The notes beneath the pieces were generated by a model. It searched no databases, was not told where the DNA came from, and saw only the letters and a program-made list of their open reading frames with translations. Source: Escherichia phage AV112. From it: a stretch of DNA of 64,000 bases. The number at the start of each line of letters is the position of its first letter. Position 1 is the stretch's first letter. Position numbers and translations under genes: made by a program. The stretch is taken from sequence record OR352942.1; one strand, 5' to 3'. Positions 1 to 64,000 of the stretch are shown here, in pieces.

Positions 1-2317
<2,317 letters not shown>

Positions 2318-2344
2318 AAATAAAGCAAATTAAGAGGAATTAAA

Positions 2345-4327
2345 ATGGCACTTCTCTCTCCGGGCGTTGAGCTCAAAGAAACTACCGTACAGAGTACTGT
2401 AGTTAATAACTCCACTGGTACTGCTGCCCTGGCTGGAAAATTCCAATGGGGACCTGCATTCCAGATTAAACAAATCACTGATGAAGTTGCATTGGTTGAT
2501 ATGTTTGGTACTCCTAATACGGATACAGCAGATTATTTCATGTCTGCTATGAACTTCCTTCAATATGGTAATGACCTTCGTGTTGTACGCGCAGTTGATC
2601 GTGATACCGCTAAGAACTCATCTCCTGTAGCAGGCAATATTGAATTCACAATCTCTGCTGCTGGTAGTAACTATGCAGTTGGTGATAAAATTATCGTTAA
2701 GTATTTGACCGAAACCGTTGAAGCAGATGGTTATGTCACTTCAGTTGATGTCGATGGTAAAATTCTTAACATTTATATCCCAACCGGTAAAATTATTGCT
2801 CGTGCAAAAGAAATTAATGAATATCCGGCATTGGGTTCTAATTGGACCGCTGAAGTTGCCAGTTCTTCTTCTGGACTTTCTGGCGTTATTACAATTGGTT
2901 CTATCGTAACCGATTCGGGTATTCTGTTAACTGAAGTTGAAACTTCTGAAGAAGCTATTACTTCTCTAACTTTCCAAGAATCTATTAAAAAATATGGTGT
3001 CCCAGGCGTAGTTGCTCTTTATCCTGGTGAACTTGGCGACCAGCTTGAAATTGAAATCGTATCTAAAGCAGACTATGACAAAGGTGCTTCAGCCCAGTTA
3101 AAAATTTATCCTGATGGTGGTACTCGTGCATCTACTGCTAAAGCAGTGTTTGGATATGGCCCACAAACTGATGACCAATACGCAATTATCGTTCGTCGTA
3201 ACGATGCTATAGTTCAGAGCGTAATTCTTTCTACTAAACGCGGTGAACGCGATATTTATGGTAGTAATATCTTTATTGATGATTTCTTTGCTAAAGGCGC
3301 AAGCAATTATATTTTCGCTACTGCACAAGGTTGGCCAAAAGGTTTCTCTGGCGTAATCAAACTGAGTGGTGGCTTATCATCTAATGAAACGGTTGACGCT
3401 GGTGATTTAATGGAAGCTTGGGATTTGTTTGCTGACCGTGAATCTGTTAATGCGCAGTTGTTTATTGCCGGTTCTTGTGCAGGTGAATCTTTAGAAGTTG
3501 CTTCTACAGTTCAGAAACATGTTGTAGCAATTGGTGATTCTCGCCAAGATTGTTTGGTTCTTTGCTCACCGCCACGTGCAACTATAGTCGGTATTCCTGT
3601 TAATCGTGCAGTTGATAATCTGGTTGATTGGCGTACTGCGTCAGGAACTTACACTGATAATAACTTTAATATAAGTTCTACTTATGCTGCTATTGACGGT
3701 AACTATAAATATCAATATGACAAATATAATGACGTGAATCGTTGGGTTCCATTAGCTGCTGATATTGCTGGTCTTTGTGCTCGCACAGACAATATTTCTC
3801 AGCCTTGGATGTCTCCTGCCGGTTATAACCGTGGACAAATTCTTAACGTTATTAAGCTTGCAATTGAAACTCGCCAACCGCAGCGTGATCGTTTGTATCA
3901 GGAAGCTATTAACCCTGTTACTGGTACCGGTGGTGATGGGTATGTTCTGTATGGTGATAAAACTGCCACTTCTGTTCCTTCACCATTTGACCGTATTAAC
4001 GTTCGTCGTTTGTTCAATATGGTTAAAACGAACATTGGTTCAGCATCTAAATATCGCCTGTTTGAATTGAACAACGCATTTACCCGTTCTTCTTTCCGTA
4101 CAGAGACTTCTCAATATCTACAGGGTATTAAAGCTCTTGGTGGTGTATATAACTTTAAAGTTGTTTGTGATACTACCAATAACACCCCAGCAGTTATCGA
4201 CCGTAATGAATTTGTAGCTACTTTCTACTTACAACCTGCCCGCTCGATAAATTATATTACGTTGAACTTTGTAGCAACAGCAACTGGTGCCGATTTCGAC
4301 GAACTAATTGGTACTGTAAGTGGCTAA
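2345..4327 (+). CDS. 18: Contractile tail sheath protein gp18
   Basis: 660 aa, T4 gp18 length (659) and sequence-like; preceded by TATAAATA late promoter and RBS. Confidence 0.95.
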   Translation: MALLSPGVELKETTVQSTVVNNSTGTAALAGKFQWGPAFQIKQITDEVALVDMFGTPNTDTADYFMSAMNFLQYGNDLRVVRAVDRDTAKNSSPVAGNIEFTISAAGSNYAVGDKIIVKYLTETVEADGYVTSVDVDGKILNIYIPTGKIIARAKEINEYPALGSNWTAEVASSSSGLSGVITIGSIVTDSGILLTEVETSEEAITSLTFQESIKKYGVPGVVALYPGELGDQLEIEIVSKADYDKGASAQLKIYPDGGTRASTAKAVFGYGPQTDDQYAIIVRRNDAIVQSVILSTKRGERDIYGSNIFIDDFFAKGASNYIFATAQGWPKGFSGVIKLSGGLSSNETVDAGDLMEAWDLFADRESVNAQLFIAGSCAGESLEVASTVQKHVVAIGDSRQDCLVLCSPPRATIVGIPVNRAVDNLVDWRTASGTYTDNNFNISSTYAAIDGNYKYQYDKYNDVNRWVPLAADIAGLCARTDNISQPWMSPAGYNRGQILNVIKLAIETRQPQRDRLYQEAINPVTGTGGDGYVLYGDKTATSVPSPFDRINVRRLFNMVKTNIGSASKYRLFELNNAFTRSSFRTETSQYLQGIKALGGVYNFKVVCDTTNNTPAVIDRNEFVATFYLQPARSINYITLNFVATATGADFDELIGTVSG

Positions 4328-4359
4328 TAAGACGCCTGATGGGCTATTTCGGTAGCCCA

Positions 4360-4367
4360 TATAAATA
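4360..4367 (+). promoter_or_regulatory. Late promoter TATAAATA (gene 19)
   Basis: Exact TATAAATA within extended motif CATATAAATATAACTATA. Confidence 0.7.
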
Positions 4368-4440
4368 TAACTATATCGTTTAAAAATTAATTCTATGGGC
4401 ATCTGGTTAATCCTAAGCCCATATTACTACAGAGGCTAAT

Positions 4441-4932
4441 ATGTTTGTAGATGACGTAACTCGTGCCTTCGAATCAGGTGATTTCGCTCGCCCTAACCTG
4501 TTCGAAGTAGAAATCTCTTATCTTGGGCAAAACTTTAGCTTCCAGTGTCGTGCTACGGCTCTTCCTGCTGCGATCGTTGAAAAGGTTCCTGTTTCTTATA
4601 TGAACCGTAAAATTAACGTGGCCGGTGATCGTACATTCGATGATTGGACTATTACAGTAATGAACGATGATGCTCATAGCATTCGTCAGAAATTTGTTGA
4701 TTGGCAAGGTATTGCAGCAGGACAAGGTAATGAAATTACCGGTGGTAAACCTGCTGAATATAAAAAGACCGCTATCGTTCGTCAATTTGCTCGTGATGCT
4801 AAAACGGTCACTAAAGAAGTTGAAATTGTTGGCTTGTGGCCTACTAACGTTGGTGAAGTATCTCTTGACTGGGACAGCAATAACGAGATTGAAACGTTCG
4901 AAGTAACTCTTGCTCTTGATTGGTGGGAATAA
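4441..4932 (+). CDS. 19: Tail tube protein gp19
   Basis: 163 aa as in T4 gp19; late promoter upstream; synteny. Confidence 0.95.
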   Translation: MFVDDVTRAFESGDFARPNLFEVEISYLGQNFSFQCRATALPAAIVEKVPVSYMNRKINVAGDRTFDDWTITVMNDDAHSIRQKFVDWQGIAAGQGNEITGGKPAEYKKTAIVRQFARDAKTVTKEVEIVGLWPTNVGEVSLDWDSNNEIETFEVTLALDWWE

Positions 4933-4980
4933 TCTGGTTGGGGAGAAATCCCCAGCTTCCCGTGATGACGGAGAAGTCCA

Positions 4981-4988
4981 TATAAATA
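4981..4988 (+). promoter_or_regulatory. Late promoter TATAAATA (gene 20)
   Basis: Exact TATAAATA, same extended motif as at 4360. Confidence 0.75.
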
Positions 4989-5016
4989 TAACTATAATTC
5001 CCATTCGGAGAATACA

Positions 5017-6588
5017 ATGAAATTTAATATCTTAAGTTTGTTTGCTCCATGGGCAAAAATGGACGAACGTGATTACAAAGACCAAGAAAAAGAAAATTTA
5101 GAATCTATCACCGCACCAAAATTGGACGACGGCGCTAAAGAATATGAAGTATCTGAAAATGAAGCACAGCAAACATATAATGCTATGTTTCAGAGAATGT
5201 TCGGTAGTCAAGAACCAGGGCTCAAATCAACCCGTGAATTAATCGATACGTATCGAAATTTGATGACGAACTATGAAGTGGATAACGCGGTCTCTGAAAT
5301 AGTTTCCGATGCTATCGTGTATGAAGATGATACAGAAGTCGTTTCTATAAATTTAGACAACACAAAATTTAGTCCAAATATCAAATCAATGATGTTGGAT
5401 GAATTTAATGAAGTGTTAAATCATTTATCTTTCCAACGTAAAGGTTCAGATCATTTTAGACGTTGGTATGTGGATTCTCGAATTTTCTTCCATAAAATTA
5501 TTGACCCTAAACGCCCTAAAGAAGGTATTAAAGAGCTTCGTCGTTTAGACCCACGTCAAGTTCAATATGTCCGTGAAGTTATTACAACCACTGAAGCCGG
5601 TGTTAAAATAGTCAAGGGTTATAAAGAATATTTCATTTATGACACATCACAAGAATCTTATGCTTGTGATGGTCGCATATATGAAGCTGGCACAAAAATA
5701 AAAATCCCTAAAGCCGCGATTGTTTATGCCCATTCTGGTTTAGTTGATTGTTGTGGTAAAAATATCATCGGTTATTTGCATCGGGCTATTAAGCCAGCGA
5801 ACCAATTAAAACTTCTTGAAGATGCCGTCGTAATTTATCGTATTACTCGTGCTCCCGATCGTCGTGTATGGTACGTTGATACAGGTAATATGCCTTCAAG
5901 AAAAGCAGCAGAACATATGCAACATGTTATGAATACGATGAAAAACCGTATTGCGTATGATGCTACTACAGGCAAGATTAAAAACCAGCAGCATATTATG
6001 TCGATGACCGAAGATTATTGGTTACAACGACGTGACGGTAAAGCGGTAACAGAAGTTGACACATTACCAGGTGCAGATAATACTGGAAATATGGAAGATG
6101 TACGTTGGTTCCGTAATGCTCTTTATATGGCTTTACGTATTCCTATTACCCGTATTCCAAGTGACCAAGGTGGTATACAGTTTGATGCTGGTACTTCTAT
6201 TACGCGAGATGAATTGACATTTGGTAAATTTATTCGTGAGCTGCAACATAAATTTGAAGAGATATTCCTAGACCCGCTTAAAACTAATTTAATTCTTAAA
6301 GGAATTATTACAGAAGATGAGTGGAATGATGAAATAAATAATATTAAGATAAAATTTCATCGGGATAGTTATTTCTCGGAATTAAAGGATGCTGAGATTC
6401 TGGAGCGTCGCATTAATATGCTTCAGATGGCCGAACCATTTATTGGTAAATATATTTCTCACAGAACAGCTATGAAAGATATTCTTCAGATGTCTGACGA
6501 GGAAATTGAACAAGAGGCTAAGCAAATTGAAGAAGAGTCGAAAGAGGCTCGTTTCCAAGACCCCGACCAAGAACAAGAGGATTTTTAA
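5017..6588 (+). CDS. 20: Portal vertex protein gp20
   Basis: 523 aa (T4 gp20 524); late promoter 29 nt upstream; synteny. Confidence 0.95.
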
Positions 6589-6818
6589 TGGACGATTTAA
6601 TTCAAGCTATTAAATCAAACGACCTCGTTGCTACTCGAAAGTTTTTTGAAAGTGCAATGGCAGAAAAAACGGTTCGTTTGATTGAAGCACGCAAAGCAGA
6701 AATCGCTTCTCAATTTTTGATTGAAGGCGAAGAACCTGAAGAAGAGAAAGCTTCGGAAGACGACGAAGACGAAGACGAAGATGATGACGAAGACGAAGAT
6801 GATGAGGACGATGAATAA
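6588..6818 (+). CDS. 67: Prohead core protein gp67 with poly-acidic C-terminus
   Basis: 76 aa; Asp/Glu-rich tail; start overlaps gene 20 stop; position between 20 and 68. Confidence 0.85.
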
Positions 6819-7243
6819 TGTATCTTATCCCTGAATCTTATGAATTGGTACTCGAAAATGTCGAAGCACTTATTCCTGAAGCACAGGGCCGAATCGATGC
6901 ATTGTCTTCTGCTCTCGATATTGACGATATAAATACTATTATCGAGAACATGCTTGAAACTGAAACGGATTTAGCTGTTGCAATGGCTTCCATTATTAAT
7001 GAAGAACAGTTAAATGAGTTTATCGTTAAACATGTTTCTTCTCGTGGTGAAGTCACTCGCACTAAAGACCGTAAAACTCGTGAACGTAACGCGTTCCAAA
7101 CAACTGGTCTTTCTAAAGCAAAACGTAGACAAATCGCTCGTAAGGTCGTTAAAGCTAAAAAAGCTAACCCTTCAGGCCAAGTTAAAGGCTTGCGTAAGCG
7201 TAAAAAAGCTCTTAAACGTCGTAAAGCATTAGGATTAAGCTAA
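6818..7243 (+). CDS. 68: Prohead core protein gp68
   Basis: 141 aa as in T4; basic C-terminus; synteny. Confidence 0.85.
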
Positions 7244-7884
7244 TGAATAAACCCGAGTTACTTATTGAAACTTGGGGTCAACCCGGTGAGATTATTGATG
7301 GCGTTCCAATGTTGGAATCTCATGATGGAAAAGATTCTGGCTTAAAACCAGGGCTTTATATAGAAGGTATTTTTCTTCAGGCAGAGGTTGTTAACCGAAA
7401 TAAACGTTTATATCCTAAACGCGTTTTGGAAAAAGCAGTAAGTGACTATATTAAAGAACAAGTCGAAACCAAACAAGCCCTTGGAGAATTAAACCATCCA
7501 CCTCGTGCAAATGTTGACCCCATGCAAGCCGCTATCATTATTGAAGATATGTGGTGGAAAGGAAACGATGTATATGGACGTGCTAGAATTATTGAAGGCG
7601 ACCATGGTCCCGGTGATAAATTAGCTGCTAATATACGTGCTGGTTGGATTCCAGGTGTTTCCTCTCGTGGTCTTGGTTCTTTAACCGACACCAATAAAGG
7701 GTACCGTATCGTGAACGAAGGATTTAAATTAACCGTCGGCGTAGATGCCGTATGGGGACCTTCTGCTCCAGATGCTTGGGTTACTCCTAAACAAATATCA
7801 GAATCAGAAAATTCGGTGGAAATCACCAAAAACAGTGCTGATGAAGCATTTAAAGCTCTCGCAGAGAGTTTAAAAGCATTATAA
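7243..7884 (+). CDS. 21: Prohead core protease gp21
   Basis: 213 aa (T4 212); synteny 68-21-22. Confidence 0.9.
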   Translation: MNKPELLIETWGQPGEIIDGVPMLESHDGKDSGLKPGLYIEGIFLQAEVVNRNKRLYPKRVLEKAVSDYIKEQVETKQALGELNHPPRANVDPMQAAIIIEDMWWKGNDVYGRARIIEGDHGPGDKLAANIRAGWIPGVSSRGLGSLTDTNKGYRIVNEGFKLTVGVDAVWGPSAPDAWVTPKQISESENSVEITKNSADEAFKALAESLKAL

Positions 7885-7887
7885 ATA
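7880..7887 (+). promoter_or_regulatory. Late promoter TATAAATA (gene 22)
   Basis: Exact TATAAATA 31 nt upstream of start. Confidence 0.7.
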
Positions 7888-7917
7888 ATAATGTAATCTA
7901 AACCACAGGACACTAAA

Positions 7918-8730
7918 ATGATCAAAGAACAACTTTTGAAAGAAGCTCAAAACATCGAGACTTCAGTTGCTCTTAATAGTGTTTTCGAATCAGTAGAACT
8001 GTCTCCGGACGTTAAAGCTAATTTCAGCACTGTATTCGAAGCCACCGTTAAGCAGGAAGCAGTCAAACTGGCTGAATCTCATATCAAAGCCATCGCCGAA
8101 AAGGCCGAAGAAGAAGTTGAAAAGGCCAAAGAAGATGCTGAAGAGAAAGCTGATAAAAAATTGGCTGAACAAGCTTCTAAATTCCTAGACCATCTTGCAA
8201 AAGAATGGCTCGCAGAAAACCAAATCGCAGTTGATAAAGGCATTAAAGCTGATTTGTTCGAATCCATGCTTGGTGGTCTGAAAGAACTGTTTGTTGAACA
8301 TAACGTTGTTGTTCCAGAAGAATCTGTAGATGTTGTAGCAGAAATGGAAGAAGAGCTGGCCGAACATAAAGAAGAAACCGCTCGTTTGTTCGAAGAAGTT
8401 ACCAAACGTGATGCATATATCAATTACGTTCAGCGTGAAACCGCTATTAATGAAAGCGTAAAAGACCTGACTGAATCTCAGAAAGAAAAAGTTATTGGCC
8501 TGGTTGAAGGTATGGATTATTCTGACGCATTTGGTACTAAGTTAACTGCTATTGTAGAAATGGTTAAAGGTTCTACTAAAGAAGAAGCCGCTATTACCGA
8601 AAGTATAAATACAGTTGACAATGACGCTGCCGGTCTTAATTTTGTTGCCGAAGCAGTTGACACTACCACAACTCAGGTAGAACAGAATTCTAATGTAAGT
8701 TTATATGCGAAAGTCGCATCTCGTTTCTAA
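7918..8730 (+). CDS. 22: Prohead scaffold core protein gp22
   Basis: 270 aa, acidic coiled-coil-like; late promoter upstream; synteny. Confidence 0.9.
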   Translation: MIKEQLLKEAQNIETSVALNSVFESVELSPDVKANFSTVFEATVKQEAVKLAESHIKAIAEKAEEEVEKAKEDAEEKADKKLAEQASKFLDHLAKEWLAENQIAVDKGIKADLFESMLGGLKELFVEHNVVVPEESVDVVAEMEEELAEHKEETARLFEEVTKRDAYINYVQRETAINESVKDLTESQKEKVIGLVEGMDYSDAFGTKLTAIVEMVKGSTKEEAAITESINTVDNDAAGLNFVAEAVDTTTTQVEQNSNVSLYAKVASRF

Positions 8731-8747
8731 TTTAAAGGTTAACACAA

Positions 8748-10370
8748 ATGACTACTATCAAAACTAAAGCTCAGCTCGTAGACAAATGGAAAGAACTGCT
8801 GGAAGGTGAAGGCCTGCCGGAAATCGCTAATAGCAAGCAGGCTATTATCGCTAAAATCTTCGAAAACCAGGAAAAAGATTTCGAAGTATCCCCTGAATAT
8901 AAAGACGAGAAAATCGCTCAGGCATTTGGTTCTTTCTTGACCGAAGCTGAAATTGGTGGTGACCATGGTTATAATGCTCAGAACATCGCAGCAGGTCAAA
9001 CCTCTGGTGCAGTAACCCAAATTGGGCCAGCAGTTATGGGTATGGTTCGTCGTGCTATTCCTAATCTGATCGCTTTTGATATTTGTGGTGTTCAGCCTAT
9101 GAACAGCCCGACCGGTCAGGTATTTGCTCTCCGTGCAGTATATGGTAAAGACCCTATCGCTGCTGGCGCTAAAGAAGCTTTCCATCCGATGTATGCCCCG
9201 GACGCGATGTTCTCTGGTCAGGGTGCTGCTAAGAAATTCCCAGCTCTGGCTGCTGACACTACTACTGTTGTAGGTGATATCTATACTCACTTCTTCCAAG
9301 AAACTGGTACCGTATATCTGCAAGCTTCTGCTATCGTAACACTTGATTCTGGTGCGACTGATGCTGCTAAATTAGATGCCGAAGTTAAGAAACAAATGGA
9401 AGCTGGTGCGACTGATGCTGCTAAATTAGATGCCGAAGTTAAGAAACAAATGGAAGCTGGTGCACTGGTAGAAATCGCTGAAGGTATGGCTACTTCTATC
9501 GCTGAACTCCAGGAAGGTTTCAACGGTTCTACCGATAACCCATGGAATGAAATGGGCTTCCGTATCGATAAACAAGTTATTGAAGCTAAATCTCGCCAGC
9601 TGAAAGCTGCTTACTCTATCGAATTAGCACAAGACCTCCGTGCAGTACACGGTATGGATGCTGATGCTGAACTGAGCGGTATTCTGGCTACAGAAATTAT
9701 GCTAGAAATCAACCGTGAAGTTGTTGATTGGATTAACTACTCAGCACAGGTTGGTAAATCTGGTATGACCCTGACTCCGGGTTCTAAAGCCGGTGTATTT
9801 GACTTCCAGGACCCGATTGATATCCGTGGTGCTCGTTGGGCCGGTGAAAGCTTTAAATCTCTGTTGTTCCAGATTGATAAAGAAGCAGTTGAAATTGCTC
9901 GTCAAACCGGTCGTGGTGAAGGTAACTTCATTATCGCTTCCCGTAACGTAGTTAACGTACTGGCTTCAGTTGATACTGGTATTTCTTACGCTGCACAGGG
10001 TCTGGCTTCTGGTTTTAATACCGACACTACTAAGTCTGTATTTGCCGGTGTACTTGGTGGTAAATACCGCGTATACATCGACCAGTATGCTAAACAGGAT
10101 TACTTCACCGTTGGTTACAAAGGCGCTAACGAAATGGATGCAGGTATTTACTATGCTCCTTACGTTGCACTTACCCCACTGCGTGGTTCCGATCCTAAGA
10201 ACTTCCAGCCGGTAATGGGCTTTAAAACTCGTTACGGTATCGGTGTTAACCCGTTTGCTGAAAGTTCCCTGCAGGCTCCAGGTGCTCGCATCCAGTCCGG
10301 TATGCCGTCTATCCTGAACAGCCTTGGTAAGAACGCTTACTTTAGACGCGTCTACGTTAAAGGAATTTAA
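8748..10370 (+). CDS. 23: Major capsid protein gp23 (540 aa; carries internal 18-aa tandem duplication)
   Basis: T4 gp23-like throughout (T4 is 521 aa); C-terminus ...FRRVYVKGI; contains perfect 2x54-nt repeat at 9351-9458. Confidence 0.95.
   Translation: MTTIKTKAQLVDKWKELLEGEGLPEIANSKQAIIAKIFENQEKDFEVSPEYKDEKIAQAFGSFLTEAEIGGDHGYNAQNIAAGQTSGAVTQIGPAVMGMVRRAIPNLIAFDICGVQPMNSPTGQVFALRAVYGKDPIAAGAKEAFHPMYAPDAMFSGQGAAKKFPALAADTTTVVGDIYTHFFQETGTVYLQASAIVTLDSGATDAAKLDAEVKKQMEAGATDAAKLDAEVKKQMEAGALVEIAEGMATSIAELQEGFNGSTDNPWNEMGFRIDKQVIEAKSRQLKAAYSIELAQDLRAVHGMDADAELSGILATEIMLEINREVVDWINYSAQVGKSGMTLTPGSKAGVFDFQDPIDIRGARWAGESFKSLLFQIDKEAVEIARQTGRGEGNFIIASRNVVNVLASVDTGISYAAQGLASGFNTDTTKSVFAGVLGGKYRVYIDQYAKQDYFTVGYKGANEMDAGIYYAPYVALTPLRGSDPKNFQPVMGFKTRYGIGVNPFAESSLQAPGARIQSGMPSILNSLGKNAYFRRVYVKGI
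9351..9458 (+). repeat. Perfect 2 x 54-nt in-frame tandem duplication inside gene 23
   Basis: Copy 1 at 9351-9404 is identical to copy 2 at 9405-9458; encodes GATDAAKLDAEVKKQMEA twice. Confidence 0.95.
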
Positions 10371-10399
10371 TGCTTTAACGTTAAAATACATAACCTTAT

Positions 10400-10427
10400 G
10401 GGAGACTTCGGTCTCCCATTTTTGGTT
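10400..10427 (+). terminator. Rho-independent terminator after gene 23 (GGGAGAC-UUCG-GUCUCCC plus U-run)
   Basis: Perfect 7-bp stem with UUCG tetraloop followed by T-run. Confidence 0.7.
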
Positions 10428-10697
10428 TTATTTCTGTGCAATTTCAATGTAAGTTTTCAAAATATTTTGCCAATTAGGCATACCTTCTTGGACATATGCT
10501 GGAGAACCGTCTTTGTTTTTGAATGATGCAAGTTTATCAGTGGCCCAATAACCTTTAGCTCGAGCTTCAGAATCAACTTTCATCCATACTTTGTTGAAGG
10601 CATTACCATTAACTTTTGCACCATATTTTTCTACTAACTTAGCTGCTTCAGCTTCCAGAACTTTTAAAGTATCTCGTAAGAAACGTGCTTTAGTCAT
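10428..10697 (-). CDS. Hypothetical 89-aa protein, antisense to the late capsid operon (segD position in T4)
   Basis: ORF with GAGGAG RBS 7 nt upstream and early-type promoter GTTTAC-N18-TACTAT upstream; no nuclease motifs seen. Confidence 0.55.
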   Translation of the reverse strand: MTKARFLRDTLKVLEAEAAKLVEKYGAKVNGNAFNKVWMKVDSEARAKGYWATDKLASFKNKDGSPAYVQEGMPNWQNILKTYIEIAQK

Positions 10698-10724
10698 TTT
10701 GTTTACTCCTCTGTAGTTGATAAG

Positions 10725-10760
10725 TCTATAGTATCACATACCAAATACGTTGTAAACAAT
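10725..10760 (-). promoter_or_regulatory. Early-type promoter (-35 GTTTAC, 18-nt spacer, -10 TACTAT)
   Basis: Read on minus strand upstream of ORF 10428-10697. Confidence 0.6.
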
Positions 10761-10763
10761 CTT

Positions 10764-10771
10764 TATAAATA
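10764..10771 (+). promoter_or_regulatory. Late promoter TATAAATA (gene 24)
   Basis: Exact TATAAATA 28 nt upstream of start. Confidence 0.7.
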
Positions 10772-10798
10772 ATCTATATCACATAAGGAAAAAATGCA

Positions 10799-12082
10799 AT
10801 GAGTAAAATCCAAAAATTATTGCGTGAATCTACAACGTCTACTAGCAACTCAATTGGTCGCCCAAATCTCGTTGCTTTGACTCGCGCTACGACTAAATTA
10901 ATATATTCTGACATTGTAGCAACACAAAGAACTAATCAACCTGTTGCTGCTTTTTATGGTATCAAATATCTTAACCCAGATAACGAATTCACATTTAAAA
11001 CTGGTGCTACTTATGCAGGCGAAGTTGGATATGTGGACCGAGAAAAAATTACTGAGCTCACAGAAGATTCAAAAGCCACACTAAATAAAGGCGATTTTTT
11101 CAAATATAATAATATCGTCTATAAAGTGTTAGAAGATACACCGTTTGCAGATATTCAAGAAAGTGATCTAGAACTAGCTCTTCAGATTGCAATCGTTCAT
11201 TTAAAGGTACGGTTATTTTCAGATGCAGCGGTAACAAGCAAATTTGAAAGCTCTGATAGCGAAATTTCTGATGCAAGATTCCAGATTAATAAATGGCAAA
11301 CTTCGGTCAAATCTCGTAAACTTAAAACTGGTCTCACGGTTGAATTAGCGCAAGATTTGGAAGCGAATGGATTTGATGCCCCTAACTTCTTAGAAGATTT
11401 GCTTGCTACTGAAATGGCTGATGAAATTAATAAAGATATTCTTCAGTCTTTAATTACTGTATCTAAACGCTATAAAGTTACTGGAATTACTGACACCGGA
11501 TTTATTGACTTGAGCTATGCATCCGCTCCAGAAGCAGGTCGTTCATTATATCGAATGGTGTGTGAAATGGTATCACACATTCAAAAAGAGACAACTTATA
11601 CTGCAACGTTTTGTGTAGCCTCAGCTCGTGCAGCTGCTATTCTTGCTGCTTCTGGTTGGTTAAAACATAAGCCAGAAGATGACAAGTATCTTTCACAAAA
11701 TGCTTATGGATTCTTGGCAAATGGATTACCTCTTTACTGCGATACCAACAGTCCGTTAGATTATGTTATTGTGGGTGTTGTAGAAAATATCGGCGAAAAA
11801 GAAATTGTAGGGTCCATCTTTTATGCTCCATACACTGAAGGAGTAGATTTAGATGACCCTGAACATGTTGGTGCATTTAAAGTTGTAGTTGATCCAGAAA
11901 GCTTGCAACCGTCTATCGGATTATTGGTTAGATATGCTTTATCAGCAAATCCTTACACAGTAGCAAAAGATGAAAAAGAAGCGAGAATAATTGATGGCGG
12001 GGACATGGATAAAATGGCAGGACGTTCAGACTTGTCTGTTTTACTCGGTGTTAAATTGCCAAAAATCATCGTTGATGAATAA
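10799..12082 (+). CDS. 24: Capsid vertex protein gp24
   Basis: 427 aa as in T4 gp24; late promoter 28 nt upstream. Confidence 0.9.
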   Translation: MSKIQKLLRESTTSTSNSIGRPNLVALTRATTKLIYSDIVATQRTNQPVAAFYGIKYLNPDNEFTFKTGATYAGEVGYVDREKITELTEDSKATLNKGDFFKYNNIVYKVLEDTPFADIQESDLELALQIAIVHLKVRLFSDAAVTSKFESSDSEISDARFQINKWQTSVKSRKLKTGLTVELAQDLEANGFDAPNFLEDLLATEMADEINKDILQSLITVSKRYKVTGITDTGFIDLSYASAPEAGRSLYRMVCEMVSHIQKETTYTATFCVASARAAAILAASGWLKHKPEDDKYLSQNAYGFLANGLPLYCDTNSPLDYVIVGVVENIGEKEIVGSIFYAPYTEGVDLDDPEHVGAFKVVVDPESLQPSIGLLVRYALSANPYTVAKDEKEARIIDGGDMDKMAGRSDLSVLLGVKLPKIIVDE

Positions 12083-12120
12083 AAAAAAAAAGGGACCTTA
12101 CGGTCCCTTTTTTTTTATGA
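12081..12120. terminator. Bidirectional terminator between gene 24 and rnlB (A10-GGGACC-uuac-GGUCCC-T10)
   Basis: Hairpin flanked by A-run and T-run, between convergent genes. Confidence 0.8.
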
Positions 12121-13113
12121 TACTAATTCAATCCATGCAGGACGCAGAACATCTTGCACCATTCGGACTAATTCTTTCTTAACAAGATTCGGATTATCAG
12201 ATGATGTTAATACAATACCTTCACGAGAAGTTTCTTCCAGAATATCTTGAACAGTCAATCCCATCACTTTGCCAAAATCTTTTGGCGTTACAGTCCCAAT
12301 CTTAGAAATCACATTATTAACACGATTTAATGTAACATAACAAGCTAGAACATCAAGCAAGTTTTTGTCAATTTCGGTTAATGGAACCTGAGTTTTAATA
12401 GGCTTATCAGACTTTTTCTTTTCACTGAATTTAGAGTTCTTGCACTTAATAGCTACACGAGTACCGTTTGGCAGCCATTTAGGGAAACAAGGCTTCAGAA
12501 CATAACCTTCTGCCGTATTATCGCCAATAACATTAGCATCAAATACACAATTATTTGCCTCTACAAGGTCTTCTGACGCAGTAGCATTATAAGCGGCTAA
12601 GACGGAATCAAGGTCGTTCGGAATCATGATAAGAGAATCAAATGTTCCACGACCAAGCATTGGTGCCATTTTAAAACCGAATTCATTACAGAAATCTTGC
12701 ATTTCGTAATCGGTCAAATACGTATTATCACCACTTTCTGTATTGATAAGGATATCGAACACATAAAAATCTTTTTCACCGTAGTCAACACCTTTCTGGA
12801 TTCCACCGCCAGCGAATTCACCGAATACTTGATATGATACGGCTCGAGCTGCGTGCATTAATTCCTGAACGGCTTTAATAGCTTTATCATACTTCTTGAG
12901 TACGATTTCATAGCCGTAAAAATCTTCTGCTGGAAGAATAGGGCCTGTGCGCTTGGCGCATGTGACGTTGTCACGTTCAATTATTAACGAGAAGTTGGTC
13001 CCGTGGATCTTCTCACGTGCTACCCAAACACCAGTAGTCAAACCGTTAGTGTAGAGGTTTTCAATAAACTTAGAGTTGTAGTGGTTTTCAAGACTGCTGT
13101 ATTTCTTAAACAT
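12115..13113 (-). CDS. rnlB: RNA ligase 2 (RnlB)
   Basis: 332 aa; N-terminus [16 protein letters not shown] and adenylation motif EKIHGTNFS match T4 Rnl2. Confidence 0.9.
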
Positions 13114-13199
13114 AAATCACCATTATAAATAATAATATCAAAATAATTAGCAGAGACTCTATCTCTGTCCCAATGTTTAATTTGAATGGATAGAACCTA

Positions 13200-13235
13200 G
13201 ATTCATTATACCATCAAAAAATGTAAAGCATACTA
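13200..13235 (-). promoter_or_regulatory. Possible MotA-dependent middle promoter (MotA box TGCTTTA, 13 nt, TATAAT)
   Basis: Read on minus strand upstream of rnlB. Confidence 0.4.
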
Positions 13236-13484
13236 GAACTTGATTTCTATCCAGTGCCCATCACGCTGGTCGTGATTAATTTTGTACTGAAAGCCGTTAT
13301 CACGGAACCACTGCCCGATTTGCTCGGTGATAGTTAAATCATTCTTTGACGGATAGTATGTAAATTGTGTCTGGCCTTTGTCAGCGGCTTTCTCTGCCAT
13401 CACAGAGAAGTTAGTAATAAAATCTTTCAACAAATTGGCTTTAGTGGCCAGGGCCCTTTCTCTTAATTCCTGTGCAAAACTCAT
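13233..13484 (-). CDS. Hypothetical protein (T4 24.2/24.3-region ORF)
   Basis: 83-aa ORF, position between rnlB and hoc. Confidence 0.55.
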   Translation of the reverse strand: MSFAQELRERALATKANLLKDFITNFSVMAEKAADKGQTQFTYYPSKNDLTITEQIGQWFRDNGFQYKINHDQRDGHWIEIKF

Positions 13485-13681
13485 TTCTTCACCTTTTTGT
13501 TAATAAAACGTTTACGGTATACAACTTTTTCTTTTGCTTTAAACTTTGACCGAGCTGTCTCGGCTTTAGTCCATAGTAATCCAACTTCTTTAGGTTGTAA
13601 ACCGATTTTTTGAGCAATTTCTACGAATGAAAATCCCGCCTCATGTAATGTATAAACTTCAACTTCAGCTCTCATAATCAA
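13481..13681 (-). CDS. Hypothetical small basic protein (T4 24.x-region ORF)
   Basis: 66-aa ORF, overlaps downstream ORF start by 4 nt. Confidence 0.55.
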   Translation of the reverse strand: MIMRAEVEVYTLHEAGFSFVEIAQKIGLQPKEVGLLWTKAETARSKFKAKEKVVYRKRFINKKVKK

Positions 13682-13756
13682 TCCCGTATTATTTGGTTTG
13701 TGCCATTATACACATCAATCTCAAGATGTGTTTTGTATGCTTTAAAAACGAAGAAA

Positions 13757-13770
13757 GGGGCCGAAGCCCC
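13757..13770 (-). terminator. Hairpin terminator downstream of hoc (GGGGC-UUCG-GCCCC)
   Basis: UUCG tetraloop hairpin then T-rich tract on minus strand. Confidence 0.55.
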
Positions 13771-13776
13771 TTACGA

Positions 13777-14628
13777 TTATTGATAGGTATAGATGATACC
13801 AGTTTCTAAAGCAGTTTTATGAATGATGTATCCATTACGTGATTCTTGAACATCAACTTCTGGATAATCTTGCAACATCTTCTGAAGAGTGTAACGATGC
13901 AGGTAGTATTTACTATCTGGATCTTCAGTTTTCCAATCTTTACCTTCTTCGGTCATTTTTTGGATTTCATCCATAACCCACCAACCGCACCAGATGTAAG
14001 CTGAAGTACGATGTGGAAGAGGATGAACATAAGGTAATTCGCCTTCTGGTTCTTGAGCAACTTTATCATTCACAGTCAGTGATACTTCATTCGAAGTAAC
14101 TTCCTTTGCATCATAATCTGTCGCTGTTACTTGAGCTACACACTTAATTGTTTTAACTCCGCTTGTGGAAGGAGTGTAATTAAATGTAGCAGAAGTTGCT
14201 TCGCCTACAGGAGAACCGTCAACGTACCACTGATACGTAGCAGATGCGCCTGATGGTTGAGAAGCTAAAGCAGCAGTAAATTCAACAGGAGTTCCAATCG
14301 CTCCAGCAGCAGGACTATCAGGAGTTACAGCTAAGGTAGTTGACTGAGTTTTATTTTTAACTGTGATAGTTGTTGTCGCTTCAGCCGTTTCCGGGCCTCC
14401 TTCAGAAAGTGTATTTGTTGCAACAACTTTAATTGTTTTTGTTCCAGCAGGTCCTTTTAACACATAATCAAAAGTTGCTTCAGATCCATCTTGTTGAACA
14501 TTATCTACAGTCCAAGCATAGGTAATAGTTCCACCTCCAGTTTCACCACTGGGTGTAGCAGTAAACTGCTGAGTCTGATCTATAACTCCAGTAGGTGTTT
14601 TAGGAGTTATATCAACTGTAAAAGTCAT
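13777..14628 (-). CDS. hoc: Hoc head outer capsid protein (283 aa; shorter than T4 Hoc)
   Basis: N-terminus MTFTVDITPKTPTGVID and C-terminal capsid-binding region match T4 Hoc; Ig-like repeats. Confidence 0.9.
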   Translation of the reverse strand: MTFTVDITPKTPTGVIDQTQQFTATPSGETGGGTITYAWTVDNVQQDGSEATFDYVLKGPAGTKTIKVVATNTLSEGGPETAEATTTITVKNKTQSTTLAVTPDSPAAGAIGTPVEFTAALASQPSGASATYQWYVDGSPVGEATSATFNYTPSTSGVKTIKCVAQVTATDYDAKEVTSNEVSLTVNDKVAQEPEGELPYVHPLPHRTSAYIWCGWWVMDEIQKMTEEGKDWKTEDPDSKYYLHRYTLQKMLQDYPEVDVQESRNGYIIHKTALETGIIYTYQ

Positions 14629-14637
14629 AAGTTATCC

Positions 14638-15306
14638 TTATTTTAATGTTACGAAAGAAGAATTGCGTGTTTCACGAATTAGAACTGATCCGTCGCGATT
14701 AATGTAATAAATTAAGCTAAATAAAGTTTGGTGAGCAGAAGCATGCACAAAACTAGTTGGGCGAGATTTCCAATCTGGGGTTTCGGCTATCCATTGATAA
14801 ATCCACCAAGGAACAGTAACATATCCTGGGCCTTTGCCTAATTTAATGAGTGTAGGACTAAAATTTTCAGGCAGAACAAATTTTACTTCTTTATTTACAT
14901 CTGCCTCAGGCTCTTTTTCAGATTCAACAACCTGAGTAATTGCTTCTTCGAATTTATCATGGTCGAATTCTTTTTCTTGTTCGACAACTTCTAATACTTC
15001 AACTTGTTCTGTTGGAGAATCAAACAACAGAATAGCTTCTTCTTTAACTTCTTCGTTGGTGAAATTAACACCGTCCACATCATCTGCGGCAGTAATTAAA
15101 TCGGTGATAGATAATCCATCAGTTTCAGGTAATGGTTCATCAGCCAGTGCTTTAAGAGCTTCTTCGATATCAATAACAATATTATCGAATGATTTTGTTT
15201 TCTTAACACTAATCCCAAATTGTTCTGCGTATTCAAACAGTTTAGCTTTGGCTTCCTTTTTATCAGAAAGAGCACGTAACTCTTCAATATAGTCTTTATC
15301 GATCAT
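14638..15306 (-). CDS. inh: Inh, inhibitor of prohead protease
   Basis: 222 aa (T4 Inh 226); position between hoc and uvsW. Confidence 0.8.
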   Translation of the reverse strand: MIDKDYIEELRALSDKKEAKAKLFEYAEQFGISVKKTKSFDNIVIDIEEALKALADEPLPETDGLSITDLITAADDVDGVNFTNEEVKEEAILLFDSPTEQVEVLEVVEQEKEFDHDKFEEAITQVVESEKEPEADVNKEVKFVLPENFSPTLIKLGKGPGYVTVPWWIYQWIAETPDWKSRPTSFVHASAHQTLFSLIYYINRDGSVLIRETRNSSFVTLK

Positions 15307-15319
15307 GGTATTTCCTCAT

Positions 15320-15327
15320 TATAAATA
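15320..15327 (+). promoter_or_regulatory. Late promoter TATAAATA (uvsW)
   Basis: Exact TATAAATA in motif CATTATAAATATAACTATA. Confidence 0.7.
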
Positions 15328-15356
15328 TAACTATATTTATTACATGGTAATTTGAC

Positions 15357-16871
15357 ATGACTGACATTAAAGTACATTTTTATGATTTTAGTCACGTGCG
15401 CATTGAATGCGACGAAAGTACGTTTTACGAACTTCGTGACTTTTTTAGTTTTGAAGCTGACGGGTATAAATTTAACCCAAAATATCGCTATGGGAACTGG
15501 GATGGTAGAATTCGACTTTTAGATTATAACCGTTTGTTACCATATGGACTTGTAGGACAAATAAAAAAGTTCTGTAATAATATGAGTTATTCTGTATGGA
15601 TTGACCCTAAAATATTTGAGACCGAAGACCTTACCAGGGAAGATTTTGACGCATGGCTTTCTAAACAAGAAATTTATTCGGGCAACTCCAAAATCGAACC
15701 ACATTGGTATCAAAAAGATGCAGTATACGAAGGATTAGTTAATCGTCGTCGAATTTTAAACCTTCCGACATCAGCAGGTAAATCACTAATCCAAGCACTT
15801 TTAGCTCGATATTATCTAGAGAACTATGAAGGTAAAATTCTCATTATCGTCCCTACAACAGCATTGACAACCCAGATGGCTAATGATTTTGTTGATTATC
15901 GCTTGTTTAGTCATTCGATGATTAAGAAAATTGGCGGTGGTGCTGATAAAGCAGACAGAGCTAAAAACGACGCTCCAATTATTGTTGGCACATGGCAAAC
16001 AGTAGTTAAGCAGCCTAAAGAATGGTTCTCTCAGTTCGGTATGATGATGAATGATGAATGCCACTTAGCAACAGGCAAAAGTATTTCTTCAATCATCTCA
16101 GGATTAAATAATTGCATGTTTAAATTCGGTTTATCTGGCTCATTAAGAGATGGAAAAGCCAATGTAATGCAGTACGTAGGTATGTTCGGCGAAATCTTCC
16201 GTCCTGTTAGCACGTCTAAATTAATGGAAGACGGACAGGTAACTGAGCTTAAGATTAATAGTATTTTCCTTCGTTATCCGGACGAATTCACCGTTAAATT
16301 AAAAGGTAAAACATACCAAGAAGAAGTTAAAATTATTACCGGACTAAAACGACGTACAAAGTGGATTGCTCAACTTTCAGTCAAATTGGCTAAGAAAGAC
16401 GAGAACGCCTTTGTAATGTTTAAACACGTTACACACGGTAAAGAAATATTTGAAGCTATTAAAGAGCTTGGATACGAAAAAGTTTATTACGTATCAGGTG
16501 AAGTTGATACTGAAACACGTAACGCGCTTAAAGTCATGGCAGAAAATGGTAAAGGCATTATTATTGTCGCATCATATGGAGTATTCTCTACTGGTATTTC
16601 AGTCAAGAATCTTCATCATGTTATTTTTGCCCATGGTGTTAAATCAAAAATTATCGTACTTCAAACCGTAGGTCGCGTGCTTCGTAAGCATGGTTCTAAA
16701 GCTGTTGCTACAGTTTGGGATCTCATCGATGACGCAGGTGTAAAACCTAAATCATTAAATACTAAAAAGAAGTATACTCATCTTAATTACTTGTTAAAAC
16801 ACGGTATTGATCGTATCCAACGTTACGCTGATGAGAAATTTAACTATGTAATGAAAACAATTAATTTATAA
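15357..16871 (+). CDS. uvsW: UvsW DNA/RNA helicase
   Basis: 504 aa; Walker A PTSAGKS and DExH box NDECH; late promoter upstream. Confidence 0.9.
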   Translation: MTDIKVHFYDFSHVRIECDESTFYELRDFFSFEADGYKFNPKYRYGNWDGRIRLLDYNRLLPYGLVGQIKKFCNNMSYSVWIDPKIFETEDLTREDFDAWLSKQEIYSGNSKIEPHWYQKDAVYEGLVNRRRILNLPTSAGKSLIQALLARYYLENYEGKILIIVPTTALTTQMANDFVDYRLFSHSMIKKIGGGADKADRAKNDAPIIVGTWQTVVKQPKEWFSQFGMMMNDECHLATGKSISSIISGLNNCMFKFGLSGSLRDGKANVMQYVGMFGEIFRPVSTSKLMEDGQVTELKINSIFLRYPDEFTVKLKGKTYQEEVKIITGLKRRTKWIAQLSVKLAKKDENAFVMFKHVTHGKEIFEAIKELGYEKVYYVSGEVDTETRNALKVMAENGKGIIIVASYGVFSTGISVKNLHHVIFAHGVKSKIIVLQTVGRVLRKHGSKAVATVWDLIDDAGVKPKSLNTKKKYTHLNYLLKHGIDRIQRYADEKFNYVMKTINL

Positions 16872-16882
16872 GGGCTTCGGCC
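16871..16882 (+). other. Intercistronic UUCG hairpin between uvsW and uvsW.1
   Basis: GGGC-UUCG-GCCC directly before the uvsW.1 RBS; no U-run. Confidence 0.5.
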
Positions 16883-16896
16883 CTTAGGAGATAAAA

Positions 16897-17127
16897 ATGG
16901 TACTTGAATTTAAACAATTTTTATACGAAGCATCTATTGACGAATTCATGGGTAAAATTGCTAGTTGTCATACCTTAGAAGGGCTTGAAGAATTGGAAGC
17001 TTATTATAAGAAACGTATAAAAGAAACGAAATTAAAAGATACAGATGATATTTCTGTCAGGGATGCCTTAGCAGGGAAGCGTGCCGAACTTGAAGGCGAC
17101 GATGATGATGAGGAAGAAGACTTCTAA
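16897..17127 (+). CDS. uvsW.1: UvsW.1 small acidic protein
   Basis: 76 aa as in T4 UvsW.1; follows uvsW after hairpin and RBS. Confidence 0.8.
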   Translation: MVLEFKQFLYEASIDEFMGKIASCHTLEGLEELEAYYKKRIKETKLKDTDDISVRDALAGKRAELEGDDDDEEEDF

Positions 17128-17183
17128 TTAAAAAAGGCCCGACCTTTTTGGAAGGGCCAAAACCATAGGCAAAAAAGGTAACA

Positions 17184-17351
17184 CTATAGTAAAAGTTGGG
17201 TTTCGTTCAATTGCTCTTCTGAACTTTCTGAAACCGGCATTTGTTGGACATAATTATAACAAGGCCCAGGATGTGCTGGTCCTTTGTCTGTTTCAACAAC
17301 CAATGCAGAATCGATTGGAGTTTTACAGACAACACAAATCTTATCTGACAT
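17184..17351 (-). CDS. Small Cys-rich (zinc-ribbon-like) protein, uvsY-upstream ORF
   Basis: 55-aa ORF not in supplied track (below cutoff); MSDKICVVCKTP...GPCYNY; hand-translated. Confidence 0.5.
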   Translation of the reverse strand: MSDKICVVCKTPIDSALVVETDKGPAHPGPCYNYVQQMPVSESSEEQLNETQLLL

Positions 17352-17383
17352 GATTGCCTCCTAAGTTGAAATTACATATCTAT

Positions 17384-17608
17384 TTATACAACTCGCATGC
17401 ACATATCGATACCCATATCTTTTGTATAAAAATACTCGTCGATGTACCCAGCAAACTTCCCTTTAATATAAAGGACGTCTTCGCCACAAGGGTGGTCTGC
17501 CAGGATATTCGTATCCTGGCGACGTAGACGATACTTTTCCATTAAGAATTTAATTTCAGTTTCAAATTCTTCATCATTATTAAAGGCATCTTCAATTGAA
17601 TAACGCAT
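17384..17608 (-). CDS. Hypothetical protein (uvsY.-1/-2 region)
   Basis: 74-aa ORF ending at uvsY start region. Confidence 0.6.
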   Translation of the reverse strand: MRYSIEDAFNNDEEFETEIKFLMEKYRLRRQDTNILADHPCGEDVLYIKGKFAGYIDEYFYTKDMGIDMCMRVV

Positions 17609-18021
17609 TATTGCCCCGCTTCAAATTCTCGCATATCTTGGATATGTTTAAGTGCAAAACTACGAGACTTAACTGCGTCAAGTGCACCACTACAGAACTC
17701 AAGTAAAATTCCCCAGTATTGTAAAGTAGTCTCTATTTTAAGTACATCTTTATCAGCAGCCAGGACAGTTTTCATTTCAGACTTCTCGTATCGGTCCATA
17801 CTGAATTCATCACCGTCACCTCGTCCCGAGTAGTAGTCTAATCTTGCTTTTAGAGCAGTTTTCTTCTGAGTCTCTATACGCAACATTTCTTTACGAATAA
17901 ATGAGTGCTTACGTAGCCATTTGCTGTATAACTTAACATTATTCGCCGTCTCATATTGCAACTTTGTCATATCAATAGCTAAGTCTGCGTCTAACTCTTC
18001 CTGTAAATCTTCCAGCTTCAT
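17608..18021 (-). CDS. uvsY: UvsY recombination mediator
   Basis: Trimmed to internal ATG (MKLEDLQEEL...) giving 137 aa as in T4 UvsY; the 164-aa track ORF has an extension not expected from T4. Confidence 0.85.
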   Translation of the reverse strand: MKLEDLQEELDADLAIDMTKLQYETANNVKLYSKWLRKHSFIRKEMLRIETQKKTALKARLDYYSGRGDGDEFSMDRYEKSEMKTVLAADKDVLKIETTLQYWGILLEFCSGALDAVKSRSFALKHIQDMREFEAGQ

Positions 18022-18101
18022 AATGTTCTCTCTTTTAACTAATAATCTCCCGGCTGTATCGGAAGGACCTAAAACCATTATACACAGGTTGCCTTGAAGC
18101 A

Positions 18102-18500
18102 TTACACTCTATTGCTTGACGCTAACTGAAGTTTAATTTGTTCAATATCATCAGGGTTGTCTACGACCGAAAATCTAATCTCTACTATAACCGTATAGTC
18201 ATCATATACTGGCGTTACACTCACAGAAAGTTTGTCGATGCGTGGCTCATAGTTACGAACAGCTGCCTGGATATTACGCTCAATCGTATCGGCTGTAAGT
18301 GGTGTCATGTTCTCGAAAAGTTCGTCGACCAAATCGCATCCAAATTCAGGGTCGAAGGGGCGTGAGCCTTTTCTAGTTGTCACTATGCCAAGAAGACTAT
18401 TTTTAATAGAACGAAGTCCTACAGAACGAGCAACGTCCTTGTTCCAATCCATACGCATTTCTGGGTCGATATCTGAATAAAGTTTATTGATATTAGACAT
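18102..18500 (-). CDS. 25: Baseplate wedge protein gp25
   Basis: 132 aa as in T4 gp25; synteny. Confidence 0.9.
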   Translation of the reverse strand: MSNINKLYSDIDPEMRMDWNKDVARSVGLRSIKNSLLGIVTTRKGSRPFDPEFGCDLVDELFENMTPLTADTIERNIQAAVRNYEPRIDKLSVSVTPVYDDYTVIVEIRFSVVDNPDDIEQIKLQLASSNRV

Positions 18501-19126
18501 TATAGTAACTCAAAGAATTCTTTGAGGCCTCGTATTGTGTGAACGTGTGACGCCCCACATTTGGGACATTTAATAGGGGTTGCCAGATAAATTGATGGCG
18601 ATACTAAAAGATTTTTAATATTGATCATGTCATCTTCTGTTATAAGGCCGTAAAGGTCGTTTATTTCTGCTTCAGTTAAATCTTCAACAGGGATGGACTC
18701 TCCATTGACAAAAACAGCCTCAATACATGAAGCAATCATTAATGCGATATTTTTATCGTCAAATAATTTAGGTTGACGGAACTTAATTTTAATACCACTG
18801 AACGAATACCAGGGATCGGCCTGTTCATCTAATTGAGTGTGCAATAAATTCATATAGACTTGAAATGAATGCCCACAGGAACAATTCCAGGTGTGTTCTT
18901 GATTCACTTCACCTAATGAATGTGCCCACAGATTTACCAACAATAACTCGGCTTCTTGTTTAGTCAAGTTTTTAGCGTTAGAACAATTAGTGATAATATC
19001 GTTCACTGCTGATTCAATAGTACCGGTAGCCCGCGCACCTATGAGTCCTAAATATTCTTTTAAAGTAAAGGCTCTGCAATTCACTTCTTTATCGCCTAAA
19101 CGTACGGTAAACGTATATTTGTACAT
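18500..19126 (-). CDS. 26: Baseplate hub protein gp26
   Basis: 208 aa as in T4; divergent from gene 51 as in T4. Confidence 0.85.
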   Translation of the reverse strand: MYKYTFTVRLGDKEVNCRAFTLKEYLGLIGARATGTIESAVNDIITNCSNAKNLTKQEAELLLVNLWAHSLGEVNQEHTWNCSCGHSFQVYMNLLHTQLDEQADPWYSFSGIKIKFRQPKLFDDKNIALMIASCIEAVFVNGESIPVEDLTEAEINDLYGLITEDDMINIKNLLVSPSIYLATPIKCPKCGASHVHTIRGLKEFFELL

Positions 19127-19148
19127 GTTAACTCCTTTATTGTGTATT

Positions 19149-19156
19149 TATAAATA
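19149..19156 (+). promoter_or_regulatory. Late promoter TATAAATA (gene 51)
   Basis: Exact TATAAATA 18 nt upstream of start. Confidence 0.65.
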
Positions 19157-19173
19157 ATAGAAAAGGAGTAATT

Positions 19174-19926
19174 ATGGCTAATATAATTCGTTGTAAATTA
19201 CCGGATGGTGTTCATCGTTTTAAGCCGTTCACTGTGGCGGATTATAGAGACTTTTTACTAGTTAGAAATGATATCGAACATCGTTCGCCACAAGAACAAA
19301 AAGAAATAATTGCCGATCTGATTGATGATTATTTTGGCGAATACCCTAAAACATGGCAACCATTTATATTCCTGCAAGTTTTTGCAGGCTCTATAGGCAA
19401 AACAAAAGTTCCCGTTATTTTCACTTGCCCTAAATGCTCTAAAGAAAAAACTGCACCATTTGAGATATATCAAAAAGAACTAGTCGAACCTGAACTTGAT
19501 GTTGCTGGTATAAAAATACGTTTTTCTTTCCCTGAAAAGTTTTATGACAATAAAGCATTAATGATAAGTGAAAACATAAAAGAAATATATTATAATGATG
19601 AATGGTACCCATGGAATGATTTGACTGAAGAGAACCAAATCCAAGTAATAGAAGCAATAGACATTGACTCACTCGAAAAGGTTATTGCTTCTATGAACCC
19701 TATTAATTTGACCCTTAGATTAGGTTGTTGTGAACGTCATGTTAAAACATATACTGATATCTTAGAGGTTTTTAAATTGTTAGTTAACCCTGATGAGATT
19801 TTTACATTCTATCAGATAAACCATTCACTAGTAAAGAGTCAATACACATTGGATTCTATTATGCAAATGATTCCTGTTGAACGTGGTATTGCTTTAACAT
19901 TAGTAGAAAAGGACCATAAAAAATGA
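19174..19926 (+). CDS. 51: Baseplate hub assembly protein gp51
   Basis: 250 aa (T4 249); late promoter 18 nt upstream. Confidence 0.85.
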
Positions 19927-21095
19927 CAGTATTCCAACGTCCAGGATATCCTAACTTAAGCGTTAAATTATATCAAGATTATTCGGCTTGGCAAGAAAAT
20001 AGATACGTTGAACTCGCGGCAACAATAACAACTTTAACCATGCGAGATTCGCTATATGGAAGAAATGAAGGGATTCTTCAATTTTATGACACTAAAAACA
20101 TCCACACTAAAATGGATGGTAGACAGATAGTCCAAATCTCTGTTTCAAATTCAAACACCCCTCTCCAAGTTAGAACTCGAATTTATGGATGTAGACATTA
20201 TTCTGTGTCTGTGGACTCAAAAGGTGACAATATTATTGCAATTGAGCTTGGAACAATACATTCTATAGAGAATCTTAAATTTGGGCGACCATTCTTCTCA
20301 GACGCAGGAGAATCTATACGTGAAATGTTAGGTGTCATATATAAAGATCGTACGTTAATTACTCCGCCAATAAACACTATTAATGCTTATGTTCCTGATA
20401 TCCCTTGGACAAGCACATTTGATGATTATTTGGCATATGTCAGAGAATTAGGACTTGCTACAGCGAGTGATAAGTTCGTATTCGTATGGCAAGATATTTT
20501 AGGCGTAAACATGATTGACTACGATACTCTTATTGGTCAGGAAGGCATTAAGATGGTTGTAGGTGAGCCAAATACTGTAGGTCAGTATATTCAAGAGCTT
20601 GAGTATCCATTAGTATGGGATTTCACCTGGATGACTAAAGCTAACCAATTTACAAGAGACCCTATTAAAAACGCCACGATATTCGCTCATTCATTTTTAG
20701 ATACATCTATTCCGGTTATTGTTACAGGTGATGGTGATAATGCTATTCTTGTGTCAAGATCTGGTGGATATTCCGAAATGACCTATCGTAATGGATTTGA
20801 AGAAGCAAGTCGTCTTCAGACAATGGCTCAATATGACGGATATGCTAAATGCACTACTACAGGTAATTTTAACATAACGCCTGCTACTAAAATTATATTT
20901 GTTGACCAAAAGAACCAATTCAAATCCGAATTTTACGTGGATGAAGTTATTCATGAGTTATCAAATAACAACTCGCAAACTCATCTGTACATGTTTACCA
21001 ACTCAATGGTGTTAGAACCTGTTAACCCAGTTAAGGTTAAAAATGAACTTAAATCTGATTCTACCTCTAAAGAAAATAATTCTACCACAGTCTAA
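19923..21095 (+). CDS. 27: Baseplate hub protein gp27
   Basis: 390 aa (T4 391); synteny. Confidence 0.9.
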
Positions 21096-21576
21096 TAAAA
21101 AGGTAATGATTCCCAAATTAGGGCTCAAACATTATAATCTTTTAAAGGACGTTAAAGGTCCTGACGAAAACATGAAAATCTTAGCTGATTCTATTTGTAA
21201 AAATATGAGTCCCGCAGATTTTGATTTTGCATGTCTACACATATTGGAATTTAATAACAAACTTAAGTCTGAAGTTGAAAAAGATGGATTCACTTATAAA
21301 CTAGATGACGTCTATGTATGCCAACGAACGGAATTCCAATTTCAAGGTAATACTTTTTATTTTAGACCACCAGGCAAATTTGAACAATTCGCTACAATCA
21401 GTGAAATGCTATCAAATTGCTTAATAAAAGTTAATGACGAAGAGAAAGAAATTTCTTTCCTTGAGATGCCTGCTTTTGTAATCAAATGGGCAGAAGACCT
21501 TTCGACAACTATTGCTATTCCAGGCCCTAATGGCCCTATTAAGGGTATAGCAGAAATTATTGGATTGCTTGAATGA
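21043..21576 (+). CDS. 28: Baseplate hub distal subunit gp28
   Basis: 177 aa as in T4; overlaps gene 27 end. Confidence 0.8.
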
Positions 21577-23345
21577 AACCTGAAGAAATGAAATCCATGC
21601 GTAGAAATAAGGTCATTGCCGATAATAAACCACAAAAAGTAGCTGCAACAGCAGCTACTGATTCATTAGAAGCATTGAATAACATTTCATCAAAACTAGA
21701 CGATGTCCAAGCCGCGTCTGAACTCACATCACAAAGTGTAGAAGATAAAGGCAATGGAATTATTGAATCAATTGGAGACTTAAAGAATTCGACAGATAAT
21801 ACTGCTGAAGGCACAGAGCTTATCGCAGAAGTTATTGAAAAACAAACTGAAGTCACTAAAAGTATAAACGAAGTTTCTAGTGCAATAAGCTCTAAGTTAG
21901 ACCGATTAGCTACATTATTAGAGCAAAAATTACAAACATCTACCGCTATTCAAAATACAGGAGGCACCTCTCTTGAAGCAATTGAGAACGCAATACCTGT
22001 TAAAGTGGTTGATAACGAAACTTCTGATGAGTTGTTTAAAGCATTACCTACACCTGAAAAGATTGATAATAAGCCAGACGAAGATTTCTTCCCAGCGCCG
22101 GTTCAAGAAAGTGCTAATTCTACTTCTGATTCTAAAGGTGGAATTAGCTTTAAATTGAGCGATAAAATTGCAATGCTCACCAAAACAGTTCAAGCCGGGT
22201 TTAATAAATCGATATCAATTTCAGACAGAATTGCTGGAATGCTTTTCAAATACACTATAACGGCTGCTATTGAAGCCGCAAAAATGGCCGCACTTATTCT
22301 TGGTATTGTTATCGGTATTGATTTATTGATAGTCCATTTCAAATATTGGACAGACAAGTTCACTTCTGCCTGGGATTTATTTGATGAAAACTTTACTAAA
22401 TTCTCCGATGAAGCTAAAGAGTGGGGTAAATTCTTAAGTGATATATTCACTTCTATTGACTCGATAAAACAATTGTGGGAAGCTGGAGACTGGGGTGGTT
22501 TAACCGTTGCTATTGTCAAAGGTGTAGGAACAGCGTTAATGAACTTAGGTGAACTAATTCAATTAGGAATGGCTAAACTCTCCGCGTCTATATTGCGTGC
22601 TATAGGTTTTGGTGATACCGCGGACGAAATAGAAGGACGTGCTTTGGAAGGATTCCAAGAAACTACTGGGAACAAATTAAAGAAAGAAGACCAAGAGAAA
22701 GTCGCTAAATATCAAATGAAGCGTGACGATGGTGAATTAGGAACCGTTTCTAAAGGTCTTGATATGTTACAACGCGGCAAAACATTTGTTACTAACTGGG
22801 TTCGTGGTAATGACAATAAAGAAGAGTTTAGTACAAGCGATGAACGTGCTGCAGAATCAGCAAAATTAAAAGAGTTACCTGAAGAGGAGCGTAAAGAGGC
22901 ATATATAAAAGCTAATGAAACTCGTGCAGCACTGGTTAGATTTGAGGATTATATCGATAAAATCGATATGACTAATCCGGAAAATGCTAAAAACGTCGAG
23001 AAGTCTTATGCTGATTTAAGTAAACTTATTAAAGACCCTGAACTTAATAAAACTCCTGTTGTTAAAAAGGAATTAGATGCTAGATTTGAAAAGCTAAATA
23101 ATAAAATGGCTGAAGCCAAAAAGGCCCAGACGACAGTTAAGCCTGAATCTTCGACTAAATCTCCAGAAGCAAAACAAGTTCAGTCAATAGAGAAAGGACG
23201 TGCTTCTGAATCTAAACAACAGCAACCGGTAGCGGCGATTAGTAACACAAATAATGTCGTCAAAAAGAATACCGTAGTCCAGAATATGACCCCTGTAACA
23301 AGTACAACGGCTCCTGGAATTTTCCATGCCACCGGTGTTAATTAA
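21573..23345 (+). CDS. 29: Baseplate hub / tail length determinator gp29
   Basis: 590 aa as in T4; hydrophobic central segment; synteny. Confidence 0.85.
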   Translation: MKPEEMKSMRRNKVIADNKPQKVAATAATDSLEALNNISSKLDDVQAASELTSQSVEDKGNGIIESIGDLKNSTDNTAEGTELIAEVIEKQTEVTKSINEVSSAISSKLDRLATLLEQKLQTSTAIQNTGGTSLEAIENAIPVKVVDNETSDELFKALPTPEKIDNKPDEDFFPAPVQESANSTSDSKGGISFKLSDKIAMLTKTVQAGFNKSISISDRIAGMLFKYTITAAIEAAKMAALILGIVIGIDLLIVHFKYWTDKFTSAWDLFDENFTKFSDEAKEWGKFLSDIFTSIDSIKQLWEAGDWGGLTVAIVKGVGTALMNLGELIQLGMAKLSASILRAIGFGDTADEIEGRALEGFQETTGNKLKKEDQEKVAKYQMKRDDGELGTVSKGLDMLQRGKTFVTNWVRGNDNKEEFSTSDERAAESAKLKELPEEERKEAYIKANETRAALVRFEDYIDKIDMTNPENAKNVEKSYADLSKLIKDPELNKTPVVKKELDARFEKLNNKMAEAKKAQTTVKPESSTKSPEAKQVQSIEKGRASESKQQQPVAAISNTNNVVKKNTVVQNMTPVTSTTAPGIFHATGVN

Positions 23346-23353
23346 GGATTATT

Positions 23354-24463
23354 ATGATTAGTGTAAAAGAAATAGTAGTAGATGCAAAGGATTTAAATAA
23401 AGCAATCCCAGTCTCAGAAAGTGCTGGGCAAAGCACTAAAACCGAAACAACTACTAAAACTTATGTTGCTCAATTTCCTACAGGAAGAGCAGCCGGAAAT
23501 GACTCCACAGGAGACTTCCAGGTAACAGATCTTTATAAGAATGGATTATTATTTACCGCGTACAATATGTCTGCACGCGATTCAGGATCCCTCAGGAATT
23601 TACGTCCGGCATACGCCGGCACTTCATCTAATGGTATCATATCAGATTTAACTGATAATGTGAAAGATGCAGTGACTAAATTCTCTAATGGGTTGCTTCC
23701 TGCCGGAGCTAATAAACCTACTATAAATAAAACTCCTGTTGCTAATATACTTTTGCCACGTTCCAAATCTGACGTTGATACAACTTCACATCGTTTTAAT
23801 GATATTGGTGATAGCCTTATTACTAAAGGTGGAGGTACTGCTACGGGTGTTTTAAGTAACATTGCTTCTACTGCAGTTTTTGGTGCATTAGATTCTATTA
23901 CTCAAGGGCTTATGGCTGATAATAACGAACAGATTTATACGACTTCTCGTAGTATGTACGGCGGTGCTGAGAACCGTACTAAAGTCTTTACATGGGATTT
24001 AACTCCACGTTCAACTGAAGACCTTATGGCTATTATAAACATTTACCAGTATTTTAACTATTTCTCATATGGTGAGACCGGTAAATCACAGTACGCCCAA
24101 GAGATTAAAAGTTATTTAGACGAATGGTACCGTTCAACGTTTATTGAGCCTATGACGCCTGATGATGCAGTAAAAAATAAGACATTGTTTGAAAAGATTA
24201 CTGCGTCATTAACAAATGTATTAGTTGTAAGCAACCCTACAATTTGGATGGTTAAAAACTTTGGTTATACGTCTAAATTTGATGGATTAACTGACGTATT
24301 TGGCCCATGTCAAATTCAAAGCGTACGTTTTGATAAAACTCCAAATGGACAATTTAATGGTCTTGCTGTTGCTCCTAACTTACCGTCAACATTTACGTTA
24401 GAGATAACAATGCGAGAAATTATTACATTAAACCGTTCTTCACTTTATGCGGGGACTTTCTAA
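23354..24463 (+). CDS. 48: Baseplate-tail tube initiator gp48
   Basis: 369 aa (T4 364); synteny. Confidence 0.85.
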   Translation: MISVKEIVVDAKDLNKAIPVSESAGQSTKTETTTKTYVAQFPTGRAAGNDSTGDFQVTDLYKNGLLFTAYNMSARDSGSLRNLRPAYAGTSSNGIISDLTDNVKDAVTKFSNGLLPAGANKPTINKTPVANILLPRSKSDVDTTSHRFNDIGDSLITKGGGTATGVLSNIASTAVFGALDSITQGLMADNNEQIYTTSRSMYGGAENRTKVFTWDLTPRSTEDLMAIINIYQYFNYFSYGETGKSQYAQEIKSYLDEWYRSTFIEPMTPDDAVKNKTLFEKITASLTNVLVVSNPTIWMVKNFGYTSKFDGLTDVFGPCQIQSVRFDKTPNGQFNGLAVAPNLPSTFTLEITMREIITLNRSSLYAGTF

Positions 24464-25425
24464 TGTACTCTTTAGAAGAATTTAATAACCAAGCTATAAA
24501 TGCAGATTTCCAACGAAACAATATGTTTAGTTGTGTATTTGCTACTACACCATCAACCAAATCGTCTTCACTAATTTCGTCAATTGGTAGTTTTGCTTAT
24601 AATAACTTAGGGTTGGATTCCGATTGGCTAGGATTGACTCAAGGTGATATTAATCAGGGCGTAACAACCCTGATTACAGCAGGAACACAGAAATTAATTC
24701 GAAAATCAGGTGTAAGTAAATATCTGATTGGAGCAATGAGTCAACGTACGGTACAAAGCTTGTTAGGCGAGTTCACAGTAGGAGCTTATCTGATAGACTT
24801 CTTCAATATGGCATATAATAATACAGGTTTAATGATTTATTCTGTAAAAATGCCTGAGAACCGATTATCTTATGAAACGGATTTCAACTATAACTCCCCG
24901 AACATCCGAATTACCGGCCGTGAAATGGACCCGTTAGTAATAAGCTTTAGAATGGATTCCGAAGCATCTAACTTTAGAGCAATGCAAGACTGGGTAAACT
25001 CGGTCCAAGACCCTGTAACAGGTCTTCGTGCTTTACCACAAGACGTCGAAGCAGATATTCAGGTTAATTTACATGCACGAAATGGTTTACCACATACCGC
25101 TGTCATGTTCACCGGATGTATTCCTGTTAGTGTCTCTTCTCCTGAGTTAACGTATGATGGTGATAATCAGATAACAGTTTTTGATGTAACATTTGCTTAT
25201 CGCGTTATGCAATCAGGTGCTGTAAATAGACAGGCTGCTTTAGAATGGCTGGAATCAGGACTTATTAGTAGTGTTTCAGGAATGTTTGGAAATAATCAGA
25301 ATGATTCTGGACTAGGAAGTGCAGTATCAAGACTTTCTAGATTAGGTGGGACTGCTGGAGGTGTGTCTAATATAAACACATTGACAGGTGTGGTGAATTC
25401 TGCGTCAAGAGTTTTAGGACTATAA
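24463..25425 (+). CDS. 54: Baseplate-tail tube initiator gp54
   Basis: 320 aa as in T4; synteny. Confidence 0.85.
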   Translation: MYSLEEFNNQAINADFQRNNMFSCVFATTPSTKSSSLISSIGSFAYNNLGLDSDWLGLTQGDINQGVTTLITAGTQKLIRKSGVSKYLIGAMSQRTVQSLLGEFTVGAYLIDFFNMAYNNTGLMIYSVKMPENRLSYETDFNYNSPNIRITGREMDPLVISFRMDSEASNFRAMQDWVNSVQDPVTGLRALPQDVEADIQVNLHARNGLPHTAVMFTGCIPVSVSSPELTYDGDNQITVFDVTFAYRVMQSGAVNRQAALEWLESGLISSVSGMFGNNQNDSGLGSAVSRLSRLGGTAGGVSNINTLTGVVNSASRVLGL

Positions 25426-25430
25426 GGAAA

Positions 25431-25456
25431 AAAAAAGGGAGACGACGTCTCCCTTT
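25431..25456 (-). terminator. Terminator between gene 54 and alt-region ORF
   Basis: GGGAGACG-ACG-UCUCCC hairpin followed on minus strand by T9. Confidence 0.7.
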
Positions 25457-25462
25457 AGGGGT

Positions 25463-25756
25463 TTATTTACGGAATGAAAGGAATGCTGGTGCTCTGAATG
25501 GAGTATCATCTTTAGAGTATTTAACTAATACGACCATTGGTACCTCTGTTTCTAAATGACCTGTCACTACACCGACAAAAATTTGATCAGTGTGCTCAGG
25601 GTCACGAAAGTTTTTAAGAGGTTCCATAGCAATATGGAATGCACCTGGGAATACTCGATTCAATTCGTCAATCACAGCTTCGTTAAAAGCATCATCCGCT
25701 GGGATAACATCTTCAACTACTAGTTCTTGACCATTAAAGCGAAGCATAGATTTCAT
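25463..25756 (-). CDS. Hypothetical protein (alt-upstream-region ORF)
   Basis: Trimmed to internal ATG with GAGGAAAAC RBS because an early promoter lies inside the longer track ORF. Confidence 0.6.
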   Translation of the reverse strand: MKSMLRFNGQELVVEDVIPADDAFNEAVIDELNRVFPGAFHIAMEPLKNFRDPEHTDQIFVGVVTGHLETEVPMVVLVKYSKDDTPFRAPAFLSFRK

Positions 25757-25782
25757 AACGTTTTCCTCATGTTGTTGATAGG

Positions 25783-25818
25783 ATGATAGTATCACACATC
25801 CATGTGTTTGTAAACTAT
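25783..25818 (-). promoter_or_regulatory. Early-type promoter GTTTAC-N18-TACTAT
   Basis: Upstream of ORF 25463-25756. Confidence 0.6.
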
Positions 25819-27902
25819 CCTTGGACAAATTTAAACGGAACTGATTCTAAATCCATTAAAGATGCTAACAATTTCAATCCTTTAGGAGCACTAGTTTTTT
25901 CTACAAATGAAGAGAACGATACCGGCTCATCCGATTCGATTTCACCAGTCATAGCAACCACCTCGCCTGTTTCCATGAGAACATCACCATCGTAAATGAC
26001 AGCTTCGTCCAACTGGTCTGAGGACATGACTTCAGCTTGAATAAATTTAAGGTTGGATTCTAAACCTGCACCAGTGTCAGATGACGCATCTGTAATTTTA
26101 TTTATCTGCAAGAGAATGCCTCTAGGCAAAATAATTTCTTGCTCGTTAGGGTGATTACTCAACTGTCCAGGATAAATCACGTTAACTTTATGGGCGCCAT
26201 CAATAGCCCATCCAACGTTAACACGGATTTGGTCTGGTGCATGCATAGCTGTTCTTACTTGACTAGGAGAAATAGTAACACCTTCGTCATTATTATCAAT
26301 GTTAAGCTCTTTGCGAACTTCTTCAGGAGCAAGTCCAAGGGCAACGTTCTCTTTAAACCCACCGAAAATAATAGGAGCTAGTGAAGTGGAAACATAGTTT
26401 CTGAAGTAGAATACCTTATTTTTAACCATTGCTTCGTAAATAGGCATTCTGATAGACTGAGCTCTATATAACGTTAGTCCTTCAGGTAAACGGTCTCCAT
26501 TTAAAAACGCCGAATCAAGACCATCAATAGCGCGTTTAACTTCATCTTCATCTGCAACATCGTAAAAATCTGGTTTATAACGACCTAACAACATATTATT
26601 GATATCGGTATACGCAGAAGAGGCATATTCACGAATAGCTCGTTTTTCAGCAACAGAGTATTGATTAGGGACCCGATTCATTGTTATATTAAAGGTGCCT
26701 CTGGCCGATTCTCGTGCATAAGTATACATCACATTAGACAAGAACGCTGATTTACGTTGTTTCCAAGTTTTTTCAGATAATTCAGCTAAAACGTCGTCAG
26801 CCAGTTGGAAATTATCACGTCTAAAATCTTCAAACCATTCGTCTTTAATAGAGTCTGCAATTTCATTTGCAGCTTCAACAAAAGCAGCTAATGCTTTAAC
26901 AGATGTTGTTTTTTCAGTTTTAATTTTCTTAGCAAACTTTTCTAAAGTTGGCTTAATAACACTACCATAAGAAACTTCATCAGCAAATCTAAAGGATTCA
27001 TCAATACGATTATAAATCTTATTTTCGATATCAGCAACTAAAGTGCCTTTTGCTGTGGACGATGCTTGGGCTAGTACGATTTCATATGCTTCAGGAAGTA
27101 ATTCGGCTGTAGCTGGGCCACTAACTTCTTTAGCAGAATTTTCGTATTTCTGGAATAACTCGCCTTCTTGGCGGTCAGCTTCTAAAGATTGACTTGCTGC
27201 AATAGCACGACGAGAAATTTTAGTACGAGCAATAACAGGCTTATCTTTACGTTTTTCTTCTACAGCAGCAATAGAACCAGCGATAGCCGTTTCTTTGGTG
27301 ACCTTTTCGCCAGTCTTTTTACTCACATAAACTTCGCCAACATCAGAATCTACTTTCGTGTACAACTCTGTGTTAATGTTAGGGATGCCTTTAATATCTT
27401 CAATGTTAGCATTTTTACGAACCATCATCACATAGGTGTGTTTACCTGTGAATTGATACATTGCCGACAATACTTTAAAACGACCACCGGTTTTAGTAGA
27501 AACTAAACGAGCAAGAAGAGTTTGAAGTTGTTGTCCACGTCCTTTCAATTTCTTGGTAGGGAATCGGAACAGAACTGCATCCATACGAAGAGCTTTAACC
27601 TGTTCATATACTGTATTGAAAATGGTATTGATTGCGTCAATAGGAGCAGGACCAAGGCCATTTTTCAATTCAGCGAGATTACCCTTTTCAGACAAACTCA
27701 TAATAACAACATGAGCGTATTTGTCGCCAAGTTTAACTTGTTTTACAGCATCGCCTTCAGAAAGGTAAGAGAATAAGCGAACTACGATGTTTGTATCAAC
27801 ATCACCAATTTTCCAGACTTGTGGAACTTTAGCTTTAGGGTTCAAATTGACGACAGGAAGACTGCCTTCAGATTCAAACACTTCATTTAATTGTTCAGAC
27901 AT
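25815..27902 (-). CDS. alt: Alt, packaged ADP-ribosyltransferase
   Basis: 695 aa (T4 682); C-terminal ART-like STS (YVSTSL) and EQE motifs. Confidence 0.9.
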   Translation of the reverse strand: MSEQLNEVFESEGSLPVVNLNPKAKVPQVWKIGDVDTNIVVRLFSYLSEGDAVKQVKLGDKYAHVVIMSLSEKGNLAELKNGLGPAPIDAINTIFNTVYEQVKALRMDAVLFRFPTKKLKGRGQQLQTLLARLVSTKTGGRFKVLSAMYQFTGKHTYVMMVRKNANIEDIKGIPNINTELYTKVDSDVGEVYVSKKTGEKVTKETAIAGSIAAVEEKRKDKPVIARTKISRRAIAASQSLEADRQEGELFQKYENSAKEVSGPATAELLPEAYEIVLAQASSTAKGTLVADIENKIYNRIDESFRFADEVSYGSVIKPTLEKFAKKIKTEKTTSVKALAAFVEAANEIADSIKDEWFEDFRRDNFQLADDVLAELSEKTWKQRKSAFLSNVMYTYARESARGTFNITMNRVPNQYSVAEKRAIREYASSAYTDINNMLLGRYKPDFYDVADEDEVKRAIDGLDSAFLNGDRLPEGLTLYRAQSIRMPIYEAMVKNKVFYFRNYVSTSLAPIIFGGFKENVALGLAPEEVRKELNIDNNDEGVTISPSQVRTAMHAPDQIRVNVGWAIDGAHKVNVIYPGQLSNHPNEQEIILPRGILLQINKITDASSDTGAGLESNLKFIQAEVMSSDQLDEAVIYDGDVLMETGEVVAMTGEIESDEPVSFSSFVEKTSAPKGLKLLASLMDLESVPFKFVQG

Positions 27903-27942
27903 AGTGTTTTCCTTTTAGTAATAATTTATATTTATGCCAAAA

Positions 27943-27958
27943 AGAGCCCGAAGGCTCT
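27943..27958 (-). terminator. Hairpin terminator upstream of alt
   Basis: AGAGCC-UUCG-GGCUCU then UUUUUGG on minus strand. Confidence 0.5.
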
Positions 27959-28167
27959 TAATCCACAATCGGGAGCAAAGTACGATAAACTTCAAAATTA
28001 GGGCCTTTTTCGTACCCATTAACGTTATCTACGAAAACCCGATACGAATTTTCATTAGGAAAATCTAATACAATTTGGGAACAAGAGGTGGAAACATCTC
28101 CACCATCCTTCTTAGCTACAATAACTGTTTCTAAATAAGCTTTCATTATAAACCTGTCTGGGACCAC
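27958..28167 (-). CDS. Hypothetical protein
   Basis: 69-aa ORF between ligase and alt; start overlaps ligase 3' end. Confidence 0.45.
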   Translation of the reverse strand: MVPDRFIMKAYLETVIVAKKDGGDVSTSCSQIVLDFPNENSYRVFVDNVNGYEKGPNFEVYRTLLPIVD

Positions 28168-29639
28168 GGTCCAAATACGTCTTCAAATGAATCCGCTTCT
28201 GTTTTATCAAAACGGAACCCTTTAATAATTGGAAGGAAAATACCTACAGTGCCTTCACGGCCTTTAGAATGAACCCAACCATTACATTCACAATCAGCGA
28301 TACGTCCAATTAATTTACCTTCACGAGCTTCGGTCATTAATCGTTCACGGTCTAAATCATGACGCTCGTCTAAAGGAATAAGAACCTTTACACCATCAAC
28401 TGTTTTATGAGTTGTATCTTTAAAACCTGAACCACAATCGGTTGTAATACGTCGACAACGTGATACGAGTTCGACACCACCTAATTTGTTAGGGTCTTTG
28501 GAGTGTTCATAGTATCCTACAACTTCTAAAGCGATATCAATAACTTCTTTAAATTTAATTAGGTTCTTAGAGCGTTTGTTTTCCCAGTATGAATCACGGT
28601 TTTTAAGGATAATACCTTCAAGACCTTGGTCAACATATTTTTTATAAACCACTTTAGCTTCGTCAAGATTACGAACTAACTGATTTTCAATTGGTTCAAT
28701 TCGCTTAAAGCCTTCAGCCATATTTTCAAGAGCGGCAAAACGAACATCGTATTTCTGACCTTTAATTTTGCCATCAGAATAGACTTCATCTAAAGGAACA
28801 TAGTCCCAGGCTTGAAGAACCATACCTTCCGCTTCTTTAGGAGAAATAGTCCCTTGAAGAGATTTATTTGCTAAACCATTTGAAGTGCTACGGTCTGCAA
28901 CTTGTACTTCTTCTGATTCTTCATTATCACCAAATAAGAACGACAGGTCATTTCCTGAGCTCACAGCCTTTTTAATATCAAATGAATGATAAACTAATTC
29001 ACCGTCGATTAAAACCCCATTAGGGTGTCTTTCACGAGCTTCTTTAGTCATTTCCATTAGTTCATCCGCTAATAGAGTAAGACCATGGTATTCGTTACCA
29101 GCACGAGAAAAGAATTGAACACCATCATCGCGAACTTCAGCGAAACAACGAGCACCATCTGCTTTTAATTGGGCAAATGCGGGCCATTTAATATTTTTAG
29201 TAATCAATTTCTCATCATATGCAGATGCTAACATCTGTGGTTGCAATTGAATAAGTCCAGGCCACACCTTATTAGCAATAGACACTGAAGCACCTACTTC
29301 AAGGTCGCGCATCATTACACGACGAAGGACTTCTACATCATCGGGTTTACCATCAGCGATATAACCCATGAGCTCTTTAATTGCAGCGTTACCAGTGAGT
29401 TTACGAGTGGCTAATGTGAACTCAATAAAATCCAACATGTCATCTAATTCAAGAAGTCCATACGCTTGAGACCTTTCACCAGGCCCTGGCCATTTCTTAA
29501 TATAATACTGGATACCGCGTGCATATGTTAAACGATACACACGTTCAAGTAATTTGTTGTCCTTATTTTTCTTAAGGATTTCTTGTTTTGTTTTAGTAGA
29601 ACCGATCGCAGCTATTTGGTTTAAAATATCTAAAATCAT
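28146..29639 (-). CDS. 30: ATP-dependent DNA ligase gp30
   Basis: 497 aa; adenylation motif KADGAR; N-terminus MILDILNQIAAIGSTKTKQ resembles T4 ligase. Confidence 0.95.
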   Translation of the reverse strand: MILDILNQIAAIGSTKTKQEILKKNKDNKLLERVYRLTYARGIQYYIKKWPGPGERSQAYGLLELDDMLDFIEFTLATRKLTGNAAIKELMGYIADGKPDDVEVLRRVMMRDLEVGASVSIANKVWPGLIQLQPQMLASAYDEKLITKNIKWPAFAQLKADGARCFAEVRDDGVQFFSRAGNEYHGLTLLADELMEMTKEARERHPNGVLIDGELVYHSFDIKKAVSSGNDLSFLFGDNEESEEVQVADRSTSNGLANKSLQGTISPKEAEGMVLQAWDYVPLDEVYSDGKIKGQKYDVRFAALENMAEGFKRIEPIENQLVRNLDEAKVVYKKYVDQGLEGIILKNRDSYWENKRSKNLIKFKEVIDIALEVVGYYEHSKDPNKLGGVELVSRCRRITTDCGSGFKDTTHKTVDGVKVLIPLDERHDLDRERLMTEAREGKLIGRIADCECNGWVHSKGREGTVGIFLPIIKGFRFDKTEADSFEDVFGPWSQTGL

Positions 29640-29905
29640 TTGATGTCCTCGATTTTGGTTACGGTTCTATTATAAGCCACTTCATCTAGAAGCGATTTCA
29701 GCGTTTTCTGATAAGTGGTAATCCATTTGCCGAGACCTTCAACATAATATTCTGAGATGTAGATGAACCCTTGTTCAACACACTCTTTAAATATTTCTGC
29801 ATCTTTTACTGAACGAAACAACGGCCAGTCTCGAAAGAACATGTTAACGTGACCGTAGTCACGCGTTGTGTTTTTGCCATCTGTAATATCATGAACTACA
29901 AACAT
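29636..29905 (-). CDS. Hypothetical protein (30.1-like)
   Basis: 89-aa ORF overlapping ligase start. Confidence 0.6.
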   Translation of the reverse strand: MFVVHDITDGKNTTRDYGHVNMFFRDWPLFRSVKDAEIFKECVEQGFIYISEYYVEGLGKWITTYQKTLKSLLDEVAYNRTVTKIEDIK

Positions 29906-29914
29906 AATTAACCC

Positions 29915-30730
29915 TTAACAATTTGTAGACCAAGTCCATTTGGACGAATCTAAAGGAAAGTTTTGAATCGTCCACCATGGCTGCATATCGGTTGGTCCTG
30001 GGGTTCGCCAGGTATACGGATTCGACGGAGCGCCAATTTGATTAGGCCATGCGCCTGGACTTGTTGTACCAGATTCTTTAAGCAAATCCGCCAATCGTTT
30101 TAAAAGGTCTTCATGATCTGAATCTGAATTATGCTCGGGAGGAACCAAACGAGATTCAATATCATCCCACGTGTGTACACGTTGTGCAGTACGAGGAATG
30201 GCATCACGTTCACCACGAGCCAACCAATAAATCGGTACATTAAGAATTTCTGCCGCATGGTCACAGTGATGAGCTAAATCGTCAACGTAACAAATCACGT
30301 TATATTTTGTTTTAGCTAGTTCGAATAATTGTTCCTTTGAAGAATCATGACCACACATCATTACTTCAGAGAAAGCGCCTGGGAACAAAGCATTCAAATT
30401 AAATTGTCTATTCAATCGAGCATCAATTGAATCACCTAGCGCCGTCACGGCTACAAAATTATAGTCTTCCTTTAGTTTATTGATAACTCGAAGAGCATCC
30501 GAATAAGGCGCTAAGTAACGAATAAAATCAGAGCGATTATATTTTTCTATTAATTGTTTACCGAGGTTATCGTCGGTATTGAATAGTTTACCAGGAGAAA
30601 TAAATTTTTCGTCCTGAATCATTTTTAAAATATGTTCTAATGGAAGATTATATTTTTGGGCAAAATAAGGAAGTCCGGATTGCCAGCTTAAACATACACC
30701 ATCAATATCAGTTAAAATAGTAGGTTTCAT
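29915..30730 (-). CDS. HAD-like hydrolase (30.2-like)
   Basis: 271 aa; N-terminal DIDGV phosphoryl-acceptor-like motif. Confidence 0.65.
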   Translation of the reverse strand: MKPTILTDIDGVCLSWQSGLPYFAQKYNLPLEHILKMIQDEKFISPGKLFNTDDNLGKQLIEKYNRSDFIRYLAPYSDALRVINKLKEDYNFVAVTALGDSIDARLNRQFNLNALFPGAFSEVMMCGHDSSKEQLFELAKTKYNVICYVDDLAHHCDHAAEILNVPIYWLARGERDAIPRTAQRVHTWDDIESRLVPPEHNSDSDHEDLLKRLADLLKESGTTSPGAWPNQIGAPSNPYTWRTPGPTDMQPWWTIQNFPLDSSKWTWSTNC

Positions 30731-31179
30731 AAAGAGTCTCTTAATAGGTTTAACACATCAATAAATTCAGCTTCGGTTAGTATTGTATCATCTTTTGTTA
30801 GACCGCTAGCCATGCTGTGCTTCAAAATTTTTCCTTTAGAGGCTTGTAAGGCATCACGAAACCCCTTGTTTTGGATCGCGGCTTCAAAATATGCATTTGT
30901 GTATAATTCTTTCCACGCTTCAGAGTATCTTGAAAATGGAACTCCTAACCAGAAGAGAGTCCCACGGTCCTGAGCTCTTGCATAAGACCTTCCAGCTTGC
31001 TGTGCAGCCAATCCAGACAACCCAAATATACGTTTTTGTTGTTCAACGTTTTTCACCTTACATCCTTGGAGAAATCCTTCAAGTCCTCCGAATTGAATAC
31101 CATCCATAACAAAAGGCCATTGAGCAAAGTTACTTAATGCACATGACGGCCATTTGAAATTGCTTCTGATTTCAATCAT
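30727..31179 (-). CDS. Conserved hypothetical protein (30.3-like)
   Basis: 150-aa ORF, 4-nt overlap with neighbours. Confidence 0.6.
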   Translation of the reverse strand: MIEIRSNFKWPSCALSNFAQWPFVMDGIQFGGLEGFLQGCKVKNVEQQKRIFGLSGLAAQQAGRSYARAQDRGTLFWLGVPFSRYSEAWKELYTNAYFEAAIQNKGFRDALQASKGKILKHSMASGLTKDDTILTEAEFIDVLNLLRDSL

Positions 31180-31370
31180 AGTCTTTTAAGGCTTTTGATA
31201 ACTTCTAATTCAGAACTCATGCGAACGTCTTCAGTTCCATCGACCCATAAGACGGTGTAGGCTTTTTTAATAGTAACATTACCTAATTTAAAAGCAGGTA
31301 GAACCTTGGAAATCATTCCAGGAATACCTACACCTTTTAACTGGACTGTTTGTGATAAGAATAGTTGCAT
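31176..31370 (-). CDS. Hypothetical protein
   Basis: 64-aa ORF in tightly overlapping array. Confidence 0.5.
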   Translation of the reverse strand: MQLFLSQTVQLKGVGIPGMISKVLPAFKLGNVTIKKAYTVLWVDGTEDVRMSSELEVIKSLKRL

Positions 31371-31657
31371 TAGAACCTCATCTGAAAGCCGTGTGATTTA
31401 ACATTGCCACCATAGATGTCAGAGGTATTGACTTCACGGGCGACACTTGGGTCGATATTGATATCACGGTTGAGCTTAGTGATTGCTAGGGTATCACGAC
31501 CATTAACAGTACGGAATTCTACCGGGCATACAACATCAGCATAAGCCTTAATAGATTCACGAGTAGGTTGTTTGTCGGCAGGAACATCTTTACCTGCTTT
31601 AGAGAAAACAACTTCACAGAAATTTTTACGAGTATCGAAATAAGTGGTCATAAACAT
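31370..31657 (-). CDS. Hypothetical protein
   Basis: Trimmed to internal ATG preceded by GAGGAAAAT RBS; a hairpin GGAGGCttcgGCCTCC covers the longer ORF start. Confidence 0.55.
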   Translation of the reverse strand: MFMTTYFDTRKNFCEVVFSKAGKDVPADKQPTRESIKAYADVVCPVEFRTVNGRDTLAITKLNRDINIDPSVAREVNTSDIYGGNVKSHGFQMRF

Positions 31658-31697
31658 AATATTTTCCTCAATGGAGGCCGAAGCCTCCATTTTTAAA

Positions 31698-32063
31698 TTA
31701 GATATCGAATTCGTTCAGAACTACATCAAAGATTGCTTCCAGGTGTTCAGGTTTAGCTCGATTGCTCAGGATGTGACGAATCCAAGTTTTAACCAGAAGT
31801 TTACGATTAACACCGTTCCAGCAAGGATGAGTACCTAAATCACGCTGACGGAAATCATCATCTAATGCAATTTTAAAATTTGAACCTTCCATCGTGATTG
31901 AAACCGTGATGCCATTTTCAAATCGCATATAAACATAATTAGGAGTCATGCACTGCTCAATTTCACATACTGAACCATTTTTATGCTTCCACAAACAAAC
32001 CATATCGATAGAACCAGCGATACCGTTAGAAACATATTTGCGTTCGAAGTTGGTGTAGTTCAT
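31698..32063 (-). CDS. Hypothetical protein (30.x-region)
   Basis: 121-aa ORF with early promoter upstream. Confidence 0.6.
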   Translation of the reverse strand: MNYTNFERKYVSNGIAGSIDMVCLWKHKNGSVCEIEQCMTPNYVYMRFENGITVSITMEGSNFKIALDDDFRQRDLGTHPCWNGVNRKLLVKTWIRHILSNRAKPEHLEAIFDVVLNEFDI

Positions 32064-32100
32064 TTTATTCTCCAGATGTTTAAGTTGTTTGTTGGTACAG

Positions 32101-32135
32101 GTCTATAATAACATAACCTGTACCAAAGTAAACAT
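32101..32135 (-). promoter_or_regulatory. Early-type promoter; -10 flanked by 8-bp inverted repeat
   Basis: GTTTAC plus A/T-rich -10; upstream of ORF 31698-32063. Confidence 0.55.
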
Positions 32136-32137
32136 TT

Positions 32138-32509
32138 TTATTTGATTTTTGTCCACTTAGCTGAATCAATAACACCTTTTGCTTTAATCTTCTCGATTAA
32201 TGCCTCTGCGCGATTTCTGGCATTTTCGTACCATACAACATCTTCGGAGTAACCAGTCTCTTCATCTTCGTAAGTTTTAGAACGAATACAACCATAAACT
32301 GTAGAATTCAGACGGTAAATTTCACCGGTGAAAAAGTTTTCGATTTCGATATGATAACAAAAATCGTCTGAAGGGCCATCAGGAGTTGTACAATAAACTA
32401 CATCGCCTTGAACCGAACGAACCATCCACTGTAACTCGTTAACAACTTGAGATTTATATCCATCATGGTCGCGGCATTTAATTGTAGCATTTAAATTGAT
32501 AGTGTTCAT
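32138..32509 (-). CDS. Hypothetical protein (30.x-region)
   Basis: 123-aa ORF with early promoter upstream. Confidence 0.6.
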   Translation of the reverse strand: MNTINLNATIKCRDHDGYKSQVVNELQWMVRSVQGDVVYCTTPDGPSDDFCYHIEIENFFTGEIYRLNSTVYGCIRSKTYEDEETGYSEDVVWYENARNRAEALIEKIKAKGVIDSAKWTKIK

Positions 32510-32547
32510 TTTATTCTCCGGTTGTTTTATTGATTAGGTGGTACAAG

Positions 32548-32582
32548 TCTATAGTAACACATCCTACAGGAGAGTAAACATC
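32548..32582 (-). promoter_or_regulatory. Early-type promoter GTTTAC-N17-TACTAT
   Basis: Upstream of ORF 32138-32509. Confidence 0.6.
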
Positions 32583-32616
32583 TTTTTTAAACTTTTTCTG
32601 CCATAAACGCACAAAA

Positions 32617-32634
32617 GGGAGACCGAAGTCTCCC
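32617..32634 (-). terminator. Hairpin terminator (GGGAGAC-UUCG-GUCUCCC) after ORF 32640-32819
   Basis: Perfect hairpin then T-run on minus strand. Confidence 0.65.
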
Positions 32635-32639
32635 TAAAA

Positions 32640-32819
32640 TTATGCAGCAACCTTTCCAAAACGAGAAGCATCATCTCGAAGAACTGCACGTGCTCTGCGC
32701 ATGATCTTCTCAACCGTTTGATTAATACGAGAGTTCGACCCACGCTTGTATCCAGCGCGTTTAGAGGTACCATCAACTTTCTTTTCGACTGCTTTCTTTG
32801 CTTTAGCTTGTTTTGCCAT
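32640..32819 (-). CDS. Small lysine-rich basic protein (59 aa)
   Basis: Hand-translated MAKQAKAKKAVEKK...; followed by UUCG hairpin terminator; just below track cutoff. Confidence 0.45.
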   Translation of the reverse strand: MAKQAKAKKAVEKKVDGTSKRAGYKRGSNSRINQTVEKIMRRARAVLRDDASRFGKVAA

Positions 32820-33088
32820 TATAAATTCTCTTTAAATGAAAATGCAGGACTTATTGACATTGCCTGCGCAAGCCCTCAAGGGGAACATAGGTTTTGGATA
32901 TTTAACGACAGGATAACCATAAACCTCGTCATCATACCAACCACGACTTAGACAGATAACCTTTTTCTGACGCGTGATAGTACAAAATACATTCAAGAGG
33001 TACACCGTAAAATTGTCGGGGCGGTACTTCTAAAACATACCGATTCGCAAATCGATAATCAGACAATTCGACGGCTCCTCGATTTAAC

Positions 33089-33337
33089 TTACTTCAGGGT
33101 AATAACAAAATGACGAACTGCTTTACGTGCTGCAGAAGCCAGAGGCTTAGCATATTTCAATTCATCTTTCTGGACCAGGATATCGCGAAGATCGGCTTGT
33201 GCTGGATTCAGATGTTTGAAATACTGTAAGATTTCAAGAGCTTCGGCTTCAACATCAATAGATGCACCGTAATTGTCATGGCCATTATTCCATGCATGGC
33301 GTTGCAGTTCAAGAGCGTGTTGTAATTGTTTAATCAT
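33089..33337 (-). CDS. rIII: rIII lysis inhibition accessory protein
   Basis: 82 aa as in T4 rIII; position upstream of gene 31. Confidence 0.85.
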   Translation of the reverse strand: MIKQLQHALELQRHAWNNGHDNYGASIDVEAEALEILQYFKHLNPAQADLRDILVQKDELKYAKPLASAARKAVRHFVITLK

Positions 33338-33461
33338 TTTAAATTCTCAATTCGAGATAATATTTAGTAGCCACGTTCGTCTGAATTTCACCTTCTTTCG
33401 ACAAGTCTCTCAGTTGTAGGCTACCGCTTAGAAGAGTGTTCTCTTCATATAGTTATTTATA

Positions 33462-33794
33462 TCACTTATAAAGACACGGAATAGCTTTATAGTGGCATGT
33501 TACGAATTTCTGTTTAATTTCTTTAGGTTGTTTAAGACCCAAAGCCACAAATGGATGTGGAACATTTCGAATTTGTCCAACTGGTAGTGGAGTCAAATCA
33601 CCGACTTCAACAAAACCTTCAGGAACATCAGGACCTACAGAATGAACTACACATAGTTCAGGAACTTCACCTTGAACACGTTTACCAATCACAAGTCCTG
33701 ATTCTGTAACTTCTTCATCACCTGCTTGAGCGGGTTCAGAAACCAGAATGACATATTCACCAACAGCACGAATTGGGAGTTGTACTTCAGACAT
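33462..33794 (-). CDS. 31: Co-chaperonin gp31 (GroES analogue)
   Basis: 110 aa; [21 protein letters not shown]... matches T4 gp31. Confidence 0.9.
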
Positions 33795-33851
33795 CTTATT
33801 TCCTTGTTGTTTGACGATAGATTAATAATACTATACTATTTGTAAAGCATA

Positions 33852-34160
33852 TTACATAAGAAGCAAACGTTCTACCGGAGAGCCATCAACCGAAATTACT
33901 TTATCAAGGCGGAAAGAACGCCACTGACCTAACTTGGTATCGAATGCTCGAACTGATTCACGAGGTTCATAACGAACTTCTGTTGCTGGATTGTTATTTT
34001 CATATTTGACTTCAAGTTCATCGCGCGAAGCAAACATAGTGCGTACCTCGCCGTTAGCCTTTTCAAATACAACACAATGAACGCCTACAGACAGAATAGT
34101 TTTAATACGTTCACGAAGAACCATAGTTTCTTGTTCAGTTAAAATCATATTATTCACCAC
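33852..34160 (-). CDS. Hypothetical protein (31.1-like)
   Basis: 102-aa ORF between 31 and cd. Confidence 0.6.
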   Translation of the reverse strand: MVNNMILTEQETMVLRERIKTILSVGVHCVVFEKANGEVRTMFASRDELEVKYENNNPATEVRYEPRESVRAFDTKLGQWRSFRLDKVISVDGSPVERLLLM

Positions 34161-34731
34161 AAAAGTTTCGGATTTGTTCCCAATTCAGAGAACGAAGATT
34201 ATTACGAGAGTACTGAATTACTTCAATACCGGCTTGTTTTAGAATGTCTGCCCAATTTTCAGGAGATCTGTCATATAATTCTGCGTATACAACCTTTTTA
34301 ATACCTGACTGCGTAATAGCTTTAGTGCAATCAGGACACGGAGAAAGCGTCGTATATAACGTAGCACCTTCAATAGAATTACCTTTACGAGCTGCAAACA
34401 AAATTGCGTTCAGTTCCGCATGGATTTCGTTATTAGCAGACCATGCACTATGAGCCGCTCGATGTTCTTTAGCCAAAACAAAATTATCTGCCCGTCCAAA
34501 TGCCGTAGTGCCTTCTTTATGTCCAGCAACGATGACCGGACTTGGTTTATTCTTCAACCAACCATTTTCAGATGCATGTTCACAACAGTTAATTCCACCT
34601 GCGGGTGAACCATTATATCCAGTAGAGATAATGCGTCCATCTTTTTCAATGACGGCACCAACTTTCCATGAACAACATTTTGATTCTTGAGAAATCAAAT
34701 AAGCAATTTGAAGATACGTGCTAGCTTTCAT
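34150..34731 (-). CDS. cd: dCMP deaminase
   Basis: 193 aa as in T4 Cd; zinc motifs HAELNA and PCPDC. Confidence 0.9.
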   Translation of the reverse strand: MKASTYLQIAYLISQESKCCSWKVGAVIEKDGRIISTGYNGSPAGGINCCEHASENGWLKNKPSPVIVAGHKEGTTAFGRADNFVLAKEHRAAHSAWSANNEIHAELNAILFAARKGNSIEGATLYTTLSPCPDCTKAITQSGIKKVVYAELYDRSPENWADILKQAGIEVIQYSRNNLRSLNWEQIRNFCGE

Positions 34732-35723
34732 TATTGAACCTTATTAATATAAGTTAACAACTCTTTAGTTTGTTCCCAACTGATGCACGCATCGGTAACG
34801 GAAACGCCATAGGACATATTATCAGAAATTTTTTGATTTCCTTCATGTAGGAATGATTCTATCATAATTCCTTTGACCAAATCATTAGCTGCTAAATTTT
34901 TACCAATACCAATTTGATTGCTATAATACCCATCAGCGTTTGCATGGCTACAGTCAACCATTACATAATGATTCAGACCTAATGCACTTGCTTTGTTAGA
35001 AGCTTCTTGAATATCAGAAGAATGATAGTTCGGGCCATTAGTCCCGCCACGCAATACGATATGCGTATTCTGATTACCTTCAGCTTCAACAATGCCTACA
35101 GTACCATCGACATCCATACCCATATACCGATGAGGCCAGGCGGCACTATACATCGCGTCTGTAGCTACTTTAATAGAACCATTGGTTGCGTTCTTGAAGC
35201 CTACGCACATCGGTAGACCTGAAGCAATTTCACGATGTGTCTGACTTTCAGTCGTACGGGCGCCAATAGCAACCCATGAGAAAATACCAGAAAGATACTT
35301 AATCGTGAATGGGTCTAATACTTCAGTTGCTAATGGAAGTCCCATACGTAGAAGTTTACGACACAATGTTCGTGCAACTATAAGACCGTGGTTCATATCA
35401 AAACTTCCGTCAAGATATGGATCATTTACAAGACCTTTCCAACCTACGGTAGTTCGAGGCTTTTCAAAATAAACGCGCATCACTAACAGAACATTAGGAA
35501 GACGAGTTTGAAGTTCAGCCAGACGTTTGCCGTATTCAACAGCAGCAATAGGGTCATGAATTGAACAAGGACCTACAACAATAAGTTTGCGTGGGTCTTC
35601 ACCGTTCATAATCGAATTAACTTGTTCGCGATGAGAAGCCACTTGTGATGCGTAAGCTTCCGACAAAGGAATAATCTCAGCCAGTTCTTTTGGAGAAATA
35701 AGTTTTCTGATGACAGGTAACAT
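34731..35723 (-). CDS. 3-deoxy-D-arabino-heptulosonate 7-phosphate (DAHP) synthase, class I (AroG/F/H-like)
   Basis: 330 aa; motifs VVGPCSIHD, VYFEKPRTTVGWKGL, IGARTTESQ, DCSHAN, EGNQ match E. coli AroG metal/PEP-site motifs; stop overlaps cd start (TAATG). Confidence 0.85.
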   Translation of the reverse strand: MLPVIRKLISPKELAEIIPLSEAYASQVASHREQVNSIMNGEDPRKLIVVGPCSIHDPIAAVEYGKRLAELQTRLPNVLLVMRVYFEKPRTTVGWKGLVNDPYLDGSFDMNHGLIVARTLCRKLLRMGLPLATEVLDPFTIKYLSGIFSWVAIGARTTESQTHREIASGLPMCVGFKNATNGSIKVATDAMYSAAWPHRYMGMDVDGTVGIVEAEGNQNTHIVLRGGTNGPNYHSSDIQEASNKASALGLNHYVMVDCSHANADGYYSNQIGIGKNLAANDLVKGIMIESFLHEGNQKISDNMSYGVSVTDACISWEQTKELLTYINKVQ

Positions 35724-35843
35724 AACAATCCTTAGGAGATATAAACAGATTCTGATTCAACAATACCTTTAACCGGATTAGACAGGCTAAGTTGGTAGTG
35801 CTCAGATTTATGACCATTCATGATAGTAATGAGATAGCTCTCA

Positions 35844-36080
35844 TTATAGTGTTCCATATACTCGAGTTGCTTCAACAAGACCATCACTGCCTAATTTAAG
35901 ATTAGTAATTTGGTCACCATCTTTAGGATTAACGATTATGAGAAAAGAACGAGGAGATTCTTGAATAACTCGTAATGTTGCATCCTGGAAACGTTCAGAC
36001 ACTTTATTGATGAGTGTTTGAGCGAATTCTTTTACTTTAATCTGAAATTCGTGTACTGTAATTGGATTTTCACTTAGCAT
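35844..36080 (-). CDS. Hypothetical protein (cd.x-region)
   Basis: 78-aa ORF with early promoter and GAGGAAA RBS. Confidence 0.55.
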   Translation of the reverse strand: MLSENPITVHEFQIKVKEFAQTLINKVSERFQDATLRVIQESPRSFLIIVNPKDGDQITNLKLGSDGLVEATRVYGTL

Positions 36081-36104
36081 TTCGATTTCCTCATTTTGGT
36101 AGAG

Positions 36105-36139
36105 TTAATCATATCACAACTCTACTGTGTTGTAAACTT
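36105..36139 (-). promoter_or_regulatory. Early-type promoter GTTTAC-N18-TATGAT
   Basis: Upstream of ORF 35844-36080; 8-bp inverted repeat flanks the -10. Confidence 0.55.
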
Positions 36140-36413
36140 AAATTGCAAAACATTTAATTTCTTGTGAATCGAAATCAACTTCACATTGAATTACTAGATC
36201 AGCGTCAAGTCCAAACACAACAATCACATGAGCCGAGCTTGGCAACAGTGTAACAGACACAGAATCCACTTGGTCTGGCACCAGCGTATTCAAAACGTAG
36301 AGTAGTTCAGAGTGGATCTTAAGCTCGGTGGCCGTATCCGGCTTATCAAAGAAATGATTTGCGATAATCTGACTAAAAACTACCTTTACAATTTCAGAAT
36401 ATTTAGGGAACAT
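36138..36413 (-). CDS. Hypothetical protein (cd.x-region)
   Basis: 91-aa ORF. Confidence 0.55.
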   Translation of the reverse strand: MFPKYSEIVKVVFSQIIANHFFDKPDTATELKIHSELLYVLNTLVPDQVDSVSVTLLPSSAHVIVVFGLDADLVIQCEVDFDSQEIKCFAI

Positions 36414-36420
36414 AATTACC

Positions 36421-36645
36421 TCAGTGCACAGTATTTACTTTAACTCGAACAACAAATCGCTCGGTTGGTTCACCTACAGGAACAAACTCTACATGATATT
36501 CACCTTTGTAACGAGTATTCAGGTCGTTACGAATTTCGGTAAGCTTGTTGATTAATGTAGAACTCATATTAAGTCCCACTAGTTTACGAAGCATTTTGTA
36601 TGCTTCATCTTCGATTTCATGATGTTTATCGTACATAGTTTTCAT
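36421..36645 (-). CDS. Hypothetical protein (cd.x-region)
   Basis: 74-aa ORF. Confidence 0.55.
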   Translation of the reverse strand: MKTMYDKHHEIEDEAYKMLRKLVGLNMSSTLINKLTEIRNDLNTRYKGEYHVEFVPVGEPTERFVVRVKVNTVH

Positions 36646-36816
36646 TTAACCATTCAATTGCCTGGTCGACGTTATCAAATATACTGCCGTCCAACCATTC
36701 TTCATGTTCATAGTCCAGCACATCAATACCGAACCGTCCATTTACTAAAGGCCATACTACAAACAAATATTCTTTATGCTGTTCGATGGCCTCAATCACT
36801 TCATATAATCGTTTCA

Positions 36817-36817
<1 letters not shown>
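36626..36817 (-). CDS. Hypothetical acidic protein (cd.x-region)
   Basis: 63-aa ORF overlapping pseT stop. Confidence 0.5.
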
Positions 36818-37903
<1,086 letters not shown>

Positions 37904-37904
<1 letters not shown>

Positions 37905-38203
37905 TATTTTATTCCTAAGAAAATTTCAAGAATACGAATGTTATGCTCGCGCCGGTCTTTATTAATTTCAGCAACGTTTTTATTAATTGACGTACTTCTA
38001 ACGTTTGAAGAAATAAATTTAATCATATGACTTTTGAGTTGTTGCAAATCCAACCCTTTTTCTTTAGCAGCTTTACGAAGAGCTTTACCTGCTTCATCTA
38101 GTGCCTTTGCTGCATCTTTGTCATAATTGCCAAGTGACATTCCACGGCAGATATCAATATACTCATCAGACCGTTTGATGTAATTCTCTAGTAATGTTTT
38201 CAT
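37904..38203 (-). CDS. Hypothetical protein
   Basis: 99-aa ORF with perfect early promoter upstream. Confidence 0.55.
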
Positions 38204-38225
38204 TTAGATTTCCTCAATTATCCAT

Positions 38226-38262
38226 AGGAGCATTATACTCTGCTCCTGAGAGTTTGTAAACT
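38226..38262 (-). promoter_or_regulatory. Early promoter GTTTAC-N18-TATAAT
   Basis: Perfect -10; 7-bp inverted repeat AGGAGCA/TGCTCCT brackets the -10. Confidence 0.65.
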
Positions 38263-38485
38263 ATTTTACTAAAGATTCAATATACTCGTGAAGGGCTTTA
38301 GTCGCTACTGCCCACTTATTCTGATATTCATTTTTCAGATTAGCACGAGACTGAACTAACAAGCGGTCATTAGTCGGAGGCAAAGATTCTAATCGTTGAA
38401 TCTGTCGCCCATAAATCATAGCCGCCATTTCAGATTCATAGATAAGCCCTTTAATGTATTCATGCTGTTCTTTAGTCATTGGCAT
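38261..38485 (-). CDS. Hypothetical protein (pseT.1-like position)
   Basis: 74-aa ORF downstream of spanin pair. Confidence 0.55.
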   Translation of the reverse strand: MPMTKEQHEYIKGLIYESEMAAMIYGRQIQRLESLPPTNDRLLVQSRANLKNEYQNKWAVATKALHEYIESLVK

Positions 38486-38766
38486 TTTTCCTCTTTTAAA
38501 CCACTACGATAATAACATAACATAGTCTTCTGGTCATGTATATATCTTTTTACGTCGTTTAACCAGATACGAAATTCTTGAGAGTCTTCAAATGGCATTC
38601 CAACCCATGGATTACCATCAATAACCTTTACTTGCCATTTCTGGTTATATTCAACAATAGATTCAGGCCATGGCGGATGTAAAGTTTCTTTAGGGCTTAA
38701 GGGCACATCCTGGGCACATCCAGCCAAAATACCAATAGATAATACAACTGTGGTTAATTTAATCAT
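38476..38766 (-). CDS. Outer-membrane spanin (lipoprotein; T4 PseT.2-like)
   Basis: 96 aa; signal peptide plus lipobox LAGC; immediately downstream of and overlapping the i-spanin ORF. Confidence 0.75.
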   Translation of the reverse strand: MIKLTTVVLSIGILAGCAQDVPLSPKETLHPPWPESIVEYNQKWQVKVIDGNPWVGMPFEDSQEFRIWLNDVKRYIHDQKTMLCYYRSGLKEEKCQ

Positions 38767-39119
38767 TCTGAGAGCTTCCTGAGGTCTTCTGCAAAGGAAT
38801 CGAAGGACTTGTTGATTTGTTTTTCGACCAATCCTGGTTTACTTGCCACCACGTTCTTCTTCTTCGAATCCTTACGGAGCTTTTCATTTTCGGCCTTAAG
38901 TTGGTCAACTAAAACACGGTTCTTATAAATCATTTCTTCGATTGACTGATATTGAACCTTGAAGTCGTCTAATACTTTAGCATTGTTTTTAGCAGTCTCT
39001 TTAACAGAAGCTAATTCATTATTCAACGAATCAACTTTGTTGTTTAAGACAACTATTGTTAGCGTAGAAACTAGAGCAAAAGCTGCTACCATAGCATAAA
39101 TCGGATTTACTTTAAGCAT
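38763..39119 (-). CDS. Inner-membrane spanin (type II membrane coiled-coil; T4 PseT.3-like)
   Basis: 118 aa; N-terminal TM helix then coiled-coil-like Lys/Glu-rich region; paired with lipoprotein ORF. Confidence 0.7.
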   Translation of the reverse strand: MLKVNPIYAMVAAFALVSTLTIVVLNNKVDSLNNELASVKETAKNNAKVLDDFKVQYQSIEEMIYKNRVLVDQLKAENEKLRKDSKKKNVVASKPGLVEKQINKSFDSFAEDLRKLSE

Positions 39120-39607
39120 GTTTTAATAATCTCAATGATTTCATCTCGGGATAATCCATTGATAAGAACGGTTTTCGGACCATCACACTGGATTTTGTAC
39201 GATTCAAACAATACACACAACTCTTCTGCTGTATGATACGGACTTGAAATTCCGAGGCGATTGAATTTGTCGGTAAGAGGGTCGCAAATAATGTAGAATT
39301 TTATACCTGAGATATGTACGTTTGGTTGACTAATATTAATGAACACATTAGCGTCATATTTAGTCAAATTGTTTTGAAGAAATTCTACCATGGCATTAAC
39401 TGCTTCCGGCATCGCTTCACGTTTCTCTTCGGTGTAACGTGTTGAATATTCCTTTTGCTTTAACTTCTTTTTAGCATTTTTCGCTAGAGTAGTACGAAGG
39501 TCCGTAAGATAACCAACTGCACGGCCTTTCTTAAAGACTCGGATTCCATCTGTAGAATCACCAAATGCTGCCACAACCATATCGTTAGTAATCAATTGCA
39601 TATTCAT
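39107..39607 (-). CDS. alc: Alc, inhibitor of host transcription
   Basis: Trimmed to ATG with GAGGAG RBS giving about 166 aa (T4 Alc 167); between spanins and rnlA as in T4. Confidence 0.7.
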   Translation of the reverse strand: MNMQLITNDMVVAAFGDSTDGIRVFKKGRAVGYLTDLRTTLAKNAKKKLKQKEYSTRYTEEKREAMPEAVNAMVEFLQNNLTKYDANVFINISQPNVHISGIKFYIICDPLTDKFNRLGISSPYHTAEELCVLFESYKIQCDGPKTVLINGLSRDEIIEIIKTCLK

Positions 39608-39633
39608 AATTTTCTCCTCGTGTTGTTGATAAA

Positions 39634-39668
39634 AGCCATAGTAACACCTTCCTTGGTGTTTGTAAACC
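39634..39668 (-). promoter_or_regulatory. Early-type promoter GTTTAC-N18-TACTAT (alc)
   Basis: Located in 3' end of rnlA, upstream of alc start. Confidence 0.55.
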
Positions 39669-39669
39669 A

Positions 39670-40803
<1,134 letters not shown>

Positions 40804-40851
40804 TCAGTTAGTTTTTTTTTAAATTGTACCACAATCCTTGTGGCATGTAAA

Positions 40852-41262
40852 CTACTTTTTCTTATGTTGGATATTCCAAGGCGGGTTGAACTTTTTGATA
40901 AAAAGCGGTTCTTCAAGGTCCATTGTTGCGATGGTCATTGAACCAAGTTCGTTGGTGACTGAAAGGTCAAAACATTGGCGGGCCCAGAATTCAACCTTTT
41001 TGCCTTGCATTAAGGCATCCAAAATCATAAGTGATTTTCTTGAATCTGAAGTCTGGTCTTTTCGATTTATGGCTGTTCGATAATAGTTAATGCGTTTCTT
41101 TAAATTCTTGGTTTTACCAATATACACAAGCTCGTCATCTATAGCAATAGCGTATATGACATTTTTCTTATTAGGGACATCAACTGTTTTAATTGTTGCA
41201 TCTTCTAATAGCTCCAATTCTGTATATTTAATAAAGGAATATTCGGCGGCAATATCTTTCAT
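40852..41262 (-). CDS. denA: Endonuclease II (GIY-YIG)
   Basis: 136 aa as in T4 EndoII; GIY-YIG-like IYAIAIDDELVYIGKT. Confidence 0.85.
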   Translation of the reverse strand: MKDIAAEYSFIKYTELELLEDATIKTVDVPNKKNVIYAIAIDDELVYIGKTKNLKKRINYYRTAINRKDQTSDSRKSLMILDALMQGKKVEFWARQCFDLSVTNELGSMTIATMDLEEPLFIKKFNPPWNIQHKKK

Positions 41263-41270
41263 AATAAAGT

Positions 41271-41285
41271 GGGACCGAAGTCCCG
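41271..41285 (-). other. Intercistronic UUCG hairpin between nrdB and denA
   Basis: GGGAC-UUCG-GUCCC on minus strand, no U-run. Confidence 0.5.
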
Positions 41286-41288
41286 TCC

Positions 41289-42467
41289 TTAGAAATATTT
41301 TTTGTATGAATTGATTACATTTTGGTCTACATCATTATCAATTTGTGCGACAAGATAAGAACTGATTTCAACTTCCTGAGGAGCTGCTTGAACTAAATCA
41401 GAGTTCAGATATTCACGAATCCAAGGATACGGATGCTTGGTCGGAGCATCAGTGATTGGGCAGGGTAAACCACACTGTTTCATACGAGACACAGTCAAGT
41501 AATCAACAAAAGCACACATACTCTGCGTATTGATACCTGGACATGTACCGTCTTTAAAGAGGTGTGCAGCCCATTCCTTCTCTTGACTATTTACTTCCAT
41601 AAAAATGCCAACTGCTTCTTGTTCACATTCTTTAGCAATTTGAACCCACTCATCACCGTCAGTACCAGATTGAAGTTGACGGATAATGTACTGAGTACCC
41701 TTGAGGTGGAGTTGTTCGTCACGAGCAATGAACTTCATAATCTTTGCATTACCTTCCATAATTTCCATATTTTTATGGAAGTTGAAAGTACATGCGAAAG
41801 ATACATAAAAACGAATAGCTTCCAAGGCGTTAATTACATGAAGGCAAAGATAAAGAGATTTCATTAGCTCACGCTTCCAATATGTCTCATGCTCAATAGC
41901 ATCTTCAATAACGTCTTCGTCTGCATTAATTTCTTTTTGGTATTTGATATCAGCTTTAGCGTTTTCCCAATAACGAGTTTTAACCAGAACATCATCGTAA
42001 TATTTACCTATTGATTCAGCTCGTTTCATGATTGCTTCGTCTAATACAATCTCATCAAATACCTTAGACGGATCGGTATAAAGATTTCGCATAATATGAG
42101 TATACGAACGAGAGTGAATAGTTTCACTGAATGTCCATGTTGCAACCCACGTATCTAATGAAGGGTCAGAAATCAGTGCCATAAGTACCGCAGATGGGGC
42201 CCTGCCTTGGATAGAATCTAATAATGATTGATACTTAAGATTGTTTGTAAAGATGTCCTGTTGGAACTGAGGAAGCTTATTGAACTGTGCAGAGTCCAAC
42301 ATCAAGTTTACCTCTTCGGGACGCCAGAAAAATGACAAGGATTTTTCTATAAGTTCTTCAAAAACTTTATGACGCTGAATATCATACCGGGCGAGGCCGA
42401 GACCAGAACCAAAGAACATCGGTTCATTCAAAACATCAACTTGTTGTGTGTTAAAAACTGTACTCAT
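41289..42467 (-). CDS. nrdB: Ribonucleotide reductase small subunit (uninterrupted, no intron)
   Basis: Matches E. coli NrdB motifs (LKYQSLLDSIQGR, FSETIHSRSYTHI, NALEAIRFYVSFAC); track ORF starts at GTG, trimmed to first ATG. Confidence 0.95.
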   Translation of the reverse strand: MSTVFNTQQVDVLNEPMFFGSGLGLARYDIQRHKVFEELIEKSLSFFWRPEEVNLMLDSAQFNKLPQFQQDIFTNNLKYQSLLDSIQGRAPSAVLMALISDPSLDTWVATWTFSETIHSRSYTHIMRNLYTDPSKVFDEIVLDEAIMKRAESIGKYYDDVLVKTRYWENAKADIKYQKEINADEDVIEDAIEHETYWKRELMKSLYLCLHVINALEAIRFYVSFACTFNFHKNMEIMEGNAKIMKFIARDEQLHLKGTQYIIRQLQSGTDGDEWVQIAKECEQEAVGIFMEVNSQEKEWAAHLFKDGTCPGINTQSMCAFVDYLTVSRMKQCGLPCPITDAPTKHPYPWIREYLNSDLVQAAPQEVEISSYLVAQIDNDVDQNVINSYKKYF

Positions 42468-42519
42468 TATATTTCTCACTTAGTTTAACTCATCCATGAG
42501 TAAATTATAATCAAAAGTC

Positions 42520-44775
42520 TTAAAGCTTACAAGCAGAACAATCTTCAGCTTTAGGTGTTTCTAATTCATAGTCATCTGTACCCGACCCATCACGAGTGTT
42601 ATGATAGTAGAGGTTTTTTCCGCCAAAGTACCAGAAGTAAAGCAGATCGTCAAGCATTACTGACATTGGCACTTTACCTTTCTCAAATACTGCAGGGTCA
42701 TAGTAAGTATTAGCAGAAGCAGATTGGCACACCCATTTCAACATGATAGCAACTTGGGTCAAATAAGGTTTATTACCTTTCTTAGCAAGTTTCCACGCGT
42801 AGTCGTAAAGACTCATGTTATGTTCTATATTAGGAACAACCTGACGGAAGTTGCCTTCTTTAGATTCTTTAATACTTACTGGACCGCGTGGGGGCTCAAT
42901 CCCGTTTGTAGAGTTTGATACTTGACTGCTTGACTCACAAGGCATGAGTGCAGACAACGTTGAGTTACGAATTCCATGTTCTTTGAGTTCAGCTCGAAGT
43001 TCTTCCCAGTCACAGACGTAGTTCGGGGCTGCAATTTGGTCAATCTTTTTATTGTACCAGTCGATAGGTAATTCGCCTCTAGACCATTTAGTGTCTGAAT
43101 AATACTCGCAACATCCTTTTTCTTTGGCGAGTTTGATTGAAGCTTTGATAAGGCCATATTGCAATCTCTCAAACAATTCATGAGTCAAATCGTTAGCGTC
43201 TTCATATGAAGCAAAGTTAGAAGCTAACCATGCAGCATAGTTCGTAACACCAATACCGAGGTTTCGACGCTTTTTAGCTTTTAAAGCTTCTGGAACCGGA
43301 TAATCTTGATAGTCTAACAGGTTATCAAGTGCACGTACTTGCACTTCGGCAAGTTCATTAATTTTATCTTGGTCTTGCCAATCAAATTTATCTAATACAA
43401 AAGCAGATAATGTGCATAAACCAATTTCAGCATCAGGACCATTCACATCATTAGTTGGAATAGCTATTTCACAACATAAGTTACTCTGACGAATTGGAGC
43501 TTTTTCACGAATAAACGGAGTATAGTTATTCGTATTATCAACAAACTGTGGATAAATTCGAGCAGTGCCAGAACGTTCAGTCATGAACAATTCAAAGAGT
43601 TCTAGTGCTTTGATTCTTTTCTTTCTGATTGTTGGGTCTTTTTCGGCTTTCTCATAAAGCTCACGGAATTTATCTTGATCTTCAAAGAACGAGTAGTATA
43701 GTTCGCCTGACATTTCGTGAGGGCTAAATAAAGTAATATAATCATTTTTACCAAGGCGTTCCATCATGAGGTCATTAATCTGAATTCCGTAGTCCATATG
43801 ACGAATACGGTTTTCATCCACACCTTTGTTATTTTTCAGAACTAATAGGTTCTCTACTTCTAAGTGCCACATCGGATAATACGCTGTAGCAGCACCACCA
43901 CGAATACCACCTTGAGAACAAGATTTTACTGCAGTTTGGAAATGTTTCCAGAATGGAATAACACCTGTATGTCGAACTTCACCCATACCGATCTTAGAAC
44001 CTTCTGCACGAAGCATACCAACGTTAATACCGATACCAGCTCGTTTAGAAATATATTCAATAATTGATGCTGAAGTTTTGTTAATAGATTTTAACGAATC
44101 ACCGGCTTCAATAACTACACAACTAGAGAACTGGCGAGTCGGAGTACGAGCGCCTGCCATAATTGGGGTTGGCAATGAAACTTGATGAGTAGAAACGGCA
44201 TCATAAAAACGAATAATATGTTTCAAACGGTCATGAGTTTCGTCTTGATGTAAGGCCATACCGATAGCCATGATAGCAAACTGTGGAGTTTCATAAATCT
44301 TCCCGGTTGTTTTATCTTTAACTAGATATTTTTCTTTAAGCTGCATAGCGCCAGCATAAGTCAGGTCAAAGTCTCTTTCATGTTTAATCTGTGAATCGAG
44401 ATAAATGATTTCTTCTGCTGAATATTGAGACAACAGCTCAGGGTCGTATTTGCCTTCATTAACACAGTAAGAAATATGGTCGATAAAAGCAGGTGGTTCA
44501 AACTGTCCGTATACATCTTTACGAAGTGCAAACATTAGCCCTTTGGCGGCGACATACTGATAATCAGGTTCTTCGACAGAAATCAAGTTAGCGGCAACTT
44601 TAATACAAATCTTCTGAATATCTTTGGTGCTCATCCCATCAACAAGATGGGTTTTAATTTCTTCGTACAATTCATATGGGTCAATTTGTGTTCCTTCACA
44701 TTGCCAAGTTAATACTTGAATAATTTTCTGTGCATCAAAATTTTGAGATACACCACTGCTCTTAGTTACTTGCAT
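42520..44775 (-). CDS. nrdA: Ribonucleotide reductase large subunit
   Basis: 751 aa; class Ia active-site motif NLCCEIAIP; C-terminal Cys pair. Confidence 0.95.
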   Translation of the reverse strand: MQVTKSSGVSQNFDAQKIIQVLTWQCEGTQIDPYELYEEIKTHLVDGMSTKDIQKICIKVAANLISVEEPDYQYVAAKGLMFALRKDVYGQFEPPAFIDHISYCVNEGKYDPELLSQYSAEEIIYLDSQIKHERDFDLTYAGAMQLKEKYLVKDKTTGKIYETPQFAIMAIGMALHQDETHDRLKHIIRFYDAVSTHQVSLPTPIMAGARTPTRQFSSCVVIEAGDSLKSINKTSASIIEYISKRAGIGINVGMLRAEGSKIGMGEVRHTGVIPFWKHFQTAVKSCSQGGIRGGAATAYYPMWHLEVENLLVLKNNKGVDENRIRHMDYGIQINDLMMERLGKNDYITLFSPHEMSGELYYSFFEDQDKFRELYEKAEKDPTIRKKRIKALELFELFMTERSGTARIYPQFVDNTNNYTPFIREKAPIRQSNLCCEIAIPTNDVNGPDAEIGLCTLSAFVLDKFDWQDQDKINELAEVQVRALDNLLDYQDYPVPEALKAKKRRNLGIGVTNYAAWLASNFASYEDANDLTHELFERLQYGLIKASIKLAKEKGCCEYYSDTKWSRGELPIDWYNKKIDQIAAPNYVCDWEELRAELKEHGIRNSTLSALMPCESSSQVSNSTNGIEPPRGPVSIKESKEGNFRQVVPNIEHNMSLYDYAWKLAKKGNKPYLTQVAIMLKWVCQSASANTYYDPAVFEKGKVPMSVMLDDLLYFWYFGGKNLYYHNTRDGSGTDDYELETPKAEDCSACKL

Positions 44776-44862
44776 ACATTCCTCAGTACAGGTTGGTAGA
44801 CATTACTCCAAACGGGATAGTATTTATCCCGTTAATTTATTATACACTTTTAAACTGAAGCG

Positions 44863-45117
44863 TTAATTATCCTCAGCAATAATTTCTTCGTATTCTTTAG
44901 GTGTCAAGACTGTGATATCGAAATAAACCAACGGTTCTTTTTCTATACCGTAACCACCACAAAATTCACGATATTCATAAATTCGTTCGTGTGAATAGCA
45001 AATAAATCGTTCACCTTTAACTGTGATTTCACTATTCGGTGAAGGGATATCCAGTTCGGTAGGATTTTTCATTTCAAAAATTGTGGTGCCATATGAATTA
45101 ATAAAACGTAAAATCAT
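44863..45117 (-). CDS. Hypothetical protein (nrdA.1-like)
   Basis: 84-aa ORF between nrdA and td. Confidence 0.55.
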   Translation of the reverse strand: MILRFINSYGTTIFEMKNPTELDIPSPNSEITVKGERFICYSHERIYEYREFCGGYGIEKEPLVYFDITVLTPKEYEEIIAEDN

Positions 45118-45118
45118 T

Positions 45119-46829
<1,711 letters not shown>

Positions 46830-46837
46830 TTTTATTT

Positions 46838-46878
46838 GATAGGACTACTATAACATAGCCCTATCTTGTTGTAAACTA
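46838..46878 (-). promoter_or_regulatory. Early-type promoter (GTTTAC -35)
   Basis: Upstream of ORF 46566-46829; 6-bp inverted repeat GATAGG/CCTATC. Confidence 0.5.
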
Positions 46879-47268
46879 CTTTTTAAAAGTTTTTTGCAAA
46901 AGTTTGATGATTTCGTCGACGTTGGTTTCATCTACGATACAATGTATTTTTGTTACACCTAAAGTTATACCTTCGTTAGTAGGTTGAGGTTTTACTAAAT
47001 CTACCTCAGTAAAGTATTTGAACTCATCATAATAAATCTCAAAATAAGTTTCAATTTCACCACCGGCAGAACATACAGTACCGTCTTCCATAGTTACACT
47101 TACTACGTTTGGCGTATCGCCATCATAATCAGGTTCCATTCCGTTTACAACAAAACTAGGCCCGTGGAGTTCAATCAATTTTAACATCTTAGCGTTATTG
47201 TGTGGTGCTTCTTGAACAAAATCGTCTTTAAACAAAGGGTTAATGATATAAGATTTTCCGATTTCCAT
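46876..47268 (-). CDS. Hypothetical protein (frd.x-region)
   Basis: 130-aa ORF with early promoter upstream. Confidence 0.55.
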   Translation of the reverse strand: MEIGKSYIINPLFKDDFVQEAPHNNAKMLKLIELHGPSFVVNGMEPDYDGDTPNVVSVTMEDGTVCSAGGEIETYFEIYYDEFKYFTEVDLVKPQPTNEGITLGVTKIHCIVDETNVDEIIKLLQKTFKK

Positions 47269-47292
47269 TTTGATTTCCTCATGTCGTTGATA

Positions 47293-47328
47293 GAACTATA
47301 ATATCACATCTAGTGAAGAAGTAAACAA
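47293..47328 (-). promoter_or_regulatory. Early-type promoter GTTTAC-N18-TATTAT
   Basis: Upstream of ORF 46876-47268. Confidence 0.6.
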
Positions 47329-47357
47329 CTTTTTTGGCAATTTACAGATACTCAAAA

Positions 47358-47375
47358 GGGAGACCGAAGTCTCCC
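47358..47375 (-). terminator. Gene 32 terminator (GGGAGAC-UUCG-GUCUCCC)
   Basis: Hairpin 6 nt after gene 32 stop, then T-run. Confidence 0.65.
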
Positions 47376-47381
47376 GATTTA

Positions 47382-48281
47382 TTATAGACCAGCTAACAGG
47401 TCATCGAGGTCGCCATCATCAGAGGATGAGGTACTCATGAAGTCATCTTCAGTTTTTGCAGAACTAAAGGCTTCCATGTCTTTATCAAAATCGTCAAGGT
47501 CAGAAGCAACTTTATCTGCAACAGAAGCTGCTGCGGCTGCTGCACCACCAAGAGCGGCAGTACCAAGAACTTGATTAAATTTAGTATTCAATTCTTCAAA
47601 CGATTTGAACTTATCTTTAGAAGTCATTTCAGAAAGGTCAACCATTTGTTCGAACAATTCTTTCTGGAAAGATTCATCATCAATGTTTGGAATCGCAGAT
47701 TGATTCAGGAATTTAGATTCGTCGTAGTTACTGAAACCAGAAACCTGTTTAACTTTCAGTACAAAGTTAGCACCTTCCCATGGGCAAGTTACATCAACAG
47801 GAGTTTCACCCATTTCAGTATCGACTGCAATCATTGCATTGATTTTGTCCCAAATCTTTTTACCAAAACGGTATTTGAATACTTTACCTTCATTGTCTGG
47901 AGCTTGTGGGTCTTTAACAACCAGGATATTAGCCCAATAAGAAGTTTTACGTTTCAGTTGAGAATATTCTGTTTTGTTTGTATTGTACAGATCATTTTTA
48001 CTAATGTACTGACATACTGGACAAGAGTCATAATCGCCGTGTGTAGATGAACAGGTTTCAATATACCATTTGCCGTTTTTCTTGAACCCGTGGTTAACAA
48101 GAATTGCAAACGGAAGTGCGTCATCTGTTTTTGCCGGCAGGAAACGAATTACCGCTTGACCATTACCGGATGCATCGAGTTTCAGCTTCCATTCACCTTT
48201 ATCTTCTGAAGAGAAACCTTTGTTACCATTCAGTTTAGCCATCTGAGCTGCGAGGTCTGCGGTACTTTTACGTTTAAACAT
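47382..48281 (-). CDS. 32: Single-stranded DNA-binding protein gp32
   Basis: 299 aa (T4 301); acidic C-terminal tail; A/U-rich leader upstream. Confidence 0.95.
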
Positions 48282-48400
48282 TTTATTTGCCTTTATTTAG
48301 ATTATTAATTAAATTTTACAGTTGGTTGCTACGACACTTATACCTCGTAGCTGGTATGTTTTATTTATACGGTAATTCTAACACACAAGAAATAAAGCTT
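48282..48400 (-). promoter_or_regulatory. Gene 32 autoregulatory translational operator (A/U-rich leader with upstream hairpin/pseudoknot-like element)
   Basis: UUAAAUUAAUAAUCUAAAUAAAGG leader before the gene 32 AUG; GCUACGA...UCGUAGC stem upstream. Confidence 0.55.
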
Positions 48401-49052
48401 AATACTTACATGATTTGATTGTTTCTATGAACAATTTCTTAGCAGCATTTCCATCGATTTGAAGTATTTTTCGATATGCCTTTAATTTGGTAGAATAATT
48501 TTGCCAGACTAAGTTATCGGTGAGTTCGTCGTGCTTATCTATAATATTCAAAAATGAGTCCAACAATAAGAAAGTCTCAAATGAAATTATATTGCTTTGT
48601 AGCAATTTGAATATGTAGCTCGACTGAACGTTGTTATTATAATCAAATATCTCTTGAAGCGCACTAACTTCAACTTTCTTACTGAAATAGTAGATGTTAC
48701 GCACGTCTTCAGCAAACGTCTCCTTGGCTTGTTTGAGACGTCCAATATATTCCCTATAGAAAACTAATGCATCAGCGTCTGATATCTCACCAATCCATGC
48801 GTCTTGGTTAGCAACTAAGTTGCTTATGAATATCAAGGTGAGTTCCTTCAATTTATATTTCTCTGATAGTTTTTCAAAGAAATATTTATCTCGGCGTTTT
48901 TGATACGCATTATCCGAAACACGCATGCACCAGTTATATTTGATTACGTCATACCGACCATTAAAATGTTGTTTGCACATCAAGTACAGTTTGTATACCG
49001 ATTTTCCGTTAATATAACGTTCTCCATCAGGAGGCATGCGTATTTTAATCAT
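48399..49052 (-). CDS. 59: Helicase loader gp59
   Basis: 217 aa; near-identical to T4 gp59 along whole length. Confidence 0.95.
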   Translation of the reverse strand: MIKIRMPPDGERYINGKSVYKLYLMCKQHFNGRYDVIKYNWCMRVSDNAYQKRRDKYFFEKLSEKYKLKELTLIFISNLVANQDAWIGEISDADALVFYREYIGRLKQAKETFAEDVRNIYYFSKKVEVSALQEIFDYNNNVQSSYIFKLLQSNIISFETFLLLDSFLNIIDKHDELTDNLVWQNYSTKLKAYRKILQIDGNAAKKLFIETIKSCKY

Positions 49053-49387
49053 AATAAGAAATCTAACGTATTAGTTTTTTCACCACGAGCAACTGATGGG
49101 CGAAGCATGTTTTCGTCAATTGCTTCGCTTGTAATTTTTTCAACAATTCCTGTAGGAATAAATTTAGCAAATTGTGTTTCTGGAATAGAATTTTCTTCTA
49201 AGAAAGCAGTTGTTGCTTCTAAATAAGACATACCAAATTGTTCAACCATGGATTCGATAATGAATCCATTTTCTTGTCGGTCAAGCAATTTAGCGATATC
49301 ATCTTTATCGTGTTTTACTGCTAATTCTTGTTCAGATAAACCGGCCTCATCAACCGGCTTAATATCACTTAGTGAAAACTGTGTCAT
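49049..49387 (-). CDS. 33: Late transcription co-activator gp33
   Basis: 112 aa as in T4; synteny 59-33-dsbA. Confidence 0.85.
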   Translation of the reverse strand: MTQFSLSDIKPVDEAGLSEQELAVKHDKDDIAKLLDRQENGFIIESMVEQFGMSYLEATTAFLEENSIPETQFAKFIPTGIVEKITSEAIDENMLRPSVARGEKTNTLDFLL

Positions 49388-49634
49388 AAAGCTCGACTAC
49401 CTCTTTGTTTTCAGCTTCAAATTGGTCACGAGCGTCTTTATGATAAAGAGCTAACAAACGATTAAACATTTTTCCATCGACGCCAAGCTCTTCTTTAGCA
49501 CGAGTACGAATGTCTTTAATCAGTTCATTATAACCAGAAATTTTAAGTTTGTTATCGGAAGCTTCCTTGACTAGTTTAGCCAGTTCTTCACCATGCACAT
49601 CTTGATTAAATTCAACTGCTTCTTTCTTAGCCAT
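49365..49634 (-). CDS. dsbA: dsDNA-binding protein DsbA
   Basis: Trimmed to ATG with GAGGTAAAC RBS giving 89 aa as in T4 DsbA. Confidence 0.75.
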   Translation of the reverse strand: MAKKEAVEFNQDVHGEELAKLVKEASDNKLKISGYNELIKDIRTRAKEELGVDGKMFNRLLALYHKDARDQFEAENKEVVELYDTVFTK

Positions 49635-49641
49635 GTTTACC

Positions 49642-50559
49642 TCAGAATTCATTAATTACACTTGTTAATTTAGAAAGACCAGATTTTACAAAGTATGAAT
49701 AAATCTTGCCTTTAGGTTGTGGTTTATATGAGTTATAATACTCTATAATGGTTGAAGCAATATTATCAGGGATATAATCAAAATCAATGAGAACCAAATT
49801 TTCTTGATACCGTTTATATTCTTCTGCACTTAATAATACTTCAGCTTGAGAACGGTCATTGGCAATTGCTTCAATAATCGTTGTTTTCATGCTCGGAGTT
49901 CGTTCACCATCAACTCTGGTAAACCAGAAGTCGCCGCGAACTCGAACAGATGCAACGCCGTCTTTACGGTCACCTTTAAGAATTTTAGTCATGCAATCAA
50001 TTTCAGCAGAACCATTCTTAATTTTAACCCATTTTTTCTGTGGTGGCGACCACTGTTTAACGTTAGGATATTTGTGTAATTGTGTAAAGTCGCCATCTGA
50101 TGCAACAATACATACCTTATGTCCAGCTAATGACAAATATTTAGTTAATACACCGATATGGTCATCCGCTTCATATTTGTCGATATCCATTACAACGTAT
50201 GGCATGTATTTCTTAATCTCATCAACAACTTGACGGAGTGCAGTAAAATATCCTTCCCAATCCCACTTTGAAGCTTCACGATCGGTTTTACGATTTTTCT
50301 TGTAATAGTAAGCAAAGTCACGACGCCAATAACCTGAAGTAGCATTATCCATACACAATACAAATTTTGTATAGCCTTGCTTACGGAACATCACTACGTT
50401 TTTACGAATTGAATTCAAGATTACATGGCGAACCATCGGAACAGTAATTTTATCACCGTCTTCAAAGTTGTTTAATGCAGCTGCTAATGCAATGTTACTA
50501 AAGTCGGCAAGTGCAATACCTTCTTTGTAATCTTCATCCAACATCATTTCTAAATCCAT
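49642..50559 (-). CDS. rnh: RNase H (5'-3' exonuclease, FEN-like)
   Basis: 305 aa as in T4; early promoter upstream. Confidence 0.9.
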   Translation of the reverse strand: MDLEMMLDEDYKEGIALADFSNIALAAALNNFEDGDKITVPMVRHVILNSIRKNVVMFRKQGYTKFVLCMDNATSGYWRRDFAYYYKKNRKTDREASKWDWEGYFTALRQVVDEIKKYMPYVVMDIDKYEADDHIGVLTKYLSLAGHKVCIVASDGDFTQLHKYPNVKQWSPPQKKWVKIKNGSAEIDCMTKILKGDRKDGVASVRVRGDFWFTRVDGERTPSMKTTIIEAIANDRSQAEVLLSAEEYKRYQENLVLIDFDYIPDNIASTIIEYYNSYKPQPKGKIYSYFVKSGLSKLTSVINEF

Positions 50560-50588
50560 ATGAACCTCTTGTTCAGTTAGTCAACTTG

Positions 50589-50623
50589 ACTATAGTAACA
50601 TACTCATTTGAAAGCGTAAACTG
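50589..50623 (-). promoter_or_regulatory. Early-type promoter GTTTAC-N18-TACTAT (rnh)
   Basis: In the rnh/gene 34 divergent region; adjacent palindrome AGTCAAcTTGACT. Confidence 0.6.
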
Positions 50624-50624
50624 G

Positions 50625-50632
50625 TATAAATA
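50625..50632 (+). promoter_or_regulatory. Late promoter TATAAATA (gene 34)
   Basis: Exact TATAAATA 31 nt upstream of start. Confidence 0.75.
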
Positions 50633-50662
50633 AGTATTATTGAAACAATAAAGGAAAAACGA

Positions 50663-53600
50663 ATGGCCGACATCAAACGTAAGTTCAGAGCCGAAGACGG
50701 TCTGGACGCCGGTGGCGACAAGATTGTTAACGTAGCATTAGCCGACCGTACAGTAGGTACTGATGGCGTAAACGTTGACTTCCTGGTACAAGAAAACACC
50801 GTTCAAGTATATGATTCTACGCGCGGATATAACAAAGGATTTGTTGTTCTTTATGACAACCGTTTATATCAAGCAATAAATGATATCGTGTCTCCTTCCG
50901 GGGCATTTAACCTTTTACAATGGCGTGCAGTTCGTACCGATGCACAATGGATAACTGTCTCTTCTGGGACTTATCAACTTTCTTCAGGTGAATCGATTTC
51001 GGTTAACACTGGTGCCGGCAATGATATGGTTTTCACATTGCCAAATGCGCCGGTTGATGGTGACACTGTTGTTTTGGCTGATATTGGTGGAAGAACCGGG
51101 ACAGTTAAAGTACAGATTAACGCGTCTGTGCAGAGTATTTTAAACTTTAGAGGTGAACAAGTTCGTACAGTTTTAATGACGCGCCCACGTTCACAACTAT
51201 TGTTTGTGTTTAGTAATCGTTTGTGGCAGATGTATATTACCGATTATGGTAAAGAATCAATCACTGTTACACCTGCGGCACCATATCAAGCACAAGCAAA
51301 TGATTTTATCGTTCGTCGTTTTACTAGTGCAGCACCAATCAACATTACACTTCCACGTAATGCTAACAATGGTGATATAATCAGCCTAGTCGATTTAGAT
51401 AGATTAAACCCACTGTATCATACAATTGTTAAAACATTTGATGATACAACGTCTATTGGTGAAGTCGGGACTCATATTGCCGAAGGCAGAAATGACTCTG
51501 ACGCGTTTTTTGTTTTTGATGCTGCAAATAGTTTATGGCGTATATGGGAAGGCGACCAGAAATCGCGTCTTCGTATTATCCGTGTGGATTCAAATATTCG
51601 TCCAAATGAAGAAGTTCTTATTTTTGGCACAAATAACGCTACAGCCGGAACTATTAATCTTACGCTGCCTTCTGGAATTTTGAGTGGTGACACCGTTAAA
51701 ATTTCAATGAACTACATGCGTAAAGGCCAAACAGTAAAAATTAAAGCTGCCGAAGGTGATACAATTGCTTCTTCTGTTGCGTTGCTTCAGTTCCCTAAAC
51801 GTTCGGAGTATCCACCTGATGCACAATGGGTCTCTGTTACTGAACTAGAATTCAATGGCACTACTTCATATGTTCCTGTATTAGAATTAGCGTATATCGA
51901 AGACACCGTTGCTGGTACGCGTTATTGGGTTGTTAAACAAAACGTCCCAACTGTAGAACGTGTCGATGCTGGAACTGATACAACTAGAGCTCGTGTAGGT
52001 GTTATTGCTCTTGCAACTCAGGCACAGGCAAATGTTGATTTTGAAAATTCTCCGGCTAAAGAAGTTGCTATTACTCCTGAAACGTTGGCAAATCGTACAG
52101 CAACTGAAGCTCGACGTGGTATCGCCAAAATTGCTACAACAGCACAAGTTAACCAGAATTCCACAGCAACATTTGTAGACGATACTATTGTTACGCCTAA
52201 AAAATTAAATGAGCGTACAGCAACTGAAACTCGTCGCGGTCTTGCTGAAATTGCTACTCAGACTGAAACCGATGCTGGTCTTGATGACACAACGATTATT
52301 ACGCCTAAGAAATTACAGGCACGTCAGGGTTCCGAAACACTATCGGGTATAGTTAAATATGTATCAACTACTTCTGCTACTCCTGCCGAAACTCGTGGGG
52401 CTGCAGGCACTAATGTTTATAATAAAACCGTAAATAATTTAACTATTTCTCCTAAAGCCCTTGACCAATATAAAGCAACTTACGCCCAACAAGGTGCAGT
52501 AATTTTAGCTATTGATAGTGAAGTAATTGCTGGACAATCTCAGTCTGGATACTCTCATGCTGTAGTAACTCCTGAAACACTACATAAGAAAACTTCTACT
52601 GATGGACGTATTGGTTTAATTGAAATTGCTACGCAAGCAGAAACTAATGCTGGGACTGATTATACACGTGCAGTAACGCCTAAGACGTTAAATGATAGGA
52701 GAGCGACGGAAGGATTATCCGGCATAGCCGAAATTGCTACGCAAGTTGAATTTGATACTGGAACTGATGATACTCGTATCTCGACTCCACTGAAAATTAA
52801 AACTCATTTTGATTCTTCTGACCGTACCAGTGTTAATTCTGATTCCGGACTTATTGAAGAAGGAACCTTGTGGAACCATTATACTCTTGATATTTCTAAA
52901 GCAAATGAAACACAACGTGGTACACTTCGCGTAGCGACCCAGGCAGAATCTAATGCAGGAACTTTAGATGATGTTCTTATTACTCCTAAAAAGCTTTTAG
53001 GGACTAAGTCCACTGAAACGTCTGAAGGTGTAATCAAGGTTGCAACCCAGTCTGAAACTGTGACTGGAACGTCAGCGAACACTGCTGTATCTCCTAAGAA
53101 TTTAAAATGGATTGTGCAGAGTGAACCAACATGGGCTGCTACTACAGCAATTCGCGGATTCGTTAAAACTTCATCCGGTTCTATTACATTCGTTGGTAAT
53201 GATACAGTCGGTTCTACACAAAACTTAGAGCTATACGAGAAAAATAGCTATGCAGTATCACCGTATGAATTAAACCGTGTATTGGCAAATTACTTGCCAT
53301 TAAAAGCAAAAGCTGCTGACGCAAATTTATTAGATGGCCTAGATTCATCTCAGTTCATTCGTAGGGACATTGCACAGACGGTTAATGGTTCACTAACCTT
53401 AACCCAACAAACGAATCTGAGTGCCCCTCTTGTATCATCTAGTACGGCTACGTTTGGTGGTTCGGTATCTGCTAATAGTACATTAACTATTTCTAATACA
53501 GGTGCTTCAACTCGCTTAATATTTGAAAAAGGTCCACAAACTGGAAACAACCCTGCTCAGGCGATGAATATCCGTGTATGGGGTAACCAATTCGCCGGCG

Positions 53601-54538
53601 GTTCTGATACATCTCGTGCTACGATATTTGAAGTTGGTGATGAAACATCTAACCACTTTTATTCACAACGGGATAACCTTGGTAATATTACTTTCAGCAT
53701 CAACGGTACAGTTCGGCCGATTAATGTTAATGCATCCGGAACATTGAATGCTAATGGTGCGGCAACATTTGGACGTTCGGTGACAGCACAGGGTGAATTT
53801 ATAACCTATAGTGCAAACGCATTCAGAGCAATTAGTGGTAATTACGGATTCTTTATTCGTAATGATGCTGTTAATACCTATTTTATGCTTACTGCATCAG
53901 GTGATCAGACTGGCGGATTTAATGGATTACGTCCTTTAGCTATTAATAATGCATCCGGCCAAGTAACGATTGGTGAAAGCTTAATCATTGCCAAAGGTGC
54001 TACTATAAATTCAGATGGTTTAACTGTTAACTCGAGAATTCGTTCTCAGGGCACTAAAACCGCTGATTTATACACCCGTGCACCGACATCTGATACTGTA
54101 GGATTCTGGTCAATTGACATTAATGATTCAGCTACTTATAACCAATTCCCGGGTTATTTTAAAATGGTTGAAAAAACTAATGAAGTGACTGGGCTTCCAT
54201 ACTTAGAACGTGGCGAAGAAGTTAAATCTCCTGGTACATTGACTCAGTTTGGTAATACACTTGATTCACTTTACCAAGATTGGATTACTTATCCAACAAC
54301 TCCAGAAGCACGTACAACCCGTTGGACACGTACATGGCAGAAAACTAAAAATTCTTGGTCGAGTTTTGTTCAGGTATTTGATGGCGGAAACCCTCCTCAA
54401 CCTTCTGATATTGGCGCTTTACCTTCTGATAATGCAACAATCGGAAACTTGACAATAAGGGATTTCTTAAGGATTGGTAATGTTCGCATTATTCCAGACC
54501 CTGTGAATAAAACTGTTAAATTTGAGTGGATTGAATAA
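50663..54538 (+). CDS. 34: Long tail fibre proximal subunit gp34
   Basis: 1291 aa (T4 1289); late promoter upstream; internal ~38-aa repeats; synteny. Confidence 0.95.
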   Translation: MADIKRKFRAEDGLDAGGDKIVNVALADRTVGTDGVNVDFLVQENTVQVYDSTRGYNKGFVVLYDNRLYQAINDIVSPSGAFNLLQWRAVRTDAQWITVSSGTYQLSSGESISVNTGAGNDMVFTLPNAPVDGDTVVLADIGGRTGTVKVQINASVQSILNFRGEQVRTVLMTRPRSQLLFVFSNRLWQMYITDYGKESITVTPAAPYQAQANDFIVRRFTSAAPINITLPRNANNGDIISLVDLDRLNPLYHTIVKTFDDTTSIGEVGTHIAEGRNDSDAFFVFDAANSLWRIWEGDQKSRLRIIRVDSNIRPNEEVLIFGTNNATAGTINLTLPSGILSGDTVKISMNYMRKGQTVKIKAAEGDTIASSVALLQFPKRSEYPPDAQWVSVTELEFNGTTSYVPVLELAYIEDTVAGTRYWVVKQNVPTVERVDAGTDTTRARVGVIALATQAQANVDFENSPAKEVAITPETLANRTATEARRGIAKIATTAQVNQNSTATFVDDTIVTPKKLNERTATETRRGLAEIATQTETDAGLDDTTIITPKKLQARQGSETLSGIVKYVSTTSATPAETRGAAGTNVYNKTVNNLTISPKALDQYKATYAQQGAVILAIDSEVIAGQSQSGYSHAVVTPETLHKKTSTDGRIGLIEIATQAETNAGTDYTRAVTPKTLNDRRATEGLSGIAEIATQVEFDTGTDDTRISTPLKIKTHFDSSDRTSVNSDSGLIEEGTLWNHYTLDISKANETQRGTLRVATQAESNAGTLDDVLITPKKLLGTKSTETSEGVIKVATQSETVTGTSANTAVSPKNLKWIVQSEPTWAATTAIRGFVKTSSGSITFVGNDTVGSTQNLELYEKNSYAVSPYELNRVLANYLPLKAKAADANLLDGLDSSQFIRRDIAQTVNGSLTLTQQTNLSAPLVSSSTATFGGSVSANSTLTISNTGASTRLIFEKGPQTGNNPAQAMNIRVWGNQFAGGSDTSRATIFEVGDETSNHFYSQRDNLGNITFSINGTVRPINVNASGTLNANGAATFGRSVTAQGEFITYSANAFRAISGNYGFFIRNDAVNTYFMLTASGDQTGGFNGLRPLAINNASGQVTIGESLIIAKGATINSDGLTVNSRIRSQGTKTADLYTRAPTSDTVGFWSIDINDSATYNQFPGYFKMVEKTNEVTGLPYLERGEEVKSPGTLTQFGNTLDSLYQDWITYPTTPEARTTRWTRTWQKTKNSWSSFVQVFDGGNPPQPSDIGALPSDNATIGNLTIRDFLRIGNVRIIPDPVNKTVKFEWIE

Positions 54539-54546
54539 GAGGTATT

Positions 54547-55674
54547 ATGGAAAAATTTATGGCTAAGTTCGGACAAGGATACGTCCAAACGCCATTTTTA
54601 TCGGAAAGCAATTCAGTACGATTTAAATTAAGCATAGCGGGCTCTTGCCCGCTATCAACATCTCCTGCTTATATTAAGTTCCAAGATAATCCACTTGGGT
54701 CCCAGGTTTTTTCCGTTGGATTAAACGTTCGTGTAATAAATCCTACAACAGGTGCAGTAGTTGAATCTAAGTCATATAATTTCTCTACTGAAAACGACGC
54801 CACGTCAAGTGCATTTGTTACTTACATGGACACATATGCTTCTAATTTTATATTTGCTCTTGTTACTAACTCTAAAACAAACTTTCCTCCTGAAGTTCTC
54901 GCATGGTTTACCAAAGTTGGGAGTTCTGTTATTCCATTAGCTCAACAAGTTTTAAATATAGTGGACATTTCTTATTCTGCATTTTATATTTCTGGTAAGA
55001 ATGCTATAGCACTAGAACATATTAAGTATAGTAATAAGAAAACTTCAACCGACTATAGTACACCACTTGATGTTGTGTACGACACGATTGATGATATTGG
55101 TGCTACCGGCTTTCCTAGTCGTACGTACGAATCGACAGACACATTTTTATCTGCTGTTGGAGGTACTAATAATGAAATTAAAAGGATGCCTACAACGTCC
55201 CTTATTACACCTCTCGCTGGGTATAAATTGAAGGCTGGAGATTTCCTTTATATGAAATTCCAACTAATGGCTGATGCTGATTTGTTAGCACAAGGGACGA
55301 CACGACTTTCTATTCGTTTCTTTAAATCTCCTTCTACTTCACCTATTTCATTTAAGGATATAAACTTTGATGGGGGCGCAGGTGAATGGAAGATATATGA
55401 AGACTACATAGAAATTCCTGCTGGTGCCGACGGGTTCACGATTTATTGTTATCGTACAGCTCCAGTTGGGCAAGGTGGATTAAGAAATGTTATATTCACT
55501 GAAGTATCATGTAATGGAAGCGTTTCAAAACCTGCCGAGTTTGGTATAAATGGTATTCGTGTAAATTATGTTTCAGAATCTTTAAGTGCCCCAGACATAA
55601 TGACATTACCTACTCAATCTTCAACTGATACTGGTAAGGTATTTGGACAAGAATTTAAAGAAGCATCAGAATAA
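54547..55674 (+). CDS. 35: Long tail fibre hinge protein gp35
   Basis: 375 aa (T4 372); synteny. Confidence 0.85.
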   Translation: MEKFMAKFGQGYVQTPFLSESNSVRFKLSIAGSCPLSTSPAYIKFQDNPLGSQVFSVGLNVRVINPTTGAVVESKSYNFSTENDATSSAFVTYMDTYASNFIFALVTNSKTNFPPEVLAWFTKVGSSVIPLAQQVLNIVDISYSAFYISGKNAIALEHIKYSNKKTSTDYSTPLDVVYDTIDDIGATGFPSRTYESTDTFLSAVGGTNNEIKRMPTTSLITPLAGYKLKAGDFLYMKFQLMADADLLAQGTTRLSIRFFKSPSTSPISFKDINFDGGAGEWKIYEDYIEIPAGADGFTIYCYRTAPVGQGGLRNVIFTEVSCNGSVSKPAEFGINGIRVNYVSESLSAPDIMTLPTQSSTDTGKVFGQEFKEASE

Positions 55675-55679
55675 ATTTA

Positions 55680-55704
55680 GGGAGACTTCGGTCTCCCATT
55701 TTTG
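55680..55704 (+). terminator. Terminator after gene 35
   Basis: GGGAGAC-UUCG-GUCUCCC then CAUUUUUG. Confidence 0.75.
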
Positions 55705-55712
55705 TATAAATA
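55705..55712 (+). promoter_or_regulatory. Late promoter TATAAATA (gene 36)
   Basis: Exact TATAAATA directly after gene 35 terminator hairpin. Confidence 0.75.
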
Positions 55713-55736
55713 TGGTATACATATAAGGAGACAACT

Positions 55737-56402
55737 ATGGCCGATTTAAAAGCTGGTAGTACAACTGGCGGTGCCGTTATATGGCATCAAGGTAATTTCC
55801 CTTTAATGCCAGCAGGTGATGACGTCCTGTATAAAACGTTTAAACTTTATTCAGAATATAATAAACCACAAGCGGCTGATAACGATTTTGTTTCTAAAGC
55901 TAATGGTGGTACTTTTGCGTCAAAGGTAACATTTAATGCTGGTGTTCAAGTACCATATGCTATAAACAATACAAACCAAAGCGGTATTTATCCTGGCAAT
56001 GGCGACGCAGCTACTTTTGCTACAGCAAATATTGATATTGTTTCATGGTATGGTATTGGTTTTAAATCATCACAGGGTTCAGCAGCCCGAACTGTTGTAA
56101 TTAACACACGTAATGGTGATATTAGTACAAAAGGTGTTGTGTCGGCAGCTGGTCAAGTAAGAAGTGATGCGACTGCTCCTATAGCAGCGAATGACCTTAC
56201 TAGAAAAGATTATGTTGATGGACGAATAAATATTGTTACGGATAACGCAAATTCCCGTGTATTGCGTTCTGGCGATACCATGGCTGGTACTTTAACAGCA
56301 CCAAACTTTTTCTCACAGAATCCGGCATCCGAGGCTAATCATGTTCCTCGTTTCGACCAGATTGTAATTAAAGATTCTGTTCAAGATTTCGGCTATTATT
56401 AA
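55737..56402 (+). CDS. 36: Long tail fibre distal connector gp36
   Basis: 221 aa as in T4; late promoter upstream. Confidence 0.85.
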
Positions 56403-56410
56403 GAGGACTT

Positions 56411-59400
56411 ATGGCTACATTAAAACAGATACAATTTAAAAGAAGCAAAGTAGCAGGAGTTAATCCTACTGCAGCACAATTAGCCGAAGGCGAATTAGCG
56501 ATAAACTTAAAAGATCGAACTCTTTTTACTAAAGATGACCTCGGTAATATTATTAGCCTAGGCTTTGCTAAGGGCGGGGATATTAACGGTAATGTAACTC
56601 AAAATGGAGATTATTTACAGAACGGTACATATAATCTCAATGGAAACCAGTTTGTTTATGCAGGAAAGTATATTGAATTCTTGCCAAAAACTGCTGGAAA
56701 TGGCGCTTGGGCTAACCAACACACAAATAAAGCCCCTATCTTTACAGATTTGAGTTCAACTACTTCAACTTCTGAATACCATCCTTTGATTAAGCAACGT
56801 TATAAAAACGGTACTTTTTCAGCAGGTACATTAGTAAGCGAAGGTAGTTTTAAAATTCACTATATCGATGAAACAGGTGATTCAAAATATTGGACTTTTA
56901 ACCGTAACGGTAGTTTTATTGTAGATAACGGCAATATTGAAGTCCGCGCCGGTAATATTTCGGCTTCAGGTAATATTAACTCTGCTTCAGGGGTTGTGTC
57001 TGCGCCACGCGTCAACACAAAAAATATTAACTTGAGTTCTAAAACCTTTATCCCGAATAATGACGCGGGTTATGACATTGTTTCTTTACCTACTTGGATT
57101 TATAATCCACCAGCAGATGGTTCAGACCGTGATACAAACGGATTGAACTACATGCGTAAAATGCGTGCATCAAACACATCCAGCATTTTCCATGAAATTG
57201 TCGATTGCCGTAAAGACAAGCCGCAAGAAATTTCTTGGTGGACTGGTGTAGGGCCGTCATCTTTCCAATGGTCGTTTGATACCACTGGACGTATTGCTGC
57301 CGGTAAATCAATTTCTGTAGGTCTTCCTGATAATGGTGTGAATGGTCGTTATCCGCTTGAGTCTGCAATTTCTATTGGTATTGCAATTGGTGATAACGAC
57401 ACCGGTATTAAATGGGTCCGCGACGGTGTTATTGATTTCATGGCTAATGGTATTTCATCCGCTACCATTTTGAATAACGGTATTAACAGTACTAAGAAAT
57501 TGATGGTCGGTTATAGCCGCGATTCTGGTACTACTTGGGATTTCCCAAATAACAACCAAGCAATGTTTACTGCTCGTACTGATATTGATGGTAATAATAA
57601 CGGCGATGGACAGACTCATATCGGTTATAGCAGCAATTCTAAAATGTATCACTATTTCCGTGGCACGGGTCGTATGGCTATTGGCATGGCCGAAGGACTT
57701 ATTGTTGAACCAGGAATTTTAGATATTAAAACTAGTTCAAATACATTAAGTTTGCGTGCTGATGGTACCGTCGCTTCTGTTCAAACATTAAAGCTTAATA
57801 ATGGATTATATTTTAATGGTGATGGAACTAATGCTTCTCTAGTTTTTAAAGCAGCTTCAGGTATTGACGGCACTAAGCAAATCATGTGGGAAGGCGGTAC
57901 TCGAGCAGGTCAGAATAAGAGTTATGTAACTGTTAAAGCATGGGGTAATTCATTTAACGCATCCGGCGATCGTACTCGTGAAACAGTTTTTGAAGTAGCT
58001 GACGGGCAGGGATATTATTTTTATTCACAGCGTGTGGCTCCAACCGGTTCAGAAACTGTGGGACCTGTTGTAACACAAATTAATGGACAACTGAATGCAA
58101 GAGGGAGCATTATCACCGATGGAAGTCTTAGAGTTAATGGATTAAGTACATTATCCGGACAAGTTACTATGGATAACGGGCTTGTTTTATCCGGCGGTGG
58201 TTCTATTACCGGTCAAGTTAAAATCGGTAATACCGCAGATGCTTTCCGTATTTACAATGCTGAATATGGAGCTATTTTCCGTCGTTCTGAAGCATCTTTG
58301 TATATTATACCTACTCCTAAAGATGCCGGAGAATCAGGAGGTATAAGTAATCTTAGACCATTGACAATAGAACTGAACACTGGTACAGTTAAAATGTCAC
58401 ATGATGTTCATTTGGGAGATTCTGGATCCGGCACAGGATTATTACAAGTAAGTAATAGTCTTAAAACTATTAAAATGATATGTCCAGTAACTATTAATGA
58501 ACGTAATGCAGCGCTTACTCTAGATTCTCCTTCATCTTCTTCTGCTAATTATTTGCAGGGTTCTAAAGCTGGAACTAGATCTTGGTATGTTGGTCTTGGT
58601 GGTTCTGGAAATGATTTATCACTTTATAGCCAATCGTATGGACATGGTCTTGTTATAAGTGATAATTTCGTGTCAATCACTAAACCCTTTAAAGTCGGAA
58701 ATGCCCAACTAGGAACTGATGGTAATATCACCGGTGGTTCTGGTAATTTTGCTAACTTGAATACCACAATAAATAACCTTAAGACGGATATTGTCTCAAG
58801 TTATCCAATTGGTGCTCCAATTCCATGGCCAACGGATACTCCTCCTAATGGTTACGCTATTATGGAAGGTCAGACTTTTGATAAGTCTGCATATCCAAAG
58901 TTAGCTGTTGCATATCCTAGTGGTGTTATTCCAGATATGCGTGGGCAAACTATCAAGGGTAAACCAAGTGGTCGTGCTGTTTTGAGCGCAGAAGCAGACG
59001 GTGTTAAGTCACATAGCCATAGTGCAAGTGCATCAAGCACAGATTTAGGTACTAAGACCACTTCTAGTTTTGATTACGGTAGCAAAACGACTTCAAGCTT
59101 TGATTATGGTACTAAGACAAGTAGTACCACTGGCAACCATAACCATACAGTGAGTGGTAATACTAGTTCCGCTGGTGCTCACCAACACGCGCGTTCAGGC
59201 CCTCAGATACAAGGCGGCGTACCCGCTAGCATATTCTATGATGGATACAATAGTGCCGGTCCAAACGGCAACGCTAAAATCACTGGAAGCGTGAGCGGTG
59301 CTACTGCATCGTCGAATATGGCCAAAACTTCTTCAGACGGTGCCCACACCCATAGTTGGTCTGGTACTACTAGCGCCACAGGTAACCATGCGCATACGGT

Positions 59401-59557
59401 AGGTATTGGCGCTCATACCCATTCGGTAGGTATTGGTGCTCATACGCATACTGTTGCAATTGGTTCCCATGGACATACAATAACTGTAAATGCCACAGGA
59501 AATACAGAAAACACAGTTAAAAACGTTGCTTTTAACTATATCGTTCGTTTAGCATAA
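56411..59557 (+). CDS. 37: Long tail fibre distal subunit gp37 (receptor-binding)
   Basis: 1048 aa (T4 1026); C-terminal His-x-His boxes and conserved ...[14 protein letters not shown] end. Confidence 0.95.
59048..59137 (+). repeat. Degenerate 30-nt (10-aa) tandem repeat in gp37 tip region
   Basis: [10 protein letters not shown] / [10 protein letters not shown] / [10 protein letters not shown]; copies differ at synonymous sites. Confidence 0.8.
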
Positions 59558-59563
59558 GGAGAA

Positions 59564-59585
59564 GGGACTTCTGTCCCTTTTTATA
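59564..59585 (+). terminator. Terminator after gene 37
   Basis: GGGAC-UUCU-GUCCC then UUUUUAU. Confidence 0.7.
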
Positions 59586-59587
59586 AT

Positions 59588-60139
59588 ATGAAACTCTATC
59601 ACTATTATTTTGACACTAAAGAATTTTACAAAGAAGAAAATTACAAACCATTAAAAGGCGTAGGATTTCCGGCTCATTCGACACCAAAAAAACCTTTAGA
59701 CCCTAAAGAAGGCTATGCTATTATATTTGACGAACGCGAGCAAGAATGGGTATATGTTGAAGACCATCGTGGAAAAACGGTATGGACTTATGATAAGCAA
59801 AAAATTGTTATTGACACTCCAGGTGCTCTTCAAAATGTTACTACAGAAGAACCCGGCGAATTTGACATTTGGACCGACGACGGGTGGAAGGAAGATGAAG
59901 CATATAAACGCGTAGTTCAACGTGATAAGAAAATTCATGAACTCTATAAATTATTCAGTGTTTTAAGTTCTCTTATTGACGCAGAGGTTGCTAATAGAGA
60001 AGAAAAACGAAAATTTAAAGAGCTCAAAAAATTCTTTGCCCTTTTAGAAAAACATGAACATCTTGGCGGCGAATTCCCTAAATTCCCTGACCTTGAAAAC
60101 AAATCTATTATCAAAGCGATTATAAATATCTTTAAGTAA
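59588..60139 (+). CDS. 38: gp38, T4-type tail fibre assembly chaperone
   Basis: 183 aa as in T4; MKLYHYYFDTKEFYKEENYKP...; not the T2-type adhesin. Confidence 0.9.
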   Translation: MKLYHYYFDTKEFYKEENYKPLKGVGFPAHSTPKKPLDPKEGYAIIFDEREQEWVYVEDHRGKTVWTYDKQKIVIDTPGALQNVTTEEPGEFDIWTDDGWKEDEAYKRVVQRDKKIHELYKLFSVLSSLIDAEVANREEKRKFKELKKFFALLEKHEHLGGEFPKFPDLENKSIIKAIINIFK

Positions 60140-60148
60140 GGAGGTATT

Positions 60149-60808
60149 ATGGCAACACCAAAAGTATCATTTTCGCCTAGTGATATTCTATTTGGGTTGC
60201 TAGATCGTATTTTCAAAGATAACGCTACTGGAAAGGTTTTAATGTCTCGAGTAGCGGTAATTATTCTTTTGTTCCTAATGGCACTAATATGGTACAAAGG
60301 AAGTATTTTGCTGGATTATTACGTAAGAGCTAAGTATGATACTTATACTGAAATAATCCAAAAAGAACGAGCTTTACGTTTTGAATCTGCGGCTCTAGAA
60401 CAACTGCAAATAGTTCATATCTCATCTGGTGCAGATTTTAGTGCTGTGTATTCTTTCAGACCTAAAAACTTAAATTATTTTGTCGACCTTATAGCTTATG
60501 AAGGCAAACTACCTAGCACAATTTCTGAAAAGTCCCTTGGCGGATTCCCGGTGGATAAAACGGCCAATGAATATATAATTCATTTAAGTGGCCGTCATTT
60601 CTCATCTAAATCAGAATTTGCATTTTTGCCTACAAAATCTAAGACTGCCGAACTTTCTTATATGTATAGTTGTCCATACTTTAATTTGGATAACATCTAT
60701 GCCGGAACTGTGACGATGTATTGGTATAAGGGGAGTAATATACTTGAGGAAGACCGCTTAGCGGCTATATGCAACCAAGCGGTCCGAATACTAGGAAGGG
60801 CTAAATAA
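60149..60808 (+). CDS. t: Holin t
   Basis: 219 aa (T4 218); N-terminal TM and large periplasmic domain; ends ...RILGRAK. Confidence 0.9.
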   Translation: MATPKVSFSPSDILFGLLDRIFKDNATGKVLMSRVAVIILLFLMALIWYKGSILLDYYVRAKYDTYTEIIQKERALRFESAALEQLQIVHISSGADFSAVYSFRPKNLNYFVDLIAYEGKLPSTISEKSLGGFPVDKTANEYIIHLSGRHFSSKSEFAFLPTKSKTAELSYMYSCPYFNLDNIYAGTVTMYWYKGSNILEEDRLAAICNQAVRILGRAK

Positions 60809-61081
60809 TTAGTTGTTAGAATACATCGCTAAATGACGATAAATATTTTCAAAACCTTCATTGAATTCACTAATAAGTGTTTTCTTTTCTTCGGCAGTTA
60901 AATTTGTAATTAGTTTTCTGAACGAATTCTGATTTAGCTGCCGACCATCTTTTTTAATTCCAATCTCATTCAAGAATCCGATGAAACTTGCTCGGTCTTC
61001 AACAATATCTTCCCTAGAGAATTTAATCAAAATAGAAGCAATAGTAATAATTTCACGTACGATTTCAATGTCTTTATTCAT
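60809..61081 (-). CDS. asiA: AsiA anti-sigma70 factor
   Basis: 90 aa as in T4; conserved REIITIASILIKFSREDIVE. Confidence 0.9.
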   Translation of the reverse strand: MNKDIEIVREIITIASILIKFSREDIVEDRASFIGFLNEIGIKKDGRQLNQNSFRKLITNLTAEEKKTLISEFNEGFENIYRHLAMYSNN

Positions 61082-61127
61082 AACGTTTTATTCATTCCAC
61101 TTAGTTGATATGGATATAGTACCAATA

Positions 61128-61289
61128 TCAGTGTTGATTGTAAACGGCTTTTTCTACGCTTTTAACGTAATTGGTATAGTCTTCTTGTTCGTACGAGTGT
61201 AAGGCCAAGAACGGAACTAATAGTTCATTATAGACTAAAGCCTCACGCTCACGTTCGGCCTCTACTACGTTCTGAAGATTATGACTCAT
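61128..61289 (-). CDS. Hypothetical small protein
   Basis: Track ORF 61128-61343 trimmed to internal ATG to limit overlap with upstream ORF; uncertain. Confidence 0.35.
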   Translation of the reverse strand: MSHNLQNVVEAEREREALVYNELLVPFLALHSYEQEDYTNYVKSVEKAVYNQH

Positions 61290-61578
61290 ATCGTTCCTTA
61301 TAACTATCAATGTAGTCCTGTATGTCGAAGAATGACATTTCATATTCTAGGGCATTAAGAGCCCGTTCTTCAGTATAGTCAGAACCAAAGACGATAGTGA
61401 TTTCACCAGGCTTCATGTGATTGAAATCAACACTAAAAGGAATACGAGAACATACTTCGTCTGCCATATCTGCAACAACACTACGATATACTTCTCGGTT
61501 AACCTGATAAAGCTCTGCAAGTTCTTCACAACGAATAACAAGTTCAGTGGCAGGATTTTCTTTGATTTTAGTAAGCAT
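61279..61578 (-). CDS. Acidic protein, possibly Arn (anti-restriction)
   Basis: 99 aa, Asp/Glu-rich, at the arn position next to asiA; no sequence confirmation. Confidence 0.45.
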   Translation of the reverse strand: MLTKIKENPATELVIRCEELAELYQVNREVYRSVVADMADEVCSRIPFSVDFNHMKPGEITIVFGSDYTEERALNALEYEMSFFDIQDYIDSYKERYES

Positions 61579-61652
61579 AGTCTTTACCCTTATGTTTTTG
61601 TTTGCGTTTAGATTGAAGTTCTGATTTCTTCTTGTCCTTATGAACAGAAGCC

Positions 61653-61877
61653 TTATTGAAATCGTGTTTTGCTACAAGATTGTTCATAATGATTTATAAC
61701 CTCGTTTAAACATTTATCGGTAAAAGAAAACTTTTTAGCCACAGAACATTCGATAATGTGCTCTTTCAAATCTTTAGAGTCAGTATATCCCATCTCAGTA
61801 ATAAAGTGGCGAATTAAAGCTTTATTCTTATCATTAACAGAATTAAAATAATCTGCTTTAGAATCAATTATTCTCAT
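61653..61877 (-). CDS. Hypothetical protein (arn.x-region)
   Basis: 74-aa ORF. Confidence 0.5.
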   Translation of the reverse strand: MRIIDSKADYFNSVNDKNKALIRHFITEMGYTDSKDLKEHIIECSVAKKFSFTDKCLNEVINHYEQSCSKTRFQ

Positions 61878-62145
61878 CGTCTAATTTCCTTAATTGATAT
61901 TGCAACGAGCTAATAATTTCTTCGTTCATTTTAATATACATGTCACGCAAGAAAGATTTTAACCCGTCACGAATAATTGCTAACGTATCACCTTTACATA
62001 AATTAACCAAATAAGGATGATCTAAAGCGTCCCAACCAGGCTGATTAGCATACATACCATAGTTTTCTTCCATCATATGATTAAGACGTTTGATATCTTG
62101 GATACGTGATTCAATAGCATCTTTCTGGAGCTGTTTAATATTCAT
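61864..62145 (-). CDS. Hypothetical protein (arn.x-region)
   Basis: 93-aa ORF. Confidence 0.5.
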   Translation of the reverse strand: MNIKQLQKDAIESRIQDIKRLNHMMEENYGMYANQPGWDALDHPYLVNLCKGDTLAIIRDGLKSFLRDMYIKMNEEIISSLQYQLRKLDDENN

Positions 62146-62606
62146 TAATAAAGGTCCTCTGAATAAAGTTCTTTCTCACTTCCGCCACGTTCAATACGTA
62201 CCTGTCCAGCATATGTTGCAATAATCATTGCTTCTTCACGAGTCCAGTAATTAGAGTATTGGTCGATAAAGCCTTGGTCGTCACCACAAACTTGTTGCGA
62301 GACTAATTGAGGACCAACTATATCAAGTACTTCAGCCATATCTTTAGAGTAATGACGAACTCCAGGAATAACCAGAGTTCCACCACTCTTCAATTTAAAC
62401 CTATTAGCTGCACATACTATAACACGTTGAACTTTTTGGTCATTATTCCAATAGCACGTTTGCCAACAGATTTCAGGAACTTCATTCATTATATCATCGG
62501 CAGAATAATTATAACCGTAGGACTGGAATTTTTCTGCTAGACTTTCAGGAGTCTCACGAGACAAGGCCAAATCTAATAGCTCTAAACGTTCTTTAAATGA
62601 TTTCAT
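62145..62606 (-). CDS. Hypothetical protein (arn.x/motA.1-region)
   Basis: 153-aa ORF, tightly coupled to neighbours. Confidence 0.55.
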
Positions 62607-62947
62607 TTAAACCATTCCTTAATACGTTGCCAAATAGATTTTTGTGCTTGTTTATTTACACCAATCGAACGAATAACAGGTTGTGACTGCTGATATTCTT
62701 TATAATCTTCTTTATAGATTTCGTAAGCTGCATCAACAAATGAACTGATCGCTGCCATAAAGTTTTTACGTATACCGCCAGGAGCTACTCCATTAGGGAA
62801 TTCAGAATTTTCGCGAATAATTAAATATAACCCAGCTTTAACTTTAACTATAGTTCCAAGATAAGCCCCATGGTACCAAATATCCCATCCTTCCTGAGTA
62901 GGTTCTGCACATTTACGAAGTTCGTTAATAATATTCAGCTTATTCAT
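62603..62947 (-). CDS. Hypothetical protein (motA.1-like position)
   Basis: 114-aa ORF immediately downstream of motA. Confidence 0.55.
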
Positions 62948-62957
62948 TATGTATTCC

Positions 62958-63590
62958 TCACAGTACGTTAGTTACAAGGGTAATGATTTCTTTGGACACA
63001 TTAGGGAAGTCAATGTAAGTATATTTACCACCGATCTTAATCTTAACATCATTTTCAAGAGAAGTAAACAGCTTTGATTCAGTTTCTGACATGTTGTACG
63101 CAAATATTCTAAGACAACCATCTCGACGAATTTCGATCTGACGAATACCTAGAACTCGTTTTGCAAATCGAACTTCCAAGTTACTACGGTTTTCACCGAT
63201 TTCTTTAACTTCAACTTTATCTTTAATATTTTCAAAAACAAAGTTTGCTAATTCATGCATTTCAGGAGTAACTCCACGTGCTTTTCTAGTGTTACGTTTC
63301 TGAAGAAGTTCTGGAGCATTTTCTTGGGCAAAGAGGTCTGCAGCTTTTTGGATAATATCCATTGCTTCGCCTGTTGCTATAAGTCCATCACCAGATTTTT
63401 CGACTAAACCTTTCTTAATCAATACACCAATGTTAGAGTTAACAACCGATGCATTGTATTCCGCTTCCAGAGCTTCACGGACATTGGCAGCAGTGGTGAA
63501 GTTGTTCTTAATGATATAAACCATTATTGCAGCAGTTTTTTCATTCAGAGCGTTTTCGGAAGCTTTGATGATGTAAGCAACTTTAGACAT
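62958..63590 (-). CDS. motA: MotA middle-transcription activator
   Basis: 210 aa (T4 211); conserved NSNIGVLIKKGLVEKSGDGLI; early promoter upstream. Confidence 0.9.
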   Translation of the reverse strand: MSKVAYIIKASENALNEKTAAIMVYIIKNNFTTAANVREALEAEYNASVVNSNIGVLIKKGLVEKSGDGLIATGEAMDIIQKAADLFAQENAPELLQKRNTRKARGVTPEMHELANFVFENIKDKVEVKEIGENRSNLEVRFAKRVLGIRQIEIRRDGCLRIFAYNMSETESKLFTSLENDVKIKIGGKYTYIDFPNVSKEIITLVTNVL

Positions 63591-63624
63591 TTTATTTCTC
63601 CAATTTGGTTGTTTTGTTTTGATA

Positions 63625-63660
63625 GGTCTATAATATCATGTTTGAAGCAAAAGTAAACTG
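63625..63660 (-). promoter_or_regulatory. Early-type promoter GTTTAC-N18-TATTAT (motA)
   Basis: Upstream of motA start. Confidence 0.6.
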
Positions 63661-63683
63661 TTTTGTGAGAAAAATGCACAAAA

Positions 63684-63700
63684 GGGAGCCGAAGCTCCCT
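63684..63700 (-). terminator. Hairpin terminator upstream of motA promoter
   Basis: GGGAGC-UUCG-GCUCCC then T-run on minus strand. Confidence 0.6.
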
Positions 63701-63775
63701 AATCATGTTTGTCCAACCAATACAGCCAAATCACTAGTGCAGCTATTGCACCGAGAAATCCTAAGGCTAGGGCAC

Positions 63776-64000
63776 TCAAAGTGCCTCCAAGTCTTTAGTG
63801 TACTCTGTCACAACATCAGTAGACTTCCAATACTCATTTTCTTCTTTCTTAGCTTTAGCTTCTTCTGCCAGTTTACGCGCTTCGTCGGAAGTGATATGGA
63901 AGATGTTAAGACCTACAAGTTTATCGACATGTTCTTTATACATTTCGATTTGTGCCAGCTCTTCAGTCAAAGCTTTACGAGTCTTGCCCTGAATCACAAT
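63776..64000 (-). CDS. 3' end of a gene continuing beyond the window (gene 52 topoisomerase subunit by T4 synteny, unverified)
   Basis: Open frame to window edge; product call rests only on T4 gene order. Confidence 0.4.
   Translation of the reverse strand: MVIQGKTRKALTEELAQIEMYKEHVDKLVGLNIFHITSDEARKLAEEAKAKKEENEYWKSTDVVTEYTKDLEAL

Follow-up and report, generated by a model that had tools for sequence, protein, structure and literature searches.

A TTG-initiated open reading frame (ORF) of 26 codons that overlaps the end of gene 52 in Escherichia phage AV112 is conserved in related phages, evolves under purifying selection and encodes an unusually hydrophobic peptide, and its position is taken by hydrophobic ORFs in other genera of T4-like phages. 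We consider it probable that this micro-ORF is a real accessory early gene, the product of which is made by reinitiation after translation of gene 52, resides in the inner membrane as a single helix and acts on a membrane component of the host or of the phage. As a well-supported gene of fewer than 30 codons that was missed by standard phage annotation, the micro-ORF is ordinary in kind, has already been called once by RefSeq and changes no major concept. The more interesting by-product of the analysis is the collection of unrelated micro-ORFs chained to gene 52, which is a tractable setting for studying the origin, turnover and action of phage micro-membrane proteins.

Anatomy and conservation of the micro-ORF

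The window, i.e., the whole stretch of 64,000 nucleotides analyzed here (OR352942.1), belongs, as judged from its sequence, to a T4-like phage of the RB69 group (Straboviridae, Tevenvirinae, Mosigvirus): in megablast searches, the region 63400-64000 is 100% identical to Escherichia phage AV113 (OR352943.1) and matches ~150 further Mosigvirus records at 95-99%. The micro-ORF is located between gene 52 and motA, with both neighbors on the minus strand (Table 1).

Table 1. Features of the gene 52 to motA interval, with positions numbered along the window
Feature	Coordinates	Strand	Description
Gene 52, 3' end (DNA topoisomerase II medium subunit)	63776..64000	-	Gene runs past the window end
Shine-Dalgarno (SD) GGAGG	63784..63788	-	4-nt spacer CACT to TTG; inside the last gene 52 codons (TTG GAG GCA)
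Predicted small hairpin GGCACU-UUG-AGUGCC	63774..63788	-	UUG in 3-nt loop; last two G of the SD paired
Micro-ORF CDS	63699..63779	-	26 codons, with TTG start and TAG stop; product MSALALGFLGAIAALVIWLYWLDKHD
Intrinsic terminator at the end of the gene 52 transcription unit	63670..63700	-	Stem-loop 63700-63683 and U-rich tract
motA early-type promoter	63630..63657	-	TTTACT-16 nt-TATTAT, TG upstream
motA (middle-period transcription activator)	62958..63590	-	Context gene

The original prediction, made from the DNA sequence, had described a TTG-initiated frame of 26 codons at 63699-63779 with an adjacent GGAGG at a spacing of 4 nt, a start overlapping the stop of the upstream gene, and a hairpin immediately downstream, and every one of these elements was found again. 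The TTG (63779-63777) and the TGA of gene 52 (63778-63776) share 2 nt in the context cTTTGAg, the micro-ORF lying in the -1 frame relative to gene 52; the GGAGG (63788-63784) is embedded in the final codons of that gene; and the TAG stop of the micro-ORF (63701-63699) has its last 2 nt inside the terminator stem. The 4-nt stop/start overlap permits termination-reinitiation. As for the short spacing between the GGAGG and the start, which had been offered as a reason for caution, Dhakavirus has an identical GGAGG-4 nt-ATG arrangement in front of a strongly constrained 34-codon ORF, and the GGAGG itself is invariant across all Mosigvirus and Dhakavirus loci compared.

The codons with which gene 52 ends (...TTG GAG GCA CTT TGA) include two rare choices. 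TGA is the stop codon in 7 of the 48 long ORFs of the window, five of these seven being ATGA or GTGA overlaps with the downstream gene, and GAG accounts for 15% of the Glu codons in the window; together, the rare TGA and the rare GAG create the overlapping start and the GGAGG. Translation of the micro-ORF thus appears to be coupled to termination on gene 52. A small hairpin is also predicted to form around the start. In a 37-nt context its predicted energy is -11.1 kcal/mol (z = -1.3, which alone is not significant), and in each of the two stem variants observed, one A to G and the other C to U, a G-U pair maintains the pairing. An analogous, stronger hairpin is predicted in Dhakavirus (L008/L009, about 806-830; -17 kcal/mol, z = -4.6). 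In both genera the hairpin encloses the overlapping gene 52 stop and micro-ORF start along with part of the SD, and it might explain, in structural terms, how translation would be strictly coupled to that of gene 52; no comparable start hairpin was predicted in T4, Kanagawavirus or the Klebsiella phages. At the other end of the micro-ORF, the terminator hairpin AGGGAGC-UUCG-GCUCCCU at 63700-63683, followed by UUUUGUGCAUUUUU, has a predicted energy of -15.7 kcal/mol (z = -3.9 versus shuffles). This hairpin is annotated as a terminator in related records, and the stem variants found in relatives preserve pairing.

With respect to existing annotation, the exact 26-aa sequence occurs once in public protein databases, as YP_010247053.1 ('hypothetical protein D299_gp206') of the RefSeq genome of HX01, the coordinates of which show the same 4-nt overlap with gene 52. 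Among the 29 annotated Mosigvirus records inspected, the gene is annotated in HX01 only, with AV113 and RB69, the latter a laboratory model, among the records that are without it. Some relatives have other ORFs annotated in this place, namely, in records PQ480333, OR544955, PQ511151, ON528737 and MZ234025, either an antisense ORF of 29 aa or ORFs of 44-61 aa reading across the terminator and the motA promoter into the start of motA; these annotations are probably spurious. A 53-aa ATG ORF (63545-63706, minus strand), likewise annotated in some relatives, was rejected as a candidate, given that the same three elements, terminator, promoter and start of motA, fall within it. Searches of Pfam, PHROGs and Rfam yielded nothing for the 26-mer or its region, with no Rfam match in 63400-64000, whether to an antisense RNA regulator like those that accompany type I toxin-like hydrophobic peptides (Hok/Ldr/Ibs/TisB type) or to any other family, and a pattern scan of genome contigs for the micro-ORF gave 0 matches. 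An 18-mer degenerate pattern did hit viral contigs, mostly contigs of 4-54 kb, and these hits were set aside as assumed chance matches. Family, domain and literature searches provided no pointer to the function of the micro-ORF.

Conservation of the frame in related genomes and the balance of synonymous and non-synonymous changes had been named at the outset as the features on which the coding status of the micro-ORF would turn, and both point to a protein-coding sequence. In a set of 27 non-redundant Mosigvirus loci drawn from GenBank, IMG/VR and metagenomes (a MotA scan of IMG/VR yielded 2 Mosigvirus loci), all but one keep the frame open over exactly 26 codons, with a TTG or ATG start. ATG replaces TTG in LF82-1 and CAU_ECP01 through a CTT to CTA change that is synonymous in gene 52; conservation of the start codon is in itself weak evidence because five of the six Leu codons, when placed before TGA, yield a start. 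Across the 26 loci, the 81-nt ORF contains zero indels, compared with 15 gap columns among the 128 aligned non-coding columns just downstream. When each variant allele is counted once (S = 18, N = 57 sites), codons 2-26 have undergone 10 synonymous and 7 non-synonymous changes, corresponding to a dN/dS of about 0.22 (binomial P = 0.0022), as would be expected of a small membrane protein under selection at the protein level, and all seven replacements (L4I, A5V, L9I, G10S, A14V, K24N and H25R) are conservative. By dN/dS, the micro-ORF frame is the best of the six frames. Of the remaining frames, one alone falls below 0.7, namely the antisense frame in which the third codon positions coincide with those of the micro-ORF (0.44, P = 0.10, in a 25-locus run), which is worse than the micro-ORF frame, yet not very different from it. 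The last 100 codons of gene 52, with a dN/dS of 0.08, give a stronger signal than the micro-ORF, for which the value of 0.22 derives from only 17 events.

The single Mosigvirus locus with a disrupted frame is vB_EcoM_JQD51 (PV204681.1; L015), in which a 5-nt tandem duplication of CTAGC ~15 nt into the ORF leaves 5 codons (MSALA*); the truncation may be either a natural knockout or a sequencing or assembly error.

The peptide consists of one 21-residue hydrophobic stretch (S2-L22) followed by a polar tail, DKHD, and within the predicted helix there are small-xxx-small spacings at A3/G7 and G10/A14. Of the 537 mechanically called ORFs of 20-40 aa in the window, 1.1% attain its 19-residue Kyte-Doolittle maximum of 2.28. 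Both the hydrophobic segment and its rank support the single predicted transmembrane helix that had been proposed, and the size and hydrophobic span of the peptide are those of generic small single-pass membrane proteins (≤~50 aa, with a span of ≥18-20 residues).

ORFs after gene 52 in other lineages

The sequence following the gene 52 stop was inspected in a survey of 80 loci around gp52 homologs from IMG/VR. Among the 16 lineage groups in which gp52 is ≥64% identical to that of AV113, 13 contain a hydrophobic ORF of 22-77 aa the start of which falls between -7 and +2 nt relative to the gene 52 stop, in most cases in an ATGA overlap: Mosigvirus (26 aa), Tequatrovirus (49 aa), Dhakavirus (34 aa), Kanagawavirus (49 aa), L090 (46 aa), L091/L093 (59 aa), L092 (26 aa), L094 (22 aa), L096 (29 aa), L097/L098 (32 aa), the Moon/Merlin-like phages (45-46 aa), the Klebsiella phages (23 aa) and L112 (77 aa). 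L095, a relative of L092, retains a degenerate GTG version of the L092 ORF. No hydrophobic ORF was found at the gene 52 stop in L089, L103/L104/L106 and L110, and none of the surveyed loci with gp52 ≤62% identical has such an ORF. Selection was analyzed in two of the other groups, and purifying selection was detected in each: the dN/dS is 0.12 (P = 3.5e-5) for the T4-type motA.1 and 0.09 (P = 1.4e-6) for the Dhakavirus 34-mer.

The T4 ORF, motA.1, resembles the micro-ORF in that it directly follows gene 52, with its start overlapping the gene 52 stop (xTGA), encodes a hydrophobic product that begins with Met-Ser, and is followed by the terminator of the gene 52 unit and the early promoter of motA. 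It differs in having 49 aa and a longer hydrophobic region with an internal Pro (VVPAV), whereas the Mosigvirus product has 26 aa and one segment, and in having an ATG start with a 7-nt SD spacing as opposed to TTG and 4 nt. The T4 protein is catalogued in UniProt as P39512, an 'uncharacterized 4.8 kDa protein in motA-Gp52 intergenic region', belongs to phrog_3487 and is annotated as a 'hypothetical predicted periplasmic protein'. Several databases call motA.1 a 'flagellar motor protein MotA' or a 'transcriptional regulator', names that evidently result from confusion. In a T4 omics data set, the motA.1 transcript is classed as early in the supplement, and motA.1 is absent among the rows listed in the proteome table (PMC9697503). 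Elsewhere in the literature searched, motA.1 appears in the main text of a single paper, and there only as the label of a terminator, and our searches for T4 Ribo-seq studies of small proteins or for work on the motA-Gp52 intergenic region found nothing relevant. In one T4-like metagenomic contig (L042), an internal deletion cuts motA.1 to 16 codons, which could be an assembly error. The truncation in JQD51, this truncation of motA.1 and the existence of three related lineages without such an ORF indicate that the micro-ORF gene is dispensable.

Homology among the products was judged by shuffle-calibrated alignments in 12 comparisons, in none of which, once their number is taken into account, was the 26-mer significantly similar to another product, be it that of T4 motA.1, the Dhakavirus 34-mer, the 23-mer of the Klebsiella phages or any of the others; L092, one of its two best leads along with the Kanagawavirus-type 26-mer described below, reached P = 0.011, uncorrected for 12 tests. 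The alignment of the 26-mer with T4 motA.1 is no better than those with shuffled sequences (P = 0.12 and 0.68), and a positive control, T4 versus Kanagawavirus motA.1, gave a P of about 0.001 or lower. An hmmscan comparison of the 26-mer with PHROGs did not retrieve phrog_3487 even at E values of up to 10, and the 26-mer has neither the length (~49 aa) nor the extended hydrophobic region of the MotA.1 family. In the absence of a significant alignment or of any hit in PHROGs and Pfam, the 26-mer is to be regarded as a positional analog of motA.1 and not as a demonstrable member of its family. Elsewhere, the alignments delineate one family comprising T4 motA.1, Kanagawavirus motA.1 and perhaps L090, and another comprising the Dhakavirus, L097 and L096 products.

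In anatomical terms, the Dhakavirus/VR20-type ORF of 32-34 aa (phrog_16377) is a close counterpart of the micro-ORF: it occupies the same place, with the same GGAGG-4 nt-start arrangement and a hairpin around the start, its product combines one hydrophobic helix with a short, charged tail at the C terminus, and its stop abuts the terminator. It differs in its ATG start and a GxxxGxxxG motif, and its sequence does not align significantly with the 26-mer (P = 0.09-0.35). Another comparable ORF is a second one, found in Kanagawavirus and in L091/L093, which, like the micro-ORF, encodes ~26 aa with one helix and an acidic residue at position 23, has a stop that abuts the terminator and a start that overlaps the preceding ORF in an ATGA-type arrangement; unlike the micro-ORF, it follows the motA.1 homolog and not gene 52 directly. 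Against this Kanagawavirus-type 26-mer, the Mosigvirus peptide shows 6-8 identities out of 26 in a fixed register, with a marginal profile score (z = 1.98, P = 0.028) and a best-offset P of 0.42.

This second hydrophobic ORF, of 25-26 aa, is unannotated in the Kanagawavirus phages PEi20, Kosakonia 305, CIP9 and Q7622 (L057:548-628, L058:542-622, L059:545-622 and L060:545-625) and lies ~175 nt after the gene 52 stop in L091 and L093. Its sequence is M(M)T[IF]YGLFVGMIFFLWII[YS]LVIEYFF, the L091 version being MITLHGLFVGTIFFLLIITLIIDYTF. The ORF is joined to the stop of the motA.1 homolog by an ATGA overlap, ends directly at the terminator and is kept across species that are ~82% identical, with an in-frame 3-nt indel at its start.

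Expression, action and alternative readings

In the scheme that we favor, the micro-ORF would close the gene 52 transcription unit as its final cistron. Ribosomes that end gene 52 at the UGA would start anew at the overlapping UUG, which in some isolates is AUG, aided by the GGAGG 4 nt upstream and, conceivably, by melting of the small hairpin that holds the start codon and half of the SD. The resulting peptide of 26 residues, nearly all of which would be helical, most likely inserts into the inner membrane of E. coli and probably acts early in infection by binding to or perturbing either the bilayer or a larger protein of the membrane; the gene would be accessory rather than essential. Small proteins of this general kind (<50 aa, one transmembrane helix, often missed by annotation) include bacterial AcrZ, MgrB and MgtS and Ac, 52.1, Imm and Sp of T4, and those that have been characterized usually act by binding a larger membrane protein. 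None of these proteins is known to have a sequence relationship to the 26-mer.

One may ask whether the frame is simply an incidental opening in the 3' untranslated spacer, hydrophobic on account of U-rich codons and devoid of functional expression. Open frames of 25 codons are expected ~18% of the time at the base composition of the window, the frame is unannotated in AV113, RB69 and >20 other records and naturally frameshifted in JQD51, and its TTG start and short SD spacing fit such an origin; nevertheless, we regard this reading as unlikely, given a synonymous excess that is specific to this frame (P = 0.002), the freedom of the ORF from the indels that are numerous in adjacent non-coding DNA, the rarity of both the stop and the Glu codon that create the start and the SD, a hydrophobicity in the top 1%, and the presence of hydrophobic ORFs with unrelated sequences at the same position in 13 lineages. 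The proposition that the real gene is the antisense ORF of 29 TTG-initiated codons (63709-63798, plus strand) appears highly improbable. The TTG of this ORF has no upstream SD, the ORF runs antisense into gene 52 in a unit that is transcribed early, the encoded product lacks hydrophobicity and is otherwise unremarkable, its synonymous excess is not significant (P = 0.10), and the equivalent frame of the T4 type contains a stop. It is annotated as a hypothetical protein in vB_EcoM-172859UKE1 and is open in the Mosigvirus consensus; its dN/dS of 0.44 falls below 1 because third codon positions are shared with the micro-ORF.

A further alternative is that the act of translation matters and not the peptide, such that ribosomes at the foot of the terminator protect the mRNA 3' end or block Rho or, with the stop codon placed in the stem, hinder formation of the hairpin and tune read-through into motA. 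This reading would account for stops that overlap or abut the terminator stem in Mosigvirus, Dhakavirus, L094, L097 and the second ORF of Kanagawavirus, but not for the T4 stop, located 4 nt before the stem, or for the first ORF of Kanagawavirus, which is not beside the terminator. It is compatible with the complete dissimilarity of sequences among genera that nonetheless share position, coupling and end point, and with a peptide that has almost no extramembrane residues for contact with a partner, yet under such a scenario neither purifying selection at the amino acid level (dN/dS 0.09-0.22) nor consistently extreme hydrophobicity would be expected. Moreover, the predicted fold contains no alternative anti-terminator pairing, and motA has its own promoter. 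We therefore consider it quite unlikely that translation of the micro-ORF serves such a purpose. Two additional candidates are likewise not supported. C-terminal extension of gp52 by -1 frameshifting was rejected, there being no slippery X XXY YYZ heptamer at GCA CTT TGA and none conserved in other genera; and a leader-peptide attenuator is at odds with the fold of 63665-63800, which keeps the terminator and contains no helix competing for its 5' arm, and with the lack of an Rfam match.

Returning to the interpretation of the micro-ORF as a gene for a membrane peptide, a broader and more tentative idea, which we rate as possible but on balance doubtful, is that the 3' end of gene 52 is a conserved cradle for hydrophobic micro-proteins across the enterobacterial T-even phages. 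Under this reading, the site may host one or two ORFs of 22-77 aa, the products of which are transmembrane helix for almost their whole length, that are translationally chained to gp52 and belong to at least 5 or 6 mutually unrecognizable families. That such families occupy one site implies that the ORFs either repeatedly arose de novo or were replaced there, or diverged to an extreme degree under a demand for nothing beyond a 'hydrophobic helix, made with gp52'. Subunits of the T4 topoisomerase have long been reported in membrane fractions, and, as a matter of speculation, the peptide could be functionally linked to gp52. One possibility is that co-translational insertion of the peptide recruits the gene 52 mRNA and the nascent complex to the membrane.

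Variation between the terminator and motA

Several additional polymorphisms were observed in the vicinity of the micro-ORF. The loop of the terminator hairpin (window 63683-63700; L006, L012, L013, L016-L019 and L021) shows an exact flip between UUCG and CGAA, the stems being identical, which suggests inversion of the hairpin; in other isolates the terminator has a UUCGAA loop or a stem with one more, compensated base pair (GGGAGCC-UUCG-GGCUCCC). Just after motA.1 in a T4-like locus (L049, IMGVR_UViG_2974787500), the U-tract and the spacer to the motA promoter are apparently deleted, and the hairpin continues straight into ...AAAGCATACTGTGGTA.

About half of the Mosigvirus isolates contain an insertion of ~320 bp between the gene 52 terminator and motA, which is absent from the window. 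The insertion (L003:911-1126, L007:1014-1229, L044:711-926, and L024, between terminator and motA) carries an ORF of 71 aa (MSKMKLTQNTTTRFGKV...) and lies between two copies of the early promoter, 5'UTR and initial codons of motA (ATGTCTAAA), with a stem-loop in addition. By its organization, it looks like a cassette of early promoter and stem-loop that was gained or lost by recombination between the repeated promoters, and the motA promoter of the window looks like a hybrid of the two promoter copies of the insertion. Finally, an ORF encoding a hydrophobic product of ~30 aa is located upstream of motA in two different lineages (L030, about 1000-1090, and L032, about 1330-1420; METNQIIFLVFWLGIMVPCFLALCKSVFGK and MENNQIIFLTFWLIVMVPCFLALVKSVIGK), in each case with its own early-type promoter and SD, and may represent a mobile cassette for a small membrane protein.
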